DNA of 64,000 nt, taken from assembly GCA_938021205.1 (NCBI GenBank), contig CALIGI010000054.1:2149-66148 (forward strand), given 5' to 3'. Positions 1-64,000 of the stretch are shown here, one piece after another (the first letter of the stretch is position 1; every line of letters starts with the position of its first letter). Source of the DNA: an uncultured Pseudanabaenaceae cyanobacterium (GTDB lineage Bacteria > Cyanobacteriota > Cyanobacteriia > PCC-9006 > JAAUQQ01). The notes beneath the pieces are model-generated. The model did no database searches. It was not told the DNA's origin and saw only the letters and a program-made list of their open reading frames with translations. A program made the translations under genes and the position numbers.

Positions 1-94
1 GCTTTACAGCTCAGTGAGTTCTCGTTCGGGAAGGAGCTGCTGCATCTTTGAAGCACAACAGTCGTAGAGAGATGGGACGGAGATGCCTTGAAGG

Positions 95-126
95 GAGCAG
101 GAATTGGCGATCGCCAATTCCTGCTC
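95..126. repeat. 32-bp perfect palindrome centred on a HIP1 site (possible terminator/cruciform)
   Basis: GAGCAGGAATTGGCGATCGCCAATTCCTGCTC equals its own reverse complement. Confidence 0.8.
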
Positions 127-272
127 GGGCATTATTAAGGTGTAACTCTTTTTTTCAGGTGAGCTACGTTGCTCCCAGGTTTGTGAAGCGATTGCGGAGC
201 AAGCTTTCGATGGAATGGTCTCGATGCCCTACTTCTCTATGTTCTGTTCGCGCCCTTGATTGGTTTAGGTCT

Positions 273-3200
273 ATGGCTGTCCGGAAGTCTCAAGCTGTGC
301 AAGTACAACCAGCTATTGCTCGATGGTGGTTTCGGTTCCCTGCTGTGAGGATGAGGCTGGGGGCAGCCCTGATGTTGTGGGCGAATCCTGGCCTGGTGTC
401 AGCGGTCTGGGCTCAGCCAGTTCTTCCTAGTCCAGTTCTCCCTAGTCTTGTCCCCAGTCTTGTCCCCAGGCCCATTGCTCCCCATGTGGATGGTACGGGG
501 TCCGTCGTCTTGCAAACGGGCGATCGCTTTGACATTACCGGCGGTGCTTTGTCAGACAATGGTCAGAATCTCTTTCACAGCTTTGAGCGCTTTGACCTGG
601 GGGTAGACCAAACTGCGTACTTTGTTGCTGCACCAGAGATCCGCAATATTCTCGGGCGGGTCACGGGGGGCAAGGCCTCCTATCTCAATGGCCATGTGCA
701 GGTGGGCAATGGCAATGCGAACTTATTGCTGATCAATCCGGCGGGCATTTTGACGGGCATCAATAGTGTGATTGATCTGCCGGGGTCTTTTACCGCGACC
801 ACGGCAGATTGGCTTGGCTTTGATGGCCAATGGTTGAATGTGCTGGAGACTGGAGCCTTCGCCCCCCAGGATGCTTCGCTCAATGGTCTGGGCTTTTCAG
901 ATTCGGTGAGCGGAACCATTGTCAATGAAGGCCGGATTCGTCTGGGGGCAGGACAGCAGCTCCGGCTCGTGGGCGGCATGGTTTTAAATACGGGGGAGCT
1001 GATTGTCCCCAATGGCGAGATCACCCTACTCTCGTTGCTAGGCCAACAGGTGATTGATGTTGGGTCCGATGGCTCTATCTCGCTGGGGGGAGCTCTACCG
1101 GGCAAAGCACCTTTGCTGACGCTTCAGTCTGTACCGGAACTGTTGGCTGCGCGATCGCCCCATCAAGCCTCCAAGATCACGATCAATGCTGCGAACGAAG
1201 TACAGTTGCTAGAGCAAGTTATTCCTGCCGAACCAGGGGTGACGATCACGGCTGGGAAGCTCAATGTTTCCGCAGAGCAAGGGGGACGGGTGGAGGTCTT
1301 GGGCGATCGCGTCGGTCTGCTCTCTGCTGATATCAATGCCACGGGCACCCAAGGCGGGGGCGCGGTGCTCATTGGTGGTGACTACCAGGGCAAAGGTGTA
1401 TTGCCCAATGCCCAGCAGACGGTGGTGGATACAGGCTCTGAAATTTCTGTAGATGTTGAAGCAACTGGTGATGCTGGGCGGACGATTGTTTGGGCGGATG
1501 ACAGGACACAATTTGCTGGGTTCATCTCGGCTAGAGGTGGAAGTCAGGGAGGAGATGGGGGCTTTGTTGAGGTGTCGGGGCAGCAACAATTAGTCTTCCG
1601 AGGCCAGGCTGATGTGACTGCCTCCCGGGGGATGACTGGAACACTATTACTGGATCCTGGAACGATTCGCATTGTCAATGGCAATGGTGGAGCCAATGAT
1701 GCAGCCCTAGGTAGCGGTGGAATTTTGTTTGGCCAGGGCTCTCCAGCAACAACCTTCACCCTTTCTGAAACGACCCTGGAAGCCCTGACTGGCAATGTCA
1801 TTCTGGAAGCTTTTGACGAAATTGTGATTGAAAATCTGTCGGATAACGTTTTGGCCTTGGACAGCGTTGAGTCGATTATTTTTAATGTCCAATCCGACAG
1901 CTCTACCTCTGAGCAATTCACCTTGACCGATGGCAATGATTTGATTCGGACCCAAGGCGGTGATCTGGGCATTGTGGCGAGGCGGATTGACCTGGGCTCG
2001 ATCACAACCCATGGCGGTGATATTGTTCTAGGGAGTTTCCTGAGTGCAGAGAATCCAATCACTGACAACATCAGTGGCTCAACTAATGTGACGCTCATGG
2101 ATGATGTGACCCTTGCTAGCGATGGGGGCGCTATTCGAATCAATGGCAATGTTCTAGGAGAGGCATTGTCGCCTCGAAGCCTGAGCGCGATCGCCGGAAC
2201 GGGTGACATTGATATGGGCCGTTTAGGCGACGCCTTTAGCTCCAATAGCACCTTGCAAAACCTAGTGCTCACGGGAAATAATATTACCTTGGGAGAGGCA
2301 AAAACAGAGGGCAGTCTGACGCTCCTGGCTGATGGCCAGCTCAGCCTTGGCTTTAGTCCTGAACTGAATGCCGGTGACGGTTTGCTGCTGTCGGCTCAGT
2401 CGCTAGAGGTTGATGCTCCTAAGTTGACCGCAGGTGACAGCATTGTTCTGCTATCCCAAACTGACCTGACATTGAACCGCTTTGCTGAAATCAATTCTGG
2501 TGCAAATACAACCATTGAAGTTCAAGTCGGTAGCCTCATCCTGGAGAACTTCAACCCAACCGGTGCTGTTGCACCTGGAAATATCACCCTGACCGCCAGC
2601 GAAAATCTAGCCGTTACAGGCTCTGCTCTTGCGGCGACAGGCAATCTGGTTTTGGTGGCTGGGGAACAGGCTATTCTCCAGGATGCCGGTCTTCCCCTGC
2701 GATTGAATGCCACGGCAGATATTCGTATTCAAGGAGATGCCGGTCTTGAGCTTGGGGCTTATCGTAATCCTGATTCGGCTATCAATGCGGGAGGTGATCT
2801 GCGCTTGCTCAGTGATGGCCCCATCGCCATAGACGCCATTTTGACCCAAGGGGGAAGCTTCATTGCAGAAGATATGGGTGGCAATCCCGCTGACCTCACA
2901 GCGAATGTGGCAAACTTTATCGGTCGCATCAGTGCCTCGGGGGATGTGACTTTTGGCCATTATGAAGGGCCGTCTCTCAGGGTAGAAGCAGGGGGCAGTA
3001 TCACCGGAGGGGATATTTCGATTTTTGCCCCAAATCCCAATATCACGGGACCTGAAGCAGACCTGTTCCAATCGACGGCCATGCCTTCGGTGTTTTTGAC
3101 TGCGGGGGTGGACAGCCTGACGGTTCCTGAGAATGCACCTTTGGCGATCGCCGCAGGGGGCACAACAGTTGCTGCTACCATAATGCCTAGTCTGCCTGCC

Positions 3201-4661
3201 AATATTCAAGTGGGCAATATTGATACAGGAGCAAGTGAATCCCAAAATGGTCCGATTCGTCTGGTAGCCCCCGGTAACATTGTCACGGGCAACTTAGATA
3301 CGACCTACAGCGACAATGTCTATAGCTATATTCAAGTCACGGCGGGGGGAGCCTTTAGTGGCGGTGACTTGAACAGCAGTGGCGGTGATATCTCGATTCA
3401 GACCCAGGGGGCAATTCAGGCGGGTGATATTGATACGAGTGGGTTTAGCAACTTAAGTGCGGTAACGCTGAGATCTGAAGCCGATAGCATTCAGGTCAGT
3501 ACCATTGATACGGGGTCCGGTGGGATTGAGGTTGAAGCGGCCGAATCCTTTCGGGCATTGGGCAGTTTTACAAATACCTTCAATGTGTTCAATAATGATC
3601 CCGGCTTACTGGATTACCTTGTCTCACTGGGATATGACCGCACAATTTTGGAGACCGAAGGCGTTGCCACTCCGCTGCCTCAAGCTCGGGTGAGTCTCAT
3701 TGCCCGTCCCTCTGGGGTCGCGCCGGGAAAAAACTATCAAGCTCCAATCTCTATTCTGAGCGGTGACCAGGGGCAAACGATTTTGGACCAAACCCCCGAA
3801 GCCTTGGGTGACCCAGGTCGGGTCTTGATTGTGGCAGATAGCCAGAGGGCTTTTCGATCTGGGGCTGCATTTGACGAGAACCCGCTCTATAAGCCTGCGG
3901 ATGCTGGGGATCAAATTGAAGACTTTGACCCGGTAACGAATAACTTTGATTTCACTTCAACGCCAGGAGCTGCTCTAGTGTACGGGACAGATGCTTTTCC
4001 CATGGGTGCCAGTGGTTTTGCAGGGAGTGTCACGGTGGGAGAGGGGACAGATTCGAGCCTTTATGCCTCTTTGCAAGACCAATTCTTTGACCCTCCCAGT
4101 TCCACAGTGGGGAGTGGCTCGCCCAGTACTCCAGATGCTGGAACGGGGAACAGTACCGGAACTGGAGTGATGATTAGCAGTGGAGCTAGTGCTGGAACTG
4201 GCTCGGGTGTTGGAACCGATGCTGGAACCGGTGCTGGAACGACTGGCGGAACTGGCGGCGATGGTACTTCGCCTGGCAATGGAGGGGCGACGAATCTTGT
4301 GATTGCCAGCCGTAGTGCGACTTCTGCCCAGCGACAAGGGGAGCGTCGTGATGCGATTTGTGAAAGCTGGAACTCAGGCTTGCATGATACCGCTGAAGCA
4401 TCCCTTCTCTCTGAGGATTCTGATGGGCTGGAGCCTATCCCTGAGCGTCCAGCGAATGAAGCCTGTGACCCAGTAGAGAATAAATTAGTTGATTCTACAA
4501 CTTTGTTGCGAGGTATTGCGATGCCTGCTCTGCCTCAGGATGGGATTCTGCCTAGATTTAGTGAGCTTGAGTCAAGTGAGCTTGAGTCAAGTGAGATTGA
4601 ACCGAGTGAAACAGAAGACCCAGGAGAGGTCGATGCTGCCTTGTCTGGGGGCATTCAATGA
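273..4661 (+). CDS. Filamentous haemagglutinin N-terminal (TPS) domain exoprotein, TpsA-like
   Basis: TPS motifs NLFHSF, NILGRVTGG, NLLLINPAGI; signal-like AxA-Q near N-terminus; beta-helix-like G/T/S/N-rich body. ORF is open from 48; ATG 273 or 351 is the more likely start. Confidence 0.9.
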   Translation: MAVRKSQAVQVQPAIARWWFRFPAVRMRLGAALMLWANPGLVSAVWAQPVLPSPVLPSLVPSLVPRPIAPHVDGTGSVVLQTGDRFDITGGALSDNGQNLFHSFERFDLGVDQTAYFVAAPEIRNILGRVTGGKASYLNGHVQVGNGNANLLLINPAGILTGINSVIDLPGSFTATTADWLGFDGQWLNVLETGAFAPQDASLNGLGFSDSVSGTIVNEGRIRLGAGQQLRLVGGMVLNTGELIVPNGEITLLSLLGQQVIDVGSDGSISLGGALPGKAPLLTLQSVPELLAARSPHQASKITINAANEVQLLEQVIPAEPGVTITAGKLNVSAEQGGRVEVLGDRVGLLSADINATGTQGGGAVLIGGDYQGKGVLPNAQQTVVDTGSEISVDVEATGDAGRTIVWADDRTQFAGFISARGGSQGGDGGFVEVSGQQQLVFRGQADVTASRGMTGTLLLDPGTIRIVNGNGGANDAALGSGGILFGQGSPATTFTLSETTLEALTGNVILEAFDEIVIENLSDNVLALDSVESIIFNVQSDSSTSEQFTLTDGNDLIRTQGGDLGIVARRIDLGSITTHGGDIVLGSFLSAENPITDNISGSTNVTLMDDVTLASDGGAIRINGNVLGEALSPRSLSAIAGTGDIDMGRLGDAFSSNSTLQNLVLTGNNITLGEAKTEGSLTLLADGQLSLGFSPELNAGDGLLLSAQSLEVDAPKLTAGDSIVLLSQTDLTLNRFAEINSGANTTIEVQVGSLILENFNPTGAVAPGNITLTASENLAVTGSALAATGNLVLVAGEQAILQDAGLPLRLNATADIRIQGDAGLELGAYRNPDSAINAGGDLRLLSDGPIAIDAILTQGGSFIAEDMGGNPADLTANVANFIGRISASGDVTFGHYEGPSLRVEAGGSITGGDISIFAPNPNITGPEADLFQSTAMPSVFLTAGVDSLTVPENAPLAIAAGGTTVAATIMPSLPANIQVGNIDTGASESQNGPIRLVAPGNIVTGNLDTTYSDNVYSYIQVTAGGAFSGGDLNSSGGDISIQTQGAIQAGDIDTSGFSNLSAVTLRSEADSIQVSTIDTGSGGIEVEAAESFRALGSFTNTFNVFNNDPGLLDYLVSLGYDRTILETEGVATPLPQARVSLIARPSGVAPGKNYQAPISILSGDQGQTILDQTPEALGDPGRVLIVADSQRAFRSGAAFDENPLYKPADAGDQIEDFDPVTNNFDFTSTPGAALVYGTDAFPMGASGFAGSVTVGEGTDSSLYASLQDQFFDPPSSTVGSGSPSTPDAGTGNSTGTGVMISSGASAGTGSGVGTDAGTGAGTTGGTGGDGTSPGNGGATNLVIASRSATSAQRQGERRDAICESWNSGLHDTAEASLLSEDSDGLEPIPERPANEACDPVENKLVDSTTLLRGIAMPALPQDGILPRFSELESSELESSEIEPSETEDPGEVDAALSGGIQ

Positions 4662-7129
4662 CGTGGAACAGCCAGTTGAACGGCCAGTTGAACAGCCAGT
4701 TGAGCAGCCTTGTCTTGGGGATTGGACTGGCAGGAGCGATCGCCCTAGTCCCCCCAAGCCTGGCCTTGGCGCAGCCGCCTGGCCAGGTTTCACGTCTGTC
4801 CGTGGAGCAGCGCTATAACGATGCCAAACAACAGATAGCAGCGGGACAATATGATGCCGCGATCGCCCTTTACGAAGCAACCCTGGCCGAAGCTCGCCAT
4901 GCCGCGCCGGACTTTGTGCCGTTTGTGCTGGGAAACCTGGCGATCGCCTATCGAGTGACTGGGCAGTATCAACAGGCGATCGCCAGCAATCAAGCGGTGA
5001 TCACACTATTTCGCCAGCAGGGCAATGCGGTTCTAGAAGGGCGTGCTCTCAGTAACTTAGGCAATGTTTACGAAGCCCTGGGCAATTACGAGCAGGCTCA
5101 ACAAGCCTTTGAACAGGCCCAGTCCCTGGCTCAGCAAACGGGAGATCGAGCTGGACAGACCTTGCTGTGGAACAGCTTGGGGGTGCTAGCAGCCAAGCAA
5201 GGCCAGCCAAGAGTGGCCATTGCCGCTTACCAACGCAGTCTGGATCTGGCAACGGAGAGCGGAAATTTGCAGGCTCAGGCTAGTAGCTGGCTCAATTTAG
5301 GAGATACCTTCCATGCCCAGGGGAAACTCTCCCAGGCCATGGATTATTACAACCAGAGCTTGACCGCTGCCCAGTCTTCCGGGAATCGAACCCTGGAAGC
5401 AGAAGCCTTGGGGAGTCTGGGGGTTGTCCACAGCAGTCGTCGTGACTTTGCCACTGCCATCGAACGGCTGGAGCAGAGCCTGGCCTTATTTGAGATGATT
5501 GGCGATCGCGCCCGCCTAGCCCTCACCCTCAATAACCTGGCCCATGCCCACTACAATGCCCGCGCCTTCCGCCAGGCCGAAGTTCAACTCCGCCGCTCGC
5601 TAACCGTATTGGATGGCCTGCGCCAGGGCCTCAGCGACCTAGACAAGGTCTCCATCTTTGATACCCAAACCAAGACTTACAACTTGCTCCAGCAAGTCCT
5701 GTCCAGCCAGAGCCGCAGTGCTGATGCCCTAGAAGTTGCAGAGTGGGGGCGCGCCCGTGCCTTTGCGGACCTGCTGAATCAGCGCCTCGAATATGGAAGT
5801 GATGCATCTGCAACTGTGAAGCCTCCTGAAATTGAAGCCCTTCAGCGCATTGCCCGCGATCGCCAGGCCACCCTCGTCGAATACACCCTCGTCCCCGAGG
5901 ATGACTTCCTCCACCAGGGTAAACAGATGGGCATTCCTGAGGCCATTTATATCTGGGTTGTTCAGCCCGACGGCCAGGTTCATCAGCGCCGAGCTGATCT
6001 CAAGCCCCTCATTGCCCAGCAACAACCGCTGGAACTGCTCGTGCAGGCTTCTCGCTGTTTTGACTCGGCGCTAATGTGTCAACGCCAGCGCCAGCGGCAA
6101 ATGCGTGAGCGGGCAGCGGCGGGGAGCTCACGGGGCTTTAGCTTTAATGCGCCCGAACCTGCGATCGTTGTGGAGCCATCTGAACCAAAGTTACGACGCT
6201 ATGACGGATTACAGCAGCTCCATCAGTTGCTGATCGAACCTATTGTGGAGCTACTGCCCGATGATCCAGAACAGCAGGTGATTGTGATCCCCCAGGGAGA
6301 ACTCTTCTGGGTACCCTTCCCAGCGCTCCAGGATCAGAGCGGAGAATTCTTGATTGCCCACCATACGTTGCTGACCGCCCCTTCCATCCAAACCTTGGCC
6401 CTGACGGCCCAGGCTAAAGCCCGATTACCCCAGCGCAGTAAGACGGCCCAAGATTTCCTGGTGGTGGGCAATCCCACCATGCCCACTGTCTCCTTGCATC
6501 TCGATCAACCTGCGACGCCTTTGGCACCTTTGCCTGGCGCGGAAGCGGAAGCGATCGCCATTGCCCAAATGCTCAACACTGAGCCGCTCCTCGGAGCCCA
6601 GGCCAAAGAGTCCGCCGTGCTCCAACGTCTAGCCCAGGCCCACTGGATCCATCTCGCGACCCATGGTTTGCTCAGCTATGGTGTCGACCCCGCGAGACAG
6701 ACAGGGCGTCGGCCTGTTCCAGGGGCGATCGCTCTAGCGATGGATATAGTGGGTACTACAACTGATGGCCTCGGAGCCGATAACATCCGCCTGGATGGCC
6801 TGTTGACCTCCAGTGAAATTATCAACTTGCGCCTCAATGCCGAGCTAGTTGTCCTCAGTGCCTGTGATACGGGGCGGGGCGATCTCACAGGGGATGGTGT
6901 TGTTGGATTAGCAAGAGCCTGGATGGGAGCTGGTGTTCCCTCCGTTGTCGTTTCCCTCTGGGCTGTTTCCGATGCCTCAACCGCCGCATTAATGCAAGCT
7001 TTCTATGGCAACTTAGCTCAGGGAATGACCAAGGCCCAAGCCTTGCGCCAGGCGATGTTGACGACCTCCCAAACCTATCCGAATCCCTCGGACTGGTCGG
7101 CCTTTACGCTGCTGGGTGAGGCGGAATAA
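4658..7129 (+). CDS. TPR repeat + CHAT (caspase-like) domain protein with predicted signal peptide
   Basis: Multiple TPRs (ALSNLGNVY, NSLGVL, NNLAHAH); CHAT dyad motifs IHLATHG and VVLSACDTG; C-terminal WSAFTLLG; ATGA overlap with upstream gene. Confidence 0.93.
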   Translation: MTWNSQLNGQLNSQLSSLVLGIGLAGAIALVPPSLALAQPPGQVSRLSVEQRYNDAKQQIAAGQYDAAIALYEATLAEARHAAPDFVPFVLGNLAIAYRVTGQYQQAIASNQAVITLFRQQGNAVLEGRALSNLGNVYEALGNYEQAQQAFEQAQSLAQQTGDRAGQTLLWNSLGVLAAKQGQPRVAIAAYQRSLDLATESGNLQAQASSWLNLGDTFHAQGKLSQAMDYYNQSLTAAQSSGNRTLEAEALGSLGVVHSSRRDFATAIERLEQSLALFEMIGDRARLALTLNNLAHAHYNARAFRQAEVQLRRSLTVLDGLRQGLSDLDKVSIFDTQTKTYNLLQQVLSSQSRSADALEVAEWGRARAFADLLNQRLEYGSDASATVKPPEIEALQRIARDRQATLVEYTLVPEDDFLHQGKQMGIPEAIYIWVVQPDGQVHQRRADLKPLIAQQQPLELLVQASRCFDSALMCQRQRQRQMRERAAAGSSRGFSFNAPEPAIVVEPSEPKLRRYDGLQQLHQLLIEPIVELLPDDPEQQVIVIPQGELFWVPFPALQDQSGEFLIAHHTLLTAPSIQTLALTAQAKARLPQRSKTAQDFLVVGNPTMPTVSLHLDQPATPLAPLPGAEAEAIAIAQMLNTEPLLGAQAKESAVLQRLAQAHWIHLATHGLLSYGVDPARQTGRRPVPGAIALAMDIVGTTTDGLGADNIRLDGLLTSSEIINLRLNAELVVLSACDTGRGDLTGDGVVGLARAWMGAGVPSVVVSLWAVSDASTAALMQAFYGNLAQGMTKAQALRQAMLTTSQTYPNPSDWSAFTLLGEAE

Positions 7130-8168
7130 TCGTCTGGGATGACTCCTCTGGGGGGACCTGGTTGCGATGGATAGATTGGTCTCGACCCTGTTGCTTCGCT
7201 AAGTAAAGCGCTTGATCTGCGGACTGAAGGAGTTGAGCAGGGGGAATGCTTCCGAGGGGAGTACAGGTGCTGATACCTTGGCTGATGGTTACGTAAGGGC
7301 CCACGCTGGAGGCTTCGTGGTGGATCTCCAGCCGAGCAATTTCCGTTTGGATGAGATTGGCGATGTAGATTGCCCCCGCTGCATCCACGTTGGGCAAGAT
7401 AATGGCGAATTCTTCGCCGCCGTAGCGAGTCAGTAGATCCCCCGGACGCTTCAGCAAGCGTTTCACCTTCTGGGCAATCTGGACCAGGCAGGTGTCGCCA
7501 GCGGGGTGGCCATAGTGATCGTTGTAGGCTTTGAAGTAGTCGATGTCGAACAGGATTAGGGATAAGGGCCTGCGTTCCCGGCGTAACCTCAACCATTCTT
7601 GATTGAGGCGTTCGTCAAAGCAACGGCGGTTGCCGACCTGGGTGAGTCCGTCAATGTGGACGAGTTGTTGAAGTTTGTGGTTGTTTTCGGTGATGCTGCG
7701 GTTCTGCTGCTTGAGGGTTTGATTGGCCCGTTTCAGGTCGTGATTGGCGATTTGAAGGATTTGGGACTGCTGGTGAATGCGGAGATGATTATCAATGCGG
7801 GCTAACAGTTCTAGCCGTTCTAAAGGCTTTGTGAGATAATCCACACCGCCCGCTTCAAAGCCTTGAACTTTATATTGGGGTTCGTCCAATGCGGTCATGA
7901 AAATGACAGGTGTTTCACTGAGCTCGGAGCTGCTTTTGAGCGTTTTACAAAGTTTGAAGCCACTCATGTCGGGCAACATTACATCCAACAGAATGAGCTG
8001 GGGATTAACCAGTCTTGCGCTTTCGAGGGCGCTGGCTCCATCTGTTGCCACAGCGACCTCAAATTGCTCCTCCGAAAGAAAGGTGAGAGCAACACCGAGA
8101 TTATCAGGGTTATCATCTACGACCAATATGTTGGGGGAGGCTAGATTTGGGAAAGAGGCTAGGGGCAT
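7104..8168 (-). CDS. Response-regulator diguanylate cyclase (REC-GGDEF)
   Basis: REC (ILVVDD, LLDVMLP); DGLTQVGNRR; RYGGEEF; RxxD I-site (RPGD). Confidence 0.93.
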   Translation of the reverse strand: MPLASFPNLASPNILVVDDNPDNLGVALTFLSEEQFEVAVATDGASALESARLVNPQLILLDVMLPDMSGFKLCKTLKSSSELSETPVIFMTALDEPQYKVQGFEAGGVDYLTKPLERLELLARIDNHLRIHQQSQILQIANHDLKRANQTLKQQNRSITENNHKLQQLVHIDGLTQVGNRRCFDERLNQEWLRLRRERRPLSLILFDIDYFKAYNDHYGHPAGDTCLVQIAQKVKRLLKRPGDLLTRYGGEEFAIILPNVDAAGAIYIANLIQTEIARLEIHHEASSVGPYVTISQGISTCTPLGSIPPAQLLQSADQALYLAKQQGRDQSIHRNQVPPEESSQTIIPPHPAA

Positions 8169-8447
8169 CGCAGGGGGTGAGGCAAAGGCGCAGGCGATCG
8201 ATCTGACAGAGTCTGGTGGAGGATGATGCTATGCCGGTGGCAGTCACTTGTAGATGTAGCTGTGACTATTTGCAGCTATGCATAGGCATGGTTGCAATGT
8301 GCATGCCCATAAAATCCCATTTAGACTGCCGATCTAGTCTAAGAATGCCCGCTTGGCACTTATGATACTGTCTCAGTTTGAAAATCAATGTGATCTGTCT
8401 GAGATCTATCCGATATCTTCTGTGATCCTAATCGTGAGAAGTCAGCA

Positions 8448-8945
8448 CTACTGAAATCCTTTGAACGGTTGGAGCCAACCTTGGGCTAGGCCAAAGTCTA
8501 AGACGATACGCGCGATCGCCACTAAGGCCAGGCTCTCTCCCAGCATGACGAGCAACAGTAGTCCATCTCCCCGAAGTAACCAGGCTGTATCTACTTGGGC
8601 CATGCCTCGCACCAGTCCAAAGGCCAGCACCGCGCCACTGCGCAGATGGGAGCTGGGGTCTTCGCGAATCACATAGCGGTAGGTCACGGCGAAGAGAAAG
8701 CCTGTGAGACTGGCGATCGCCCATCCCAGGCTTTGCCAAGGTAATGGACTGATAAGACTGGCCAGAGACGCTTTGCCATTGAAGCTGTTTAGCTCTGGCA
8801 GTAGCTGGGCTTCCAATAGCGACAACAGGATGGCGGTCAGGAGGCATGCGATCGCGCCTAGGAGACCGGCTTTGATCGACTCAATTCGTTCTTGCCAGAG
8901 CATAGATGCAGGGTGAACTAAGGACGGAGATGATGCCCTGGGCAT
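8448..8945 (-). CDS. Conserved cyanobacterial membrane protein
   Basis: About 4 hydrophobic segments, FAVTYRYVIR motif; 24 bp downstream of the PfkB gene. Confidence 0.75.
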   Translation of the reverse strand: MPRASSPSLVHPASMLWQERIESIKAGLLGAIACLLTAILLSLLEAQLLPELNSFNGKASLASLISPLPWQSLGWAIASLTGFLFAVTYRYVIREDPSSHLRSGAVLAFGLVRGMAQVDTAWLLRGDGLLLLVMLGESLALVAIARIVLDFGLAQGWLQPFKGFQ

Positions 8946-8969
8946 CGATCTGAAGATTACTACACTGGC

Positions 8970-9956
8970 TTAGACAAAGCGATCTCCGTTGGGCTCTAGC
9001 CAGTTTCGGGTGCCAAAGGATTGGCAGGCAAGGCTGGCGATCGCGGCAGCGGCTTTCAGGGCTGGGGGGAAATCCAATTTCAAGATGTAGTGGCAAAAGG
9101 CCCCATGGAAAATATCGCCCGCTCCCAAAGTATCCACGGTCTGAATCGTCGGCACAGCAACTTCCCCGCTGCGCCCTCTTGTTTTTGTCGGTGAGGGAGT
9201 CGTCTCCTTGCCATGCCGTTGCCAGTAGGTTATTGGTCCATCACCATGGGTGAAAGCAATCTGCGGAACCCCCAGCGCTTGGAGATAGCCCAGAGTCTCT
9301 GCCTCGCTGCCACATCCCGGTGGTCGAAAGTCGGCGGAGCAAATTGCGTAGTCTGTGGTCGCTAACACCGCTTCAAAACCCGCCTTCCAACTACCACCAT
9401 CCACGACGACCGGAATATTTTGCGCCTGTGCCATGGAGGCAAGATGGGCTGAGAGTTCCATTTGATGGCCATCGACTAATAGGATATCCAACCCACTCAG
9501 CAGGTCTGTGAACGGATGGTCGATATTTGTCTCCCTAGGATGCTTCGTAGGGGCTGAAAGTTGATGCCGTTTTGCATTGATCGAAATAATAGAGCGCTCC
9601 CCCGTTTGGGCATTCACCAAGATGGAGGAAAGGCTGGGAGGGTCGCAATGGTCCGGTGCGAGATCCTGGAGATTGACCTTCCAGCGCTGGGCATCACTGC
9701 GAATGAGCTGGGCGAGGGGATGTTGGCCGATAACCGCTGCGAGCCTGGCCTCATTGTTGGCACTGAGTTGGGCAAAGGTGACTGCGGCATTGGTCGCCGG
9801 GCCACCGGGACTGAGCTGATAGTCCTGGGCGACCTGTTTTTGATTGGCACCCAGGGGGCTGTTGGCTAAGTAGATGATGTCTATTGTGGCGAGGCCTAGG
9901 AATAATCCCTTTTGCTGTGGGGGCTGCTCGTCTGTGGGGGGAGGGAATGGATGCAT
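8970..9956 (-). CDS. PfkB-family carbohydrate kinase
   Basis: GGPATNAAV and DTLGAGDIFHGAF PfkB signatures. Confidence 0.9.
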   Translation of the reverse strand: MHPFPPPTDEQPPQQKGLFLGLATIDIIYLANSPLGANQKQVAQDYQLSPGGPATNAAVTFAQLSANNEARLAAVIGQHPLAQLIRSDAQRWKVNLQDLAPDHCDPPSLSSILVNAQTGERSIISINAKRHQLSAPTKHPRETNIDHPFTDLLSGLDILLVDGHQMELSAHLASMAQAQNIPVVVDGGSWKAGFEAVLATTDYAICSADFRPPGCGSEAETLGYLQALGVPQIAFTHGDGPITYWQRHGKETTPSPTKTRGRSGEVAVPTIQTVDTLGAGDIFHGAFCHYILKLDFPPALKAAAAIASLACQSFGTRNWLEPNGDRFV

Positions 9957-10452
9957 CGGCGATCGCTAAAACTGTCTGTGGTTAGAATTGCCCTGGCTTG
10001 CTTTGATTCACCGTGAGGGATACCAAGGTGCTGAGCGGAATGGCATGTTCACAACTGCTCGCTAGCTATGGTGCTGCTCAATTGTCGTAAATCAACCTTG
10101 ATCTTGAACTTGGGCCAGGATAAGGCCAAATTCGGATTTCTATAAATCAACTTGCTGGCTGCTATCTAGAAAGAGATTTAGAACTATTCTAAAACACTAA
10201 AATGATGGATTAAGCGTAGATCAATTTTTAATTAAATGAAAAATTGATTTCCATTCTTCGTAACTAATTTTTGTTTGTTTATCCTCCTATTCTCCCATGA
10301 AAATCAGGGAAGTTTTGGAGATTTTGACCTGAAGTATTCCCTAGTTGAAGCTGCTTTGAGGATATGACTCTTAAGCTCTTGTTCTCGTTGAATGTACTTA
10401 GAATTTCAGTAGTCAAGAGTGTCAAATACATCGAAATAATCGTTACTACAAG

Positions 10453-11163
10453 ATGTCTCTTACCCCCTTTCAAACTGTGAATTCTTCTCAGGCTATCCTT
10501 CGTGAGAAGGATGAAATATCTCGCATCAATCCATCTTCTTCTCTCTCTTTAGAGGCTCATTCTTCTGTCTATAGTCGGCTCAAAAGAGCCTTGGATATCA
10601 TTGGGGCCTGTTTGGGGTTAGGCTTTTTTATTCTGATCTTTCCAATCCTTGCAACTGTTATATTAATGGATAGCAAAGGGCCGATTTTCTATAGCCAGAA
10701 GCGCTGCGGTCTGAAGGGAAAACCCTTCAGGATCTGGAAGTTACGAAGCATGGTTGTTAATGCTGAACAGTTAAAAGGCCAAATTCAAAATGAAGCGACG
10801 GGACTCATTTTTAAAAATAAAAATGATCCACGTATTACCCGTGTGGGTGCTTTGCTTCGCAAAACAAGTCTAGATGAGTTTCCTCAGTTCTGGAATGTTT
10901 TGAAGGGGGAAATGAGCCTCGTGGGAACAAGGCCACCCACCTTAGATGAAACGGCTCAGTATAGTCCTCACCATTGGCTACGTCTTCAAGTGAAGCCGGG
11001 CATTACTGGGGAATGGCAGGCTAAGGGTCGCTCCCAGGTGGATGACTTTGAAGCGATCGTTGCGATGGACTTGAACTACCAGTCGAGGTGGAGTGTGGCC
11101 TACGACCTCAAATTAATTTGGGCCACAGTGGGAGCTGTTATTCAACGACGTGGAGCTTGCTAG
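10453..11163 (+). CDS. Bacterial sugar transferase (priming glycosyltransferase family)
   Basis: KRALDI, DPRITRVG, LRKTSLDEFPQFWNVLKGEMSLVGTRP, KPGITG. Confidence 0.95.
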   Translation: MSLTPFQTVNSSQAILREKDEISRINPSSSLSLEAHSSVYSRLKRALDIIGACLGLGFFILIFPILATVILMDSKGPIFYSQKRCGLKGKPFRIWKLRSMVVNAEQLKGQIQNEATGLIFKNKNDPRITRVGALLRKTSLDEFPQFWNVLKGEMSLVGTRPPTLDETAQYSPHHWLRLQVKPGITGEWQAKGRSQVDDFEAIVAMDLNYQSRWSVAYDLKLIWATVGAVIQRRGAC

Positions 11164-11284
11164 GTCGTGAGTTGGGCCTTCTCTTGCTCGAGGGTTGGAG
11201 CCTGGTCGTTAGTCTCTTTCCATTGAGTGATTGGGATGGTGATTCGCCCAGGCGCTGGATGGGAGTATTTTGATGATGCGTTAG

Positions 11285-11312
11285 GCTGTCCGGCTCTTAA
11301 GAGCCGGACAGC
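11285..11312 (+). terminator. Palindromic hairpin downstream of the sugar transferase gene
   Basis: GCTGTCCGGCTCTTAAGAGCCGGACAGC perfect palindrome followed by TTTG. Confidence 0.6.
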
Positions 11313-11398
11313 TTTGATCTTGTGAAATTTTTTATGAGTGATTTGCCATACAAAGGCTGCTTTTGGGGCATATTAGCTGTGAAACTTGAGGCGAGTCT

Positions 11399-11863
11399 AT
11401 GACGATTGATGCCATTCACCAGGCCTATCAGCAGCAGCTCCAGCAGTTTTATGGCGACCAGTCCTTGGCCGATGAGGCTGAACGATTTTTGCTAACCGGG
11501 AGTGGTGGTCCCTTCTCTGACTATGCTATGCAGTCCTTAGGGGAGGCTGAGAACCGCGAAGGAATGCCGGAGACTATGCTGGAGGCCTACGACTATTATC
11601 GTGAGCATATCGTGGCGAAAGATTTAGGCTCGGTCTATGGCGTGACGTTGCTGGTCGGAGATAAAATTACTTTTGGTATCGTGGTAACCACCGACGGGGA
11701 TGATGGCTGGCTAGAAGTTTTTGATATTGAGGGGCAGCCGCTAGGCACTGCCCGGACCTGCATGGATAAGGTTCTGTGGGGGGATTGCCAGGAGATGCGA
11801 GCCTTGGTTTCTACGAGTGCTTTGCCTCCAGGGTTAGAAGCACAATTGCGGACTTCGGCATAA
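11399..11863 (+). CDS. Hypothetical protein
   Basis: 154-aa unshadowed ORF, globular composition, TDGDDGWLEVFD motif. Confidence 0.75.
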   Translation: MTIDAIHQAYQQQLQQFYGDQSLADEAERFLLTGSGGPFSDYAMQSLGEAENREGMPETMLEAYDYYREHIVAKDLGSVYGVTLLVGDKITFGIVVTTDGDDGWLEVFDIEGQPLGTARTCMDKVLWGDCQEMRALVSTSALPPGLEAQLRTSA

Positions 11864-11988
11864 AAATTTCATTAGGTCTGATGTCGCCGCCGTGACATTA
11901 GGCCATGTCAGCTCTAGCCTGTGAAGCTTCACGGTCCAATTTTCATTCTTGTCCCTAGGAACCCGCTCAGGTCCCATCAACTTGCGAC

Positions 11989-14121
11989 CTAGAGACCAGC
12001 CCCTAAGATTGCGATCGCCCCTGCCCCTGCCACACACAGCGTCGCCGAGACCAGCTTGCCAAAGCGGTGATAACTCTTCACCAGCCCCTGATCACATTCC
12101 ATTTCATTCAAGTCAACCTTCGCCGCCAGTCCCCGGCGGAACCAGCCTGTCAGTAACACCGGCTGCCCCACATATTTCTCTGATTGACGCCAACCAAAGA
12201 AAAAATTACCCAGGGCTCCAAAGCGAGAAGAATAGTCAAGATAGACCATTCCAGTCTTGTCCTTGAACTGAAAGTCTTCGTTAATCCGTCCGCCAGCTTC
12301 ACCCTTGCCAATCACTTGACCTGTCAGCTTCACCGGCTTGCCGCGCAGAGGACTCGCATAGGCATCGGACATCAGCGTCAAGATATTGGTCTCACTGGGC
12401 TGCTGAATTTTGGGGTACATGACAAAGGCATGGAGCAAAATGCCAATGGCAAGACCGAGCAGTGCACCGCTCAGTGCCACCAACGGATTGCCCAAAGCTG
12501 CTGAAACACCCACTCCAGCCATTAGCCCAACAGCACCGCCAATCAGGGGACTCCCCATCAACGCAATGTCCTGAATAAAACCACCGTAGAGACGTTTTTT
12601 ATCCAGTTGATTTCCAGCCCGCGCCACCCGAACCATATCAAATTCGCTGGTGAGGTCTAGCTGCTCGGCATAACTGGCCAAAGCCTGTACCCGCTTGCCC
12701 GTGAGGGGGTGGGTTGAATTGAGCTCTATCCACTTGGCCCAGGGATTGAAGATGTCCCAAAGAAAAACGCGGCCGACACTATTGCTATCCGCAGCAACTC
12801 GGTAGGCCGTCCCCGCAGCACCCGCATTTTTGGCATCGGCGATACCCAGGGCTCGCATGCCCTGTAGAACTTTACTAGGGGGCTGATTTTGATTTTCGCG
12901 ACGCTTGCCTTCCTCGACAATGCCATAGGCAATCTTCACTAAGGCACGGGAGAGTCCGTTGGGGTTACCGGTGACTTCAGCCGCAAAGTGGTCAGCATAG
13001 TACTCGCGGGTCCGGGACAGATAGAGCTGGAGATATTCCCCTACGGTGTAAAAGACCAGAGCGGCCAGGGAAGCGACTTGCAAACCACTGCGAAGCTTCT
13101 TGGCACCATCACCATTGCCCAGATTACGACCCACCTCTCGGCTATAGCTATAAATCAAATATAGGAGCTGGACGAGGGTTGCAGCGAGAGTCATGACAGC
13201 AAAGTCCCAATGGACGATGTGGCCTAGCTCATGGGCATAGACTGTTGCGACCTCATCGTCATCGAGATAGGTAAATAGGCCTCGGCTAACGACTAAACGG
13301 GCGCTGTTAGGTAGCGAACCGTAGGTAAAGGCTGTGGGGTTTTGGTCGTTGATGATTCCCAGTCGAGGCTGCTTGAGCTTCTTCTCTTTGCAGACTTTGC
13401 GAATAAGTTGGGCGCTTTCTGGGCTGAGGCCCTCAATCTCTTCCAGGGTGGTCCACTGGGTGCCATAAACCAATCGTTGGACCCAGTCCATGATCAGGGG
13501 CGAGATGAAGAATGCTCCAATGCTGAAAATGAGCGTAATCGCTGTAGAAATACCCAGCCCCAGTAGCGGATTGTCACTGCCTTGAATAAAGACAATGACG
13601 CAGATTAAGCCCAGGGCCATGCCAAACAGTCCCAGCAGCGTGATGCCAGAGACCAAGGCTAGGTTGGCCGCAGCACCGCGCAGCAGTAGCGTCACGCCAC
13701 CAGATTGGGCTCGTTCAGCCTTAGGCAATATTTTTTTCTGCATCGCAGCCCGGTTGGAACGAACTGGAACTGCGGCAGCGGCATTAGACGGGGCATTTAA
13801 AAATCCTACGGCGTTACTCCCCCCCGCAGGCTCTCGACCCGGAATTTGCACCGGTAACTGCATCATCATCTCACTGGCCCAAGCCTTGACCTTGGGTTGG
13901 TCCACCTGGCTGAGGTTGAAACAGAGATGGCGAGCATCGGTAGTGCGTCCTTGGGCCTTATAGCTTTGGACTAACCAAATTTGCGCTTGGTAATGCTCAT
14001 TGGATGTCACACCCACATTGGCATTGCAATAGATCTCGAGATGGGCGATCGCAGCATCAAATTGCTGAGCTTTAATAGCAGCTGCACCTGCTCGAAGGGA
14101 ATCAACCGGGGAGGAGATCAT
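11989..14121 (-). CDS. htpX: M48 zinc metalloprotease, extended HtpX-like
   Basis: NDQNPTAFTYG, AHELGH (HExxH), SRTREYYAD, STHP; TM segments; extra N-terminal TPR-like and C-terminal domains. Confidence 0.88.
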   Translation of the reverse strand: MISSPVDSLRAGAAAIKAQQFDAAIAHLEIYCNANVGVTSNEHYQAQIWLVQSYKAQGRTTDARHLCFNLSQVDQPKVKAWASEMMMQLPVQIPGREPAGGSNAVGFLNAPSNAAAAVPVRSNRAAMQKKILPKAERAQSGGVTLLLRGAAANLALVSGITLLGLFGMALGLICVIVFIQGSDNPLLGLGISTAITLIFSIGAFFISPLIMDWVQRLVYGTQWTTLEEIEGLSPESAQLIRKVCKEKKLKQPRLGIINDQNPTAFTYGSLPNSARLVVSRGLFTYLDDDEVATVYAHELGHIVHWDFAVMTLAATLVQLLYLIYSYSREVGRNLGNGDGAKKLRSGLQVASLAALVFYTVGEYLQLYLSRTREYYADHFAAEVTGNPNGLSRALVKIAYGIVEEGKRRENQNQPPSKVLQGMRALGIADAKNAGAAGTAYRVAADSNSVGRVFLWDIFNPWAKWIELNSTHPLTGKRVQALASYAEQLDLTSEFDMVRVARAGNQLDKKRLYGGFIQDIALMGSPLIGGAVGLMAGVGVSAALGNPLVALSGALLGLAIGILLHAFVMYPKIQQPSETNILTLMSDAYASPLRGKPVKLTGQVIGKGEAGGRINEDFQFKDKTGMVYLDYSSRFGALGNFFFGWRQSEKYVGQPVLLTGWFRRGLAAKVDLNEMECDQGLVKSYHRFGKLVSATLCVAGAGAIAILGAGL

Positions 14122-14545
14122 CTGGAAAATCCAGCTACGGCAAATGAGAAGAGTATTTATAAGATGCCCAAATCTTCAGACTTATGGATTCAGTAATCCT
14201 CAGGGCTTTTGGCGATCGCAGCCCTGCATTTTTGGAAAGAACAACTGAAAGTACGTAATCGGGATGGGTGATTAATTTATAGTAGCCAATAAATTTGCTA
14301 TCGATCTATGGCTTGGAGTCCCTGGAGGTCTCTGCTCTGTCTCTGTTCGATCAGATTCTTGCGATAGGCTATTGGCAGGCAAGGCTACTGAAACGCAAGG
14401 CTGTTGGAGTCTAAGGCTGTTGCAAACTATAAGGCTGTTGAAACCATCATGAACTGTTCTAGGGGGCTGGATGCTTGGAGTTACGGGCCACCACTCGGAG
14501 TTACCCAAAGGCATCGGTTTCGTGAGCAGGACTTTAACCCAAGCC

Positions 14546-14833
14546 ATGGTTGGTAGCCTGATGTTGCTGGCGCTTGGACTCGTGAGAAACCCTGGCTTAA
14601 GCTTGCCACCACCGGATGACGTACCGGAGGAAGCGCTACGGGAAGAGGTGATTTTACAGGGGCGATCGCCCATTGATGGCAGCCCACTCTCACCAGTGGA
14701 ATATGCAGAGCTAGAGTTGGAGCTGTCTGAAGCGCCAGACGATTCTGTCGCAGTCCATCCAGAGATACAGTCGCTGATATTTCAGCTCAAACTACTTCGT
14801 CTACTGAAAGATGTTGTGCCATTTTGGCAGTAG
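14546..14833 (+). CDS. Conserved cyanobacterial hypothetical protein
   Basis: PEEALREEVILQGRSPIDGSPLSPVEYAEL motif, hydrophobic N-terminus; start uncertain (ORF open from 14471). Confidence 0.7.
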   Translation: MVGSLMLLALGLVRNPGLSLPPPDDVPEEALREEVILQGRSPIDGSPLSPVEYAELELELSEAPDDSVAVHPEIQSLIFQLKLLRLLKDVVPFWQ

Positions 14834-14890
14834 CTCCCCTGTTCTGGAGCAGGGGCAGTCAGCGGCATGGCATTCCAATCAAACCATTGA

Positions 14891-14935
14891 ACTAAATTGC
14901 CCCTGCCTCATCTCATGAAGTAGGGGCAATTTAGT
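14891..14935. terminator. Bidirectional terminator-like hairpin between convergent genes
   Basis: 14-bp perfect inverted repeat ACTAAATTGCCCCT / AGGGGCAATTTAGT. Confidence 0.7.
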
Positions 14936-14948
14936 CGCCAAAGAGAGA

Positions 14949-15947
14949 TTAAGCAGAGACTTTTGTGATGTTTTCTTCCCACTTGCGAGGCTTGCTAGCA
15001 CGACGAGTCGTCCGCCAAATTTGAGTCGCAGCAAGTGTTCCATCAGCCACTGCAATGGAGACTTGGTTGAGACCTTGCTTTAGATCACCTAGGGCGAAAA
15101 TGCGATCGTGACTCGTCTTACACATGTCATCAGTCATAAGGTTATTGCCGTTGTACTCCAGCTCAATCCCCTTGAGATACTCATTGTGGTAATGAGAGCC
15201 CATACCGACGAGGCCCGTTGTGGCTTCCACCATGGTGCCGTCAGCCAGCTCAAGCCCACTCATTTTGTGGTCTTCACCATGGAATTTAGCAATAGGTTGC
15301 TCGTACAAAGGATAACCATGCTCAGCCAGCTTCTGTTTCATGCCAGCACTAACTTCAAACAAACCGTGACTGAACACAGAGATATAAGGTGTGAACCAAT
15401 TGAGCACAAAAGCAGCATTCATCTGCCCCTCCGTATTCACAATTAGCGCTGCCTTCTGGTCCCACATATCGAAGCCATCACAGATCATGCAGACATGGAG
15501 CGTATAGCCTGCATAGTCATAGACATTTTGCATATTATCGAGCTTCGGCAAGTTGTCCATGATGCCCGAAGCTGCGACAACATACTTGGTACGCAAGGTG
15601 TGTCCCACCTCATCTTTCTTACCAATCTTGACCTTAACGGCAAAGGTCTCACCTTCGTCGGTCACTTCTTCCACAAAGCCCCGTAGGAAGTCTGCCCCCC
15701 AGCCCAAGGCCTGTTCGGTGCCATGCTTGATGATGTCGCGCCCAGGGGCGGTGGGGTCTTGCCCCAAAAAGTTACGTGTATCCTGCATCCAGAACGATCG
15801 CCCCCGCCCCTTCTCCACCACCAGACACTTGAGTCCATAGCGTGCTAGATATATCGCAGCCGACAATCCGCCCATGCCTCCGCCTACAACGATGGCGTCG
15901 TAGACCGTATCCAAGCGAGTTTCAATATTTTTACTGGAGAGTTTCAT
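14949..15947 (-). CDS. Thioredoxin-reductase-like FAD disulfide oxidoreductase, DDOR-type
   Basis: GGGMGG FAD motif, CMIC active site, IFALGD; canonical GxGxxA NADPH motif absent (ALIVNTEGQMNAA). Confidence 0.85.
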   Translation of the reverse strand: MKLSSKNIETRLDTVYDAIVVGGGMGGLSAAIYLARYGLKCLVVEKGRGRSFWMQDTRNFLGQDPTAPGRDIIKHGTEQALGWGADFLRGFVEEVTDEGETFAVKVKIGKKDEVGHTLRTKYVVAASGIMDNLPKLDNMQNVYDYAGYTLHVCMICDGFDMWDQKAALIVNTEGQMNAAFVLNWFTPYISVFSHGLFEVSAGMKQKLAEHGYPLYEQPIAKFHGEDHKMSGLELADGTMVEATTGLVGMGSHYHNEYLKGIELEYNGNNLMTDDMCKTSHDRIFALGDLKQGLNQVSIAVADGTLAATQIWRTTRRASKPRKWEENITKVSA

Positions 15948-16177
15948 AGCGGACCTCCTAACAAGTCGCAGGGAGTGGTGAGAAGAGGGAGTGATTTAGA
16001 ATTGGGAGCCGTTGCCAATCCGATAGATGCCAAGACAACAGAGGCCAATCTCTTCGGACCTTGCATAGGAATGAAAGCGAAACAGCTCCCCTGACTGGTT
16101 CTAAGCTAGAAAGGAGAGCTGAGGAAGGGCTTAGACCCACTTCATCGTGAGATTAAAGCTGGCTGAGTACCAAGGAT

Positions 16178-16747
16178 TTAGCCTACGAATTCACGAGGAG
16201 TCGCGATACCAGCAGACTGGGTACCTTTGAGGTGAGCCAGCATGGTGTCAGCATCAGAAACCTCGAAGGGATCGGTGGGGCAGTTATCAGCGAAGTCAGG
16301 CTCGGTGAAGATCTTCTCAATCGCGCCATCGTTTACCAACATGGAGTAGCGCCAGGAGCGAGCACCGAAGCCCAGGTTATCCTTCGCGACGAGCATGCCC
16401 ATCTTGCGGGTGAACTCACCGTTACCATCGGGTAGCAGGAAGACGTTCTTGGCCCCGACTTGCTTGCCCCACTGGAACATAACGAAGGCGTCGTTCACAG
16501 AAACGCAAACGATTGCATCAATACCTTGAGCCTTGAACTCGTCGTAGAGCTCTTCGTAGCGGGGCAGGTGGTTGGAGGAGCAGGTGGGGGTGAACGCACC
16601 AGGCAAGGAGAATACAACGACTTTCTTGCCGCCGAAGATTTCTTGAGTCGTTAGATCTTTCCAATCAAAGGGGTTGGAACCAGCAATGGACTCATCGCGG
16701 ACGCGGGTTTTGAAAGTAACGTTAGGAACGCGTTCGATAACTGCCAT
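16178..16747 (-). CDS. Type II (Prx5-like) peroxiredoxin
   Basis: [39 protein letters not shown]. Confidence 0.95.
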
Positions 16748-16830
16748 GGAATTAATACCTCACGAAAATAAAATATTCAAGCCGCTGCCCGAGTGCAAAC
16801 ACTGCGAAACGACAACTGCGCTTTTGCAAT

Positions 16831-16856
16831 CTGGAATTATTCTAACTTAGGAATTG
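16831..16856. promoter_or_regulatory. Candidate PerR/Fur operator in the prx-perR divergent promoter
   Basis: CTGGAATTATTCTAA; reverse complement TTAGAATAATTCCAG matches 11/15 of the Per box TTATAATNATTATAA; overlapping imperfect IR ATTCTAA-C-TTAGGAAT. Confidence 0.45.
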
Positions 16857-17122
16857 ATGACTTAACAATCTTTTTTGCTTCTGAGATTTATCCCTGGTTG
16901 AGGCTCTTTCCAGAAAGGAATGCTATTCTTGATTCAGATGTCAAGTTCCGTAAAGGCTGAACTTGAAAAATAATTAAAGCTTTCGTGCAAACGCGATCGC
17001 TGTGTAATTCCGTGGGATTTAGCTGGGAACATTGAGTTCAGGGCTCCGCCTACAGAAAAAGCGCATCCTTTTAATCGGGGGTGAGGGTCCGTTAACAGGG
17101 TTGCCATTGGAGGCAGATCAAA

Positions 17123-17539
17123 ATGCAACAGCCCGTTGATCAAATTGTGAATACGCTGCGTGAAAAGGGACTCCGAGTGACCCCCCAGCGTTTTGCCGTG
17201 TACTTCAACCTGCTCGGTCGCGCTGATCACCCCACTGCAGAGCAAATTTTGGGTGACCTGAACCAAGATGCACCGACTTCATCCCAAGCCACGGTGTACA
17301 GCTCCCTGCAAGCTTTGCGTGATGTGGGCCTAGTGCGCGAGGTGCTCCTAGAAGAGGGCATTTGTCGCTATGACGCCAATGTTGACCCCCACCACCATTT
17401 CCGCTGTCAGTCCTGTGGTGCAATTGAGGATATTGCTTGGGAGCAGTTCCAGAATCTTTCCCTCAGTCAGTTAAGGCCCGGCTTGAAGGTTGAGGACTAT
17501 GAGGTCACGGTGCGGGGGCATTGCGATTCCTGCGTCTAG
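17123..17539 (+). CDS. perR: Fur-family peroxide regulator
   Basis: LRVTPQR, HPTAEQI, ATVY, PHHHFRCQSC, GHCDSC; divergent from a peroxiredoxin. Confidence 0.85.
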   Translation: MQQPVDQIVNTLREKGLRVTPQRFAVYFNLLGRADHPTAEQILGDLNQDAPTSSQATVYSSLQALRDVGLVREVLLEEGICRYDANVDPHHHFRCQSCGAIEDIAWEQFQNLSLSQLRPGLKVEDYEVTVRGHCDSCV

Positions 17540-17587
17540 GAATGCTGACCCGAGTCCAGTTTGTCTAAATTAGAGATATGACTAGCC

Positions 17588-18523
17588 CTAATATGGTAAG
17601 CTCTGTCGAGGGGCAAAGCTTTCAACCCGGTAGAGCTGCTCGTAAAGCGATCGCTCTTCATCCGCCAATTGCTCAGGCAGCACTACTTCAATCTCGACAA
17701 TTTGGTCTCCCCGCTGCCCCAGTTCATCGGGGTAGCCCTTGCCTGCCAAGCGCAGCCGCTGACCGTACTGAACCGCCAACGGGAGATTCATCTTGACGCG
17801 ACCATCTAGCGTCGGCACTTCAATCGTAGCGCCCAGGGCAGCTTCCGCTGGAGTGACTGGTAAGCGACAGTAGATATCACCGCCATCCAATCTAAAGAAG
17901 CGATGGGGCGGCACCTCAATCTTGAGGTAAAGGTCTCCCCCATCAATGCCTTGACTACGTAACCGGATTTGCTGCCCTGTCACGAGTCCCCCAGGCATCT
18001 CAATCTCGATTGCTCGGCCATCCTCTAGACGAATGCGCTCTAGGCCACCGCTATAAGCTTTTTCGAGAGGTACGGCCAAGTTCGCTTCAATGTTGCGAGG
18101 CGCTCGTGGTGGGGCTGCAGTGGTTCCATAATCGCCACTCCATTCTGCTGAGGATAGATCTGGCTCCGGTCCAGCCGACGGAGGGCTTTTACCCAGTAAG
18201 TCATCTACGAAAGTGTCGAAGTCAGGGAACTGACTAAAGTCCATGCTGGGCGTACTGGGCCAGCGACGACGGAGGTCAGCTCCAAAAGCACTATCCTGGT
18301 TCCAATACTGGCCAAACTGATCATACTTAGAGCGCTTCTCCAGGTCAGATAGAACCTCGTAGGCTTCGCCAATCTGCTTAAATTTCTCTTCAGCCGCTTT
18401 GTTACCAGGATTCACGTCAGGGTGATATTTGCGAGCCAACTTACGGAAGGCCTGCTTAATCTCATCCTGGGTGGCATCTCCCCCCACATTCAGCAGTTGG
18501 TAATAGTCGCGAAAGTCAGCCAT
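17588..18523 (-). CDS. dnaJ: DnaJ-class co-chaperone (J domain + DnaJ C-terminal, no Zn finger)
   Basis: DYYQLL, KYHPDVN (HPD), GDLYL, GKGYP; directly downstream of dnaK. Confidence 0.93.
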
Positions 18524-18632
18524 GGGAAAAGGACAGGCCCAAATTCATTGGGCTGAGCAAGAGATCAGAAGAGAAAACAGACCAGCGATAAGAGGTCAGC
18601 CGGTGTAAAACCGGGTTAGATCGCCTAGCCCA

Positions 18633-20918
18633 CTAAATCCAATCGTTATCTTCACCCCAGTTCTCATTGGCATAGGGGTTGTCATAGCGAGGGCTCGTGC
18701 GATTATCACTGCCACGGTCTTGGCCATTTCCACGGGGGGCATTCGCATCTCGCGGATCATAGCGACGGGCATTATCCTGGCCATAGCGTCCCTGATCATA
18801 TCGGTCTTGCCCAGGCCCGCCTGGGGTCGCATTGCCATATTGACCTGGGCTGCCACTACTATTTTGAGGCTGGTTATAGCCTCTCTGTTGGCCGTAACCA
18901 TCTGGGTTATAGCCACCCTGTCCATAACTGTCCTGGTAGCCACCTTGGTTATAACCCCCTGGACTGTAACTGCCTTGGTTATAGCCGCCTTGGTTATAGC
19001 TACCTGTCCCGTAGTCGTAGTCGTCTTCTCCTGTGAGCGTGTCCTTCACGTCCTTGAAAGTATCTCGGATGGTTTTAAAGACATCATCTTCATCCTCCGT
19101 AGATAGGCGGGCTTTGATTTCTTGCTCTAGGCCATAGATTGCTTCTTGGAGATCAGCCTGGGCCAGGTCAATGCCGCGATCGTCATCCGACGCTACATAA
19201 TCCTTAAGCTCGCGAATGTAAGCCTCTACTCGCTTCCGCTGAGGGTCAGCGAAATACATACCAAAGTCGATCGCTACCTCGCGCAGTTTGCGCTCCGACT
19301 TGCTAATTAGGCTCTCGGCATTATTGCGCTTCTCAACGCGGGCCTTCTTCTCACGATCCACACTGGCATAATCTTCTGCCTCCTGAACCATACGATTAAT
19401 TTCGGTCTCACTCAGGGTCGAAGCCCCCTGAATCGTAACCGTTTGCTCACGTCCAGTGGTTCGATCCAGGGCACTCACCTGGAGAATTCCGTTGGAATCA
19501 ATATCAAAGGAAACTTGAACCTGGGGGACCCCCCTGGGGGCAGGCGGAATGCCCATGAGCTTAAATCGACCCAGAGACTTATTCCCCGCTGACATTTCCC
19601 GTTCTCCTTGGAGAACATGGATTTCTACCAGTGTCTGGTTCGCTTCCGAAGTCGAGAAAATATCGGACTTGCGCACAGGCACCGATGTATTGCGCGGAAT
19701 CAGGGGCTTCATCACCCCACCAATGGTCTCCAATCCTAGGGATAAAGGGGTTACGTCTAAGAGCAATACGTCCCGCACATCACCGGCAATAATACCGGCT
19801 TGGATCGCTGCACCTACTGCAACCACCTCATCAGGATTGACGTTTTGATTCGGCTCCAGATTAATGAATGATCGCACTAGATCTTGGACCATGGGCATCC
19901 GCGTGGAGCCCCCTACTAGTACGACTTCCTGAATTTGTTGAGGCCGCAACCCTGCATCCTGAATCGCACGGCGCACCGGAATCCGCAGCCGCTCCAGTAG
20001 CTCCCCTGCCATCATTTCAAACTCTCCCCGCGTCAGGCGAGCTTCCAAATGCTTTGGTCCATCCTCCGTCGCCGTGATGAAGGGCAGATTGATATCCGTC
20101 GCGCCCAGGCCAGATAGCTCAATCTTGGCTTTCTCAGCCGCTTCGTTCAGCCGTTGCAGAGACTGTCGCTCTCGGCGCAGATCGATGCCCTCCTTCTCCA
20201 GGAATTGCTCTGCTAGCCAATTGACGATCATGCGATCAAAATCATTGCCGCCTAACTGGGTGTCGCCACTGGTAGATAACACCTCAAAGACGCCATCGCC
20301 CACGTTGAGAATGGAGACGTCGAAGGTGCCACCCCCTAGGTCAAAGACCAGAATCGTCTGGCGTTGGTTGCGTTCCAAGCCATAGGCCAAAGAGGCTGCA
20401 GTAGGCTCGTTGAGAATACGCTTCACATCCAAGCCTGCAATGCGGCCCGCATCCCGAGTTGCTTGGCGCTGGGAGTCGTTGAAATAAGCAGGCACTGTAA
20501 TCACAGCACCAGTGACCGTTTGGCCTAAATATCGACCCGCCTCATCCGCCAGCTTGCGAATGATCATCGCCGCAATTTCTTCCGGTGCAAACTCTCGCTC
20601 CAGGCGAGGTGCCACGAGGCGGATATTATTCTCTTCGGTGCGGCGAACTTTGTAGGGAACTCGCTTATCCTCGGCGCTTAGCTCCACATAGGGACGACCG
20701 ATGAAGCGCTTGATATTGAAAAACGTATTTTTGGGATCGAGTACCGCTTGGCGACGGGCCATTTGCCCCACGAAGCGATCGCCCACCTTACTAAAGGCAA
20801 CAACGGAAGGCGTAGTTCTAGCCCCTTCAGCATTGGCAATTACCACAGGCTTGCCAGCTTCCATCACGGCAACGACGGAATTCGTGGTTCCTAGGTCAAT
20901 GCCAACTACTCTACCCAT
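18633..20918 (-). CDS. dnaK: Hsp70 chaperone, DnaK3-type with long low-complexity C-terminus
   Basis: [31 protein letters not shown]; dnaK3-dnaJ arrangement; acidic/Trp C-terminus. Confidence 0.96.
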
Positions 20919-21153
20919 GCGTTACTGTTGCTCCTCACCTATCCGTTTAGGTCAACCAGCCAAACTGGTTAACAGTCAGCCTTAGTTAAGCGTCTTTTCT
21001 ATCACTGTGCAGCATCGGCCCGCACAGCCAACCGAAAGAAGCCCCACTACAAACACAGCGAACTAAAAATCAGCTAATCCGTCGATGCTGCTGACTATTC
21101 TATCCGTTTAGCCGATAGATTAACGGACTAGAACAACAGTATAAAATTTTCAA

Positions 21154-21240
21154 CGGAGAAGGAGGGATTCGAACCCTCGTTAGAGTTGCCCCTAAACAGC
21201 ATTTCCAGTGCTGCGCCTTAAACCGCTCGGCCACTTCTCC
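21154..21240 (-). tRNA. tRNA-Ser (GGA)
   Basis: Reverse complement GGAGAAGTGGCCGAGCGGTTTAAGGCGCAGCACTGGAAATGCTG...GGTTCGAATCCCTCCTTCTCCG; long variable arm. Confidence 0.96.
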
Positions 21241-21328
21241 AAATTGTCTACGGTGGGCTTTCGCTCACCGGCACCCTATCCTAGCGGACGAGCGGAGCAT
21301 TGGGCAAGAAACTATCCAAATTTTCCCG

Positions 21329-22042
21329 CTAAGGCCCCGTATCTTCTTGCTTTGTGGCTTTCTCAGCCTTGGCAGGGCGAGTAAAGTAGGCCTGCACCTG
21401 CCCCGGCTGTTCTGTTAGGGTCGCGCTCCCCGGTTGCCAGTCTGCCGGGCAAACCTCACCGCGATAACGCTGGACATGCTGAATTGCCTTCAAGCTCCGC
21501 AGGGTGTCATCCACGCTGCGGCCAAAGGCCTGGTTATTCACCGTGGCATGCTGAACGACTCCCTCAGGGTCAAGAATGAACAGCCCTCTTAGAGCCACGC
21601 CTTCCTGGGCATTGAGAACGCCGTAGGCTGCACTAATCGCCTTGGTCAGGTCAGAGACTAGAGGATAGCGAATATCTCCAACCCCTCCCAGCTTCCGCTC
21701 CGTTTGAATCCAAGCCAGGTGAGCATATTGGCTATCCACCGAAATTCCGAGGATATCGGTGGATAGCGCTTGGAACTCGTCGTAGCGATCGCTAAAAGCC
21801 GCGACCTCCGTGGGGCAAACAAAGGTGAAGTCCAGGGGATAGAAGAACAGAATCACGTAGCGACCTAGGTAGTCCGCCAGGCGAATGGTTTGAAAATCTT
21901 GCTCCACCACAGCGATCGCCTCAAAGACCGGCCCCTCTCGTCCGACCAGTGGAGTAGCTATAAGATTCCCTGCACCTAATTCAAATCCAGGCTGAATCGT
22001 CTTCACTAGGTCTTGCCGAGCGATGCCGGAATCTTGCCTCAT
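21329..22042 (-). CDS. 2-Cys peroxiredoxin (AhpC/Prx1), divergent
   Basis: [29 protein letters not shown]-terminal YF; start uncertain. Confidence 0.92.
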
Positions 22043-22140
22043 CACTGATTTCTCCAGTCCCAAAGAAAACCAACTCAAAACCACAAATCCCTGGGCCAGC
22101 CAAAAGCTAATCCAGGGACATTAAAGCGGTTTTAGATAAA

Positions 22141-22212
22141 TGGCTCAGGCGTGATTTGAACACGCGACAAAGGGCTTATGAGTCCCCTGCTCTACCCCTG
22201 AGCTACTGAGCC
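22141..22212 (-). tRNA. tRNA-Met (CAT), probably elongator; Ile2 not excluded
   Basis: Reverse complement GGCTCAGTAGCTCAGGGGTAGAGCAGGGGACTCATAAGCCCTTTGTCGCGTGTTCAAATCACGCCTGAGCCA folds as a cloverleaf. Confidence 0.9.
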
Positions 22213-22412
22213 TCGGTCGAGGAGTAGTAACCCCACCGGTAAATGAGATTAGCACAGGGCTGCCGACCAACACAATAAAAAGTAACGACTTTATCTTCGT
22301 ACTGGTAGGAAGCCCCATGTAACCGGGCTTTCAGCTCAGGAGGGCAACCACCATGGGCAATCTAGAACACAGGCATTGAGCTCGTCTTTCCTCAACAGAC
22401 AGCAGAGTTCCA

Positions 22413-22457
22413 ATAAAGAAAGGCTAGTCCAATAGAATTGGACTAGCCTTTCTTTAT
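22413..22457 (-). terminator. Intrinsic terminator after the M23/LysM gene
   Basis: 21-bp perfect inverted repeat ATAAAGAAAGGCTAGTCCAAT / ATTGGACTAGCCTTTCTTTAT with 3-nt loop. Confidence 0.8.
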
Positions 22458-22478
22458 GAATTCATCGTCGCGCTAGAA

Positions 22479-24797
22479 CTAGCGCTTCTGGGGTAGCAAT
22501 GCAGCAGGGTTAACCGCGCCTTGACCCGAAGGACGAATTTCAAAGTGCAGGTGAGGACCAGTACTGCGACCGGTGCTACCCATATCAGCAATATGCTGAC
22601 CTTGGCGAACGCGATCGCCTTCCCGAACAACATTGCGGTTGTTATGGGCATACATGGTAACAGTGCCATCGGGGTGAGTAATCTCAACAAGATTACCGTA
22701 GCCACTAGCCCATGCAGAATAGGTTACGACACCATCAGCAGCAGCATTAATGGGCGTACCGATAGGACCCGCGATATCCAAGCCCTTATGCATACGGCCC
22801 CAGCGCCAACCATATCCAGAGCTAAGAACACCTTGGGCAGGCCAGATGAAGCCGCTACTGGCCTGGCCCGGTAGGAAGGGGTCAGACATGAGCGGAGGAA
22901 GCTCAGGAGAAACCGACTGACGCAGAATGGACTGGGCCAGAGGCTCGTAGGACTGAGATCCAAGGGAAGCAGAAGCCACCAACTGAGGCTGATCAAGGGC
23001 GACCTGCTGAGGCAGAGGCAGCGTAACCTTAATGTCCTGAGGATTCACCGACTGCGGCTTTGCCGAAACAGAAACCCTAGCAGGTGAAGTCGCACGGCTA
23101 GGCGCAGGCTTTACAGCAACTGCGGGCGCGGACTTCTCAATAGGCTTCACCACTGCAACTGGCTTAGGTGCAGTCGGTTTTAGCTCAATAGGCTTAGGCG
23201 TGACAGAAACCTTCGGAGGAGCCGCAGGTTTAGCAGCAGCAGGCTTGACTGCCACAGCGTCTGAACCAGACTTGTACTTCTGGCGTAAGTCTCTAATCTC
23301 ACCCATCAGGTTGTCGACATAATCGACAGAGGCAACTGCATCTACAGTTTGAGCCACTTCAGCCTGAGTCACGGAAGCAGATTGAGTACGTGCCGCAACT
23401 GCTTGAACCGCAGTAGCACCCGCAGGAAGCTTTAACTGCTGCCCGACAAAAATCATGTCAGGGTCCGTAATACGGTTTGAAGCACTGAGTGACTTCAAAG
23501 AAATACCGTAGCGACGAGAAATCAAAGCCAGAGTCTCACCGGGCTCTACTCTGTGAGTCAGTTGAGAAGACCCAGCCGTAGCAGGCTGGAATGCTTCAAT
23601 CGGGCGAGATGGAGCTGAGACAGAACCCGAGCGAACTGCAGAAACAACCTGGGGAAGCTTCACTTCACCTGCTTCTACCGAAGTCGTGGCTTGGGCCGCA
23701 GCATTCGCAATCGATGCAATTTCTTGCTTTACGTCAGCGGAGTCAGTCAACTTAACTGATTCAGGCTTAACAGCCGACTGGGGAATCGCAATATTCTGGT
23801 CGACCTTGAGAACATTGGGGTTCTCAAGACGATTTACAGATAGCAGGTCAGTACGCTTGACACTGAACTGACGGGCGATGGAGTCAACCGTGTCACCTGC
23901 TTTAACGCGGTAAGGCGTCAACTGGGAGAGGTCTACAGCAGAAGCCGTGACCGACTCAGCAGCTTGAGCAGAGGAGCGAAGACTTTGGCGTAAAGCTTCG
24001 CGACGTTGGCGCAACTCAGCGATCGCTGCATCTGCACCACCGGTTTGAGCCGACACCATACTCAAGGTTGTGGTCTGACCAGGAACCTGGGCAGTCGCCG
24101 CAGGAGCAACAGCTCCGGAAGGAACCTTCAAGGTCTTACCAGCAATTACAGAAGTGCTCTTGCTGATGTCATTGATGCTAGCCAACTGGTCAACGCTAAC
24201 GCTGTATGAACGGGCAATGCCGTATAGCGTTTCGCCGGATTGGATTACGTGAAAAGAATTGTTGGTGCTGACTTCAGGGAAGTCAGACTTCAATTCAGCT
24301 GATGCGGGGGATAGTTCAGCTCGAGCAACAACTTGAGTTGCCGACTCGGAATAGAGTCCCGTCTCTAGCTCCTGCTGGGCAGATTCGGCCAAAGCCTGGA
24401 GTTCCAGGGCTAACTCAGCAGAGCGCTGAGCTTCATCAGCCGTACCGACTGCCTCAGCTGCAACCGCTTGACGCGTCTGCAGGGCAGAGAAGATATCAGA
24501 AGCACCCATGGAGAGTGCAAGGCCCATGACGGCGGCGGAAGTACGAGCCCGACGCTGATAAGCAGAATTCGAAATAACGGGCTTAATGAAGCCCTCAAAC
24601 AAATCGGCCCCGTCGTCTTGGCGAACCACAGACGCAACGGCCTCTGCCTTGATTTGCTGGACAGTGCTAGTGACGGAACCATCAGCCTGACTAGAGCCGA
24701 CATTGGTCCCTGACAGCGCCGATAGCGCGCTCACAGCATCCCGGCTTAAGCAAGAGGGAAGAAGGGGCTCGATTTTCTGTGGAAATCCTCGTTTCAA
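22479..24797 (-). CDS. nlpD: LysM-repeat M23 metallopeptidase (NlpD-like)
   Basis: Three LysM motifs (HVIQSGETL, YRVKAGDTV, HRVEPGETL); M23 HKGLD, YAH, GPHLHFE; TTG start at 24797 with AGGAGG upstream. Confidence 0.92.
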   Translation of the reverse strand: MKRGFPQKIEPLLPSCLSRDAVSALSALSGTNVGSSQADGSVTSTVQQIKAEAVASVVRQDDGADLFEGFIKPVISNSAYQRRARTSAAVMGLALSMGASDIFSALQTRQAVAAEAVGTADEAQRSAELALELQALAESAQQELETGLYSESATQVVARAELSPASAELKSDFPEVSTNNSFHVIQSGETLYGIARSYSVSVDQLASINDISKSTSVIAGKTLKVPSGAVAPAATAQVPGQTTTLSMVSAQTGGADAAIAELRQRREALRQSLRSSAQAAESVTASAVDLSQLTPYRVKAGDTVDSIARQFSVKRTDLLSVNRLENPNVLKVDQNIAIPQSAVKPESVKLTDSADVKQEIASIANAAAQATTSVEAGEVKLPQVVSAVRSGSVSAPSRPIEAFQPATAGSSQLTHRVEPGETLALISRRYGISLKSLSASNRITDPDMIFVGQQLKLPAGATAVQAVAARTQSASVTQAEVAQTVDAVASVDYVDNLMGEIRDLRQKYKSGSDAVAVKPAAAKPAAPPKVSVTPKPIELKPTAPKPVAVVKPIEKSAPAVAVKPAPSRATSPARVSVSAKPQSVNPQDIKVTLPLPQQVALDQPQLVASASLGSQSYEPLAQSILRQSVSPELPPLMSDPFLPGQASSGFIWPAQGVLSSGYGWRWGRMHKGLDIAGPIGTPINAAADGVVTYSAWASGYGNLVEITHPDGTVTMYAHNNRNVVREGDRVRQGQHIADMGSTGRSTGPHLHFEIRPSGQGAVNPAALLPQKR

Positions 24798-25725
24798 GGA
24801 ATAACCTCCTGACAACTAGAACTCAAACATCCGAGTAAGGCACCGTCCACCGTTGGAGCAGACTTACTTTTTCTAGCAGGGTTGGGGAATGGCAAAAGCC
24901 TTAGAACAACCCGAAGCGGACGCATCGCTTGAATACCTTCGAAAGGTTAACTTGCTTTTCACAAATAAACAAGCTTGTGCAAATCTTGCGCCCTAACTTA
25001 CCCCATCGTCTTCAGTATTTACTACGGTGCGATCTCGATTTGAGCTTGCTATCGGCCTACTTGAAACCCCCTTTAACTCTCTCCAGAGTAGGGATACAGC
25101 GTTTTCAAAACAGTTCTATAAGTCATCTAAATTAGGCCCAAAAAACTTTTAAGGGGTCTCAAAGTTTTGGCCATTAGCAACTGCTGAAATCATTTATGGG
25201 CCTGGCATTGGGCAAATCCCCCTCAGCTTTGACCTAGGTAAGACCCCAGCAAACTGATCACCATAGAGATTTCTTATCGCTCCGACGGTAGTTATTGGGG
25301 TGTTTTCATATTCTCCTGATAGGAAAGTGTGGCTTAGATAACAGAAACTGGAAGAATGGCACTCAGATCTGTGGTATGCAACAAAAGTCAAGGCCCGAAT
25401 GATTACTTTTTGTAATCAAAAGGCGCAAAACCCCTGTTTTAGCTGCTGAAGAAGCGATTTGCCGACTAAAAACCTGACCGATTTGTGATCTGAATCAATG
25501 ATCAGGTAAGTCGGTAGGGGAAGCCATCGGCCTAATATCTTGGCGCTGTGAGGGTTTGGCGACCTTGGCCGAGGCTTCGTTTAAAGATGATGGCAATTGC
25601 TTCTGAACGACATAAGCGTTTTTAATGAGATTGCATCAAAAAAGTTCCCCAAACAGACACTTTTGAGATTGTCTCGCTCCAATTTTGACCATAGGAGAGC
25701 CAGAGCTTTAGCCAAGCTCTTGTCT

Positions 25726-25764
25726 AAGTCCTGACAGAAATGCACAGCATTTCTGTCAGGACTT
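25726..25764. repeat. 18-bp perfect inverted repeat
   Basis: AAGTCCTGACAGAAATGC-ACA-GCATTTCTGTCAGGACTT. Confidence 0.85.
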
Positions 25765-26492
25765 TTTGACAGAAATTTTTTTGTGGCGGTGATTAAGGCG
25801 ATTTCTGCGAAAGAGAATCCCAATGATGGTGTTGGTCTCTGCTGGCCCGGAGTCAAACTCCACCCCTCCCAATCGACCTATTCGGACTACTTAGGGCGAA
25901 GCTTTGGAACTGGGAGGAGCCATTGGCCTGTCTTAGTAAAAGAGACTGGCCGCATCTCTCTTCTCTGTTCTCTTCCCCTGTTTTGAGGAGAGGCTAGGTG
26001 GGATGGCTTTGCCGCTTGATGAGATGGGGTATTCTTGCCTAGATATCGCCTAAGTCCCCTGCAAAATAAACGCGCTATGGCTGGATCAGGCGTTAGCAAT
26101 GCCGTTCTCGGCAAAGGGCAATGCCGAAATGGAAATCTGAAGTTGCTCCCAGAAACCTGCGATATAGTCCAGCCTGGAGCCAATCTGACCACGTCCGGCC
26201 CCGGTTGAGCGTTTACAAAGCTCTAGTAGAGCGGCATCCTTCGCATTGGTCGGCAGTGAAGCGCTCGAAATACTTGTGACTAGATTCTTTGGATGACAAG
26301 GCTAGGGTTTGTCGTATTGCACTTATATATATAGTGAGTTTTTCCAGCCCTGTTGAGTGGAGTGGGTTGAGGTGATGAGTCGTTGGGAGCTAGAGGACTT
26401 TGCTTTGCAACCAAGCTGGGAGTTATGGAGCAAAGCCATTCGTCCCACTAAATTCAGGTATTTAGTCATATATAAGTCCGAGATCGGTAGTC

Positions 26493-26606
26493 AAAAAACC
26501 GACCTCATCTTCGACCTTCTCCTCAAGGAGAAGCAGAATCGAACGCTAAATTAAGCTTTTCATAGCCTCCGAGTTTTCCTTCTTCAAGGGAGAAGGAGTA
26601 GGAGCC
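26493..26606. repeat. Degenerate copy of the dispersed CCCCTAGCCCC/TTCTCC..GGAGAAGG repeat family
   Basis: AAAACCGACCTCATC...CCTTCTCCTCAAGGAGAAG left arm and TTCCTTCTTCAAGGGAGAAGGAGTAGG right arm resemble 31317-31478. Confidence 0.55.
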
Positions 26607-26607
26607 A

Positions 26608-26677
26608 TGCCCAGGCCCATCGAGGTTGAAGGAGGACTGCTTGGCTCGGTCGCACTCAACCTCGATGGGCCTGGGCA
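26608..26677. repeat. 22-bp perfect inverted repeat with 26-nt loop
   Basis: TGCCCAGGCCCATCGAGGTTGA ... TCAACCTCGATGGGCCTGGGCA. Confidence 0.88.
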
Positions 26678-26811
26678 ATCTCGATTTCCCTAAAAATAGC
26701 TGGCCTCTGAAAATATTTTGAGTTGCTGCCAGCCCTTTGGAGGAGATGGGTTAGGTCTCGCCCTGAGCAGACCGAAGTGGGGAGGGGCATTTGGGCTTGG
26801 TCGAGCTTTGT

Positions 26812-27267
26812 TTATTCCAAATAGCCTAGCTGTCGTCTAGCTTCAAAGAGCCCCAAGGCCGCACTCACGGATAGATTGAGACTGCGCACGTACTTTTGGC
26901 TCATGGGGATATAGACCTTGGCATCGCAATCGGCCATTAATTCTGGGGGAAGACCGCTGGTCTCGCGGCCGAAGAGCAGCCAGTCACCCGGCTGAAATTG
27001 AAACTTGCAGTAGTTCTCACTGCCATTTTTGGTAAAAGCAATCCACCGACCGGGGCGAGCTGCCTGGCGGAAGGCTTCGATGGATTGATGCTGATTGACA
27101 TCTACATAGGGCCAATAATCTAGCCCGGCTCGTTTGAGCTGGCGATCGCTAATTTCAAACCCTAAGGGACCCACCAAATGAAGCGGGGTACCGGTGGCCG
27201 CGCAGGTGCGGGCAATGTTACCGGTATTGGGCGGAATTTCGGGCTGAATTAAAGCAATGCGCAGCAT
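26812..27267 (-). CDS. trmL: tRNA (cytidine/uridine-34 2'-O)-methyltransferase
   Basis: PEIPPNTGNIARTC, LKRAGLDYW, FGRETSGLP, RSLNLS. Confidence 0.95.
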   Translation of the reverse strand: MLRIALIQPEIPPNTGNIARTCAATGTPLHLVGPLGFEISDRQLKRAGLDYWPYVDVNQHQSIEAFRQAARPGRWIAFTKNGSENYCKFQFQPGDWLLFGRETSGLPPELMADCDAKVYIPMSQKYVRSLNLSVSAALGLFEARRQLGYLE

Positions 27268-27415
27268 TTAAGAGAAAGCGAAGGGGGAAATGGGGACTTT
27301 ATAGCGACGGCCTAACGGCTTAGGACAATTACGAGTCACATCGCAGCCTGCCACCTCTAGCTCTAACAGATGACAAATGTTCTAGGGAATGTGACCCGCG
27401 CTATCTGACCCCGAT

Positions 27416-27829
27416 CTATTTTTCCTTGAGACGTTGCCCAATGCCACGAATTCGTTCGTTCCAGTTTTGAGGCGGTTTGGGAGTTGGAAGCTCCAGGTTA
27501 GGCCAGTTGCTCTGCTCGCTACAGGGGCAATCCAATGGGGTAATGCCGCCGACCTTCAGCGCTACTGGCATGTCACACCGAGCGCAGGCCTGAATATCCC
27601 AATCTGATTGGCTCAGTTCCGCTAAGGTTTCGCCAGTGTCCTCTAAATAGCAGCGCTCCAAACCGGCGCGCTGGAACTTCTGCCAATGGGCTTCGAATTC
27701 AGGACTGTAGTGACTGCCATAGGCAATGTTGCTAGGGCAGTAGCTTGCTTCGTCCTGGGCAATCTTGACTCCTTTCCCCAGTTGGAACCAGTGAGAGAGG
27801 TATTGGCGGAGTTGCGCTTGAGTCGCCAT
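27416..27829 (-). CDS. Conserved cyanobacterial hypothetical protein
   Basis: YLSHWFQLGK, CARCDMP, CPCSEQSNWPNLELPTPK. Confidence 0.8.
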   Translation of the reverse strand: MATQAQLRQYLSHWFQLGKGVKIAQDEASYCPSNIAYGSHYSPEFEAHWQKFQRAGLERCYLEDTGETLAELSQSDWDIQACARCDMPVALKVGGITPLDCPCSEQSNWPNLELPTPKPPQNWNERIRGIGQRLKEK

Positions 27830-28135
27830 GGTTTGGAAGCCTACTGCGAGGGATACCTTGATCGTAGCTCGCGGGTTTGACTTATCCGGGCTTGTGAAGG
27901 GCTGTAAACCTATACTTTTCCTATAGTGGAATCTATTGACCTTCCAATAGCAGTGGAGACCTGTCCCTAGAGGAGTTGCCTGAGCCTTGACAAATCGGAG
28001 CCACTGTAAGATTCAGAAGTGCGTGCACCAGGACTCACAATTCTGGAAAGACCTCCGCCGGGAGTCAGGCCAAAACAGGGGCAAAATCCAGAGATTTATA
28101 CCTTATATATAGGCAAATTTTTGAAGCGAGTTTTA

Positions 28136-28167
28136 CAGCCTGAAAAAATGCTGCAATTTTTAGGCTG
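28136..28167 (-). terminator. Hairpin downstream of cobU
   Basis: CAGCCTGAAAAA ... TTTTTAGGCTG. Confidence 0.45.
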
Positions 28168-28181
28168 AGCTGGGCGATCGC

Positions 28182-28742
28182 TCACGATTTTTCAGGCTGT
28201 ATCTGTCTAGAAGACAAAGGAATGGCCATGCGATGCAGGGGCAACGCATGGCCTCCCGCAACAAGGTAGGTTTCCTGAGCGATCGCCGCCACATCCTGAA
28301 TCAATCGCCCGAGGCGATCGCGAAACTGTCGGCCCAAGGGATAGGCAGGCACCACGCCCCAGCCCGTCTCTTCTGCGACCAAAACAACCCTGGCAGTCGT
28401 TTTGCCCAGCGCTTGGACCAGTAAACGGCAGCGCGCCTGCCAGTCTTCTTCGGAATCCTCCAGGCAATTGGCCAACCAAGTTCCGAGGGAATCGACTAAA
28501 AGACAGCGATCACTCGACGTATTGGCGATGGCATCGGGTAAGTCTAGCGGTACTTCTTGGGTTTGCCAATGGCGGGGGCGGCGGTCAATGTGGGCAGTGA
28601 TGCGATCGCGCCAATCGAGGTCACTTGGATCCACTCGAGCAGTGGCAATATAGGTGACCTGGAGGGACTTCTGAGCCAGGGTTTCGGCCCAAAGGCTTTT
28701 CCCAGAGCGGGCTGGACCAGTCACAAGAATAAGCGGAGCCAT
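28182..28742 (-). CDS. cobU: Adenosylcobinamide kinase / cobinamide-phosphate guanylyltransferase
   Basis: LVTGPARSGKS, YIATA, LLVDSLGTW, EETGWGVVP, FRDRLG. Confidence 0.94.
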   Translation of the reverse strand: MAPLILVTGPARSGKSLWAETLAQKSLQVTYIATARVDPSDLDWRDRITAHIDRRPRHWQTQEVPLDLPDAIANTSSDRCLLVDSLGTWLANCLEDSEEDWQARCRLLVQALGKTTARVVLVAEETGWGVVPAYPLGRQFRDRLGRLIQDVAAIAQETYLVAGGHALPLHRMAIPLSSRQIQPEKS

Positions 28743-28943
28743 GGAATGCAGACCTGATAGCTCAAAGGCCCTGACCCAAAGGATCGGAGCAATCTGGAGC
28801 AATTGCCTTGACACCATACCAAAGAGTGATAGCCTTGTTCGCAGCTCTCGCCCCGCCAGAAAAGCCCCCATAGATATAGGGCCAGGATTTTGGTTCGGGG
28901 TTGACCTGTAAAGAGACGCTCAGGTGACACAAAGGAAAACCGG

Positions 28944-30203
28944 ATGACCTCAAGTATTCAACCCAGAATTCAAAGAATCCAAGCAGCGATTAATCAAGCC
29001 CAGGTCTCTGGTCAAGAGCCGGGCTCCCCTAACGCTGCCGGTCAATCCCGAGTGTGCTCCTTTGAGATTGAAGGCCGCAGCCAAGTTGGCTATCTGGGCG
29101 TTAATTCCATCGCCGAGGTCACTCCCCCTTGGTTTCCCAAGGATGCTTTCCAGGTGAAGGGCCGCAGCGAGAAGCCGTCCTCCCCCATCATTACGCTGAA
29201 GTCTTCGCAGCCCCAAGCAACCCAAGCAGCACTGGAAGTGACTGAGGCTGGCGCAGCCAACTTGTCTCAATCAGATTCTGTCGCCACAGCAACCCAAGCC
29301 AACTCAGCTGTTGGCCACCCGCTGATCCAGTCATCTGTCTCCGTGGATGTCTTTCAAGCCGTGGCAGGGAACGACAATGACTACTTTGTCCAAGCAGAAT
29401 TGCCTATTGAGCTAGACTTGCCTAAGCCTCCCCTGGAGAATGCTGAAGCGATCGCTTCGCAAGTTCCCGTAGATATCGCGGCGGCAACGAAATCAGCCCC
29501 TATCACCGCAGAAATCCTAGGGAACCTCTTTGAGCAGGCCGATCCACTGTCCAGTAAATCAGCTGTAGAACCGAACCCAGCAACTTCTAACCCAACGAGC
29601 TATACCCAGGAGCCCGAGCAAAAGCAGCCCCATAAAGCGCTCCTCGCGCCGGTCACTCAAACCGAGCAGGCAGCCGCCCAAGCCTTAGCTCAGTCTCTCA
29701 GTCAGTCCCTAGAGAAATCATTACCCCAATCTCTGGAAACGAGCCAAGAGCGCCAGGCGGGCAATATTAAGCCCATTGAAACCGTCACCCCACCGGCTCT
29801 ACCTCGCTCTAAATCTCCCGAGCTCAGCTCCCACAACAACAGCACGAACCCCATGCTGCCCCTGGAACTGCTCCAAAATATTGGCCAGGAAGTGATTGTT
29901 TGGCAGGAAGCACTGCAGGAAGTCCACCAGAAAATTCAGACCCTTTATCAAGAAGGCCCCATTCTCAACGGCTGGTTAGAGAAGCATTCCGACGCTGGCG
30001 TCTATCTCCTCTGCGGTCTCGATCCCACGGGCCAATCCTGGCGTCGTCCCTGTCACCCTGAGCAACTTCAACCCGTTGGTCTCGCCATTGGGCGCTACAA
30101 GCAGCTGCGCCTTCTCTTAGGTGAAAAACAGCGCCTCGATCAACGCATTAAGCGATTGTCTGAGACTTTAACGATGCTTCGGCTGCGTTTGCGGGCTTAC
30201 TAG
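28944..30203 (+). CDS. Hypothetical protein, disordered N-terminus and conserved C-terminal domain
   Basis: 419 aa; S/P/Q/A-rich linker; C-terminal YQEGPILNGWL and YLLCGLD segments. Confidence 0.75.
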   Translation: MTSSIQPRIQRIQAAINQAQVSGQEPGSPNAAGQSRVCSFEIEGRSQVGYLGVNSIAEVTPPWFPKDAFQVKGRSEKPSSPIITLKSSQPQATQAALEVTEAGAANLSQSDSVATATQANSAVGHPLIQSSVSVDVFQAVAGNDNDYFVQAELPIELDLPKPPLENAEAIASQVPVDIAAATKSAPITAEILGNLFEQADPLSSKSAVEPNPATSNPTSYTQEPEQKQPHKALLAPVTQTEQAAAQALAQSLSQSLEKSLPQSLETSQERQAGNIKPIETVTPPALPRSKSPELSSHNNSTNPMLPLELLQNIGQEVIVWQEALQEVHQKIQTLYQEGPILNGWLEKHSDAGVYLLCGLDPTGQSWRRPCHPEQLQPVGLAIGRYKQLRLLLGEKQRLDQRIKRLSETLTMLRLRLRAY

Positions 30204-30350
30204 AACTAGGGCAATGAATCGCGATCGCGATAATTGAGGATAAAAAGTTCAGTCACTGGCGATGGCCGTGGCGGCTTTCTAAGGTGCTGCATCTTCTATT
30301 TCGACGTTGCCCGTCGTTCACCTGCTTGCACTCGCTGCTGAAGATAAACC

Positions 30351-31310
30351 ATGACAGCGCCATCCCGAAAGGTTCCCGTTTCCGTTCTGATTCCCGCTAA
30401 AAATGAGGAACAGAACCTCCCGGCTTGTTTGGAGAGTCTCCAGCGAGCTAATGAGATCTTTGTCGTTGACTCCCAGAGTAGCGACAAGTCCATCGAAATC
30501 GCCGAGCGCTACGGCGCTAAGGTGGAGCAATTCCACTTCAACGGCACCTGGCCCAAGAAAAAAAACTGGGGCCTCGAAAATCTCCCTTTCAAGAACGAGT
30601 GGGTTCTCATCGTGGATTGCGATGAGCGCATCACCGATGCCTCCTGGGATGAGATTGCCGAGAAAATTGAGAAAGACGAGTTCGACGGTTACTACATCAA
30701 CCGCCGCGTCTTCTTCCTAGGCAAGTGGGTTAAGCATGGCGGCAAGTATCCTGACTGGAACCTGCGCCTGTTCAAACATGCCAAGGGTCGCTACGAGGAT
30801 TTGCAAACCGGCGAAATCCAGAATACTGGTGATAACGAAGTCCATGAGCATGTAGTCATGCAGTCCAAGATGGGCTACCTCAAAGAGGACATGATGCACG
30901 AGGACTATCGTGACATGTTCCACTGGTTGGCACGTCACAACCGTTACTCCAACTGGGAAGCGAAGGTTTACCTCAACACTCTCCAGGGCAAGGGCAGCGA
31001 CGGAACCATTGGCGCAAACCTGTTTGGTGACTCCGTTCAACGCAAGCGTTTCCTCAAGAAAATTTGGGTGCGCCTGCCCTTTAAGCCAACCCTGCGCTTT
31101 ATCCTGACCTACTTCCTTCGCCTCGGCTTCCTCGATGGGAAAGCAGGCTACACCTATGCTCGTCTGCTGAGCCAGTACGAGTTTCAAATTGGCGTCAAGC
31201 TGTTTGAACTTAAGCAGATGGGCGGTTCGCTGAACAATGCCAAAACGGTGAAAGCCAATCAAGCTGCGAACGTGAGCAATAGTAGTGCAACAACTGCAAC
31301 GGTTTCTTAG
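30351..31310 (+). CDS. Glycosyltransferase family 2
   Basis: VSVLIPAKNEE, VVDSQSSD, WVLIVDCDE, VHEH. Confidence 0.94.
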   Translation: MTAPSRKVPVSVLIPAKNEEQNLPACLESLQRANEIFVVDSQSSDKSIEIAERYGAKVEQFHFNGTWPKKKNWGLENLPFKNEWVLIVDCDERITDASWDEIAEKIEKDEFDGYYINRRVFFLGKWVKHGGKYPDWNLRLFKHAKGRYEDLQTGEIQNTGDNEVHEHVVMQSKMGYLKEDMMHEDYRDMFHWLARHNRYSNWEAKVYLNTLQGKGSDGTIGANLFGDSVQRKRFLKKIWVRLPFKPTLRFILTYFLRLGFLDGKAGYTYARLLSQYEFQIGVKLFELKQMGGSLNNAKTVKANQAANVSNSSATTATVS

Positions 31311-31316
31311 CAACAA

Positions 31317-31478
31317 CTTGAGTTCGACAGCCTTAAAACCGACCTCATCCCCTAGCCCCTTCTCCTAAGAGAGAAGGGGAACCGAGCAGAGAAGCAAGCT
31401 TCTCTGCTTTTCAACCTTCCCCTCTCCATCGGGAGAGGGGCTAGGGGGGAGGGCAGCTTTGGATTTGTCGAATTCAGT
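31317..31478. mobile_element. MITE-like composite palindromic repeat (best-preserved copy)
   Basis: Ends CTTGAGTTCGACA / TGTCGAATTCAGT; inverted arms CCTCATCCCCTAGCCCTTCTCC and GGAGAGGGGCTAGGGGGGAGG; central hairpin GCAGAGAAGC-AA-GCTTCTCTGC. Confidence 0.6.
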
Positions 31479-31526
31479 TTAGAAACGCCCGTCGTAAGTA
31501 AATCGGACAATGATTACCCCCTGGTG

Positions 31527-31556
31527 GTAGGTGGACGTGGTATGCCATGTCCCTAC
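31527..31556. repeat. GTAG-type REP-like hairpin
   Basis: GTAGGTGGACGTGGTATGCCATGTCCCTAC. Confidence 0.5.
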
Positions 31557-31603
31557 AGTTTGTGGGTTGATCTATTCAATATTGAGTTATTTAGAGGGTT
31601 GAA

Positions 31604-32263
31604 ATGGTACAAGCTACCCGCCCGATCGCGTCCCAAGCTGCTTTGGTGCCAACAGAGCCCATCAATCCAGGCGACGAACGCTTTTGGCCCGATCCATTGG
31701 CAATGCCATCGCTAGTCGATCTGAATCGCTACGACCAATCCCATTTTGATCGCGGTCGGCCCGGCTGGTTCGTGTTGCTGTGGTGGCTCGTGCAAGGCGT
31801 GGCTTTCACGCTCAGTCCCCACTTTGCCAATGGTTTTCGGGCAGCTTTGCTACGGAGTTTTGGCGCGGAGATTGGCGAGAATGTGATTATTCGCCCCACG
31901 GCTCGATTTACCTATCCCTGGAAAGTGGCGATCGGTGACAACAGCTGGGTGGGTGACGATGTTGTCTTCTATAGCTTTGAAAAAATCACCTTGGGCAATC
32001 ACTGCGTCGTCTCCCAAAAGAGCTACCTTTGCACTGGCAGCCATGATGTGGAAGATCCAACTTTCAAGCTCACCACGGCTCCCATCACCATTGGCAATGG
32101 CGCTTGGGTGGCAACGGATTGCTTTGTGGCACCGGGTGTGACCATTGGAGCCAATGCGGTCATGGGGGCTCGCAGTAGCGCTTTCAAAGATTTACCGCCG
32201 GGTTACCTTTGCATGGGTAGTCCTTGCAAGCCAGTGCGGGCTCGCAATCTGCGAGAGTTGTAG
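31604..32263 (+). CDS. wcaF: WcaF-family polysaccharide acetyltransferase (HpsU-like)
   Basis: LLRSFGAEIG, FTYPWKVAIGDNSWVGD, LCTGSHD, hexapeptide repeats. Confidence 0.88.
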   Translation: MVQATRPIASQAALVPTEPINPGDERFWPDPLAMPSLVDLNRYDQSHFDRGRPGWFVLLWWLVQGVAFTLSPHFANGFRAALLRSFGAEIGENVIIRPTARFTYPWKVAIGDNSWVGDDVVFYSFEKITLGNHCVVSQKSYLCTGSHDVEDPTFKLTTAPITIGNGAWVATDCFVAPGVTIGANAVMGARSSAFKDLPPGYLCMGSPCKPVRARNLREL

Positions 32264-32416
32264 GTGGCTAGATGCGGCATCGGAGCATTACCCCTCGGCA
32301 TTAAATCTCGGCTTCAAACACCGGAGGTTTCCATGAGATTGGAGGATTTAACCCCTAGCCTCTGACAAACACCCGGTGTTTTTGTTAGACCCCTCCAGAC
32401 TTCTACAATAGAAAGG

Positions 32417-33664
32417 TTGTGCATTGGCTTTGCCATGACCTCACCTCGCATTAGCCTCTGCATGATCGTCAAGGATGAGGCGGAAGCATTGCCTACTTGC
32501 CTCGGGAGCCTAGCCGCCGCAGACCCCGAAGGCTGGATTACCGAACGCATCATTCTTGACACAGGCTCCAGCGACGACACCGTTGCCATTGCCAAAAGCC
32601 TCGATTGCCAAGTTTTCCATTATGAGTGGAGCGACGATTTTGCGGTGGCTCGTAATCACTGCATCAGCCATGCAACTGGAGATTGGCTGCTAGTGCTTGA
32701 TGCTGACGAGCAGCTCGTGAGTCAGGCTCTAAGTTCACTGAAGCCGTTGCTCCAGCAACCGAATGTTGTCGCGATCAATCTCCTGCGCCAAGAAGTGGGA
32801 GCGGCTCAATCTCCCTATTCCATGGTGTCACGGTTGTTTCGCCGTCATTCAGAACTGGAGTTTCGTCGCCCCTACCACGCCATGATTGACGACAGCATGG
32901 CAGAGCTATTGCAGAAAGAGCCGGATTGGAAGGTTGTGGATGCATCCCATATTGCCATTCGCCACGATGGCTATCAAGCTGGAGCGATCGCGGCTCAAAA
33001 CAAGTTCATCCGTGCTCGTCAGGCAATGGAGTCTTACCTAAAGGAGAACCCCAAGGACGGCTACTGTTGCGCAAAACTCGGTGCTCTCTATGGCGAAGAA
33101 GGCAACTGGAGCCGAGGGATTAGCTTGCTAAATCGAGGGCTTAAATCCACAGAATTAGATGCTCCGAGTCGCTATGAGTTGCATTATCATCTAGCCATTG
33201 GCCATCGCCAGCTTGGTAATGTGGAGGCCGCAGCCCAGGCCTACCAAGCGGCCCTGGAAGTTGCAGTGCCAGACATTATTAAGTTGGGTGCCTTCAATAA
33301 TTTTGCTAGCCTGCTCCAGGCGGAAGGGCTACCGGAGATGGCCAGATCGCTGTATGAACAGGCGATCGCTATCGACCCCAACTTTGCTACAGCCCACTAC
33401 AACCTGGGCAAGCTCAAGCGGGAGCAGGGGGACCTGACGGGGGCGATTACCGCCTATGAAACGGCCCTATCCCTTACCCCAGAAGCCCCCGAGATTCATC
33501 AAAACCTGGGGGTGGCCCTACTCAAAGCTGGTGCATTGGACCAGAGCAAAAGTGCCTTTGAGCAGGCGATCGCCCTCTACGAGGTTCAGCAGCCCGACCA
33601 GGCTGAAACCCTACGCCGCCAGCTCGGGGAGCTTAATCTGTTCCCGCCAGGGCAAGGGCTCTAG
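32417..33664 (+). CDS. GT2 glycosyltransferase with C-terminal TPRs
   Basis: ISLCMIVKDE, DTGSSDDT, DDFAVARN, LVLDADE; TPRs (AHYNLG, IHQNLG). Confidence 0.92.
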   Translation: MCIGFAMTSPRISLCMIVKDEAEALPTCLGSLAAADPEGWITERIILDTGSSDDTVAIAKSLDCQVFHYEWSDDFAVARNHCISHATGDWLLVLDADEQLVSQALSSLKPLLQQPNVVAINLLRQEVGAAQSPYSMVSRLFRRHSELEFRRPYHAMIDDSMAELLQKEPDWKVVDASHIAIRHDGYQAGAIAAQNKFIRARQAMESYLKENPKDGYCCAKLGALYGEEGNWSRGISLLNRGLKSTELDAPSRYELHYHLAIGHRQLGNVEAAAQAYQAALEVAVPDIIKLGAFNNFASLLQAEGLPEMARSLYEQAIAIDPNFATAHYNLGKLKREQGDLTGAITAYETALSLTPEAPEIHQNLGVALLKAGALDQSKSAFEQAIALYEVQQPDQAETLRRQLGELNLFPPGQGL

Positions 33665-35803
33665 GACAATTTTCTCCGCTGCTTCAGCGTTAAGGGGTTT
33701 AGAGAACCAGTAGCCCTGAGCTGCGGGGCAGCCCATCCGCAGGAGGTGCTCCCGCTGGTGAGGTTCCTCAATCCCCTCGGCAATTACGCCCATACCAAGG
33801 TGGTGGGCTAGGTTGATCACCATGGCTGCAATTTCGCTATTCTCGCCATTGAGACCAATGTCGCTCACGAAGGCGCGATCTACCTTGAGGTGATCTAAGG
33901 GGAATCGATGGAGGTAGCTAAGACAGGAATAGCCTGTGCCAAAATCATCCAGAGCTAATTCAATGCCCCGCTGTTTTAAGGCCTGGAGTAAGGCCAGCAG
34001 CTCCTCTAAATCTTCCATGAAAATACTTTCGGTGATTTCGAGCTGGAGTCCCTGACGATTCCAGTCCTGAAGATCCAGTAAAAAATCCAAGCGCTGTAAA
34101 AAGTCAGGACTCTTGAGCTGTTGAATTGATAGGTTCACGCTCATCTTGAGATATTGGGCCTGGGGAGAGAGCTTGCGCCAGCGCAACAGCTGTTCCATGG
34201 CTTCCTGCAAGATCCACTCTCCCAGCGGCACAATTAAGCCCGTCTCTTCGGCAATGGGAATAAAATCAGCGGGAGAAACCATGCCTTTCTCTGGGCTAAA
34301 CCAACGTACCAAGGCTTCAAAGCCTAACAATGCGCCGGTATCCGTCGAGACAATGGGCTGGTAATGGAGCTGGAATTGCTCTGCTTCCAAGGCATGGCGC
34401 AAATCTAGCTCTAGCTGGAGCTTGCCCGAAACCTGTTCATACATGCCCCGGTCAAAGATGATGTAGTCTCCCTTGCGGCCCTGGGCCTTGGCGGTGTACA
34501 TCGCAATATCCGCATTGCGTAGGAGTTCATCCGCTGTTTCATACTGGGCTGTCCCCTGGGCAATGCCAATGCTGGCACTGGTAAAGAGCGGTTGTTCAAG
34601 GCCTAAGTCGAAGGGCTTTTTCAGCAAGGTGTTAATTCGCTCAGCCACATGAACGGCATCTTCGAGGGAACGAATTTCCTGGAGCAATACGACAAATTCA
34701 TCACCCCCCAGACGCGCCACAATATCGGAATCTCGCACCGTGGTTTCCAAGCGCCGCGCGATCGCCACGAGAAGGCGATCGCCGATGTGGTGACCCAGGC
34801 TATCATTCACGACCTTGAAGCGATTGAGGTCCAAAAACAATAGCGCAAAACAATGGTCCGGATTGTGCCGAGACATTTCGAACACATCGTCCAAACGCTG
34901 ACAAATAAAGGCGCGATTGGGTAAACCCGTCAGGTCATCGTGATTTGCGTTGTGACGCAGTTCAGCTTCCACCTGCTTACGGTGGGTCAAATCCATAAAC
35001 TGGCTAATTAAATAGGTTGGATGATCACGCTCCCCCTGCACAGATGCTGCTTGCAGCAACCCATGAATCTCTTCACCATCCTTTGCGACACAGCGGAGCT
35101 CTGTCTTAAAGTTGTTGATCTGACTTTCCGCTAACTGCTGCAAAGACAACATCGCCAGCTTCTTTTCATCCGGATGAATAAAATGATGCCAGCTCAGCTC
35201 TAATAGCTCGGTTTTGGTATGGCCCAACACCTCACAAAGAGACTGATTGACATCCACAAACTCTCCCTTCGCATCGGTGACGGCCATGCCAATGGGAGCC
35301 TGGCTAAAGATAGACCGGAACTGAGCTGAGGCTCGATGTCGTTCCTCTGCTTCCTTGACTAGGGCCGCAGTCCGCTGCTCAACTCGTTCTTCCAGCTCCC
35401 GGTTCAATTGGGCCAGGCCCGATTGAGCTGCCTGAAACTCCAAGTGGTGACGGACCCGCGCGAGGGTTTCACTGGTATCAATGGGCTTCGTGATGTAGTC
35501 CACAGCCCCCACCTCAAAGGCCTTAACTTTGTTAAGCCCCTCTGACAGCGCCGACATGAAAATCACCGGAATGTGAGCGGTTCGAGGATTCTCCTTGAAG
35601 CGACGGCAAGTCTCATAGCCATCAATCCCTGGCATCATCACATCCAAGAGCACCATTTGGGGCTCGATCATGTCGAGGATTTCCAGGGCCATTTCCCCCG
35701 TCTGGGCGATCGCTACTTCAAACCCAGCATCACTCAAAAGAGCACAAAGCACCTGAAGATTAGTAGGGGTATCATCAACGATCAAAATCGGTTGGGAAGC
35801 CAT
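33611..35803 (-). CDS. REC-PAS-GGDEF-EAL c-di-GMP signalling protein
   Basis: LLDVMMP; PAS; RLGGDEF with RDSD I-site; FEALVRW; LDDFGTGYS. Confidence 0.95.
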   Translation of the reverse strand: MASQPILIVDDTPTNLQVLCALLSDAGFEVAIAQTGEMALEILDMIEPQMVLLDVMMPGIDGYETCRRFKENPRTAHIPVIFMSALSEGLNKVKAFEVGAVDYITKPIDTSETLARVRHHLEFQAAQSGLAQLNRELEERVEQRTAALVKEAEERHRASAQFRSIFSQAPIGMAVTDAKGEFVDVNQSLCEVLGHTKTELLELSWHHFIHPDEKKLAMLSLQQLAESQINNFKTELRCVAKDGEEIHGLLQAASVQGERDHPTYLISQFMDLTHRKQVEAELRHNANHDDLTGLPNRAFICQRLDDVFEMSRHNPDHCFALLFLDLNRFKVVNDSLGHHIGDRLLVAIARRLETTVRDSDIVARLGGDEFVVLLQEIRSLEDAVHVAERINTLLKKPFDLGLEQPLFTSASIGIAQGTAQYETADELLRNADIAMYTAKAQGRKGDYIIFDRGMYEQVSGKLQLELDLRHALEAEQFQLHYQPIVSTDTGALLGFEALVRWFSPEKGMVSPADFIPIAEETGLIVPLGEWILQEAMEQLLRWRKLSPQAQYLKMSVNLSIQQLKSPDFLQRLDFLLDLQDWNRQGLQLEITESIFMEDLEELLALLQALKQRGIELALDDFGTGYSCLSYLHRFPLDHLKVDRAFVSDIGLNGENSEIAAMVINLAHHLGMGVIAEGIEEPHQREHLLRMGCPAAQGYWFSKPLNAEAAEKIVLEPLPWREQIKLPELAA

Positions 35804-36322
35804 GGTGATATATGCGCTGCGGAACGTTCGAGAGCAAGGGAGATTGCCCCAGAAGACAGCGCCTTGGAAGACAACGCCTTAGAAGACAACTTTTTCTCTG
35901 TGGGCCTTCATCAATATGTTTTTTCGTGAGGTAAAGAAAATCGCTATCCACCACGAACTTGCAAAGCTGTCCATCAGCAGCTCCCACGAGTGAGCCTCTC
36001 ATCCAAACTACGCAGACCCCTTGGGCTACAATCGTTTATTTCCCTAGGCATTGGGTTCGATGGGAAGTGATGCAACGCCCCATACCCAGGTTTCAATGGC
36101 ATGACTACTGAATTGTGCTACAAAGCCTCGGTTCGACTTGCTGAGGGGAATTACAGGGGAGAATAGGACGCCCTCCTGGAATTAGCTGAGACAATCTGTT
36201 GCTGTTGCAGCAACAATAGAGCCTGACTTCAGAAACGCTTCATATGCGTTAGCTGGCTCTAGGATAACGGTCCGTTTCTGCCGCCGACCCGCTGCTGACC
36301 CATTGTTTCGCAACCCAATCCC

Positions 36323-37087
36323 ATGGTCAATCTCTCTGCCGAACATCCTTCGCTGTCCCCGGTCTCCCCCGGCAAGGTTTATCTCCTCGGGGCTGGTCCC
36401 GGAGCCTTGGACTACCTCACCCTCCAGGGACAGTCTTGCCTCCAGCAAGCAGATGTCTTGATTTATGACGCCTTAATCGACGATCGCCTCCAGGCCCAAG
36501 TCTCTGAGCAATGCCAACTGATCCAAGTGGGCAAGCGAGGTGGACAACCCAGCACCCCCCAAGCTGCAATTAATCAGTTACTCGTGGAACAATGCCAGCA
36601 GGGCCAGCAGGTCGTTCGTCTCAAAAGCGGTGACCCTTTTATTTTTGGCAGAGCCAGTGCCGAAATCCAGGCTTTGAAAGCTGCGGGATGTGACTTTGAG
36701 ATTATTCCCGGCCTTTCCTCGGCCCTAGTGGCTCCCCTATTAGCAGGTATTCCTCTCACTGATCCCGTGCTGAGTCGAGGCTTCAGCGTCTTCACCGCCC
36801 ATGACATTGATGCCCTTAACTGGGAGGCCTTGACCCAGTTACCCACGCTGGTTCTGCTTATGGGGGGGCGTAAGTTGGGAGCCATTGTGCAGCAATTATT
36901 AGGGCATGGGCGATCGCCCTATTGTCCCATTGCCATCATTCGCTGGGCAGGACAGCCTGAGCAAGCCGTGATTGCCAGCACCCTAGAAGCGATTGAACAG
37001 CGCGTAGCCGAGCAAAACCTAGCGCAATTGTCGCCCTGCGTGATTGTGGTGGGTGAAGTGGTGAGTTTGCGGGAATTTTTGCAATAG
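36323..37087 (+). CDS. cobA: Uroporphyrinogen-III C-methyltransferase
   Basis: VYLLGAGPG, YDAL, VGKRGG, VVRLKSGDPFIFGR, IPLT. Confidence 0.95.
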   Translation: MVNLSAEHPSLSPVSPGKVYLLGAGPGALDYLTLQGQSCLQQADVLIYDALIDDRLQAQVSEQCQLIQVGKRGGQPSTPQAAINQLLVEQCQQGQQVVRLKSGDPFIFGRASAEIQALKAAGCDFEIIPGLSSALVAPLLAGIPLTDPVLSRGFSVFTAHDIDALNWEALTQLPTLVLLMGGRKLGAIVQQLLGHGRSPYCPIAIIRWAGQPEQAVIASTLEAIEQRVAEQNLAQLSPCVIVVGEVVSLREFLQ

Positions 37088-37088
37088 C

Positions 37089-37880
37089 TCAGCACTGCCT
37101 AGAGCGATCGTTCACGATCGCCGCAGTCAATCCCTCCAATGTATATTCCTGAGCTTCCACATCCACCCGCCCCAACAGCTCTCGGCAACTCTCCGAAGTC
37201 TGGGGGCCAATAGATGCGATCGCGATACCCTTCAAAATCTCCAACCAACTGGCTCCCAGCCCCTGCTCAACCAGCCGGACAAAATGCCGCACCGTCTTGG
37301 AACTGGCAAAGGTCACCACATCAATTTGCTGCGCGCGCAGCGCAGCCAGCACCGCATCATCTGCTTGCGCCGGACAGCGAGACTCATAGGCTGCCACTTC
37401 AACAACCTCAGCACCCCCTGCTCGAAATGCCTTCACTAAAACCTCTCGTCCGCCACTCTCTACCCGAGGGAAAAGAATTTTTTGCCCCGGCAACGGCTCA
37501 GGAAAATGGGCGGCCAAAGAATCCGCCACAAAACTGGGGGGAGTGAAGTCTGGGCTAAGACCATAATCGGCCAAAACAGAAGCTGTTTTTTTACCAATAG
37601 CAGCCAGCTTTAAACCGTATAAATTTGGACTTTTCGGACTCACTTCCTTTAGTCGGCTGGTAAAGAAAATTACCGCATTTGCCGATGTGAGAATCAACCA
37701 ATCAAATTGCTCTAGCTGGGCGATCGCTCCATCCAATTGCGCCCAACTAGAGGGTGGAGTGATGGCGATCGTCGGCATCTCCAGCACCTCCGCCCCTTCA
37801 TTTCGTAACAGTGACCCAAAACTACTCGCCTGACTGGCTGAGCGGGTCACCAAAATACGAGTCCCTGTCAAATCAGCCAT
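37089..37880 (-). CDS. hemD: Uroporphyrinogen-III synthase
   Basis: ILVTRS, FDWLILTSANAV, IGKKTA, ILFPR, VTFASSKTV, SIGPQTS. Confidence 0.94.
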   Translation of the reverse strand: MADLTGTRILVTRSASQASSFGSLLRNEGAEVLEMPTIAITPPSSWAQLDGAIAQLEQFDWLILTSANAVIFFTSRLKEVSPKSPNLYGLKLAAIGKKTASVLADYGLSPDFTPPSFVADSLAAHFPEPLPGQKILFPRVESGGREVLVKAFRAGGAEVVEVAAYESRCPAQADDAVLAALRAQQIDVVTFASSKTVRHFVRLVEQGLGASWLEILKGIAIASIGPQTSESCRELLGRVDVEAQEYTLEGLTAAIVNDRSRQC

Positions 37881-38227
37881 GTTCTTGAGCAGAGTGTGAT
37901 GAATTCTTTGCCTAGCAATTATTAGCCACAGTTAGCCTCTTGGCGACAAGAAACAACAAGACATATCGAGAAGGAGAGCTGAGTCAGGCTTTTGCGTAAT
38001 AAATCTGAAATATTTTATGACCGGATGATACAAATAGTCACCGTAAATACCAGTAGCCTTTTGTGAAGGCTGGCTAGTTCGTTCGTGAGCATTATTTAAC
38101 ACTCAAAATTCGATGGTATTGATTAGAGGGCAATGACGAGATGACCGATTGTCTCCATCACCATTGAATCAGAAAATCTTGTCAAAGTCTGGCTACCTAT
38201 CTAAATAACTTTATCTCAAGAATATCC

Positions 38228-41200
38228 ATGGCAACGCCAATTCGTCTAGAAGCCGAAAATTTTGACCTCACGACTTTTGGCGTAGAGGATTTACCCATTG
38301 GTGGCGTTGCCTCAGGCAACTCGGTGATTAACCTGAGTACAGCAGGAGCAAGAGGCAAAGCTCAAACCACCCTAAATCTTGAAGGTACCTATGACGTTTT
38401 CATTGGTTACTACGACGACCAAGATGGCCAGGGTCAACTGGGCGTCAGGCTAGGTGGCACAACTCTAAAATATTGGACCCTCAATAAGGACCTGGGCGAC
38501 TCCCCTGCCAATAGCTTTTACCGCAGGCAGCTGAGCAGTGATCTGTTGATCACTCCCGGTCAGAAGCTAGAAATCAGCGGCTTCAAAAAGGATAATGAAG
38601 ATATCCGCATCGACTACATCGAATTTATCCCCACTGGCGATACCGCCAACCCAGCCCAGCCCGGCGAATTGAGCTTCGGTGCCACCACTTACAACCTCAA
38701 CGAAGACGGCACAGCGACTAACCAAGTCACCGTTACTCGCAGCAACGGCAGCGATGGAGCTGTCTCTGCAACGGTTCAGCTCAACGGCGGCACAGGAAAT
38801 CCAGGAACTGCGACATCAGCTGACTATGGCACAGGAGAAATTTTAGTCAGCTTTGCCCCCGGTGAAACCAGCAAAACTGTCACTCTGCCCATCATCGACG
38901 ACAGTCTGGTGGAAGGTGCAGAGACGCTGAATATTAGCCTGGTCAATCCCGGTGGTGGCGCGAGCCTAGGGAGTCAGAGCCAAGCCATCGTCACCATCAC
39001 CGATAACGATGTTGCAACGCCCCCCAACCCGACTAATCCCGGTGAGACGATTATCCTGGAAGCGGAAGCGCTCACCCGTAGCAGTAACTACGTCATCGAA
39101 GATAGCCCGGTCGGTAGCCCGGTCGTCTCCCTCCAGGGGGGCATCGAAAATGATCATGGTACTGTCTCTACAACGCTAGATTTCGCTGGCAGCTACGATG
39201 TTTTTCTGACTTACTTTGACGAGAATGATGGCAATGCCCGCTTTGAAACCAGCATTGGCGGTTTGGCTCTAGATGAAGCCTTGCTCAATGCAGATCTAGG
39301 CAGCAATTGGATTACTACTGGCAATAGAGTGCGCCGTCAAGTCGGCAGCAGTATCAATATCAGCTCAGGCAGTAACTTTCAGGTCACGGGCTTTGAAGAT
39401 GCAGGGGAATATGCGCGTCTAGACAAGATTGAATTTATCCCCACCAGTGGCACTACTCCAGTAGAACCTACTCCAGAACCGGAACCTGCTCCAGAACCAG
39501 AACCAGAGCCAGAGCCCGGTAACGGTAACGGCGATAATAATAACAATGCAATCCGCATTGAAGCTGAAGACCTCAATCTCTCGGGGCACCGTATTCAGAC
39601 CAACAGCAACAGCTCTGGCGGTGAACTCATTAGCTTTGACGGTGGTAGCAGCAACGAGCGAGGCACTGCTAAGACAAGCCTGAACCTAAACGGCTACTAC
39701 GACGTTTTTGTCGGCTACTACGACCAGAACGATGGCGCTGCTCACATGTCTGTGACAGTGGGCGGAGACAAGCTCAAATACTGGGTTCTCAATCGCGACC
39801 AGGGCACGGCAGATGCCAATAGCAATAGCTTCATCCGCCGTCAGCTTGCCAGTTCTAAGCTCATCACTCCTGGGGCTGATCTAGAGCTCTATGGTCTAGA
39901 ACAAGACGGCGATAGCGCAGCTATCGACTACGTAGAATTTGTCCCCGTTGCTGGCACGACACCACCGCCCGCTCCAGAGCCTGAGCCCCCTTCAGAGCCC
40001 GAGCCTGCTCCAGAGCCCGAGCCTGCCCCAGAGCCCGAGCCTGCTCTTGGCAATGGCAATACCAACAACGCAATCCGTATTGAAGCTGAAGACTTAACAC
40101 TCTCGGGTCACCGCGTCCAAGCCAATAGCAGTAGCTCCGGCGGCGAGCTGATTAGCTTTGATGGCGGCAGCGACAGTGAACGCGGCACTGCAAAAACGAA
40201 TCTCAACCTCAATGGCGTCTACGATGTCTTTGTCGGTTATTACGACCAAAATGACGGCGCGGCCCAAATGTCTGTTTCTTTGGGCGGTGACAGGCTGAGG
40301 TATTGGGTGCTTAACCGTAATGAGGGCACCCCGAATGCTGACAGCAACAGCTTTATTCGCCGTCAGCTCGCTGATGCTCGCGTCATCACACCTGGCACGG
40401 AGCTAGAAGTCTATGGCTTGGAAAAGGACGGTGATAATGCTGCGGTTGACTACCTTGAATTTGTCCCGGTAGATCTTTCTACTCGCTCTGGTCGGTTGGA
40501 GTTTAGCCGGTCTAGTTACATCACCAACGAAGACGGCGGTCAATCTGCCCAAGTCACCATTAATCGCATTGCCGGACATGGTGGCACGGTCACCACAACT
40601 TTGAGCCTTACGGGAGACACGGCCACCGCAGGGAACGACTTCAATGGTGATCCCATTACGGTGACCTTTGCTCCTGGCGAAGAGAGCAAAACCTTGTTGA
40701 TCCCTGTCATCAACGATGCGACACCAGAATTTACCGAGCGGTTGACTCTACAACTTAGTGCTCCTAGCGGCGGTGCAACCCTGGGCGAAATTACCCAGGC
40801 CCAGTTCACGATTGTGGATGACGAAGAGAATCTAGAGCCCCGCCTTTATATCGGTGATGGCAAGGTGGATGAGATTAAAGCAGCCATTCAAGTGGCAGGC
40901 TCACACCACCAGCTTGCCTTCGCTGCCATGCAGGCCCGCGTGGACCAAAATGATTGGCAGATCTATGACGAAAACCTCAACGATGGCAATAAGAACTATG
41001 CTCGCACTTGGCTAGCCCGTGAAGCCTCGATGATGTATCAGCTCACGGACAATCCGATCTATGCGCAAACGGCCTACGAAGCCCTGCGTCAGGTTTACGA
41101 TGATCCTGGATTTACCAATGCCAATATCACCTCCGATAAAGGGTTAACCCGCGCCATGGTGGCTCTGGGCTTTGCTATTTCCTATGACTGGGCAGCCAAG

Positions 41201-42727
41201 GCTTGGACGCCGGAGCAGCGGGCCTGGGTGAAGGGTAAGCTGGTTGAGGGGCTTGATTCCTGGGAGAGCTTTAGCCATCCCAACGTGGCGGGGGAATTTG
41301 CCTCGAACTGGACGGCGGTGACACGCGGCGCAGAGATTGTGACGATGCTGGCCCTGGGTGAGGAAACGGTGAGGAGCGATCGCTACAACCTCATCAAGTC
41401 CCAGCTCAACCAGCACATCCTCAACGGTTACGGCCAGTACGGCTACAACCAAGAAGGTAACGGCTACCTCTCCTACGGTGGTAGCATCCTCGCCACCGCA
41501 GTTAATGCGCTGCGTAGCACGGGCGATACCGACCTAGATGCAGCGTTTGAATCCAAAGAATTCTGGAAGCTGCCGCTCTATGGCTCTGTCTTCAATGCAG
41601 ACCAGGAGTCTGTTCAATACGGTGTGGGCAATGTCCGCTTCAACGCCGAAGGCTGGACTAGCTTTGTCTTCGCGGACGTTCCTGAGGCTCAACGGGGCTA
41701 TTACAAATATGCCTATGACCTAGCCCGTGGTGTGAATAATCCCGCCGCCGATGGCGATAAGTTTGAAAATAGGCGAGCTGCCACTACTTGGTCCTTGATC
41801 TACTACCCCACGGAGGACATCACCGCCCTAGATCCCGACAGCAACCCTAGTGATTTCCAACATTTGCTCGCTAGCGATGATAAAGGTGGCTATTTTCTGC
41901 GTAACCGCTGGCAGGATGCCGATGACACGATTGTGTCCTTGATTGGTGATTTTGAGTCGGAGCCCCATGCCTGGAATCAGCCCGAAGCCTTCAACCTGGG
42001 ACTGTATGCCTATGGCGATCGCTTCATCGCTGGCCCCAGGGAGGAAACCAGCGCCAGCGCCTTTAGCACCCTGCTGATCGACGGCAACATCCCCAACCGA
42101 ACCGCGACGGGTCAGCGGGAATTCTATGAAGCCAATGCCACCGGTGGCTATGTCATCGTCGATGGCGGCACAGCCTATGCAGGCCTAGGCATCGACAGTG
42201 CAAAGCGTCACCTGGATGTGGAATTCAACCCCGACGGTTCGACCTTGCTCTCGACCCTGGATAAGGTTCGCGACACCAGCAGCCATACCTACACCTGGCA
42301 AATCAATGTGGGCGAATCCCTAGATGATGGCGGTATTAATGTCACCACGGGTAGCGAAGGTGGCTTGCAAACCTTCCTGCTCACCTCTGATGACGGCGAC
42401 TATGTCAAGGGTTGGGTCTTGGAGCCCAGCAACGTCACCTTGAGTGCAGGCGACCCACTGCAAATCACCGCTACAGGCGTGAATACGGACCTGTGGGTGG
42501 CCATGTTGACGGGTCAAGGCGCTGCCCCCACAGCCAATGTGGTGGGCAGTGGTTTAGATGCTGTACTGACGGTGGGAAGCAATCAAGTTTCCTACGATGC
42601 CAGTAGCGATCGCATCATCAGTACCTACCTAGGGGCAGTCGATCAGAGCAATCCATTCCAGGTGCTATCCAATAACCTGAATGGCGATAACCTGATCCCT
42701 GTTGATAGCAGCGGCGGATTGTTCTAG
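38228..42727 (+). CDS. Large modular protein: 4 CBM-like modules, 2 Calx-beta domains, putative polysaccharide-lyase (heparinase II/III-like) C-terminal region
   Basis: Four I.xEAE...YDVF..Y.D..DG...DY.EF.P modules; two Calx-beta-like segments (F...ET..K...PII.D...E..E); PE-rich linkers; helical then beta-rich C-terminal 630 aa. Confidence 0.8.
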   Translation: MATPIRLEAENFDLTTFGVEDLPIGGVASGNSVINLSTAGARGKAQTTLNLEGTYDVFIGYYDDQDGQGQLGVRLGGTTLKYWTLNKDLGDSPANSFYRRQLSSDLLITPGQKLEISGFKKDNEDIRIDYIEFIPTGDTANPAQPGELSFGATTYNLNEDGTATNQVTVTRSNGSDGAVSATVQLNGGTGNPGTATSADYGTGEILVSFAPGETSKTVTLPIIDDSLVEGAETLNISLVNPGGGASLGSQSQAIVTITDNDVATPPNPTNPGETIILEAEALTRSSNYVIEDSPVGSPVVSLQGGIENDHGTVSTTLDFAGSYDVFLTYFDENDGNARFETSIGGLALDEALLNADLGSNWITTGNRVRRQVGSSINISSGSNFQVTGFEDAGEYARLDKIEFIPTSGTTPVEPTPEPEPAPEPEPEPEPGNGNGDNNNNAIRIEAEDLNLSGHRIQTNSNSSGGELISFDGGSSNERGTAKTSLNLNGYYDVFVGYYDQNDGAAHMSVTVGGDKLKYWVLNRDQGTADANSNSFIRRQLASSKLITPGADLELYGLEQDGDSAAIDYVEFVPVAGTTPPPAPEPEPPSEPEPAPEPEPAPEPEPALGNGNTNNAIRIEAEDLTLSGHRVQANSSSSGGELISFDGGSDSERGTAKTNLNLNGVYDVFVGYYDQNDGAAQMSVSLGGDRLRYWVLNRNEGTPNADSNSFIRRQLADARVITPGTELEVYGLEKDGDNAAVDYLEFVPVDLSTRSGRLEFSRSSYITNEDGGQSAQVTINRIAGHGGTVTTTLSLTGDTATAGNDFNGDPITVTFAPGEESKTLLIPVINDATPEFTERLTLQLSAPSGGATLGEITQAQFTIVDDEENLEPRLYIGDGKVDEIKAAIQVAGSHHQLAFAAMQARVDQNDWQIYDENLNDGNKNYARTWLAREASMMYQLTDNPIYAQTAYEALRQVYDDPGFTNANITSDKGLTRAMVALGFAISYDWAAKAWTPEQRAWVKGKLVEGLDSWESFSHPNVAGEFASNWTAVTRGAEIVTMLALGEETVRSDRYNLIKSQLNQHILNGYGQYGYNQEGNGYLSYGGSILATAVNALRSTGDTDLDAAFESKEFWKLPLYGSVFNADQESVQYGVGNVRFNAEGWTSFVFADVPEAQRGYYKYAYDLARGVNNPAADGDKFENRRAATTWSLIYYPTEDITALDPDSNPSDFQHLLASDDKGGYFLRNRWQDADDTIVSLIGDFESEPHAWNQPEAFNLGLYAYGDRFIAGPREETSASAFSTLLIDGNIPNRTATGQREFYEANATGGYVIVDGGTAYAGLGIDSAKRHLDVEFNPDGSTLLSTLDKVRDTSSHTYTWQINVGESLDDGGINVTTGSEGGLQTFLLTSDDGDYVKGWVLEPSNVTLSAGDPLQITATGVNTDLWVAMLTGQGAAPTANVVGSGLDAVLTVGSNQVSYDASSDRIISTYLGAVDQSNPFQVLSNNLNGDNLIPVDSSGGLF

Positions 42728-42836
42728 CCTAAGCGGAAGCAAGACGGCCCCTTCCTCCTTCCAGAGCTTCGTCCTCAACAGGTCGAGCAAAAAGGCTGGG
42801 AGGGGGGGCCAGCATCTGGCCCTAGGCCCCAATCCC

Positions 42837-43430
42837 ATGTCCCAACGCAAAATTGGTCTCACTGGCGGCATCGCCACCGGCAAAACCACTGTTGCCGAAC
42901 ACCTTGCCACGGCCCATCACCTCCCCATCTTCGACGCTGATCTCTACGCCCGCGATGCTGTGGCCCCCGGCGATCCAATTTGGCAGCGCATCCTAGATCG
43001 TTATGGCTCCGAAATTCTCCTAGACGAACTCGCTCCAGCTCCTCTCAACCGTGCTCGGCTGGGGCAAATTGTCTTCCAGGACGAAGCCGAACGACAATGG
43101 CTCGAAGCCCAGATTCATCCTTATGTTGGCCAACGCTTCGATCAGGCCATCGCAGCCCAGGCTGAGGCAGCCATCATTGTCCTCGTCATCCCCCTGCTGT
43201 TCGAGAAAAAACTGACCCACCGTATCACCGAAACTTGGGTGGTGAGCTGCACCGATGCCCAGCAGCGCGATCGCCTCATGGCTCGTAATGGCTTAACCCT
43301 GGACCAGGCAGAAGCCAGGATTACCGCCCAAATGCCGCTTTCCGAAAAATGCGATCGCGCCGATGTAGTCCTAGACAATAGCCAGACCCTAGCTCACCTA
43401 ATCCAACAGGTCGATCAACAACTCACCTAA
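42837..43430 (+). CDS. coaE: Dephospho-CoA kinase
   Basis: IGLTGGIATGKTTV, DAD, LNRARLGQIVF, IHP, IPLLFE, RITAQMP. Confidence 0.95.
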   Translation: MSQRKIGLTGGIATGKTTVAEHLATAHHLPIFDADLYARDAVAPGDPIWQRILDRYGSEILLDELAPAPLNRARLGQIVFQDEAERQWLEAQIHPYVGQRFDQAIAAQAEAAIIVLVIPLLFEKKLTHRITETWVVSCTDAQQRDRLMARNGLTLDQAEARITAQMPLSEKCDRADVVLDNSQTLAHLIQQVDQQLT

Positions 43431-43740
43431 ATAACAAATGGTTCAATCGTGCAACACCCCAAAGCGACCCATACAACCCAAAGCTATGGCTAGTCGTCTT
43501 TTTCAGGGACAGAAAATCTTCTGAAAGGTAAATAGACTGCCAGTCAACCGTCAGATCACAATAGGCATTGACGGCAGTGAGTAAGATTTACATCTCAGCT
43601 TCTCTATGGGAACAGTTGGATTTTCTCAGCCGGTATTCCACACCCAAAGGCGTCTCGCCCCTTGAAACAATGGTATAGATTAAGTCTCAAAGGTTCCCTG
43701 CACAGTTTCGCTCTCGCTATTCCTCTACCCACCGCTCACC

Positions 43741-44307
43741 ATGGGCACATCCGTACAGAAGATCTCCAAATTCCTGGACCATAAGGGCTGGAAATACCGT
43801 TTAGATGCCGATAATCATCGCATCTACACTGGCGTGAAAGGCGAGAGTATTGAGCACCTACTGGTTGTCGTAGAGCTCGAGGAAGAAGGCGAATTTTTCT
43901 CGATTTACGCGCCCCAAATTTTGTCAAATGTCCAAGATCACCCCCATAAGTCCGCAATTCTCCAGACAATGCTGAGCATCTCTTGGGAGACCAAAATGCT
44001 TCAGTGGGAGTACGACCCTTCTGACGGTGAAATCCGTGCCATCATTGAATTTCCCCTAGAGGATGCTGAATTGACCGAGCGGCAATTCAATCGCTGCCTC
44101 CATGGCCTCGTCCAACTCGTCGATGAAATGGCCCTGCCCCGTTTGGCCAATGTGATGGAAACCGGCTTTGACCCCCAGGAAGAGGATGAAGGCGAGCGCT
44201 TACTCCTGGCATTGCAAACCGAGGCTCCTGGGTTGCTCACGGTCCTCGAACGCGCAATGGAAGCCCGCAAACGCCGGGGTAAGCGTTACCTCATTGAACC
44301 GGACTAA
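43741..44307 (+). CDS. Conserved cyanobacterial protein (YbjN-like fold suspected)
   Basis: WETKMLQWEYDPSDGEIRAIIEFPLED. Confidence 0.8.
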   Translation: MGTSVQKISKFLDHKGWKYRLDADNHRIYTGVKGESIEHLLVVVELEEEGEFFSIYAPQILSNVQDHPHKSAILQTMLSISWETKMLQWEYDPSDGEIRAIIEFPLEDAELTERQFNRCLHGLVQLVDEMALPRLANVMETGFDPQEEDEGERLLLALQTEAPGLLTVLERAMEARKRRGKRYLIEPD

Positions 44308-44575
44308 TCCACCACTCATTCCTTTGAGTCCTCTTTGGGGACCCCATAGACGAACCTATGAACCTCAGCGAAACCATCCGGAATTCGTTGAGGTTTGCGA
44401 ATTTTGAGATCCGATCGCAGCGCTATCCGGCAAGATATATCCACAGTCATATCCATTGATAGCAATCGTCCTTTTCCAAGCGAAAGACGGCGAGCGGTGA
44501 TGTGGATCGTAACGGTTCAGCTCATTTCAGCTAGCCCAGACTGCTCAGGACATCCATTATTCCGGGAGATGCAGC

Positions 44576-45433
44576 GTGAGAAAACTGCTTCTGCGATTGC
44601 TCATCGGTGGCATTTTTGCCATCTTTGGCATGATCAATTACTACGGTAATACCGACATCAATCCAGTGACCGGGGAGAAGCAGCGCGTTCAGCTTAGCCC
44701 CCAGCAAGAACAGGTTATTGGCATTCAGGCCCGTGGCGAAATGGCCCAGCAACATGGTGGCCTCTACCCCGATGAGCAGCTTCAGGATTATGTGGACGCC
44801 GTGGGCGCGAAACTCATCAGCGAAACTGACGCCCGGCAATCTCCCTATAACTTCGAGTTCCATCTGCTGCGCGATCCTCAAACGATTAACGCATTTGCCC
44901 TCCCTGGTGGACAGGTCTTTTTGACTGCTGGTCTCATGCGCCAGCTCGATGACGAAGCTCAGTTGGCGGGGGTGCTGGGCCATGAAATCGGCCATGTGAT
45001 TGGTCGCCATGGTGCCGAGCATATCGCCAAGCAGCAGCTAGGCGTTTCCTTGGTCAATGCAGTGGGTGTGGCTGCCAGTGATGGCAGTTACGGCGGCGGA
45101 CGCAATGCTGCCGCGATCGCCCAGGCCGTCAACCAGCTCGTTAGCCTCAAATACGGTCGTGCGGATGAACTGGAAAGCGATCGCCTCGGTCTCCAGTTCA
45201 TGGTGGAAGCGGGCTACGATCCTAGGGGCATTGTCGAGTTGATGGAAATCCTCGCCCAGGCCAATGGTCGCGGTGGTGCACCACCGGAATTTTTTAGCAG
45301 TCACCCCAACCCCGGCAACCGCGCCGCTGAACTGGCTAGCATGATCGAGCAGGCCTTCCCGAACGGTATTCCGGCTCAATTGCAAGATGGCAGCGATCGC
45401 TTTAATCGCATTGCAAGGCCTCGGCTGCCTTAG
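44576..45433 (+). CDS. M48-family metallopeptidase
   Basis: INAFALPGG, GHEIGH, DELESD, FSSHP; N-terminal TM. Confidence 0.92.
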   Translation: MRKLLLRLLIGGIFAIFGMINYYGNTDINPVTGEKQRVQLSPQQEQVIGIQARGEMAQQHGGLYPDEQLQDYVDAVGAKLISETDARQSPYNFEFHLLRDPQTINAFALPGGQVFLTAGLMRQLDDEAQLAGVLGHEIGHVIGRHGAEHIAKQQLGVSLVNAVGVAASDGSYGGGRNAAAIAQAVNQLVSLKYGRADELESDRLGLQFMVEAGYDPRGIVELMEILAQANGRGGAPPEFFSSHPNPGNRAAELASMIEQAFPNGIPAQLQDGSDRFNRIARPRLP

Positions 45434-45485
45434 GACATTTGATATTATCCCCTGCCCCTTTCAGCCCAGCCCTGCGGAGACTTCC

Positions 45486-46037
45486 ATGGATTTGACTGTT
45501 CTGTACTGGATTTTAATTGCCACGATGCTCGTGGGTGTAGCCGGAGCTGTTTTGCCTGGCATTCCGGGTCCCAGCTTGATTCTTGTCGCCATCTTGATTT
45601 GGTGCATCGCAACGAACTTTGCGATCGCCCTTTGGCCCCTGGTTCTCATTTTTGTCGCCCTGATTCTGAGCGCAGGCATCGAATGGTTTGCCGCTTACTG
45701 GGGGGCGCGTCAGGTGGGAGCGAGTCGTTGGGCTCAATTTGGCGCAGTCATGGGTATGGTGCTCGGGTTCTTTGGCCTCCTGCCTGCATTGCCTTTGGGG
45801 GGGCCCTTGATTGGGATTCTTTTTGGGGCAGTGGCCGGTGCTTTTCTGGGAGAATTTCTCTACCGAGGCAAGCTTGAATTCAAGCCCCGTTTGGAACAGT
45901 CCCTCAAGGTCAGTGTGGCTGTGGCTGTGGGTTCCCTTGTGGGAAATTTACTCGAGGTGGTTTTAGCCCTGGCTGCGATCGCCCTGTTTGTCTGGAACAC
46001 TTGGCCCGTGGCCTTTAGCTCCCTGGGCATTAGCTAA
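45486..46037 (+). CDS. DUF456-family membrane protein
   Basis: GAVLPGIPGPSLI, GARQVGAS, GAFLGE; highly hydrophobic. Confidence 0.85.
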   Translation: MDLTVLYWILIATMLVGVAGAVLPGIPGPSLILVAILIWCIATNFAIALWPLVLIFVALILSAGIEWFAAYWGARQVGASRWAQFGAVMGMVLGFFGLLPALPLGGPLIGILFGAVAGAFLGEFLYRGKLEFKPRLEQSLKVSVAVAVGSLVGNLLEVVLALAAIALFVWNTWPVAFSSLGIS

Positions 46038-46041
46038 GCCC

Positions 46042-46611
46042 ATGAGCCGCTTGATGACATTGCGATTGACCTGGCGGAAGACTTCACGACAGTCCAAAGC
46101 GTTCTGGGCGGGGCTACTGGGCTCCAGCCTATTGCTGCTCAGTAGCTGCCAATCCCCTGAGATTGATGGAGCCTCTTCCCAGGAACGCCTACTTCCCAAT
46201 GGCGATGGTGTCACCAATGCTTTGAATGATTATCTCCTCAGCATTAATGCCCTCGCTGCAAGTTCCTATGATGTCGCCTACCAGGACTTGGACAATGATC
46301 GCTTAGAGGACGCCCTCGTCATTCTTAAAGGGCCAGACTGGTGTGGTCTGAGCGGTTGTCCTTTACTGATCTTCCGAGGCACCAGCGAGAACAGCTTTCT
46401 ATTCTTGTCTCGCACGGAGCGAGTGCGCCAGCCAGTGTTGCTCAGTGACAGTCGTACCAATGGCTGGCGAGACTTGGTGATTGGCACCACCCTGAAGGGC
46501 AGGCCAGAAGATGTGCTGTTGAATTACGATTTGGATGGCTATCCCATGGATGCGAGCCAGGGGGAACGGATTGGGCGCGATCGCCAACTTAAAACTGAAT
46601 CTGCTTTTTAG
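46042..46611 (+). CDS. Putative lipoprotein
   Basis: Lipobox-like LLLLSSC after basic N-terminus; DLDNDRLEDA, WCGLSGC, TNGWRDL. Confidence 0.75.
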   Translation: MSRLMTLRLTWRKTSRQSKAFWAGLLGSSLLLLSSCQSPEIDGASSQERLLPNGDGVTNALNDYLLSINALAASSYDVAYQDLDNDRLEDALVILKGPDWCGLSGCPLLIFRGTSENSFLFLSRTERVRQPVLLSDSRTNGWRDLVIGTTLKGRPEDVLLNYDLDGYPMDASQGERIGRDRQLKTESAF

Positions 46612-46865
46612 AGACATGCATTTGACTCGTCCATTCATTGGCCAATAGATGGCCAATGGATGGACGAGGATCTATCAGGAACGAGGGTTTCATTAGACGG
46701 TTAGGTTACCAAGGCTAGGGCTGACATGGTGTGCCATTTCACTACAGAATTGCGGGGGGCTGCTTCGATTTTTAGTCCCAGGGATGAGCTAGATCTTGGA
46801 CCTGCTTGACTTTGGTCTGAGATCGCCGCACCCTACTGCTACTCCTTCCACATTCTCGCTTTGCT

Positions 46866-48539
46866 ATGCAGCCCCTCCTCCCCGACTGGCAGCAGCTTTC
46901 CCTTGAGCAGCAGGTCGCCCAGCTTTTTGTGGTGCGCACCAGCGGCTATCTCTTTGATCACCAAATTCGCTATCCCCAGTGGGAGGCTCGCCGGTCAACC
47001 CTGAAGCGTTGGGTGGAAGAGCTGGGCGTGGGAGGCGTGATTTTTTTGGGGGGGAGTGCAGCGGAGCTGGCGACGAAGACGGCTCAGCTCCAGGAGTGGG
47101 CCGATATCCCTTTGTTGATGGCGGCGGATATTGAGGAGGGGGTTGGACAGCGGTTTGAGGGGGCGACCTGGATGCCGCCGCCCATGGCGTTGGGTGCGAT
47201 CGCGGCGATGGATTGGGAGCGGGCCAAGGCGTTGGCGTTTAAGCTGGGCGAGACAACGGCGAGGGAAGCCCATGCGGTGGGGTTGAATTGGCTCCTGGCT
47301 CCGGTGGTGGATGTGAATAACAATCCTGACAACCCGGTGATTAATGTGCGGGCCTTTAGTGAATTGCCCGATCGCGTCAGTGCCCTGAGCAGCGCGTTTA
47401 TCCAAGGTGCCCAAAGCCAGCCCGTCCTGGCCACAGCGAAGCATTTTCCTGGCCATGGCGACACGGCGACGGATTCCCACCTGGAATTGCCGGTGATTCC
47501 CCACGATCGCGAGCGTCTCAATGCGGTGGAGCTGGCTCCGTTTCAGCAGGCGATCGCCGACAAAGTCGCCTCGATCATGACGGCCCATCTGCTCCTGCCT
47601 GCCCTGGATGGGGACAAACCCGCGACGCTCTCTAAACCCATCCTTACGGACCTGCTGCGGGAAGAAATGGGCTACGAAGGGTTGATCGTCACTGATGCCC
47701 TCGTGATGCAGGCGATTACGAAGCAGTATGGCGAATACGAAGCACCGGTGCTGGCTTTTGAAGCGGGGGCGGATGTGCTGCTGATGCCGGTGGACCCGGA
47801 AGGGGCGATTTCTGCCCTCTGTGAAGCAATTCGGACAGGGCGCATTGCCCAGGAGCGACTGGAGCAATCTGTGGAGCGCATTTGGCGAGCCAAGCAGCGG
47901 GTGAGCCAGGGGCCAGGAACGCCTTGCTTTGGTGATGGCGTGGCGGGCCATGGTTGGGAGACGGAGCTTCCGCCTGTGCTGGATTTGGCAGGACTAGCCC
48001 AGCCGGAAACCAGGCAATTGCTCCATGACATTCTTCAGGAGTCCCAGGCAGTTCAGGGCCAGCTACCGTTGCAATTTGCGACGCCAGCCATTGCAGCTTC
48101 GTCCCTGAATATGGTGGTGGTGGATAGCCTTTTGGATGCGCCATTTTTGGGTCGCCATACCCCGGCGATCGCCTTGCCTAATAGCCTGGGCTATGAGTCT
48201 CATTGGGTGGATAACCAGTCCAATCTCAAGTTGCGCACGGGCCAACCGACGTTGCTACAACTCTTTATTCGCGGCAATCCCTTCCGGGGGAGCGCGGGCC
48301 TGACCCAAACGGCCCAGCTCTGCCTCGATCAGCTATTGAGCAATCATTGTTTGCAAGCCCTGGTGCTCTATGGCAGCCCCTACGCTTGGCATACGTTCAT
48401 CAGTCAATTGCCCGCTGAGCTGCCAGCGGTGTTTAGCTATGGACAGATGCCAGATGCCCAGGCGATCGCCCTGGGGTCGCTCTTTGGCCAGCAGGTGGGT
48501 GCCAATGACCGCAGTGCCAATACAGGTTTTACGGATTGA
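46866..48539 (+). CDS. nagZ: GH3 beta-N-acetylhexosaminidase (NagZ-like)
   Basis: ADIEEG, APVVDVN, KHFPGHGDTATDSH, IMTAH, VTDALVM. Confidence 0.9.
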   Translation: MQPLLPDWQQLSLEQQVAQLFVVRTSGYLFDHQIRYPQWEARRSTLKRWVEELGVGGVIFLGGSAAELATKTAQLQEWADIPLLMAADIEEGVGQRFEGATWMPPPMALGAIAAMDWERAKALAFKLGETTAREAHAVGLNWLLAPVVDVNNNPDNPVINVRAFSELPDRVSALSSAFIQGAQSQPVLATAKHFPGHGDTATDSHLELPVIPHDRERLNAVELAPFQQAIADKVASIMTAHLLLPALDGDKPATLSKPILTDLLREEMGYEGLIVTDALVMQAITKQYGEYEAPVLAFEAGADVLLMPVDPEGAISALCEAIRTGRIAQERLEQSVERIWRAKQRVSQGPGTPCFGDGVAGHGWETELPPVLDLAGLAQPETRQLLHDILQESQAVQGQLPLQFATPAIAASSLNMVVVDSLLDAPFLGRHTPAIALPNSLGYESHWVDNQSNLKLRTGQPTLLQLFIRGNPFRGSAGLTQTAQLCLDQLLSNHCLQALVLYGSPYAWHTFISQLPAELPAVFSYGQMPDAQAIALGSLFGQQVGANDRSANTGFTD

Positions 48540-48711
48540 ACTTGGCAGGATTCAAGACCTTTTGACGGGGAGCGATCGCAGTCATTACGACCCTGATGTC
48601 TTGGACGTTGTGCGATCGTGAATCGCAGAGAGAAGTGGAGCCCTAGGCTCACCGACTGGGACAATGGGGCAGTTTGTTTTTTCAGTCAGCGGTCTGCTCG
48701 CATCTTTCGTT

Positions 48712-49680
48712 ATGGCTCAGTCGTTCAAGAAACTCATCATCCAAATTCCCTGCTACAACGAGGAGGGAACTTTGGGCCTGACGCTTTCGGAGTTGCCTCG
48801 GCAGGTGCCGGGGGTGGAGGTGGTGGAGTGGTTGATCATTGATGATGGCAGTCGCGATCTCACCGTGGAAGTGGCAAAAAGTTGTGGTGTCAACTACGTT
48901 GTTCAGCTCCCCCACAATCAGGGTTTGGCGCGAGGCTTTATGGCGGGGTTGGAAGCCTGTGTTCGGGCTGGGGCTGACATCATTGTCAACACCGATGCGG
49001 ATAACCAATATTGTGCGGCGGATATTCCCAAGCTGGTGGAACCTATTCTCCGAGGTGAGGCTGATATTGTTGTAGGCGCAAGACCGATCTCGGAGATTCA
49101 GCATTTTTCGCCGATCAAGAAGCTGCTACAAAAGCTGGGGAGCTGGGTGGTTCGTAGCGCCAGTGGCACCCAAATTCCTGATGCTCCCAGCGGCTTTCGG
49201 GCGATTAGCCGGGAGGCGGCGCTCCAGTTGAATGTGTTTAATGAGTATACCTATACGTTGGAGACGATTATTCAGGCGGGGCAGCGGGGCATGTCCATTG
49301 TGGGGGTGCCGATTCGGACAAATGGTTATTTGCGGCCTTCACGGTTGGTGAAGAGTATTCCGACCTATGTGCGGCGATCGCTGTTCACGATTCTGCGTAT
49401 TTTTATGACTTACCGACCGATGCGGTTTTTCATTTTTCTGGGAGGGGTGCCCTTTGGTATGGGGATGCTGTTGGGGATTCGTTGGTTGGTTTTCTTTGCG
49501 GCTGGGAGCGATCGTACGCGCATTCCTAGTCTGATCTTGGCGGCGATCTTGTTGCTAATTGGTGTTCAGCTCTGGCTGTTCGCCTTTATCGCGGATCTGT
49601 TGGCGGTGAATCGCAAGATTCTGGAGGAGACGCAGTTGCGGCAGCGTCGGGCGGATTGGACGGGGGGCACGGGGCGCTGA
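48712..49680 (+). CDS. Glycosyltransferase family 2 (DPM/DPG-synthase-like)
   Basis: IQIPCYNEE, IDDGSRD, NTDADNQY, DAPSGFRA; two C-terminal TMs. Confidence 0.92.
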   Translation: MAQSFKKLIIQIPCYNEEGTLGLTLSELPRQVPGVEVVEWLIIDDGSRDLTVEVAKSCGVNYVVQLPHNQGLARGFMAGLEACVRAGADIIVNTDADNQYCAADIPKLVEPILRGEADIVVGARPISEIQHFSPIKKLLQKLGSWVVRSASGTQIPDAPSGFRAISREAALQLNVFNEYTYTLETIIQAGQRGMSIVGVPIRTNGYLRPSRLVKSIPTYVRRSLFTILRIFMTYRPMRFFIFLGGVPFGMGMLLGIRWLVFFAAGSDRTRIPSLILAAILLLIGVQLWLFAFIADLLAVNRKILEETQLRQRRADWTGGTGR

Positions 49681-50378
49681 GCGCTTGCAAGGCAGGGCCT
49701 AGAACGGTCTCCACGCAAACGATGTGGTAGGTGGTGGGCATAGGATCGTCCTCGCCGCCCACCTTGGCAATGGGCGTGACATCACCCATGAGCAACTGGC
49801 TTTTGCATCGCTTCGCTTGGGGCAGGGACTTGGGAAATTGCCGGGGAGTGGATGCGATCGCCCGCTCTATTACACCTAGGTTCATGAACACCCGATAGAG
49901 AGTTCTCTGGACGAGGAAACTGGGTTGGATATGTTGGTAGATGCCATCATTGCCGTATCCATAGGGCTTTTTAGGCTGTTAATTCTACGGAGAGAATAGC
50001 CATCAGACCATGTTGTAGCCAACAAGCAATGTATGTTTTTAATAAAGCTACCCCGTTACCCTTGAGGTCTCTAGCTTTGAGTCGTTAATCTGATTTCAGT
50101 GAGTTCACGTAGTTGAACAAGCTGGTTACCTGCCCCCAGGTAAGTCACCTGCTCCTTCGCCCCCCCCAAAAAAGAATTTTGGGGTGCGAGAGGACAGTCG
50201 ACCTCTTAACCGATCATCAGGGACGATCTAGAGGTTTCGCTCGTTTGTTCGAGTGGTGTAGGGGGAATTCGCTGGTGTTGTGGTTCACAGCTCCGGGACG
50301 AATATTCAACGGTGGATTCATCTCCCACCTGAGAGCCCCAAAATAATTTAGGCCTAGACCAGGTAGGTCTAAATTTTT

Positions 50379-50419
50379 AAGGCAGCTCCTCCCATTTGCT
50401 CCGGGAGGGCTGCCTTTTT
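50379..50419 (+). terminator. Terminator-like hairpin with T tail
   Basis: AAGGCAGCTCCTCCC ... GGGAGGGCTGCCTTTTT. Confidence 0.55.
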
Positions 50420-50452
50420 GATTTTTGGAAGGTTGTATATGCCCTAAAGCAA

Positions 50453-50514
50453 CCTGAGTTTGACAAGAGGCAAGACGGCCTATCCCCTAGCTCCTCTCCT
50501 AAATGAGAAGGGAA
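50453..50514. repeat. Partial copy of the dispersed repeat family
   Basis: CCTGAGTTTGACA...TCCCCTAGCTCCTCTCCTAAATGAGAAGGG resembles left arm of 31317-31478. Confidence 0.6.
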
Positions 50515-50608
50515 AGATACAGGCGGTCAACCCCAGTTTGGGTTAGCTTCCCTTGCGATCTTAGTCAAGGCTAAGGCAAGGGGACGGCTGTTTGGCGATT
50601 GGAGATAG

Positions 50609-51304
50609 CTAAGGTAGTAGCTTGATTTCAATGTTGAGGCTGCCTTGGAGGTCGCGCAGGTAGTTGAGCAGGGCATAGATAAAGGCAATCATGCCGCAGA
50701 TCTCGATCACTTCTTCCAAGGTTGCAATCATGGCGTAACCCAGGCTCTGTTGGTGCTGCCATTGGGCGTAGGCGCTGCCCACCATTTCCAGGCCAATGAC
50801 GCCAATGACAAAGAGGCCGAGGGAGCCAATAAACCATCGGCGTGCGGAGCGGTTGAGGTGTTTGCCGAAGCGCCAAAAGCGCCGGATGAACAAGCCCACC
50901 ACGATGATGCCGGGAATCACCCAGGTGGAATGGAGAAACCAAGGGAGTTGAAGCTCATCTGCTAAATCCGGCAGAATGAACAGCTCGTGAATGCCCACCA
51001 CCTCGTCGATCGCTAGCAGGTAGAAAATTCGCGAAAGCAGCCGCCAGTCACCACTGAAGCGGTCTTGGAGTTCTTGCTTGCGCTGAGCAATAATGCCCAG
51101 GAGAGCACCGCTGGCGCTCATCAGCGCTGCCTCGTACCAGGTGGGCAGGTTCATCTCCCGATCCATGTTGATCATGCGGGTCCAGTCTGCGCGATAGTCG
51201 TAGACGTACTTGCCGACTTGGACCGCACTGCTGGCGATCGCCAGGACCGTGAGAACCGCGAGTAAAATAATGACGAGGCGACGGAGAGAGAGTTGAACTT
51301 GCAC
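50609..51304 (-). CDS. Multi-pass membrane protein
   Basis: 6-7 TM segments; NLPTWY, IDEVVGIHE, TLEEVIE. Confidence 0.8.
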   Translation of the reverse strand: MQVQLSLRRLVIILLAVLTVLAIASSAVQVGKYVYDYRADWTRMINMDREMNLPTWYEAALMSASGALLGIIAQRKQELQDRFSGDWRLLSRIFYLLAIDEVVGIHELFILPDLADELQLPWFLHSTWVIPGIIVVGLFIRRFWRFGKHLNRSARRWFIGSLGLFVIGVIGLEMVGSAYAQWQHQQSLGYAMIATLEEVIEICGMIAFIYALLNYLRDLQGSLNIEIKLLP

Positions 51305-51458
51305 GCTGAGTGGAGGCGATTTAACACCCCTGATACGAAATTAAGAAGCTCTCATCATAGCGTTGTCGTTTGGTTCGGAGATGAATGGGAACTGAGTTTT
51401 CTGGGTTTGAAGGGCTACGACGAAAGGATTATGGTCGAACAAGGCAGGTTAAGGGAGC

Positions 51459-52238
51459 TTAGGCCCACCCCTTGAGACGGTAAACGAAGAGCCCGATATA
51501 TTCCTTGATGGCGCGACTGACAAACAGTAAATTCTCGGCTTCAGGCAAGAGGCTGATGAGGCGAGCGCGAGAGTTCTTGGGTTGCTCGGATTTGACAATG
51601 AGGAAGTCAGTGGCGGCAGGGGTTACATCCAGACCGAGCTTGCGGAAGATCCGCAGAGAGCGGGGCATGTGCATGGCAGAGGTGACGAGGAGAATGGTTT
51701 CTAGTCCTTCTTTCTCAAGGATGGTTTGGCTGTAGAGGGCATTTTCGCGGGTGTTGTGAGATTTGGGCTCTAGCAGGATCGCTTTGTCCGGGACACCCAT
51801 GAACTGAAGGAGTTGGGACATGTCTTCGGCTTCGGAGGTGGTGGCTCCGGCTAGGTGGATGCGGCCACCGCTGACGAGAATTTTTGGAGCTTTGCCTTGC
51901 TTGTAGAGTTGGGCGGCGTGGATGATGCGATCGCCCGCTTCCAGTACGTCTACGAAGGGGCGGGGTGAGATGGGGGAGCGGGTGGCACCGCCGAGGAGAA
52001 TGATGACGTCGGCGGTGGGGAGTTCGCCGGGGATGTTTTGTTGTTCGAGGTTGAGGACGAGGGCGTTGCGTAGGAGAGGGGTGCTACTGAGCCAGAGGAC
52101 TGCGATTGTGGAAGCAATGGCAATGCGGGCACGTCGGGGATGGTGCTTGAGCCAGTAGAGTGCGAGGCCCAGGAGGAGGAGGCTAAGGCCCAGGGGATAG
52201 ACGAGAAGTGGCAGAAATTTAGAGAGAAAGAAGAACAT
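51459..52238 (-). CDS. YdcF/ElyC (DUF218) family protein
   Basis: IILLGG, VSGG, EPKSHNTRENA, LVTSAMHMPRS, KEYIG. Confidence 0.92.
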   Translation of the reverse strand: MFFFLSKFLPLLVYPLGLSLLLLGLALYWLKHHPRRARIAIASTIAVLWLSSTPLLRNALVLNLEQQNIPGELPTADVIILLGGATRSPISPRPFVDVLEAGDRIIHAAQLYKQGKAPKILVSGGRIHLAGATTSEAEDMSQLLQFMGVPDKAILLEPKSHNTRENALYSQTILEKEGLETILLVTSAMHMPRSLRIFRKLGLDVTPAATDFLIVKSEQPKNSRARLISLLPEAENLLFVSRAIKEYIGLFVYRLKGWA

Positions 52239-52798
52239 TTAGGAATGGAAATTTAATATGACCTTTACCACCTGCATGACATGTCAGTCGTGAAATACCA
52301 TGCCATGTCAGCCAAAGTACCAGCCAAAGTACCAGCCAAGGCTGCTGTGATGAGAGGTTTTTTGAGAAAGGCATCTAGCTGGAGCAGGATGACCTATGGT
52401 AGTGTCGTCAAAATGAAAGAGATTCCGACGCTTCATTGCGGATCGAGGTTTCAAGTTTGGCGCTGGGCCGAATTCTCAAGCAACCTCTGAAGCCCATACT
52501 GTTAGGATAGTTGCTTGACGAACTGACGAGTGAGCGAGATCGCTTCTCTTGGAGATTTTGTCTTGCACGGCCAGCCGCACTATGGGGATGCTAACGGCCG
52601 CCGGAAACCATATTCGTGTAGCCCATTTGTTCGATGACTTTGCTAAAGATTATCTTAAATATTCAGCAGTCTTCAGCAATGTGCGCCTAACCTTTATTCA
52701 GGTAGATGGAATTCTACACCGAGTTAACCGAATGGTCTTTCCTTTCTGATGTGACCCATTCTGGTTCATTTTAGCTATGCCCTTTAGGGAAAAATCCT

Positions 52799-53782
52799 AT
52801 GATTCTTGTTGTTTCCAACCGAATGGTGAACGAAGGGGCGCAGGGGGGAAGTCTATTTCACAGCTGGGTTCAAGAACAAGAATTAGAGACTATACATTTC
52901 GCTGAAGCTCAGCGAGGTCAAGATGCCAGTGAGCTGTCAGAGACTCCTTCTCCATGGGAAGCCAATCTATTGAGTCATGTTGGAACGAAGTTGTCAGATA
53001 AAGATGAGAAGCAGAAATGGGTCTCTATTTTTAAAGAATGGCGTAAAAATGGTAAAAAGCGTCACTGGGTCTTGGCGATTCATGGTTATAGTCAGTCTTT
53101 TGAAGAAAACCTTAATGCTAGCCAGGATTTGAGCGATCTCCATGATGTGGAAGTTATCAACTTCTCCTGGCCTGCTGACCCTCCTGGGAGTGTGTTCAGT
53201 CACCAAGAAAGATATGAAAGCGCAAGGCTTGCTGCGAAGCAATCGGCTCCTGCCTTATTAAATTTCCTTACGACCCTTAGTCAGGCGCTCCAAGCGAGCG
53301 CCCAAGACGATGCTGGCAATTCTCCTATAAGTTGTACCCTCTTAGTCCATAGCCTAGGGAATTTCCTTCTGGAAAGTTTAGTTCGTCATCCTCAGTTTCA
53401 AGGGCAGACTCACTTCTTTGATACTGTTATTCTCCATCAAGCTGATGTGGATGAGCATACCCATATGGAATGGATCGAAAAACTACAACCTAGTCGCATT
53501 TATATCACCGTTAACAAGTTTGATAAGACTTTGAGAGTGTCTGATGTCATTAATAGTGATCGATTAGGTAACTTACTAAATAATCTAACGGCTAAGAGTC
53601 CTTTCTATCTCGATTTTACGAAAGGTGGAAAGGTCGCGATGGAGCATAATTTTTTCATCGGTGATCATGATAATGAGATGATTAAACATGTTTGCAAAGA
53701 GGTGTTGCAGGGGCGTCGAGGGGAGCAAGCTGCGGGCTACTTTGAGTACGATGAAGCGCATAATGTATGGCGATTTAAATAA
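52799..53782 (+). CDS. Alpha/beta hydrolase (DUF900-like)
   Basis: AIHGYS, FSWPA, VHSLGN nucleophile elbow. Confidence 0.82.
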   Translation: MILVVSNRMVNEGAQGGSLFHSWVQEQELETIHFAEAQRGQDASELSETPSPWEANLLSHVGTKLSDKDEKQKWVSIFKEWRKNGKKRHWVLAIHGYSQSFEENLNASQDLSDLHDVEVINFSWPADPPGSVFSHQERYESARLAAKQSAPALLNFLTTLSQALQASAQDDAGNSPISCTLLVHSLGNFLLESLVRHPQFQGQTHFFDTVILHQADVDEHTHMEWIEKLQPSRIYITVNKFDKTLRVSDVINSDRLGNLLNNLTAKSPFYLDFTKGGKVAMEHNFFIGDHDNEMIKHVCKEVLQGRRGEQAAGYFEYDEAHNVWRFK

Positions 53783-53834
53783 GCAGAGAGTCTATTCGAT
53801 GGATGAGATTCTGGTATGAATAAATTGCCGCTCC

Positions 53835-54800
53835 TTAGCCAAAAGACTTGAGAGCCTCAGTCAACAACCCATAGAACCCCTCTGCATTAATGCCGGTCGC
53901 TAAGTCAATCCGCCCTGGCAAATCTAGTTCCCCATCGTAGTCAATCACTAATCGCCCTTGGGTGAGGGGACTGGCAACTTCAATCGTGGCAGGAACAGAC
54001 TCGGTTACAAATAACTCGGGCTGGAGCAGGTAGGCGATGACGCAGGGGTCATGCAGGGGGGGACCGCTCAAGCCCATGTCTCGCTGTTCGCGCAGGCCGT
54101 AGTTGTCGAGCATAGTGGCAATGGTGTCGGCAATGGGGTTGTGGAGGTCGCGGAGGGCTTGACGGCGGGGGGGCGTGGCGATCGCCCGATGGGTCACATC
54201 TAAGGGAATTACGGTGACCGGAATCTCATACTCCGCAGCAGTCTGTAATACAACTTGAGCGGCATGGGGGTCCGCATAGAAGTTGAATTCGGCAGCACCA
54301 GAAACATTGCCAGCGCCTGCAGCTCCACCCATCATGACGATGCGTTCTAGCGTCTGGACCATTTGAGGGGCTTGGACAATTGCCGTTGCAATGTTGGTTA
54401 ATGGACCGAGGGTGGCGAGGGTGATTGGGGTTGTGCTCTGGAGTAAGCTGTCTCGTAGGAAGTCCACACCATGCTTTTGTTGTAAAGGCATCTGAGGTTT
54501 TGGGAACCTGATGCCACCCAGGCCATTCTCGCCATGGACATGGGCGGCGATGATGGGCTTGCGCACCATGGGGCGGGGGCAGCCAGGGAAGATTTTCAAT
54601 GCTGTGCGCTGGCCTAATTCACAGATGCTACGGGCATTGGTGCTGGTGGTTTCAATGCTGACGTTCCCGGCGACGGTCGTTATCCCCAGGATGTCGAGTT
54701 GGGGGGATGCCATGGCGAGGAGTAGGGCCACAGCATCATCAATGCCGGGGTCACAGTCGATGATGAGCGATTTTGATTTATGGGTTGGTAGTACATCCAT
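53835..54800 (-). CDS. Inosine-uridine-preferring nucleoside hydrolase
   Basis: DCDPGIDD, VAGN, LGPLTNIA, AEFNFYADP, LHDP. Confidence 0.94.
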   Translation of the reverse strand: MDVLPTHKSKSLIIDCDPGIDDAVALLLAMASPQLDILGITTVAGNVSIETTSTNARSICELGQRTALKIFPGCPRPMVRKPIIAAHVHGENGLGGIRFPKPQMPLQQKHGVDFLRDSLLQSTTPITLATLGPLTNIATAIVQAPQMVQTLERIVMMGGAAGAGNVSGAAEFNFYADPHAAQVVLQTAAEYEIPVTVIPLDVTHRAIATPPRRQALRDLHNPIADTIATMLDNYGLREQRDMGLSGPPLHDPCVIAYLLQPELFVTESVPATIEVASPLTQGRLVIDYDGELDLPGRIDLATGINAEGFYGLLTEALKSFG

Positions 54801-54928
54801 TTTGGAACCTCGACAGGGAATGAAGACAGCGGAGATGGCATGGCCTCTCCGTTGTCAGGGGTAGTACCCAGCAGTTGAACGTAATCTAGGCTCCGAGGGA
54901 GCATGGCGAGGGGACTAGACAAGGGAGA

Positions 54929-55864
54929 TTAATCATCGGCCTGGGCTGCATGTTGGCTGAGGAAGCCTTCCAGCTCGAAGTGATGGGGGATCGAGATTTG
55001 GGTGCCGGGACGTAGGGCGGTGAGGGCTCCGGCGGCGTTGCCCCATTGACAAGCTTCGAAGAAAGAACGGCCCTGGTAGAGGGCAGCGACCATGGCCCCA
55101 TTGAAGGCGTCTCCACAGGCGGTGGTGTCCAAGGCAGTGACTTTGTAAGGCGGGACGGCCATGGCGGCATTGGCTGTGGCACAGAAGGAGCCATGCTCGC
55201 CCAGGGTCACGACGACTTCGGGGATACCGCGCTTTTGGATGGCTTTGGCTGCGCTGAGAGCATCGCTGGGGCTAATGACAGGGAAGCCGCAGAGGCGACT
55301 GGCTTCGATTTGGTTGGGGGTGATGATGTCGACGAGGCCGAAGAGCTTTTCATTGGCGATCGCCTGGGCGGGGGCCGGGTCCAAAATCACCTTAACCCCC
55401 GCTTCCTTCGCCGCTTCAGCCGCAGCGGTGGCGGTTTTGAGGGGGATCTCCAACTGCAACATCAGATATTTGCTGTTGAGCAGCAGGGGCTTGAGGCGCT
55501 CTACGTCGTCTAGGCCCATGTTGCCATTGGCCCCGGTACTGAGAATGATGTGGTTCTCGCCTGAATCAGCTACGGCGACGATGGCCAGCCCAGTGGTGGC
55601 ATTGGTATCTAGCACAACACCATCGATGCCAATGCTCTCTTTTTCTAGGCTATCCAGCAGGGTGTTGCCGTAACTGTCATAGCCCACCCGACCCACCATT
55701 TGCACGGGGACGTTTTGGCGAGCAACGGCGATCGCTTGGTTACCGCCCTTGCCCCCGGCGAGTCGCTCGTAGTGTTTGCTGCGAACCGTTTCGCCGGGCA
55801 GAGGCAGCTTGACGACGCCCATGACCATATCCATGTTGAGACTGCCGAATACACAGATGGTCAT
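54929..55864 (-). CDS. rbsK: Ribokinase
   Basis: GSLNMD, GGKGGNQA, LQLEIP, TPNQIE, DTTACGDAFNG. Confidence 0.92.
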   Translation of the reverse strand: MTICVFGSLNMDMVMGVVKLPLPGETVRSKHYERLAGGKGGNQAIAVARQNVPVQMVGRVGYDSYGNTLLDSLEKESIGIDGVVLDTNATTGLAIVAVADSGENHIILSTGANGNMGLDDVERLKPLLLNSKYLMLQLEIPLKTATAAAEAAKEAGVKVILDPAPAQAIANEKLFGLVDIITPNQIEASRLCGFPVISPSDALSAAKAIQKRGIPEVVVTLGEHGSFCATANAAMAVPPYKVTALDTTACGDAFNGAMVAALYQGRSFFEACQWGNAAGALTALRPGTQISIPHHFELEGFLSQHAAQADD

Positions 55865-55882
55865 AGGAAGCGGGGATTAAAA

Positions 55883-56401
55883 CTACATGAATTTAGCAGC
55901 ATGGCCCATGATGTCGCCTAAATCCACATCGCCATCACCATCGCTATCCAAGAAGGCATTCAGCACAGGATTACCGGCAGAAGCTGCTTCGGCCTTGCTG
56001 GAACCCGTCTTGAGCAGGTTCAGCACCAGGGGGACAAGCACAGGCAGCATGGCGATGATGGCCTGGCTGTTCATGCCGGTCTTTTGCGAAACGGCATCGG
56101 CCACTTGGCCCTGCTGGCTCTGATTAAACAGCGCTTGCACCGCAGCTACATTGGGGTTGGTGCCTGCAAATTGATTGATCAGACCTTCCACTGCGGAGTT
56201 GCCTTGGGTCTGGCGCTTTTCCTTGAGGGAGGAGCGGACGAAGCCACCCACAGTGGACATGAGGGCTGGCGTGGCTGCGGCGTTGCCCCCCTGGCTCCCG
56301 GCAACTTGCTGAACAACATTGAGGATGTTGCCCACTTGGCTATTGCTGCCCTGAGTGCCGGGGTTGGCGATCGCTCCAGCGATGATGTCGAACATGCCCA
56401 T
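55883..56401 (-). CDS. DUF937-family protein with C-terminal DxDGDGD motif
   Basis: Helical G/Q/A-rich protein; LDSDGDGDVDLGD. Confidence 0.8.
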   Translation of the reverse strand: MGMFDIIAGAIANPGTQGSNSQVGNILNVVQQVAGSQGGNAAATPALMSTVGGFVRSSLKEKRQTQGNSAVEGLINQFAGTNPNVAAVQALFNQSQQGQVADAVSQKTGMNSQAIIAMLPVLVPLVLNLLKTGSSKAEAASAGNPVLNAFLDSDGDGDVDLGDIMGHAAKFM

Positions 56402-56492
56402 GGTTTTGCCCTTCTCTATTCTATGAATGAAATATTGGGTGGCCCTGAGTTTGGTAGCCATCAAGCTGGCCTTTTCCACGCTGTCCTGGCCC

Positions 56493-56641
56493 GAACTGCC
56501 CTCACCCCTAGCCCCTCTCCCTAGGGAGAGGGGGACAGAGAAAGAGCGGTGACCAAGGGTGGTACTTTGCCTCCGATCCCCCTTCTCCCTGAGGAGAAGG
56601 GGCTAGGGGATGAGGTCAGCTTTGGGGCTGTCAAACTCAAG
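56493..56641. mobile_element. MITE-like composite palindromic repeat, second near-complete copy
   Basis: Right end reverse complement CTTGAGTTTGACAGCCCCAAAGCTGACCTCATCCCCTAGCCCC closely matches 31317-31357. Confidence 0.6.
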
Positions 56642-56702
56642 ATTGTGTGGGGAGATTAGGCCCTACTGCGATTGCTTGTTCCCAAGCAACCTATTAAACA
56701 GC

Positions 56703-56728
56703 GGGGGAGCAAGATTGCTCTTGCCCCC
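56703..56728 (-). terminator. Hairpin downstream of the BON gene
   Basis: GGGGGAGCAAG ... CTTGCCCCC. Confidence 0.45.
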
Positions 56729-56760
56729 AATGCAATGCTGTTCTCAATTGTCCTGAGATG

Positions 56761-57102
56761 CTAACCCACCTTGACGGCGCTGGTGTCTACATCGGTGCAG
56801 CCTTTCACGCCTTTAGCGACGCTGACCATCTTGTCGAGGGTGCCTTGATCGGCAACTTCACCCTTGAGCACAACTTTGCTGCTGAGCTGAGCGACCCACA
56901 GACTGTCCTCATCATCGAGAGCAGCATCGTTGTCATAGGCGAGAGCGACGCGCTTGGCGAGACCGCTATCGTCAAATTCACCTTCTAGGCCCAGCTTGCA
57001 ATCGGCGATGTCGCCACCGTCGGGCGCTTTACCAACGGCCTTAGGGGAAACGGAAGCCGCAGCGGGCTTGTCCTTTTTGAACATTCTTTTTAACCAACCC
57101 AT
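56761..57102 (-). CDS. BON-domain protein
   Basis: GEFDDSGLAKRV, VVLKGEV, VKGCTDVD. Confidence 0.85.
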   Translation of the reverse strand: MGWLKRMFKKDKPAAASVSPKAVGKAPDGGDIADCKLGLEGEFDDSGLAKRVALAYDNDAALDDEDSLWVAQLSSKVVLKGEVADQGTLDKMVSVAKGVKGCTDVDTSAVKVG

Positions 57103-57628
57103 GGGATATCTCCTGAAAATTGATGGAAAGTTGGGTGGTGTGGGATACACCAGAGTTGCAGCGGCCATTAGCGGTTGAACCGTAATGGCGATCGCGCTAA
57201 GTCCTCACATTCAGATCAAACTGAGTGAGCACTCGCTAGCCACTGTAATGGCATAGATACATTCACACTAGCGGGGAGCGCTTGCGCTGTCGGTCATGAA
57301 AGTAACTTGATTTTTAGGGAGCTGATGACCTATTAAGGATGATTTAAGTCGCTGCTTACGTTTCTTTGCCTTCATCCTCTACTTTTGGGAAAATCTCCTG
57401 ATTTCTCATCTTTGTGTTGTGTGTTCAGATCTGTCCAGGTCTCTTCCAGCAAGAAAAAATAAAATTGCTTACATCACGCTTTACCAAAGATTGTTCTAAA
57501 ACGCTTTGGGCAGGTAGGGTCGCAAACTGAGGGATGAAATAGAACGAGAGGGGGAATACCATTCGTTGGAGGGTATCCAGGGGCCTGTATATAAGGCTTT
57601 CACAGACTTGAGGCGCTATTAAATTTGA

Positions 57629-57729
57629 AGGGCACCTCGATGAGTTCAAAATTCAAGATAATCACGAACGAGATTTTGGGCATTTTAGCCGCTGCATTCA
57701 GTAGATCAGGCAATTAATCAAGGTGCCCT
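57629..57729. mobile_element. 101-bp MITE with imperfect terminal inverted repeats and TGA target duplication
   Basis: Left AGGGCACCTCGATGAGTT vs right reverse complement AGGGCACCTTGATTAATT (15/18); TGA on both flanks. Confidence 0.6.
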
Positions 57730-58347
57730 TGAAGTAACCTGGCCGTTTTTGGGCTTTTTGAGCGCTCCAGCCGATTATTTAGATGGTGTCATAAATATTG
57801 TCATCTTCAGTTCTTTTTGATAAAGAGGGCTTGCCATTCAGCCATGAATTAGCCTCATTTATGCGGAAAGAGGGAGGAGCCATACCCCCCTCCCAGCGCA
57901 GAGTTCTCCCTCTCCTGGGTCTAGTCTACGGAGGGTGATTAGGTTAACAGATTTTAAAGGATTTGAGCTCTTCAAATAGGATCAAAATATCCACATTAAG
58001 CATTTGTATAGTCATCCCAGGAGAGCCAGAGTACTCCTGAAGAGATCATGGCTTATCTTAGATACCTAAAAATGCCTTGAGAGGAAATGCTTGCTTTCAA
58101 GAATATGGGTCTCAAAGAACTGCCGTGAAAACTGCCATGCCTCCCATCTAAGTGTATCCATTATGGGCAGCACATCACTAGGTGCAGCGAGCCTATATGG
58201 CAGTTTCTGAAGAGCCAGGAATATTGCTTTTATCACTCAAAAGAACTTGTGTGTTTGTTCTTTGAACTACTCATCTAGGGAACTTGTAAGCTTCTATAAT
58301 TGTCTTTTGATAGTATGATTTTAGTTGGTTAGGACGTTGGAATTTGC

Positions 58348-59196
58348 TTGTTATATTTTATGAATAAAATTGTCTTCCCGAAAAATAATTTTCTCAGAGT
58401 CTGGCTACTTTGGAGCATCTTTAAATGTCTTGCAAAGCCATTCTATGACTTTGTTGTGCCTGCTTCTTCTTGGATTGATCAACTGTTTTATTTTGTGATG
58501 GGGCAACTTACCAGCTTCCTCTATGGCTCAGTTTGGTCTGATTTTTGGTTGATCTCATATGGATCAATCGTCTTACATTTATATTTGATTGCAAACATTG
58601 TTTTTCCAGATGAATTTAATTCAGACAAGGCTCTCAATAAAAAAATAATTTCGTTCTTGTTTGCTCTATCACTGTTTACTATTTGGGCTGAGCCCTATGT
58701 TTCAGTGCAGCAACTTCCCATAACGCTTTATTTGGGGCCAGCATTGGCATTTTTGATTTTGTTTGATATCGCTTTTACTCTTTTGCGTTTTGTTCTTCAT
58801 CCCATACTTTTAAATTCCTTACAAAAAGAAAGAGATGCTGGTGAAGTGAAGCAGGAGTTGCTGGGGGATGCAAAATCAACTTCTATTCTCGCAGGCCTGA
58901 TGAGTTTTGTGCTGGCTGGTGCTGGCCAGATATACCTTGGCCAAACGAAAAAGGGAATTACTTTAATCTGTGTCTCATTGGCCTTAAGATACATATCCTC
59001 GCCTGAGATCTCGAACTTAGTCGTCCCCTCACCTAATAGGTTGATCATGCTAGCTTCTGGGATTTTTTGGGCGACTGATGCATTTATGCTGGCAAGACAA
59101 TCTCAGAATCAAAAGCCAAAAATCTGGGCCTTGGGAGTCAGTAAAATAGCTGCTATCTTGTATGGTGCATTTGTATTTATTCTTCTGCTAACCTAG
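58348..59196 (+). CDS. AT-rich multi-pass membrane protein
   Basis: 282-aa ORF, many TMs; C-terminal GAGQIYLGQTKKG motif; start TTG 58348 or ATG 58360. Confidence 0.75.
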   Translation: MLYFMNKIVFPKNNFLRVWLLWSIFKCLAKPFYDFVVPASSWIDQLFYFVMGQLTSFLYGSVWSDFWLISYGSIVLHLYLIANIVFPDEFNSDKALNKKIISFLFALSLFTIWAEPYVSVQQLPITLYLGPALAFLILFDIAFTLLRFVLHPILLNSLQKERDAGEVKQELLGDAKSTSILAGLMSFVLAGAGQIYLGQTKKGITLICVSLALRYISSPEISNLVVPSPNRLIMLASGIFWATDAFMLARQSQNQKPKIWALGVSKIAAILYGAFVFILLLT

Positions 59197-59382
59197 GTCC
59201 AGGTTTGTCAGAGCTCGTTTGGATGCTCTGCGATCGCACTTTCATTTTTGTCTAAAATTCAGTGCTCATACGACTGGATGTTGTGATTTATTTCCTTTGA
59301 GGAAAGCTTCGGAGGGACTGAGTAAAGTGTTGAATGCAACTTCACTCGTTCAAACCTTCCCAGTCACTGTATCCTGCCATCT

Positions 59383-60588
59383 ATGGCTCAGCACGATCCT
59401 CAGCATCACTATCCCAACGCCTATTCCCTGGCTCGAAAGCGTCGCCGTCGCCATGAGGGCGATCGCCTTTCCCAGCGCTGGACCCGTCGTGGCTTTCTGC
59501 TCCTGGGTGGTATTTTAATCGGACGTTTTTTTGCGCTGAGACCTAATCTTTGGCAAACGGACTGGTATGCCTTGGCAGAGGGTCTGACGGAGGGGTGGCC
59601 CCGCAGATTGCGGGAGCCCTTGCTGGCCAGTCTTCAGCAGCCTGGTCCTAAAATTCCACTGAGTGCCAATGCGTTGCAGGGAGAGCTGGGTCGCGAACAC
59701 TTTAATTCAGTTGCGGGAACATCTGTTTCATCCGCAGAGAAGATTGTGCCACCCCATGCTGGAGCTGAACCGGTGCAGTTTGCAGAGCTGGCGCAGGGGA
59801 GGCGAGCTTCCAGCCCAGTCAAGGTGGAACGCATTGCCATTAAAGGTATGCCCCTCTATCGCACCACTATTGATCTAACGGATCCCGACACCTTCATCAC
59901 TATGGGGTTGGCCAAGAATGCCACCCAGGCCAATAGTAATAAGCAGTCTGTTGGGGATGAAGAATTCTCTGGCTTTATCAAGCGCTATCCCGCCGCTGTG
60001 CTTGCTAATGCAACTTTCTTTAGCAAGGACCACCAGAAGCGAGTCATGGGTAACATGGTGGCGGAGGGTCGCTTCCTTAAATACAGCCGTTGGGAAAACT
60101 ACGGCACCACTCTGGGGTTACGGGAAGATCGCAAGCTGGAGATGGTTACGGCTCGCACCGATGGCAAACCCCATTGGCATGAGCATTGGTTTTCCCTGAC
60201 GGGGGGGCCGAGGTTGCTGCGGAAGGGCAAGTTTTGGATTGCGCCCAAGAGCGAAGGCTTTCGTGATCCCAGTGTTTTGGGTGTGGGCTCTAGGACGGCG
60301 ATCGGGTTTCCCAAGAATGGCGATAAGTTGATTTTGGCGACGTTCCTACACAGTATGACCCTGGAGCGAGAGGCCCATGCCATGAAGGACCTGGGCTGCT
60401 ACGAGGCGATGAATTTGGATGGGGGGACGTCGGGAGCCTTGGCCCATCGAGGTAAGGTGCTGTTGGATGCCAGTCGGCCTTTGACCAATGTTTTGGTGGT
60501 TTATGACAATAAGAACCCTGCGCCTCAGTCGGTGAAGGATTCCTGGTTGCGGTTTCAGGCGGGCGATCGGCCTAATCCGAAGACTTAA
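59383..60588 (+). CDS. Phosphodiester glycosidase (DUF2233) family protein
   Basis: NATFF, GGPRLL, RTAIG, AMNLDGGTS; TRRGFLL twin-arginine-like motif. Confidence 0.88.
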   Translation: MAQHDPQHHYPNAYSLARKRRRRHEGDRLSQRWTRRGFLLLGGILIGRFFALRPNLWQTDWYALAEGLTEGWPRRLREPLLASLQQPGPKIPLSANALQGELGREHFNSVAGTSVSSAEKIVPPHAGAEPVQFAELAQGRRASSPVKVERIAIKGMPLYRTTIDLTDPDTFITMGLAKNATQANSNKQSVGDEEFSGFIKRYPAAVLANATFFSKDHQKRVMGNMVAEGRFLKYSRWENYGTTLGLREDRKLEMVTARTDGKPHWHEHWFSLTGGPRLLRKGKFWIAPKSEGFRDPSVLGVGSRTAIGFPKNGDKLILATFLHSMTLEREAHAMKDLGCYEAMNLDGGTSGALAHRGKVLLDASRPLTNVLVVYDNKNPAPQSVKDSWLRFQAGDRPNPKT

Positions 60589-60600
60589 TCAAGAGCCTGT

Positions 60601-61254
60601 CTAATTGAGAACGGCATAGGCGCGCACGGGGAAGGTGCCGAACTGTTTGATTTTGATGGGGACGGCGTGGAAGGCAAAACTTTGCTCGCCGAGCTGCTCC
60701 AAGTTGCACATGTGCTCCACGATGGGAATCTCTGCGCCCAACAAAATACTGTGGACGGGTCGCCTGCCAGTGACGGTACTGTCGATGTTGTAGGAGTCGA
60801 TGCCGACGAGTGTTGCACCTGCCGCTTTGAGATGCTGAGCCGCAGCAGCGGTGAGGTAGGGGAAGTTCTCGAAGTATTGGTCCGTGCGCCAGTGCTTGGC
60901 CCAGTCGGTACGGATGAGGACGGCTTTGCCCTTGAGTTCGAGACCGCTGAAGCTGTCTGCGTCGATGGCGGATTTATTCTGAGCATTGACGCAAATGCCG
61001 GGGAGCTGGGCGATGGATTCTAGGGGAAGCTCGGAGAGGTCTTTGCCGTCGGCGTAGCGGTGGAAGGGGCTGTCGAGATAGGTGCCGGTGTTGGCGACGA
61101 GTTCGATTTTGCCGATGTGGAAGCTGGTGTCGGGGCCGTAGATTTGTTTGGAGGCTTCGCGGCTGAGGTAGTCGCAGATGATGGGGGCGGGGACGCCTTT
61201 GTAGGTGATCATGCCGTCTTCGACGGTGTGGCTGAGGTCGATGAGTTGAGGCAT
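60601..61254 (-). CDS. Cyclase-family (kynurenine formamidase-like) hydrolase
   Basis: IDLSH, NTGTYLDSPFH, VGIDSYNID, H.ILL, VEHMCNL. Confidence 0.9.
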   Translation of the reverse strand: MPQLIDLSHTVEDGMITYKGVPAPIICDYLSREASKQIYGPDTSFHIGKIELVANTGTYLDSPFHRYADGKDLSELPLESIAQLPGICVNAQNKSAIDADSFSGLELKGKAVLIRTDWAKHWRTDQYFENFPYLTAAAAQHLKAAGATLVGIDSYNIDSTVTGRRPVHSILLGAEIPIVEHMCNLEQLGEQSFAFHAVPIKIKQFGTFPVRAYAVLN

Positions 61255-61295
61255 GAAGGGAGAAAAAGAAGATGTCGTTATCGTACTGGGGAGGA

Positions 61296-61341
61296 GCACC
61301 CAGACATCGGGTGTTTCTGAAAACATCGGGTGTCTGGGTGC
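61296..61341. repeat. Palindromic ACATCGGGTGT repeat element
   Basis: GCACCCAGACA...TGTCTGGGTGC arms enclosing two ACATCGGGTGT copies; related AAACACCCGGTGTTT near 32368. Confidence 0.6.
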
Positions 61342-61405
61342 CAAATTCACCAAGCCACTGAGTTAAAATGCAGTTGGCTCTGATAACCGCGACCTTTGGA
61401 TTACC

Positions 61406-62098
61406 ATGGACCCCGAACAGCTTAAGGAAATCTATCGCCTGCGCGATCGCCAAGTCTCCCCCAAGCAAATCGCCCGCAAGCTAGGCCTCCGCCCCGTCGA
61501 AGTCAGCGCCGCCATCCGCGATCGCGCCACCAGCGAAGCGATCGCCCGCGCCGAACGAGGTGAACTCAACCCCCTCAAAAGCTGCCTGATCAACGCCAGC
61601 GCCGCCCAGCACCTCCTCGGCGTTGCATCAGGAGATGGCTTTAAAGACGAGCCCAGCGGTATGGCTCAAATTATCATTGCTCGCCAGGACCGTTCTCAGC
61701 TAGAAGTTTGCTCCTTCTTAATCGACTATTGGTGCCTGGGCCTAAAAAATGCCCTGGGTCCCCGGAAGCTCAGTAGTGATAAGTTTGTCAGCCTTGCCCG
61801 CGATTCGTTCCATACCTTTAATGAGCCGGGCGTGGAGATTACGCTGGAGCAAGCCTGGGCTGTGATTGACGGAGCGATCGCCTATGCCGATAAATTGGGC
61901 TTTAGCCCCCACGAAGACTTTGAGCAAGCTAAGGCGATCCTCGGTAAGCCCCCCGAGCAGATGCTCTCGGTTGAATGCGGTAAAGACGGTAAGCCCTGCT
62001 ACTTTTCAGGCCCCTACGACGATGCTCAAGCGATCATGCAACAGTTGACGAAAGCGGTCGGCAAAGGAAACTTTGAATTCACGATGATGATGGGTTAG
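61406..62098 (+). CDS. Hypothetical protein with N-terminal HTH
   Basis: SPKQIARKLGL; FLIDYWCLGLKNA; GKDGKPCYFSGPYD. Confidence 0.8.
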   Translation: MDPEQLKEIYRLRDRQVSPKQIARKLGLRPVEVSAAIRDRATSEAIARAERGELNPLKSCLINASAAQHLLGVASGDGFKDEPSGMAQIIIARQDRSQLEVCSFLIDYWCLGLKNALGPRKLSSDKFVSLARDSFHTFNEPGVEITLEQAWAVIDGAIAYADKLGFSPHEDFEQAKAILGKPPEQMLSVECGKDGKPCYFSGPYDDAQAIMQQLTKAVGKGNFEFTMMMG

Positions 62099-62242
62099 GC
62101 CACCCAGGGGGATGGATTCAATACCTCTCTTCAGCGATTTGTCGATCTAGTTTCAGAGCTGTTTCCAGAAACACCGAATGTGGTGTGCTGCAAAACGTAC
62201 AATAGATAAGCGAATTCACAGTGTCCCCCGAAAATCCTTGCC

Positions 62243-62644
62243 ATGGAGCCCCGTCCCATCATTCTTGAGCTGCCCCCAGCCGTTTACCAGCAGCTCGATA
62301 AGCTCTCCAAGGTCACCCGCCAATCTCTTGAGCAGATTGTTGCCGATATTGTGGTGCGTAATATGCCACCCATGCCCGAGTCAGATAACCCCGAAGCAGA
62401 GGCCGTAATGCTGCAAATGCAGCAGCTAGGCCATGAGAAGCTGGTTCAAATCTCCCAATCCAAAGTCAGTCAAGCCCATTACCAGCGTTTTGGTGACTTG
62501 CTAGAGCTGCATCGAGATGGAGCCTTGGAGCCTGAAGAAACGAAGGAGCTGGAGGAGCTGCGCCTCAAGGCCGATCGCCTCATGCAACAAAAAGCCTATG
62601 CCCAGAAGATTCTGGAATGGCGAGGGCAGTCCGCTCTGAATTAG
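62243..62644 (+). CDS. Putative antitoxin-like protein (RHH-like N-terminus)
   Basis: IILELPPAVYQQL...QSLEQIV; ELEELRLKADRLMQQKAYA..IL.WRG. Confidence 0.7.
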   Translation: MEPRPIILELPPAVYQQLDKLSKVTRQSLEQIVADIVVRNMPPMPESDNPEAEAVMLQMQQLGHEKLVQISQSKVSQAHYQRFGDLLELHRDGALEPEETKELEELRLKADRLMQQKAYAQKILEWRGQSALN

Positions 62645-62689
62645 AGATCCGATTTTTTAGAAAAGTTGGATTGCTCAAGAGAAATCTTT

Positions 62690-64000
62690 ATGACTGACAT
62701 TGTTGTTATTGGTAGCGGCATTGGCGGATTGAGCTGTGCTGCGCTGTTGGCTCGCTATGGCTATCAGGTGACGGTTTGTGAGAGCCATAGCCTGCCAGGG
62801 GGGGCTGCCCATGGCTTTGAGCGAAGTGGTTTTAAGTTTGACTCGGGTCCGTCGCTGTATTCTGGTCTGTCCTACAGTCCGTCGCCCAATCCCCTACGCC
62901 AGGTTTTAGATGCCATTGGTGAGGATGTGGACTGGGTGAATTACGACACCTGGGGCTGCTTGTTGCCTGAGGGGGAGTTTGAAACCCAGGTGGGGGCGGA
63001 GCAGTTTGCTTTGGTGCTGGAGCGGTTGCGGGGAGCGCATGCGGTGGCGGAGTGGCGTAGGCTTCAGGAATTCATGGAGCCCTACTCTAAGGCCGCGATT
63101 GCCCTCCCGGTTGCCAACCTTCGCCCCAATCTCGGTGCTATCCAAACCCTAGGCCGTAGCCTACCCCAGTTGCTCAAGCATCTCTCTGCAATTCCTAAGC
63201 TTACAGGTCCCTTCGGCGACTTGATGGATCAGGTGGTTACCGACCCCTTTATTCGCAACTGGCTGCAACTGCTCAGTTTTCTGCTTTCGGGCCTGCCTGC
63301 GGAGGAGACCAGTGCAGCGGCAGTTTCCTTTATGTTTGCAGATTGGTATCGACCGGAGGTTCAGCTAGACTATCCCGTTGGTGGAAGCGCGGCTCTGGTG
63401 GATGCCTTCGTTCGAGGCATTGAGAAGCATAGCGGAGAGTTGCGCCTTTCCGCCCACGTTGAGCAAGTACTGGTGGAGAACGGTAAGGCTGTGGGCGTTC
63501 GTCTGCGCAACGGCGAGGCGCTACGGGCGGATGTGGCTGTAGTTGTGAATGCATCCGTTTGGGATATGCTAAAACTCCTGCCCGAGGGAGCAGTACCCCA
63601 GTCATTTTTGCAGCAGCGAGAAGAGACGCCGGAATGCGATAGCTTTATGCATTTGCATCTAGGCATTGATGCAGCAGGCTTGCCGGATGACTTGGCCTGT
63701 CATTATATCTGCGTCAATGACTGGGAGCTGGGGATCACTGCACCTCAGAACGTCGTGCTGATTTCGATTCCGTCGCGACTGGACCCCAGCTTGGCTCCGG
63801 CGGGTCAGCATACGATTCACGTTTACACGCCGGGGAATGAGCCGTTTGAGATCTGGCAGGGGTTGGACCGGAAGAGTGAGGAATATCAGCAGTTGAAGCT
63901 GGAGCGATCGCAGTGCCTGTGGCAAGCCCTGGAACGAGTGATTCCTGACGTTCGCGATCGCGCTAAAGTCACCCTCGTTGGCACGCCCCTAACCCATGGC
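62690..64000 (+). CDS. FAD-dependent oxidoreductase, phytoene desaturase/CrtISO-like family (3' truncated by window edge)
   Basis: ATG 62690: MTDIVVIGSGIGGLSCAALLARYG...GGAAH.FERSGFKFDSGPS; frame open to the end of the window, so absent from the ORF track. Confidence 0.9.
   Translation, partial: MTDIVVIGSGIGGLSCAALLARYGYQVTVCESHSLPGGAAHGFERSGFKFDSGPSLYSGLSYSPSPNPLRQVLDAIGEDVDWVNYDTWGCLLPEGEFETQVGAEQFALVLERLRGAHAVAEWRRLQEFMEPYSKAAIALPVANLRPNLGAIQTLGRSLPQLLKHLSAIPKLTGPFGDLMDQVVTDPFIRNWLQLLSFLLSGLPAEETSAAAVSFMFADWYRPEVQLDYPVGGSAALVDAFVRGIEKHSGELRLSAHVEQVLVENGKAVGVRLRNGEALRADVAVVVNASVWDMLKLLPEGAVPQSFLQQREETPECDSFMHLHLGIDAAGLPDDLACHYICVNDWELGITAPQNVVLISIPSRLDPSLAPAGQHTIHVYTPGNEPFEIWQGLDRKSEEYQQLKLERSQCLWQALERVIPDVRDRAKVTLVGTPLTHG

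Follow-up and report, generated by a model that had tools for sequence, protein, structure and literature searches.

In the cyanobacterial genome studied here, the genes for uroporphyrinogen-III C-methyltransferase (SUMT, cobA) and uroporphyrinogen-III synthase (hemD) lie tail to tail on opposite strands, their stop codons separated by a single base. This arrangement is a genuine, old and genus-wide micro-inversion of one gene that lies beside an insertion, i.e., an ordinary change of gene order. Its history probably comprised two steps, a tandem split of the two coding regions and a later inversion of hemD in the ancestor of the genus. Positions given below refer to the window, the 64-kb stretch of DNA analyzed here, which derives from a contig (G000:C54) of a marine MAG that is 79% complete and consists of 273 contigs (Table 1). 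An initial annotation of this DNA had already described the two halves and their orientation; it had, however, drawn fission and inversion together into one event and had omitted the 4.5-kb inserted gene that adjoins the flipped hemD.

Table 1. Genes and junctions around the convergent cobA-hemD pair (window positions).
Feature	Position	Strand	Remarks
GT2-TPR gene, left flank	32417-33664	+	Pfam
Response-regulator PAS-GGDEF-EAL gene, left flank	33611-35803	-	Pfam
cobA (SUMT, uroporphyrinogen-III C-methyltransferase)	36323..37087	+	254 aa; C-terminal end ...VVVGEVVSLREFLQ, followed by the stop
Spacer of 1 base between both stop codons, left inversion junction	37088		basis: sequence
hemD (uroporphyrinogen-III synthase)	37089..37880	-	263 aa; N-terminus MADLTGTRILVTRS
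Spacer ahead of hemD, from which hemD and the inserted gene diverge	37881..38227	-	putative hemD promoter inside
1499-aa repeat protein gene	38228..42727	+	Pfam: two Calx-beta stretches and an Endotoxin_C-like N-terminal match
coaE (dephospho-CoA kinase)	42702..43430	+	PF01121, 192 bits

Identity and predicted activities of the two genes

The CobA translation matches PF00590 with 157.6 bits over profile positions 1-211 of 212 and, above the curated cutoff of 185, the SUMT model TIGR01469 with 271.1 bits over positions 1-237 of 238, a full-length match to the family; NF004790 is likewise exceeded (258.5 bits, cutoff 198). An N-terminal glycine-rich SAM-binding motif of the form GxGxG, known from class III methyltransferases, defines the family and is present here as GAGPG within VYLLGAGPGALDYLT (residues 19-33). 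The nearest solved structures, CobA (1s4d) and the C-terminal domain of CysG (1pjq), belong to the same domain family and are matched over the full length. HemD covers positions 4-230 of 231 of HEM4 (PF02602; 201.6 bits, cutoff 27.5), again a full-length match. Its scores stay below the cutoffs of the lineage-specific NCBIfam equivalog models (best NF004583, 134 versus 432), which is expected for a divergent family and is no argument against the Pfam-based HemD assignment. The solved homologs 4es6, 3mw8 and 3re1 share the domain family over the full length and are distant (E 1e-10 to 1e-12). These comparisons give no sign of a functional difference from the solved HemD and CobA/SUMT enzymes. 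Across 15 cyanobacterial HemDs, 75 alignment columns are invariant, among them Tyr165, which sits in the block A164-Y165-x-S167-x-C169-P170 and is the putative match of a conserved tyrosine in the active-site region reported for Anacystis nidulans HemD (Roessner et al. 2002, as relayed in PMC7242693).

Only one hemD match was found in the genome of the window (G000), and the gene is the sole copy detected in each of the five species-level genomes of the genus (G000-G004). Pairwise comparisons within the genus gave dN/dS values of 0.05-0.08 for cobA and 0.11-0.16 for hemD at dS of 0.8-2.0; both genes are under purifying selection. We are fairly confident that they are ordinary, functional tetrapyrrole genes, encoding a predicted SUMT and a predicted uroporphyrinogen III synthase. 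CobA would methylate uroporphyrinogen III at C2 and C7, and HemD would cyclize hydroxymethylbilane with inversion of ring D, the latter prediction receiving indirect support from the single copy and from the dN/dS of 0.11-0.16.

Distribution and age of the convergent layout

Cyanobacterial fused CobA-HemD is a single polypeptide of about 500-590 aa, whose halves are orthologous to CobA and HemD of the window and whose gene is likewise followed by coaE. Here, by contrast, the two domains occupy ORFs on opposite strands without a linker, and the open frame around hemD spans 280 aa as opposed to 490-590 aa in fused genomes. The initial annotation had equated the plus-strand gene with the N-terminal half of such a protein, ending at the start of the linker, and had placed the start of the minus-strand gene at the usual beginning of the HemD half. 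An alignment with nine fused cyanobacterial proteins confirms both points: CobA terminates exactly at the beginning of the variable linker, and the HemD start lies two residues ahead of the conserved post-linker motif (P)L-x-x-x-T-[IV]-L-V-T-R. The reported tail-to-tail spacing of 1 nt is also correct, with the TAG of cobA at 37085-37087 and the TGA of hemD (tca on the plus strand) at 37089-37091. Identity to fused members amounts to 50-65% for CobA and 52-64% for HemD, and each half proved orthologous to the fused family in concatenated and single-gene trees, in which both are nested among fused-family members. A further form, with separate but co-directional genes (cobA>hemD>), occurs in G005, G006, G012, G038, G013, G009 and about 14 more genomes. 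CobA C-terminus and HemD N-terminus of these tandem genes are equivalent to those of the window. The tandem genes lie 24-108 nt apart and could be co-transcribed, whereas hemD of the window points the other way, ends right next to the stop codon of cobA and is preceded by an upstream region unlike theirs.

To place the layout within the class, we surveyed 151 species-representative genomes from 36 families and 85 genera. Fused genes, recognized by a hemD-containing open frame of about 490-950 aa, were found in 100 of them, in agreement with the initial statement that many cyanobacteria carry the fusion. Adjacent, co-directional genes account for 20 genomes, and in 11 the orthologous cobA is unlinked, i.e., located elsewhere or on another contig. 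Another 18, including all small-genome members of family f2, possess the second SUMT paralog only, without a hemD-linked cobA. One genome was left unassigned, and a single one, G000, is convergent. For a second sample, 80 named loci were fetched, and 100 loci were classified (79 named and 21 from the genome search) as 74 fused, 10 tandem, 8 unlinked, 4 at a contig edge and 4 convergent, the last all belonging to this genus, one member of which carries the label 'uncultured Pseudanabaenaceae cyanobacterium R2_Bin_Bin_165_1'. The convergent layout is genus-specific in the sampled genomes and loci. Families f2, f3, f6 and f7 contain unfused hemD only. A full-text literature search returned no description of this pattern of fusion and fission in cyanobacteria; its one pertinent result was the citation of Roessner et al. 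(2002) on the conserved tyrosine.

The survey also brought up several irregular loci. Very recent fissions or assembly errors are possible at G072:C217:4626-6168, a read-through frame with one in-frame TAG, at G133:C12:528287-529870, where a cobA frame open for 540 aa lies next to an out-of-frame hemD, and at L054 (Okeania sp. SIO2F4), a split pair that groups within the fused genes of Okeania, Trichodesmium and Dapis. CobA-HemD open frames far above the usual 500-590 aa occur in G092, G045, G063 and G124 (660-950 aa) as well as in L103 and L109 (787 and 753 aa). We considered the C-terminal extension of L109 as a third enzyme and rejected this option, the tail being of low complexity, acidic and rich in Pro/Glu/Thr/Ala. 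At G128:C74:720-1430, the open frame around an orthologous cobA not linked to hemD measures 484 aa, and this cobA may have a different fusion partner.

The convergent pair recurs with the same neighbors in all five genomes of the genus, which are separate assemblies, and is not particular to the genome of the window. That close relatives might share it was raised with the initial annotation as a point against a split and inversion on this line, and at the genus level they do share it; the sister genera are tandem. Stop-to-stop spacers measure 1 nt in G000, G001 and G004, 7 nt in G003 and 32 nt in G002. Because dS within the genus, at 0.8-2, is near saturation, the layout is old. An artifact of assembly or binning might be suspected in a MAG of such completeness and fragmentation, all the more as a Logan unitig boundary falls at 37851-37880, at the hemD start. 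Yet the same layout and flanks were assembled separately for five species-level genomes. Moreover, a Logan contig from the marine metagenome run X1 (depth 19.6) extends unbroken over 35800-37880 and crosses the junction between the two stop codons. At the hemD start it shares 30 nt with a second contig (depth 20.2), which reaches as far as 38600, and no alternative joints were found among Logan contigs. Misassembly, a concern voiced at the outset, is thus extremely improbable.

Two further observations concern variation at the locus. In one member of the genus (L024, G003:C33), hemD, the GGDEF-EAL gene, the M48 peptidase gene and the gene for the large repeat protein each appear as two neighboring tblastn pieces in different frames, which look like indel errors of that assembly rather than pseudogenes. 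Low-depth contigs that stem from related organisms in this and other marine samples (run X1 record 4 and run X3 record 11) match the cobA 3' end (36971-37086) at about 87-90% identity and diverge right past the cobA stop; the junction sequence is variable in close relatives, just as within G000-G004.

Inversion, insertion and a probable earlier fission

We calculated a maximum-likelihood tree from concatenated CobA and HemD sequences (100 rows, SH-aLRT support); all gene trees are unrooted. The four convergent rows form one clade (99, starred) inside the clade of their family (97, starred), where tandem and unlinked members make up the sister group. Together with the next relatives, the tandem-split G012 and G013 and a Prochlorothrix MAG, they constitute a 10-row clade (93) that holds no fused member. 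Fused rows surround this split clade (82-86) and occur on both sides of the midpoint root. The family is also kept together in the single-gene trees, with support of 74 for HemD and 93 for CobA. At least nine changes of the fused label are required by the tree. Split forms lie inside starred fused clades in the cases of Okeania SIO2F4 and Floridaenema, some of which may be assembly frameshifts; the nesting indicates that fissions recur.

The putative fission is a separate event, older than the inversion. In contrast to the initial proposal of one coupled event, the tandem split is already present in G005, G006 and other families. A step from fused to split at the deep node is the most parsimonious reading and, in our judgment, a likely one. 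Its direction at the base of the 10-row clade leans on parsimony and on prior cyanobacterial phylogeny, the clade holding the split group being, as we assume, not basal among cyanobacteria.

The inversion itself is visible in gene order, which we compared by mapping the window genes onto the loci of relatives with tblastn. In the tandem sister genera G005 and G006, the order reads GT2-TPR(+)/GGDEF-EAL(-)/cobA(+)/hemD(+)/coaE(+)/w43741(+)/M48 peptidase(+). Both flanks in G000-G004 consist of the same genes in the same order and orientation, and the differences are confined to hemD, now on the minus strand, and the added gene for the 1499-aa protein. In many other families, too, coaE is the next gene after hemD or the fusion, and its orientation is retained here. 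With the flanks unchanged and hemD alone flipped, the rearrangement is therefore a single-gene inversion with breakpoints essentially at the hemD ends. Inversion of hemD in place, as stated in the initial annotation, is supported. In a third member of the family, G007, hemD and cobA are on different contigs, so that tandem (G005, G006), unlinked (G007) and inverted (this genus) arrangements all occur within one family. A repeat search over 35800-38300 for breakpoint scars returned just short inverted pairs at chance level, none of them bracketing hemD, and no IS remnant.

The 1499-aa gene separates hemD from coaE in G000-G004 and is not present at this position in G005, G006, G012, G009, G021 and G031; in many named loci, too, coaE directly follows hemD without it. 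Its product contains Calx-beta repeats (109.6 bits), an Endotoxin_C-like match at residues 30-136 and Pro/Glu-rich linkers. Length and repeat content of the protein differ among the species, and the G001 counterpart matches piecemeal at 37-68% identity. GC content is uniform over the region (0.49-0.58), and the only hint of foreign DNA that we found for the insertion is a 3.6-kb stretch without HIP1, the classic highly iterated palindrome of cyanobacteria. HIP1 (GCGATCGC) occurs in 79 copies in the window versus 1.2 expected from shuffles, and the longest HIP1-free stretch, 37728-41375, includes the first 3 kb of the inserted gene. We also considered HIP1 palindromes as a recombination substrate. 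They are abundant, but none is located at either junction, and the idea was set aside as pure speculation.

The history that we favor starts from a conserved cobA-hemD-coaE cluster, in which the majority of cyanobacteria have CobA and HemD fused into a single protein. Before the family diverged, the fused gene would have become two co-directional genes. In the ancestor of the genus, hemD alone would then have flipped, with breakpoints almost exactly at the gene ends, leaving cobA and hemD tail to tail at a distance of 1-32 nt. The 4.5-kb gene for the 1499-aa repeat protein would have come to lie between the hemD start and coaE, and hemD would now be transcribed from a putative genus-specific promoter in the 347-bp spacer that it shares with the inserted gene.

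Each of the two steps has a competitor. For the first, the polarity could be reversed: separate genes would be the older state on this line, fusion would have occurred repeatedly elsewhere, and only the inversion would remain to be explained here. In prokaryotes, fusions are more often reported than fissions, the trees are unrooted, every classifiable member of the 10-row clade is split, and whole families (f2, f3, f6, f7) have unfused hemD only. We nevertheless regard this scenario as unlikely, given that fused forms account for 100 of the 151 species and are found to either side of the midpoint root, that the split clade is nested among fused rows (82-93), that the end of CobA and the start of HemD coincide exactly with the borders of the linker, and that fission does happen, as in Okeania SIO2F4 and Floridaenema.

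For the second step, the original hemD might have been lost and a cyanobacterial hemD re-inserted in reverse, perhaps together with the 1499-aa gene. We retain this scenario because support for the family in the HemD-only tree is moderate (74). The flipped gene directly adjoins the genus-specific insertion, its upstream region has no counterpart in the sister genera, and HemD of the genus is 64-67% identical to the rest of the family versus 62-64% to the best outsiders, a marginal gap. Even so, the best HemD-only tree still places the genus within the family, as does the concatenated tree (97, starred); the gene sits exactly at the ancestral position with cobA and coaE on either side, and GC is uniform across the region. 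Re-insertion would moreover demand that an essential single-copy gene be lost and gained anew, when a single inversion is enough. The trees favor inversion in place over re-acquisition, if not decisively, and we give the latter only a small chance.

Transcription of the pair and metabolic coupling

Uroporphyrinogen III synthase is required for chlorophyll, heme and bilins. Since hemD is the sole copy of a gene whose product is needed for all of these, the flipped gene must be expressed. Its inversion means that hemD is no longer co-transcribed with cobA; this loss is certainly an effect of the rearrangement. The five genomes of the genus differ in the 347-bp spacer upstream of hemD except for its last roughly 60 nt, in which CTAATAAT is invariant in all five and the following roughly 45 nt are invariant or nearly so. 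This conserved block is absent from the G005, G006 and G007 loci. A consensus scan points to a -10-like AATAAT (37923-37918) and a -35-like TCGCCA (37946-37941); the conserved leader spans 37881-37935. The frequency of promoter-like sites in the region does not exceed shuffles (3 versus 1.8 +/- 1.3). The initial annotation had credited hemD with a newly gained promoter of its own. Of this claim, the genus-specific upstream region and the conserved -10-like box stand as observations, and the gain itself is what we infer: hemD probably has its own promoter, acquired at or after the inversion.

Terminator-like sites are likewise as frequent as in shuffles (3 versus 3.3 +/- 1.8), and none lies between cobA and hemD. 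One candidate, a GCGATCG-ttca-CGATCGC hairpin at 37105-37122, was rejected as a conserved terminator, as it is not kept in G001, G004, G002 and G003. An Rfam scan of 35700-38400 yielded no credible structured RNA or riboswitch. As the gap between the two genes is too small for a terminator and no conserved one lies nearby, their transcripts may overlap; with stop codons 1-32 nt apart and no detectable terminator, each could perhaps enter the coding region of the other. The locus was found in DNA metagenome runs and in no RNA run. Conceivably, the flip was selected as a reciprocal link between cobA and hemD by antisense transcription or transcriptional interference, a speculative idea to which we assign a low probability. 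If it were true, hemD, which serves all tetrapyrroles, would at the uroporphyrinogen III branch point work against cobA, which serves the branch to precorrin-2, and antagonistic control would stand in place of the 1:1 coupling of the fused protein. A regulatory convergent overlap of this kind would add a minor new example of antisense control where metabolic pathways part.

The inversion had also been interpreted initially as an uncoupling of uroporphyrinogen III synthesis from the siroheme/B12 branch. A second SUMT paralog bears on this interpretation. In the genome of the window it is encoded at G000:C83 (locus L115), 7132-7932 (+), is 43% identical to the hemD-linked cobA product and distinct from it, and scores higher against TIGR01469 (318 bits). 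The gene is divergent from sulfate ABC transporter genes (sbp and cysTW, a fused CysT/CysW permease). Such a paralog is present in 75 of the 75 cyanobacterial genomes searched for cobA, at 34-46% identity. It is likely the SUMT of the siroheme branch; its sulfate-transport neighbors suggest this role and, for the hemD-linked cobA, a separate and dispensable one. We consider uncoupling a weak idea because the tandem split in relatives had already ended coupling at the protein level, because the second paralog exists beside sulfate-transport genes and because 18 of 151 species lack a hemD-linked cobA.

The finding has little significance beyond the comparative genomics of cyanobacteria. For annotation, it cautions that cyanobacterial 'cobA-hemD' is not uniformly a fusion, and the class as a whole shows many switches between fused, tandem and unlinked forms. 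Within this field, the locus offers a clean, stepwise natural example of the fate of a fused metabolic gene after splitting and of how its linkage decays. It illustrates that inversion can affect one essential single-copy gene by itself, the breakpoints falling right at the gene ends, and that the gene can be retained in that state for a long time.
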